From: Aplysia californica
Taxonomy: Eukaryota
DNA: 64,000 bases
NCBI RefSeq assembly: GCF_000002075.1
Contig: NW_004798086.1
Location: 205,743 to 269,742, forward strand
Direction of reading: 5' to 3'
This document shows, piece by piece, positions 1 through 64,000 of this stretch. The notes under the pieces are model-generated. The model did not search any database. It had not been told where the DNA came from and was given only the letters and a program-made list of their open reading frames with translations. Every line of letters begins with the position of its first letter. Within the stretch, counting starts at the first letter, position 1. The position numbers and the translations under genes are program-made.

Positions 1-1374
1 TTAAGTCAGTGTGGCTGATACCCATGGCGAGAGCTGATTGTAGTGGAAAATTAGAGCTCTGGCAGCCAGAGTCAGCGACCATAGGTAATGTGATTGAGGA
101 AAGCTTGGATTTGTTTTTCATTGGGAAACCCAATTCGGCATGGTCCTCAGGTAGGGGCGTTAGCTGAACAGTCATGAATGGGTGGGGCTTGGAAGGGCGG
201 GACATCCACGCTCCATCGTATATGTGGTGCTCCAGAGGTTGCATGCCATTTGCACAGGGTGTCTTGCTGTGAGTGTGACTCACACACAGCTGGTCGTAAA
301 TGCGGCCAATGTCACTGTCGTGTGCCTGTGAATGCGGGTTGTCTTCTGTTTGCATCATTCGACTGCTTGGATTTGGCCTGTTGCTTTGACCACAGAATTT
401 CGAGGTCTTGTCGCGATGTCCCCATTTCCCACAGGAGGTGCATCTGGAGCATGATNNNNNNNNNNNNNNNNNNNNNNNNNNNNNNNNNNNNNNNNNNNNN
501 NNNNNNNNNNNNNNNNNNNNNNNNNNNNNNNNNNNNNNNNNNNNNNNNNNNNNNNNNNNNNNNNNNNNNNNNNNNNNNNNNNNNNNNNNNNNNNNNNNNN
601 NNNNNNNNNNNNNNNNNNNNNNNNNNNNNNNNNNNNNNNNNNNNNNNNNNNNNNNNNNNNNNNNNNNNNNNNNNNNNNNNNNNNNNNNNNNNNNNNNNNN
701 NNNNNNNNNNNNNNNNNNNNGCGATGAAGGTGACTGTTTCTTCAAGGGTTCTGTCCGTCTTTGAGTCTCCCAGGAGGTCGGATAGGATCTCTGGGTCTGC
801 GACGCCTCGGATCAGGTTGTCTTTAATAATTTCGTCACTGTAGTTGAATGTATGTGTGCAGTTGGGTTCCCTGCATCGAGCAGTATATTGGCAGAGAGAT
901 GCCTGTCCCCTTAAGCTTGCTAGGAATGTCCTTATTCCTGTTCCAGGTGACTGAGTCATTTTTACTCAATTTGATGCGATGGACTAAGGTGCTTTCCTCT
1001 TTCACCGCTAGTCTCCTGATGGCTGCTAGGAGGTCCTCCTCTGTCATTGTCGAGACATCATCACAGAGATCACGCATGATATCAGTGCGCAAGTCTTGGC
1101 TGCAACAGTAGAAAAGGGCTGTCGGTGCCATGGTGCTAGAGATGGCCATTCCTTTTTTATACATAGTCCACTGTCTTGTAAATGCTGACCACTGGTCGGG
1201 GTCACAAGCTGCTCCTACTTGTGGGAGATCCAGTTTCACTTTGGACGGGGGTACTGTTCCGTGTGCCGTCCTGTCATGCATTTTTAATGCTGTCGACAAA
1301 GCATTGGCGAATACAGCATCAAGGTCCTGTGATTGCCAGGTACAGCTGTCAACTGGGGATGTTTATTCCGGCAT
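1..1374 (-). mobile_element. Decayed Ty3/Gypsy-type LTR retrotransposon gag(-protease) region, pseudogenised
   Basis: Minus strand reads ATG(1374) MPE*TSPVDSCTWQSQDLDAVFANALSTALKMH..DQWSAFTRQWTMYK..LFYCCSQDL..LAAIRRLAV. An extra-A frameshift near 960 leads into MTQSPGTGIRTFLASLRGQASLCQY..C..C..YSDEIIKDNLIRGVADPEILSDLL, a gag pattern typical of marine-invertebrate Gypsy elements. In-frame TAA at 1363-1365. Interrupted by an N gap. Confidence 0.75.
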
Positions 1375-1789
1375 GATGGAATTAAGTCAGTTGTTTGGCC
1401 AGCTACTGGGGTGAGATGTTGGGATTTGGGGTAAATGCAGTTACAGGGTGGCTAGTAAATGATGGCAGTGATGATCAATGATGATTAGGATTTCATGCGC
1501 TTTTTTCAAGTTGTGTTTCTTCATTGATGGCTGACTGGATTATGATGCAAAAGAGATTGTCCATCATAGTTAAAGATGAATAACTTCCTTCAATGGTGTT
1601 ATTGAACTCGCTCTTTATTAAGATTCAAAGGATGATGGACAATCTGAGGAAGGGTGAGAGATGGGTTAATTTAATATCTATCTAGGGAGGGGAGAAATTT
1701 CCACCAAGAACACCTAGCTACAATGTGAGGCAGGAGGGTGATTTTTTAATTAATTTTTTTTGGGAGGGAGCGGGGAGTTGTAAGTTGTA

Positions 1790-2025
1790 TGCAATGGAAG
1801 GAGTCGCTCCCGTCCGTCTGTCCGTTCGCTCAATGCATGGAGTCTTTCGGTCGGCCCGTCCGCTCGCTCGCTAAACGAACTGTTGTCTCTGTCGCATGTG
1901 TAGCGAGTAGCGAACTACTCTTCACAAGCGGATGGTTCGTTACCCGTCCGCTCGTTTGCGGGCAGTGCCAGCGAGTAGTTCGTTACTCGCGGACGCTAAT
2001 TTTGCGAGCCCGACCCAACCCTAGT
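1790..2025 (-). mobile_element. Terminus of a hAT-like DNA element with CG-rich subterminal motifs
   Basis: Ends CCCGACCCAACCCTAG (TAGGGTTGGGTCGGG on the minus strand), with repeated CCCGTCCG/CGCTCG/CGAGTAG motifs. Abuts a SINE tail fragment at ~2026-2095. Confidence 0.4.
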
Positions 2026-5000
2026 GTATAGATTGTGAAGCGCACAGAGCTTGCTGTTGAGCAGATTTGTGCAAGACAAAGTCTATCTCTATTATTACCA
2101 GAGGAATTCTGATCACTGATGATGTAGATCTAATGAGCGACCACTACAATAATGGGAAGTGGCTATCCTCACCCAGGGTGAGAATAAAAATACGATCCAC
2201 CTCTCACCCTGGGTGAGACTTGCCAGCGATGGCAATTCTCACCCGGTGTGAAGCAAGACCGGTTTTTCCTAATTTCGGAATACTGTCTATTGATGTGGAT
2301 GATCAAATTGACAATTTTTAAGCAAAGAACAAATGACGGTATAGCACAATTTAAGTAAAGTAAGCTAATTTGGTCGTCTACAAAGATGCTACGGCTATAA
2401 ATTTAACTTTTCGAATGGAGCCGAACTATGTGGGTCTCCATTTTGTTTTGCATAGAAGTTCTCACGCTAACTACTCTCTCTTTATCTATCTCTCCCCCCA
2501 CCCCTCTCTCTCTCTTTCTTTCTCACTGCTCAGACAAAATTGCACGCTTTCAACACAAGAACGTTTTAACGTTTGTTCATGGCGAACACTACACTGGTTG
2601 GCCTAGCTAGGCAATCACAGTGAACGCGCACCGCGTGAGAATAGCCAAAAGGCTCGCCTGCACTATTCTCATAGATAGAGACGTGGCCATACCATAACAA
2701 TGACATGAAATCTAGGCCTCCAGATCTAGATTTCAAGATCTAAAGTCTCGTATTAAATTAGAAAGTGTAGGCTGTAGATCTAGATTATAATCTAGATCTA
2801 ATGTTGAAAGAGTACTCATCGTCATCGTGACGAATGTAGAACAAACGTCGTTAGTTAATCGTTATGAATGAAATCTTGAATCTTATCTAATGACTGAACG
2901 ATTCACTTTCATAAGCAGCCTTCATCCTTCAAGTTCAAGTTACGAAGTGGCTAGCCTGGGAGTCTAGATCTAGGTTTGGCCCTATCGACTCAAACCTGTT
3001 AAGTACACAGGTCTTATTAGATCAAGATCTAGTAATTATTCAGGTTCAAATACATGCAAGTCAGTAAGGCACATTTTGGTTTTGTATAAAATACAAAACT
3101 ACTTTTGGCATTGCAAACTAAAAATTTCATTTACAATTACAGTCATCAATATTAAGTAAGGCTAGCCTGACAGACTAGCTGTCCTTAAGTACGGCTAGCC
3201 TAGCTGTCTACCCGTACTTAAGTACGGCTAGACTTCCAGTATAGCCGTACTTATCTTGGCCTTATTAACATTAGAAAACCGAGTGCTTTTTCGGTAGTTC
3301 CCACCCCCCAATTGTTATTCATATTGGTTTAGGCCCCAAGAGTAGGGGGGTTTCAGGGGGGTTTGCCCCCCTGACCTAATATAAATAAGGTGGGGGGTTT
3401 CAGGGCTCCCAGTGAAAAATTTTCCCAACCCCTGAACTTTGTCGGAGGATCGCGATAGACGCAACAAAGTGCACAAGTAGGCCTACAAATATTGCAAAAG
3501 GAAGAGCAAGAAAACGTCTTTAGGAAAAGAAAATGTTGCCAGATACATGCATTCGCATAAAAAATTATGAAAGTCAACCGATTTCGATAAAGACCGGAAA
3601 GGCAAAGTAAGTAGTCTAGTAGTTATGAACAGGAAGTAAAGGTGGGCGGTTAGAGCCAAACTACTAGATTCTATACATCGCTCTATTATTATGTTCTCCA
3701 AATTTTCGCATTTTTTCTCGGAGAAGATAAAATATGAAACCCGTGCAGACGCGAAGCGTGACGGAAACATGACCGCGCGATGCTCAGCCATTCCGCGGCC
3801 GCTGATCTCAGCCCCGGACTTTCTCCGAACCGCGAACCCCGGAAATTCGAGGATCCGCGGAAGTCTGAGAGCCCTGGGCTGAATTTTACCACAATTTAAT
3901 CTTTTGCGGTTGTTAAGTTTGAATCAAACGTATAGATCTAGTCTAGATCAAATATATATCTAGATCTACATCTAGATTCTAGATTTTTAGATCTACATCT
4001 AGATGTAGAATCTAGGTCAGGCTCAAATAAGGGGGATGGGAACTACCAAAAAAGCACCGAAAACCGGAGGTTTAAAATACTGTCATTCATTAAGGCATTA
4101 AGGCACCTGGTTTCGTCTCAAACTCAAATACAAATAGATCTAGAAATCTAGATCTAGATTCTACTTTAGGTTAGGTACTGCAAACTAAAAATTAATATTT
4201 TCAGTAGGCCTACTTTTTTTATGGTCAGTCTAGCCATCTTATCTAAGAAATCTAAACTCTCTCTACTCTAGATTTCTAGATCTAGATCTAGAATCTAGTC
4301 TAGATCTAGATTCTAGATTAGATTCTAAAAAGTACGGCTTGCCCAGCTGTCTAGTCTAGTGTCTAGCCGTAGATAGTATTCCACTCTTCAAAAATACCAT
4401 CGAGCTTCAAAAGTACATTGTTCGTGATTGATAGACGTAGCTCTATTCAAGCACTAAGGACTGTTTTGTCTCCTTCGTGTGTTCTCTCCACCCTCCATTA
4501 CTTCACTCACAATCAAAACAAAGTTGATCTACTTTACTTTATTAATCTACAGGACAAGTCAAGGGAGGCCAGTGCCACCAGAAAGAAAACATTACTCTTC
4601 TGAGAAAAGAGGTTATCATTGTCCTATTGCCAAATATGTGCAAAACCCCATAGCTTTGCCGATTTTTTTTTGCTTCATCTTTGTCACTCTGTCTTTCTCT
4701 TTTTAAAAATCTCCAAGTTTTTATCGACGTACAATCTCTTTTTGATGTTTTAAAAGCTTTCTTATGCTTCAAATATGCAAAATTCTATATCTAAAGCCTC
4801 AATATCTGAAGAATTTTTTTTTTCCTGCTAGTCACGTAGGCTTACTTCCCCTCAGGGTTTAACTGGCAAGTGGAAATACCAACTTTCGCAATCAAACTTT
4901 CCCCATCGATTGCCAAAGATACCAAGGCAGCGCCCACTCCACAACTCTAGATCCAGATTCTAGATCTACGGCACGTTCAAGATTACGTATACCGTAATGT

Positions 5001-5097
5001 AATATTTGGTTCTAGGTTATCTAGATCTAGACTCAAAATCTCACTTGTTTGTTTCACCTGCTTGTTGCACTAGATCTATACTTAGCCAACAATAAAC

Positions 5098-5973
5098 ATG
5101 TCCATGATGCTTTTAAGGCGGTACTTACCAAAAACGACAAGTGACACCATCGCGTTCTTCTTCCTTCTGGGATCAGTTCATGGAGTAGGTCTCTTTGAAC
5201 TATTTCACGTTTTGCCAACAATCTACTCTTCACCAGACCATGTCACATCCACAAACGGGTTCTCCCTCTACTACTTTCACGTATCAATGGGACTTTTTTT
5301 TTACTGCAATGTTGTGCTCAACCTATACAAAATTATTTCGACCAACTCGACCATCAGAGGGAAAGTTTTGCCCTCAATATTGAAACCTGGGGGCTGGCAT
5401 TTTTGTGTTGTGTGCGAAAGCAACGCCCCACCAAGATCATTTCATTGTCACATTTGCAAAATATGCATCCTCAAGAGGGACCACCACTGCACATTTACAG
5501 GAAACTGCATCGGACTCTTCAATCAGCGGTACTACATTGGACTTGTTCTATACATGGCGCTTGCTGCTGGTTACTCTTGCATGCTAAACATGGATTATTT
5601 TTACCATTTGTTTGGTAATATTTCTTTGAAAACAATCCTCACCGTTACTTTTCCACTTGTATCTTGGATGTTTGCACCAGCTGATAAGATGTCGGGATTT
5701 GAAACTTTCATGACTTCACTCTGTTTAGTTGGATTTTGTTTAAGCACTGGCTTGTTTATTTATCATTTGATAAATGCTGTAAATGGACAGAGTGTGCATG
5801 AGCGTACATACAAAATTCATGATTACAATCTTGGATGGATCGAAAATATTGGTTTAGTTCTTGGAACAAATTGGAAAATTGCTCTGTTATTTCCTTTTAT
5901 TAATTCTCCCATCCCCTCTGATGGTTTAGAATACGTGAACAGAAATCAGTATGAATCATTGAAGACTATGTAA
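5098..5973 (+). CDS. ZDHHC24: DHHC palmitoyltransferase (ZDHHC24-like), intronless CDS, 291 aa
   Basis: Complete Cys-rich domain CVVC..APPRSFHCHICKICILKRDHHCTFTGNCIGLFNQRYY, four hydrophobic TM segments, NGQSVHE (TTxE-like) and YNLGWIENIGLVLG C-terminal motif. The subfamily assignment is by resemblance only. Confidence 0.92.
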   Translation: MSMMLLRRYLPKTTSDTIAFFFLLGSVHGVGLFELFHVLPTIYSSPDHVTSTNGFSLYYFHVSMGLFFYCNVVLNLYKIISTNSTIRGKVLPSILKPGGWHFCVVCESNAPPRSFHCHICKICILKRDHHCTFTGNCIGLFNQRYYIGLVLYMALAAGYSCMLNMDYFYHLFGNISLKTILTVTFPLVSWMFAPADKMSGFETFMTSLCLVGFCLSTGLFIYHLINAVNGQSVHERTYKIHDYNLGWIENIGLVLGTNWKIALLFPFINSPIPSDGLEYVNRNQYESLKTM

Positions 5974-6018
5974 GTTTTTGTGGAGGGGGGGGGGCATTGT
6001 GACGGAGTGGCGGCTGTG

Positions 6019-6616
6019 AGTACCAGGTCAGTCGTTTCGTCACACCGATGCAGTCAAGACATCACTGTCATCTCGTCTCACCCAAATCCACAAAAGGTTG
6101 AATGGAGACGGTCATTTTGTCACGCACCTGCAAACATCGAACACACATAATTGTCGTGGCAATCGCAAATCATGATTTTTGGGAAGAGTTTTTGGGTGGT
6201 GTGGGGGGGGGGGGCAAGCCGTTGTGCCTGCCTGGAAAGCTACACCGTTGTCATACCCCCCCCAAGCGGTGCCACTGACTGTTGTGTCTTTAGGCCATTG
6301 GCGCTCATGCAGTTCCGAGCGCCGTAAAACCCTTTACTAAAACTAAAAAGTTCATACCTGGGTGAGTTTTGTCGAGTTCTTTTTGGTTGGGGGGGGGGGG
6401 GGGGGCAGTTTTAGGCTTAAATTACTTTAAAACAAGAAGGCACTGTCCAATAATTACGTGCTTAAACTGGTGATCTTAGAATAAAGACTACTGGCACTGT
6501 TCCTCCAAAACACTCTAGTAGTACTAGCATACAATTTTGGAGAGACAAGCAAAGTCATTTCGTCACACATAATTTTTGTATGACGAGATGACCGTGTTAC
6601 GAAATGACCTGTTTCA
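6019..6616. mobile_element. Foldback/Mutator-like MITE in the zDHHC 3' UTR
   Basis: Repeated GTCATTTCGTCACAC-like motifs at ~6030, 6070, 6110 and 6555, inverted (GACGAGATGACC, ACGAAATGACC) at ~6580-6610. Imperfect 9-bp flanks GGCGGCTGT/AGTGGCTGT. Confidence 0.35.
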
Positions 6617-7489
6617 GTGGCTGTTACATTAACGCTTTATATAGATACTTCAGACTTGCTTAAATATTACAATTTTAAAAACTAATAAAATGTGGAGCAG
6701 TTAACGTCATAATGGTGCTAGCCTTGTAGCTGAGCATACTGGGTCCTTTTAGTTGTAGTGTACGGTAGTCCTATCTTTGACAGAATTGCTATTCTCAGTC
6801 TTTTAAGTATCATGCTGTGTGAACTTGTAGTTATGTGTAAGAAATGATAATTCAAAATTATTTTCGACTTTGCCTGGAAGAGATGAAAGCTGTGTGTGTG
6901 TGTATACTACACTATTTAAACAAATTAAATTAAGTCTAATCTGGAGAAAATTTTACCGAGAATGATGCACAGGAGAAAAGTTAAGGTATCTCAGGATAAG
7001 ATAAAGTGGAAAGTCTTTGCTGGAAGTAAGTTGATGATGATTGTATTTGATGGACATCTGCACAGAGCTCTTTTAATTGAAAGAATGAAGCATTCCCTCC
7101 GCACCCGCACTCTACCACATTGTCATTGTCTGATTATCCTGCTCCCATGCTCAGCTCACACTTACAATCATCCCAATACCTGTGACATTATTTATTGAAT
7201 ATTCTGTTAGAGGTGCCACTGGGTCTGCTTGTTTGTACAGCTCATACTTTGACTGTATTTAGACAAATTTATGTATAAGGTTACTCTAGTATTAGTAGTT
7301 ATTTGCCAGTGTGTGTTGTGTCTGATGCTGTATTATCTTTTTTTCATATTTTGATGATTTTTGTCAGCATGCCAGTCTCGAACACAAGTTGAATCAAACT
7401 TGAAAATGTGTATTTCTTGAACTGAAGTTTCTGTTCCCATTTTTTTTCTTTAAGAGTACTGTCAAACCTCATTTTATACTGCCATCCTT

Positions 7490-7706
7490 GGGATAAACGT
7501 GAAGTTCGCAGAATAGCAGGGCAGGTGGTTTAGTGTAGTTCTCTCAGTGTCCTCTGTGGTAAATAGAGCAGCTGACACTGCCCAATGTCAAGTCAAGTGA
7601 AACACTCGAGCACTTTTCAAGGACCCCCGAGCGACTGTTGAGTTCCTGCGTACTGTCGGCATCGCTGACCGTTTATGACGCCACAGTGCCAGAAGAGAGA
7701 GAGAAG
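7490..7706 (+). mobile_element. Probable 3' end of a non-LTR retrotransposon
   Basis: Residual frame ..ATVEFLRTVGIADRL* followed by a short UTR and (GA)n tail. Confidence 0.3.
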
Positions 7707-10503
7707 TCAAGTGAAATGATGTATGATCTGTGTTTGAAAAGTGGAGGGTACTTTTGTTGATGATTTGTATCGTGTGTATGTATNNNNNNNNNNNNNNNNN
7801 NNNNNNNNNNNNNNNNNNNNNNNNNNNNNNNNNNNNNNNNNNNNNNNNNNNNNNNNNNNNNNNNNNNNNNNNNNNNNNNNNNNNNNNNNNNNNNNNNNNN
7901 NNNNNNNNNNNNNNNNNNNNNNNNNNNNNNNNNNNNNNNNNNNNNNNNNNNNNNNNNNNNNNNNNNNNNNNNNATGAAATTGAAACACAGTTGAACTTAA
8001 TGAATGTAATTTCAAAATGAACATTTCTGCTGGATCAGAAGCTACACCATATTATTATGTGTCAAGGTCCCTGAGACAAAAATAAAAGGCTGTCTGGTGC
8101 CTGCCATCTTAGGGGTCACCGGGCTGATAACTGGCAACCCCAGATATTCACCGATCAAATCATGCCCATTTGTGATTTCATTTGGTTGCAATCTGTTAAA
8201 AGCATAAATGCAATCCTTCAAATTTTCAAGCTGTACAGTGTGGGTGGTTGGCGGATGCACTGGTATGGCTTGTTTCTTCTTTCCTATCAAACATCTATCG
8301 TCCTTTATCTCTCCTCCTTCTACTCGTAGTACATTGTCATTGTCCTTCTTCCATCTGCATCCCCAGCCACACTTCATCTTGCCTCATTAGGTTGTGCGAT
8401 TTTATTTAAAAAATAGTAGGCTACTGATATTGTACTTTGCAGAAAATGTGTATTAATGTAAATCTATTTATTTTGTTGATTTTTATTAATGTCTTTCCAG
8501 TTGCTCGGTGCGTTAAAAGTAAGCCTTTCTGTTTAGTAACGTGAGAGTGAGAGAAAGAAAGAGAGGGGACGGGTGAAAGAGAAAGAGGGAAAAAAGAGTT
8601 TCCGAACGTGAAAAGAAAGAAAAGTCTTCTCGTTTTATGTGCTGAGCTATGAGACTGCCAAGAACATTGATAATGTATACTTTTTAAATGTTTGTTTGTT
8701 TGTTGTTTTGCTCAGATTTTTTTGTTGGTCTCAGTGACTTGCAATTTGAGAAATTTTCATGACCAGTAAAAAGGTCAGGATCGCAAGTTCTTTCGAACTC
8801 TCAAAAACTTGAGTAGAAGCTGCATTGAAAGAGTGCACATACAGTATAACACGGATAGGTCGAACACAGAAGACTCAAAATCACGTATCTGTCGAAGTGT
8901 GCCTGTGGTCTCTTTTTTTAAAGATTTTCTTTATCTTTGTTAGATGTCCCTCAAACTATGGGTCCCTCGAAATACTGAGGCCGGTCCCGACGAATTCGAG
9001 CTATCCGTCTTGTGCTGTATTTTTATCGTTTGAAAACTAATGTATGGGCTTGGTAGCCTACATAAATAATTTTATAGGCCTCAGCAAGCTTGTGATTTTA
9101 TTATCAGTATCAGTGTCATCATAATTATTTCAATTTGATTATTGAATACAGCTTAAACAACTCTATCTCTGTTCTCTATACTTTGGTGCTACATATCCAG
9201 TGTCAAAACAGAGGTCTTACTTCTTAGATGTAATCAACATTTCTGTGTGGAGAGATGCATGACTTACATCACTAAACCATCATGCTATCTGCAGTGATGA
9301 TTATATCAGTGATAATACTGTATTGATGGGCAAAAGAAACTCAGGAAGTTGTGTATGGAGTAAGTGGAGTCTCGACTTGATACTTTACTTTTCCGATCCA
9401 GCGACCTTCTGAGCTCTTCGACCTGACTTGATTTTAACTTAATGTCCTTATATTATAATTCATTCCATGATAAGCTGCAAACTCGTTACATTGGTAGATT
9501 TGTTAATTAACTTAATAGTATGACTATTCGCCAATCTTACGACTTGAAGAACTGGGTGTCTTCAGAGGAAGTGGCAGAACCAGCATGGTGCAGGGGATAG
9601 AAAGACTTGCTATTAACCAAATGAACACCGGAACGATCAGTAGATGGTCTCTAAGGTGGATATTGGAGCGGGGAGCGGAGCTCGTATGGCAATGCCCGGA
9701 GTGCTGTGATGTTGTTCCCAGGATCAAGTAATCAAGTTAATAGTAATACAGTATAGTCAGGTTCGGTTATCTCCAAAGGGTCTAATCTTGATGAATGTGT
9801 TTGACACATACATCCATAACTTTGGTAAACCGATGTAATGAAAAATCAAAGAGATATCAGTCGGGGGGAATCATACAAGCCATTTGTTTTTTTGAGTTTT
9901 TCATGTCCGTGTTATATTACATTGTTTGTGCCAATTTGTAGGGAATGAACATCTTTAATGTGATATCCTTTGCGCTGGGCATGTCATGTGTGTCTCCATA
10001 ACGCACCATGTGCGTCATTTTGTTGTGTTACAAATATAGTGTTCTACTGTTCACTGTTCATCGTGGTTGTGTGAAGAATGGTGTATGAGAACAATGTGTG
10101 TCACGACACGGTTGAATCACAAACCATAAATTTTTTCCATGCGTTCTCGGAACTTTCTGAGTGATGACTGGCATGAGAGTGCTTGAACCTTTTGTTATAA
10201 ACTTTGTGTCCATTTCAGGCTAATATTTGTGCTTTCTAATGGCCAAATATTGGTGCGTACTATGAAATTGCTATCATTACCATTGCTGTTTTTGTTGTCA
10301 TGGAGATGATAATAATCATGTTGATTATTAAATCGTGATGAGTGACATTGTGTGACTTGGTAGTATATTATTATTACGTGTGTAGCAATGTGACTAAATG
10401 ATTCACTTGTTGCATACAGTCACTCGGCTGTTGTGAATATCATATGTGTGTCCCAACTTCAAGTGGCTCTAACTCTGATACCAAAGCAGCTACATTCATA
10501 CAT

Positions 10504-10900
10504 GTGAGGCAGCGTGGTGGAATCAGGTTCTCGTCAAAATAATCAAAGTGAAGAAACTTGCATTTTTCTGCTGGTTTGTGAATTTTTATCAAATTTTTGT
10601 TTTTTCGGCTGAACACCTTTCATGCCCATTAAAGAACTTATTTCTGTTTGGGTTTTTCTGAAAAACATTAATTAAAGGCACAAGAAATGTAAATTTTCAG
10701 TTACCACGGACTCTTAAGCTAAGGAAATATAACTCATTTTTGGCGGCCATTTTGTCCTTCATTTGCAAATATCTTGACTTGCATTCAAGATAAATGGATA
10801 TTGTTTTCATTCACATACAAGTGAACAAGCTTTAGGATGATACCAATAACTTTACCTGCCCAAAAATTGACGAGAGCCTGATTCCACCACGCTGCCTCAC
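10504..10900. mobile_element. MITE with GTG termini (Sola1-like by ATAT target)
   Basis: TIRs GTGAGGCAGCGTGGTGGAATCAGG..CTCGTCAA / TTGACGAGAGCCTGATTCCACCACGCTGCCTCAC, flanked ACAT/ATAT. Relatives at ~11101-11550, 19868-20316, 27355-27782, 34385-34610, 38750-38973, 47625-48013 and 52965-53367. Confidence 0.7.
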
Positions 10901-11662
10901 ATATTACATTGTTTGTGCTAATTTGTAGGGAATGAACATCTTTAACTTTAATGTGATATCCTTAGCGCTGTGTATGTGTGTTTCCATAAATTATAACGCA
11001 CCATGTGCGTCATTTTGCTGTGTTACAAGTCTAGTATTGTTTTGCTGTTCACTGTTCATCGGGGTTAATTATTGAGAAGAATGGTGTGTGAGAATGATGT
11101 GTATCACAACACGGTAGAGTCAGGCTCTTGTCAATTTTTGGCCATGTGGAGTTATTAGTATCATCTTTAAGTTAAGCTTATTTATTTGTCGCACTTTCAA
11201 TGAAAAAATTAGGCCTACCCATCTATCTTAAATAGAAGAAGTTGAGATTTTTGCAATTGAAGTAGGAGTTGTCGCCTGGTTTCAGTGATAAAATTAGCGA
11301 GAAACTGGCCGCCAAATTTCAGTAACTTTAGTAGGCCTAGTTTGAGAGTCCTTGAAAACGTTAAAATTACGCATTTTGTGCATTTAATCGACGTTTTTCA
11401 AATTCACACGAAGATGTATTTTATATAGACGTAAAAGGTGTTGAGCCAAAAACCAAAAATTCAATAAAAATTGCTAAGCTGGCGGGAAAAATGCTTGTTT
11501 CTTCGATTACATTTTTTGGACGAGCACCTGATTTCACGACAATACCTCTCATAATATGATATATTATGTGTTAGATCAGTGTGTTGTATAATTTTTCAAA
11601 AGTTTTGCATTTTTCTCATCAACTGTTGTGAAAGTTTCCCTTAAGTGCCACACTCACTATGG

Positions 11663-11906
11663 CTGTCCCCGCGGTTTTATGCACCCCGCTTAATTTTGCA
11701 AAATTTTATAATTTTTTTGCATAATTTCTGATTATTTTACTTTATCATTGCGCGCTCATATGACCTTAGCAGTTGCGAGCGCCGTAAAACCTTATACTAC
11801 TACTACTACTTTATCATTCTTGTTAAAATAAACAGAATCGCACAATTTCACATTTTTGGGCTCAGTTAACTTTTTTTTTTTTTTGCATAAAACCGTGGGG
11901 GGACAG
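11663..11906. mobile_element. CTGTCCCC-TIR MITE, 6-bp TSD (CTATGG), carrying a ~57-bp retro-insertion
   Basis: TIRs CTGTCCCCGCGGTTTTATGCA / TGCATAAAACCGTGGGGGGACAG. CTATGG at 11657-11662 and 11907-11912. Confidence 0.8.
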
Positions 11907-63357: not shown

Positions 63358-63892
63358 TATTGCTTTAAGGCTTTATCAGAATCAAAGATAGAAAAATATA
63401 AAAAGTAATAGATACTTTACAGTCTGTACAGCCACCACATAGAACACTCCCAGAGCGCATGCACTGGATCCATAACAGGCTCTGCCAGAGACACATTTAC
63501 TGAAAAGCACACGACACTGTCCAAATTCACGAGAGCCATTGAGTCCCAAAGTTCAAGGTCTTAGACGAGACATCTCGTCATGGTCATAACAGTTCAGTTT
63601 TAGTAGAGGTTTTACGGTGCTCGCAACTGCACGAGGTCATATGGAGCGCCAAAAGATTAGAGGTGTTACAAGAGAGTAACAAACATAAAAAAGAAGAGGG
63701 GGAGATAAGGACGATAGATGTTTGACGGGAAAGAAGGAGCGAACCACACCAGAGTAGGCCTACCTGCCATTCTTTCCAGGTTTCTACTTAAGGGCATGGC
63801 AAAATACCAGCAACTAGTTTCTTATCCTCGATATAGCAGGGTATGGTTTCCTGCACTCAAAATCCAATCATTAAGACATTTTCACCCATAAT

Positions 63893-64000
63893 GTGGCACC
63901 GGTGGTCAAATGGTTAGGTTCTCCAAATCTCAGCTGTAAGGTCATGGGTTCAAATCCCGTCAAGGATCCGAAGTTCTGCCTTGGAGAAAGGCACTTCACA
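63893..64000 (+). mobile_element. tRNA-derived SINE head (runs off the window)
   Basis: GGTGGTCAAATGG (A box) ... GGTTCAAATCC (B box) followed by CCTTGGAGAAAGGCACTT, CORE-like. Confidence 0.55.

Follow-up and report, generated by a model that had tools for sequence, protein, structure and literature searches.

Tc1/mariner-type transposons are excised by cuts a few bases inside the element, and what remains between two TAs once the ends have been joined is 2-4 of its first or last bases, as outlined in PMC6943129. The footprints of Sleeping Beauty are accordingly given as TA-CAG-TA and TA-CTG-TA (PMC6943129, PMC2874221). The TAGATC-type units of Aplysia californica resemble such footprints in that a TA is duplicated and the added bases correspond to the first or last 2-4 bases that an element would leave at its donor site. 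They are, however, of the GA+TC type and not derived from CA-type ends, and, unlike the Sleeping Beauty footprints, they are natural, fixed, very numerous, and chained into mixed arrays. Furthermore, a scar of this type would restore the preferred target of its own element, which the Tc1/mariner footprints do not. A second related system is that of the Fot/Fot-like transposons, which are characterized in PMC7386202 by HTH_psq together with HTH_Tnp_Tc5 at the N-terminus, DD35D, TIRs that mostly span 40-60 bp, and ends such as GAGTC, GAGTA, GAGAG, and GAAGT with a TA/TA duplication; four ichthyosporean members have DD36D and proteins of 849-863 aa (PMC7386202). The hosts of the Fot-like elements in that paper are fungi, protists, and algae, with no row for Aplysia and no occurrence of the word PHD, and Fot1-like sequences of oyster are mentioned in PMC7325037. 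The candidate parent element in Aplysia shares the GAG-type start and the TA duplication with this group, whereas the similarity between its two ends is limited to about 5-7 of 10 bases. No description of words or arrays such as those reported here was found in the literature, as judged by titles and abstract openings in a search that covered subscription journals thinly and had figure logos, Repbase, and bioRxiv supplements outside its scope.

The window, a stretch of 64,000 nucleotides, contained an uninterrupted ORF for a zDHHC palmitoyltransferase (5098..5973, plus strand; PF01529, E 7e-27). An earlier note had described the region upstream of this gene (2710-5085) as crowded with short TA-flanked palindromes and had read these as excision footprints. 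The crowding was confirmed for the GA-type words: TAGATCTA occurred 14 times, compared with a mean of 0.09 and a maximum of 1 in 500 dinucleotide shuffles (5.9 per kb vs. 0.12 per kb in the remaining window), and TAGA(A/T)TCTA occurred seven times (shuffle mean, 0.07). On the other hand, the 7-mers did not exceed chance, with four TAG(A/T)CTA (shuffle maximum, 5) and one TAG(G/C)CTA (shuffle mean, 0.41). The three chains noted at 3931-4020, 4135-4165, and 4265-4330 were all present, and TAGGCCTA was found at two sites (3478 and 4205). A wider sample of 1.22 Mb, which consisted of contiguous blocks and gene loci and hence was not purely random, was compared with an order-2 Markov expectation. 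In this sample, TAGATCTA was enriched 24-fold (393 vs. 16 expected), TAGGCCTA 14-fold (110 vs. 7.7), and TAGAATCTA/TAGATTCTA 6.4-fold; TACATGTA, the classic CA+TG word of Tc1/mariner, reached 3.8-fold (105 vs. 27), and TA-CAGT MITEs were present. Eight arbitrarily chosen blocks (323 kb) held 106 TAGATCTA, or approximately 330 per Mb. Along 254 kb of contig C816, two strong clusters of units were observed, one of which was the 2710-5085 cluster; the other, at C816:135700-139700, was equally dense. Elsewhere in the window, 55003-56729 and 56832-58554 were tandem copies of 99% identity separated by a run of N, which may be an artefact of the assembly, and the minus strand of 1-1400 carried broken gag-like ORFs of an LTR retrotransposon, partly under N, as recognized by eye from the translation.

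Nested MITEs make up approximately 1,450 of the 2,376 bases of 2710-5085, with MITE D inside MITE A and MITE B inside MITE D. MITE A (2943..4390, plus strand; CGAAG…CTTCC) is split by MITE D, and the TAGATCTA at 2965 and the TAGGCCTA at 4205 belong to its consensus; two of its siblings show a 9-bp target duplication, which suggests that it is MULE-like. MITE D (3281..4058, plus strand) has GAAAACC repeated at both sides, and MITE B (3401..3876, plus strand; CAGGG…CCCTG) shows a 5-6-bp duplication in its siblings. Directly upstream of the region lies MITE C (2155..2688), which ends in GGAAGTGGC and GGCC and appears MULE-like from these ends. MITE C and its siblings also carry ACTTCCGG and AAAATGGCG, which resemble the ETS and YY1 sites of housekeeping promoters and which are possibly captured promoter sequence. 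As MITE siblings exist for much of the region, its units can be polarized as inherited or gained. The exceptions are five TAGATCTA in DNA for which the sample contained no siblings and which therefore cannot be assigned to either class, two of them (2775 and 2793) in 2689..2942 and three (4961, 5022, and 5071) in 4961..5079, just before the zDHHC start codon. Both TAGGCCTA sites were inherited, the one at 3478 with MITE B (present in 3/5 siblings aligning there) and the one at 4205 with MITE A (present in 10/12 siblings); the GGCC-type words of 2710-5085 are inherited MITE sequence.

Most of the arrays, by the same comparisons, were gained after the MITEs had landed. MITE B contains a TA+GTC insertion (3612..3618) and a TA+GATTC insertion with substitutions nearby (3665..3673), both of which are missing from all 12 siblings. 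The array at 3933..4015 in MITE D measures approximately 83 nt, whereas 4/4 siblings carry no more than one or two units there, over about 15-22 nt. At a single TA of MITE A, 27 nt were gained as the four-unit chain GATC.GAAATC.GATC.GATTC (4135..4163), which was found in none of 12 siblings and was also lacking in 5/5 copies of a second comparison. The largest array (4245..4327), with seven consecutive mixed units from 4269, stands in place of a short subterminal segment of MITE A that contains CTAG. The siblings of MITE B elsewhere were without the insertions, and 10 of 12 lie in loci with only 0-2 GA-type units, which indicates that the gain of units depends on place. MULE-like MITEs gather at the same places as the units, as expected from the preference of Mutator elements for promoters.

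Isolated insertions in ordinary repeats followed the same pattern, and the earlier note had named four of them as gains with a duplicated TA. At 14281..14289, TA+GAATC was confirmed by 31 empty siblings and no filled one, and at 11210..11217 two siblings have an empty TA at the place of TA+GGCC. The same repeat copy carries TAGGCCTA at 11332-11339 with three neighbouring changes, probably another scar. The TA+GGCC at 63755..63762 is likewise an insertion, but its siblings carry CA instead of TA, so that a CA>TA change must be assumed, and at 25895 the left flank aligned with neither of both siblings. A further isolated insertion, TA+GATC in an A-TA-T site with two empty siblings (49148..49155), was not among the sites named before. 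When sites with at least two aligned repeat siblings were taken as informative, GATC was derived in 6/28, GGCC in 3/5, GAATC in 1/1, CATG in 2/5, and GCC/GGC in 4/31 sites, and control TA-NNNN-TA words were derived in 18/172, spread over many words and often slippage-like. The remaining GATC sites were largely common to siblings (21/28); thus, copying inside repeats has also spread many units. The inserted words do not repeat their own flanks, and where relatives have a single TA, they add a second TA and several further bases. Single-copy contigs had 6-13 gap letters in the studied region (letter counts without positions). Judged from these alignments, the TAGATC-type units are copy-specific insertions at single TAs.

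Replication slippage offers another route to the arrays. In this view, the initial unit would be a rare product of whatever origin, the arrays would then grow mainly by slippage of TAGATC with later point changes, and the element would land there simply because the arrays are rich in CTAG. GATC is indeed the commonest neighbour of GATC (138/786 positions, both strands counted), and GAATC and GAAATC are simple extensions of an A run. Across the genome, 42 copies of MITE A had an insertion at one particular TA, of which three had gained TAGATC and two TAGCC; TA slippage and tandem or local duplication dominated the remainder. However, lone units occur at TAs without a template nearby, and none of the 12 chains of at least four units, two of which are from the window, is homogeneous, with two of them mixing GATC with GGCC. 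These mixed chains and lone insertions are also unlike a pure microsatellite, which would consist of homogeneous tandem units without lone insertions. Slippage leaves the first unit and the kilobase-scale clustering of unchained units unexplained, and as the main source of the arrays it seems unlikely to us, although it probably adds some units to them. Footprints of the hAT type, with hairpins at TCTAGA, could produce some of the variants seen in chains but would not yield lone units where the flanks are unrelated, and were rejected.

The footprint reading gains from an element in the same genome whose terminal bases (GA…TC) are those added in the GATC class. A search for DDE_1 in the genome retrieved a family of near-identical matches, and one pogo copy, on contig C16, was found to begin with GAGTC immediately behind a TA that follows three TAGATC units. 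Young copies lie on contigs C16, C249, C163, C42, and C50. A DNA search with this copy yielded 188 candidates; 40 of these were scored and included four further long copies of 98-99% identity, one partial copy of 99%, and over 30 copies of approximately 82%. The identity of the young copies indicates that the family was recently mobile. Of the 38 matches that cover the left end, 36 extend as far as the C of C-TA, and in 24 the similarity continues for one or more further units into TAGATC-like flank. In an older subfamily of approximately 1.33 kb, CTA precedes the left end in 44/47 cases (two being a duplicated pair). Right-end matches were followed by TAG in 50/74 cases (the 74 including seven from one tandem array), compared with seven for a reversed-pattern control; right ends were read from older copies and young copies at the left end. 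TA was present at both sides in four of five copies read at both ends, the fifth right end not being at the expected place, and one copy sits inside MITE C at a site with one TA in siblings. In three of these four copies, the right end runs straight into scar units, including a GACTC unit, the word expected from GA+CTC. The GAG…CTC ends predict GAGTC/GACTC as the 5-nt variant; contrary to this, GAATC/GATTC was commoner (6.4-fold enriched) than GAGTC/GACTC (2.2-fold).

The candidate parent combines a DDE_1 catalytic domain and a DNA-binding domain of the HTH_Tnp_Tc5 type with a TA duplication, in keeping with the pogo superfamily, and it has HTH_psq together with HTH_Tnp_Tc5 at the N-terminus, as in Fot/Fot-like members. 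The ends of the element share GAGTA and little more, in contrast to TIRs of 40-60 bp; by its domains it thus appears Fot-like, but it is not filed here as a Fot/Fot-like member because of these ends. The DDE spacer is 36 in P0001, a related transposase without the third D, and in relatives from Elysia, and 35 in those from Nucella and Scylla. The family is small (188 candidates) compared with approximately 330 TAGATCTA per Mb. Inverted-repeat scans for TA-GA/TA-GG elements (1.2-1.7 Mb) and repeat-boundary scans had missed this parent, since its ends share only about five bases and the element is rare. Neither these scans nor those of junctions and Tc1 flanks revealed a GG…CC or GAA…TTC element, one of several pogo families having been read at its ends, and junction traps at three repeat sites returned further scars but no element end. 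Thus, the expectation that a TA-targeting element with matching termini exists holds for GA…TC, where a pogo element with a TA duplication lies inside the arrays; no parent was found for the proposed GG…CC and GAC… termini.

Other sources within the genome fit less well. A young ISL2EU family has junctions that also read TAGA…TCTA, ends in AGA…TCT, intact THAP-HTH-DDE and YqaJ ORFs, copies that are approximately 99% identical, and motif-rich surroundings, and might thus have left the scars. However, its duplication is AT, which precedes 19/21 end matches, and one copy splits a MITE at AT, in agreement with PMC4482050. An ISL2EU scar would moreover add 8 nt in an A-AT-T context, whereas the derived events add 6 nt at TA and AATAGATCTATT occurs once. 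ISL2EU was therefore rejected as the scar source, and of the explanations considered here it is the least probable by a small step, with next to no weight. Copies of this family at four loci on three contigs (C309, C1092, and C45) carry THAP-HTH-DDE, YqaJ, and SAP ORFs, and the YqaJ ORF ends in a PHD-like finger (E 3e-4). They lie in motif-rich and MITE-rich places, one of them nested in a MITE inside a pogo copy. Tc1-type families were also rejected, as their 3' flanks end in AA…TT, C…G, or GC types and none in GA or GG (20 loci of 150 matches, with one wrong-side flank and one mostly N); the word matching the abundant AA…TT ends showed no excess (53 vs. 56). Two Tc1 copies with AA…TT ends have TAGATC-type sequence added at the TA duplication. 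A Tc1-like family with a long DDE spacer, seen at two loci (on contigs C238 and C72), apparently ends in GGC before TATA. It is a candidate source of TAGCCTA/TAGGCTA by way of GCC/GGC scars, and it is Sailor-like by the description in PMC8533490. MITE C was dismissed as a GG…CC parent in spite of its GGCC end, as it has no fixed TA flank. A profile search for Zator/ISAzo13 gave no matches, but the control was also silent, so that absence is not established.

The earlier note had further predicted that the units are enriched at the 5' ends of broadly used genes, and a small proxy test agreed with this. Loci of 3.1 kb around conserved domains were scored against a threshold of one unit per kb. 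DnaJ and proteasome-alpha loci in which an in-frame ATG lies a short distance upstream, which only roughly stands in for the start site, reached the threshold in 7/12 cases (median, 1.95; four DnaJ loci that were second matches of the same genes were dropped), compared with 14/107 arbitrary windows (p 0.0007). Other exons of these two families reached it in 2/19 cases, UBC exons in 2/30, BTB_2 (Kv/KCTD) loci in 0/15 (the 15 of 25 matches that covered the domain start, one duplicate left out), and homeodomain exons in 0/30 (the top 30 of 86 matches, which are not 5' ends). CpG observed/expected, used as a proxy for unmethylated promoters, did not distinguish the 17 clusters compared from the 135 windows that served as controls (p 0.14-0.54).

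Such enrichment near the first coding exons of housekeeping genes could also mean that the words are selected promoter elements, such as a TCTAGA-like core motif or factor-binding site that aids transcription. In Oikopleura, the identical hexamer TCTAGA is described as a positioned, promoter-associated spermatogenic core motif, also in a germline context (10.1101/140764). However, that account concerns one motif, placed upstream of the start site by 40-50 nt, whereas the Aplysia units are dispersed insertions and chains that are scattered over kilobases at both sides of first exons, arise in young MITEs and ordinary repeats, and match the ends of a transposon. A selected origin is therefore highly improbable, although some arrays may have been co-opted later as promoter elements.

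A different link to promoters is suggested by P0001, an 803-aa relative of the pogo transposase with DDE_1 and a C-terminal PHD finger (PF00628, E 5.5e-08). The best structure matches of this finger are KDM7, KDM5B, ALFIN-LIKE 3, and SPP1, whose PHD fingers bind H3K4me3; both tryptophans are kept, and aromatic residues surround the third cysteine pair, as in the sequences of H3K4me3 readers. P0001 is an older copy with altered catalytic residues, and the finger was seen there and not in the young copies; weak PHD matches were obtained in two of four Nucella relatives. The finger is thus a candidate promoter tether. An engineered fusion of the ING2 PHD finger with LEDGF redirected retroviral integration toward transcription starts, as described in PMC8149907, which makes tethering a plausible cause of the clustering. 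In both systems a PHD finger is attached to an integration machine, but the ING2 fusion is engineered and retroviral, whereas the Aplysia finger is part of a natural transposase and its binding is putative.

Taken as TA insertions, the TAGATC-type units are probably repair scars left by excision of the GA…TC-ended low-copy pogo element or its close relatives. Excision with short overhangs followed by fill-in repair would leave a TA-GA-TC-TA scar, and in a C-TA-G site this would read C-TA-GATC-TA-G, in which both TAs again lie in C-TA-G, so that the preferred target is doubled per cycle. Successive rounds of insertion and excision could then extend the arrays, and this would account for the chains. 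The previous suggestion that each footprint adds new TA targets, and that the arrays thereby amplify themselves, thus has a basis, but a sharper one than a mere gain of TA. Isolated GATC scars have a preceding C in 44% (17% for all TA), isolated GGCC scars a preceding G in 57% (20%), and isolated CATG scars a preceding A in 44% (31%), and several derived scars sit in A-TA-T or G-TA-A. The GGCC and CATG scars may derive from different families, each with a target preference of its own (G-TA-C and A-TA-T, respectively). A GGCC scar in G-TA-C leaves no new site of this kind, in line with the rarity of GGCC in long chains (4/56 units). As the elements themselves follow C in 44/47 cases, compared with 44% of isolated scars, other GA-ended families or a looser target in the past must be assumed, and further families are implied by this looser context, by the class of GAATC scars, and by the lack of a GG…CC parent. 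For the footprint idea as a whole, the core has stood, including the search for a matching element, and the GG…CC and GAC… ends have remained without a parent. The regeneration of the target by the scar and the presence of a matching, recently mobile element back the footprint reading.

A PHD finger that tethers the transposase to H3K4me3 chromatin would in turn pile up insertions near the starts of broadly expressed genes. We propose tentatively, at somewhat under even chances, that a PHD-tailed pogo transposase reads H3K4me3, lands on CTAG in germline promoters, and doubles this target on leaving, so that the arrays would form a fossil map of germline promoters and the TAGGCCTA and TACATGTA of other invertebrates would be records of sister families. 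If the footprint reading is true, one of the most over-represented non-microsatellite words of the genome (approximately 330 per Mb) would be mutational debris and not a factor-binding motif, which is of relevance to motif discovery on mollusc promoters. As each scar would recreate the target, this feedback loop could allow a small number of mobile copies to remodel promoter sequence over time. The finding also points to a putative natural chromatin-reader transposase whose scars would be a genome-wide read-out of its targeting, and the TAGATC arrays of Aplysia would then represent a map of germline promoter chromatin that is readable from DNA alone.
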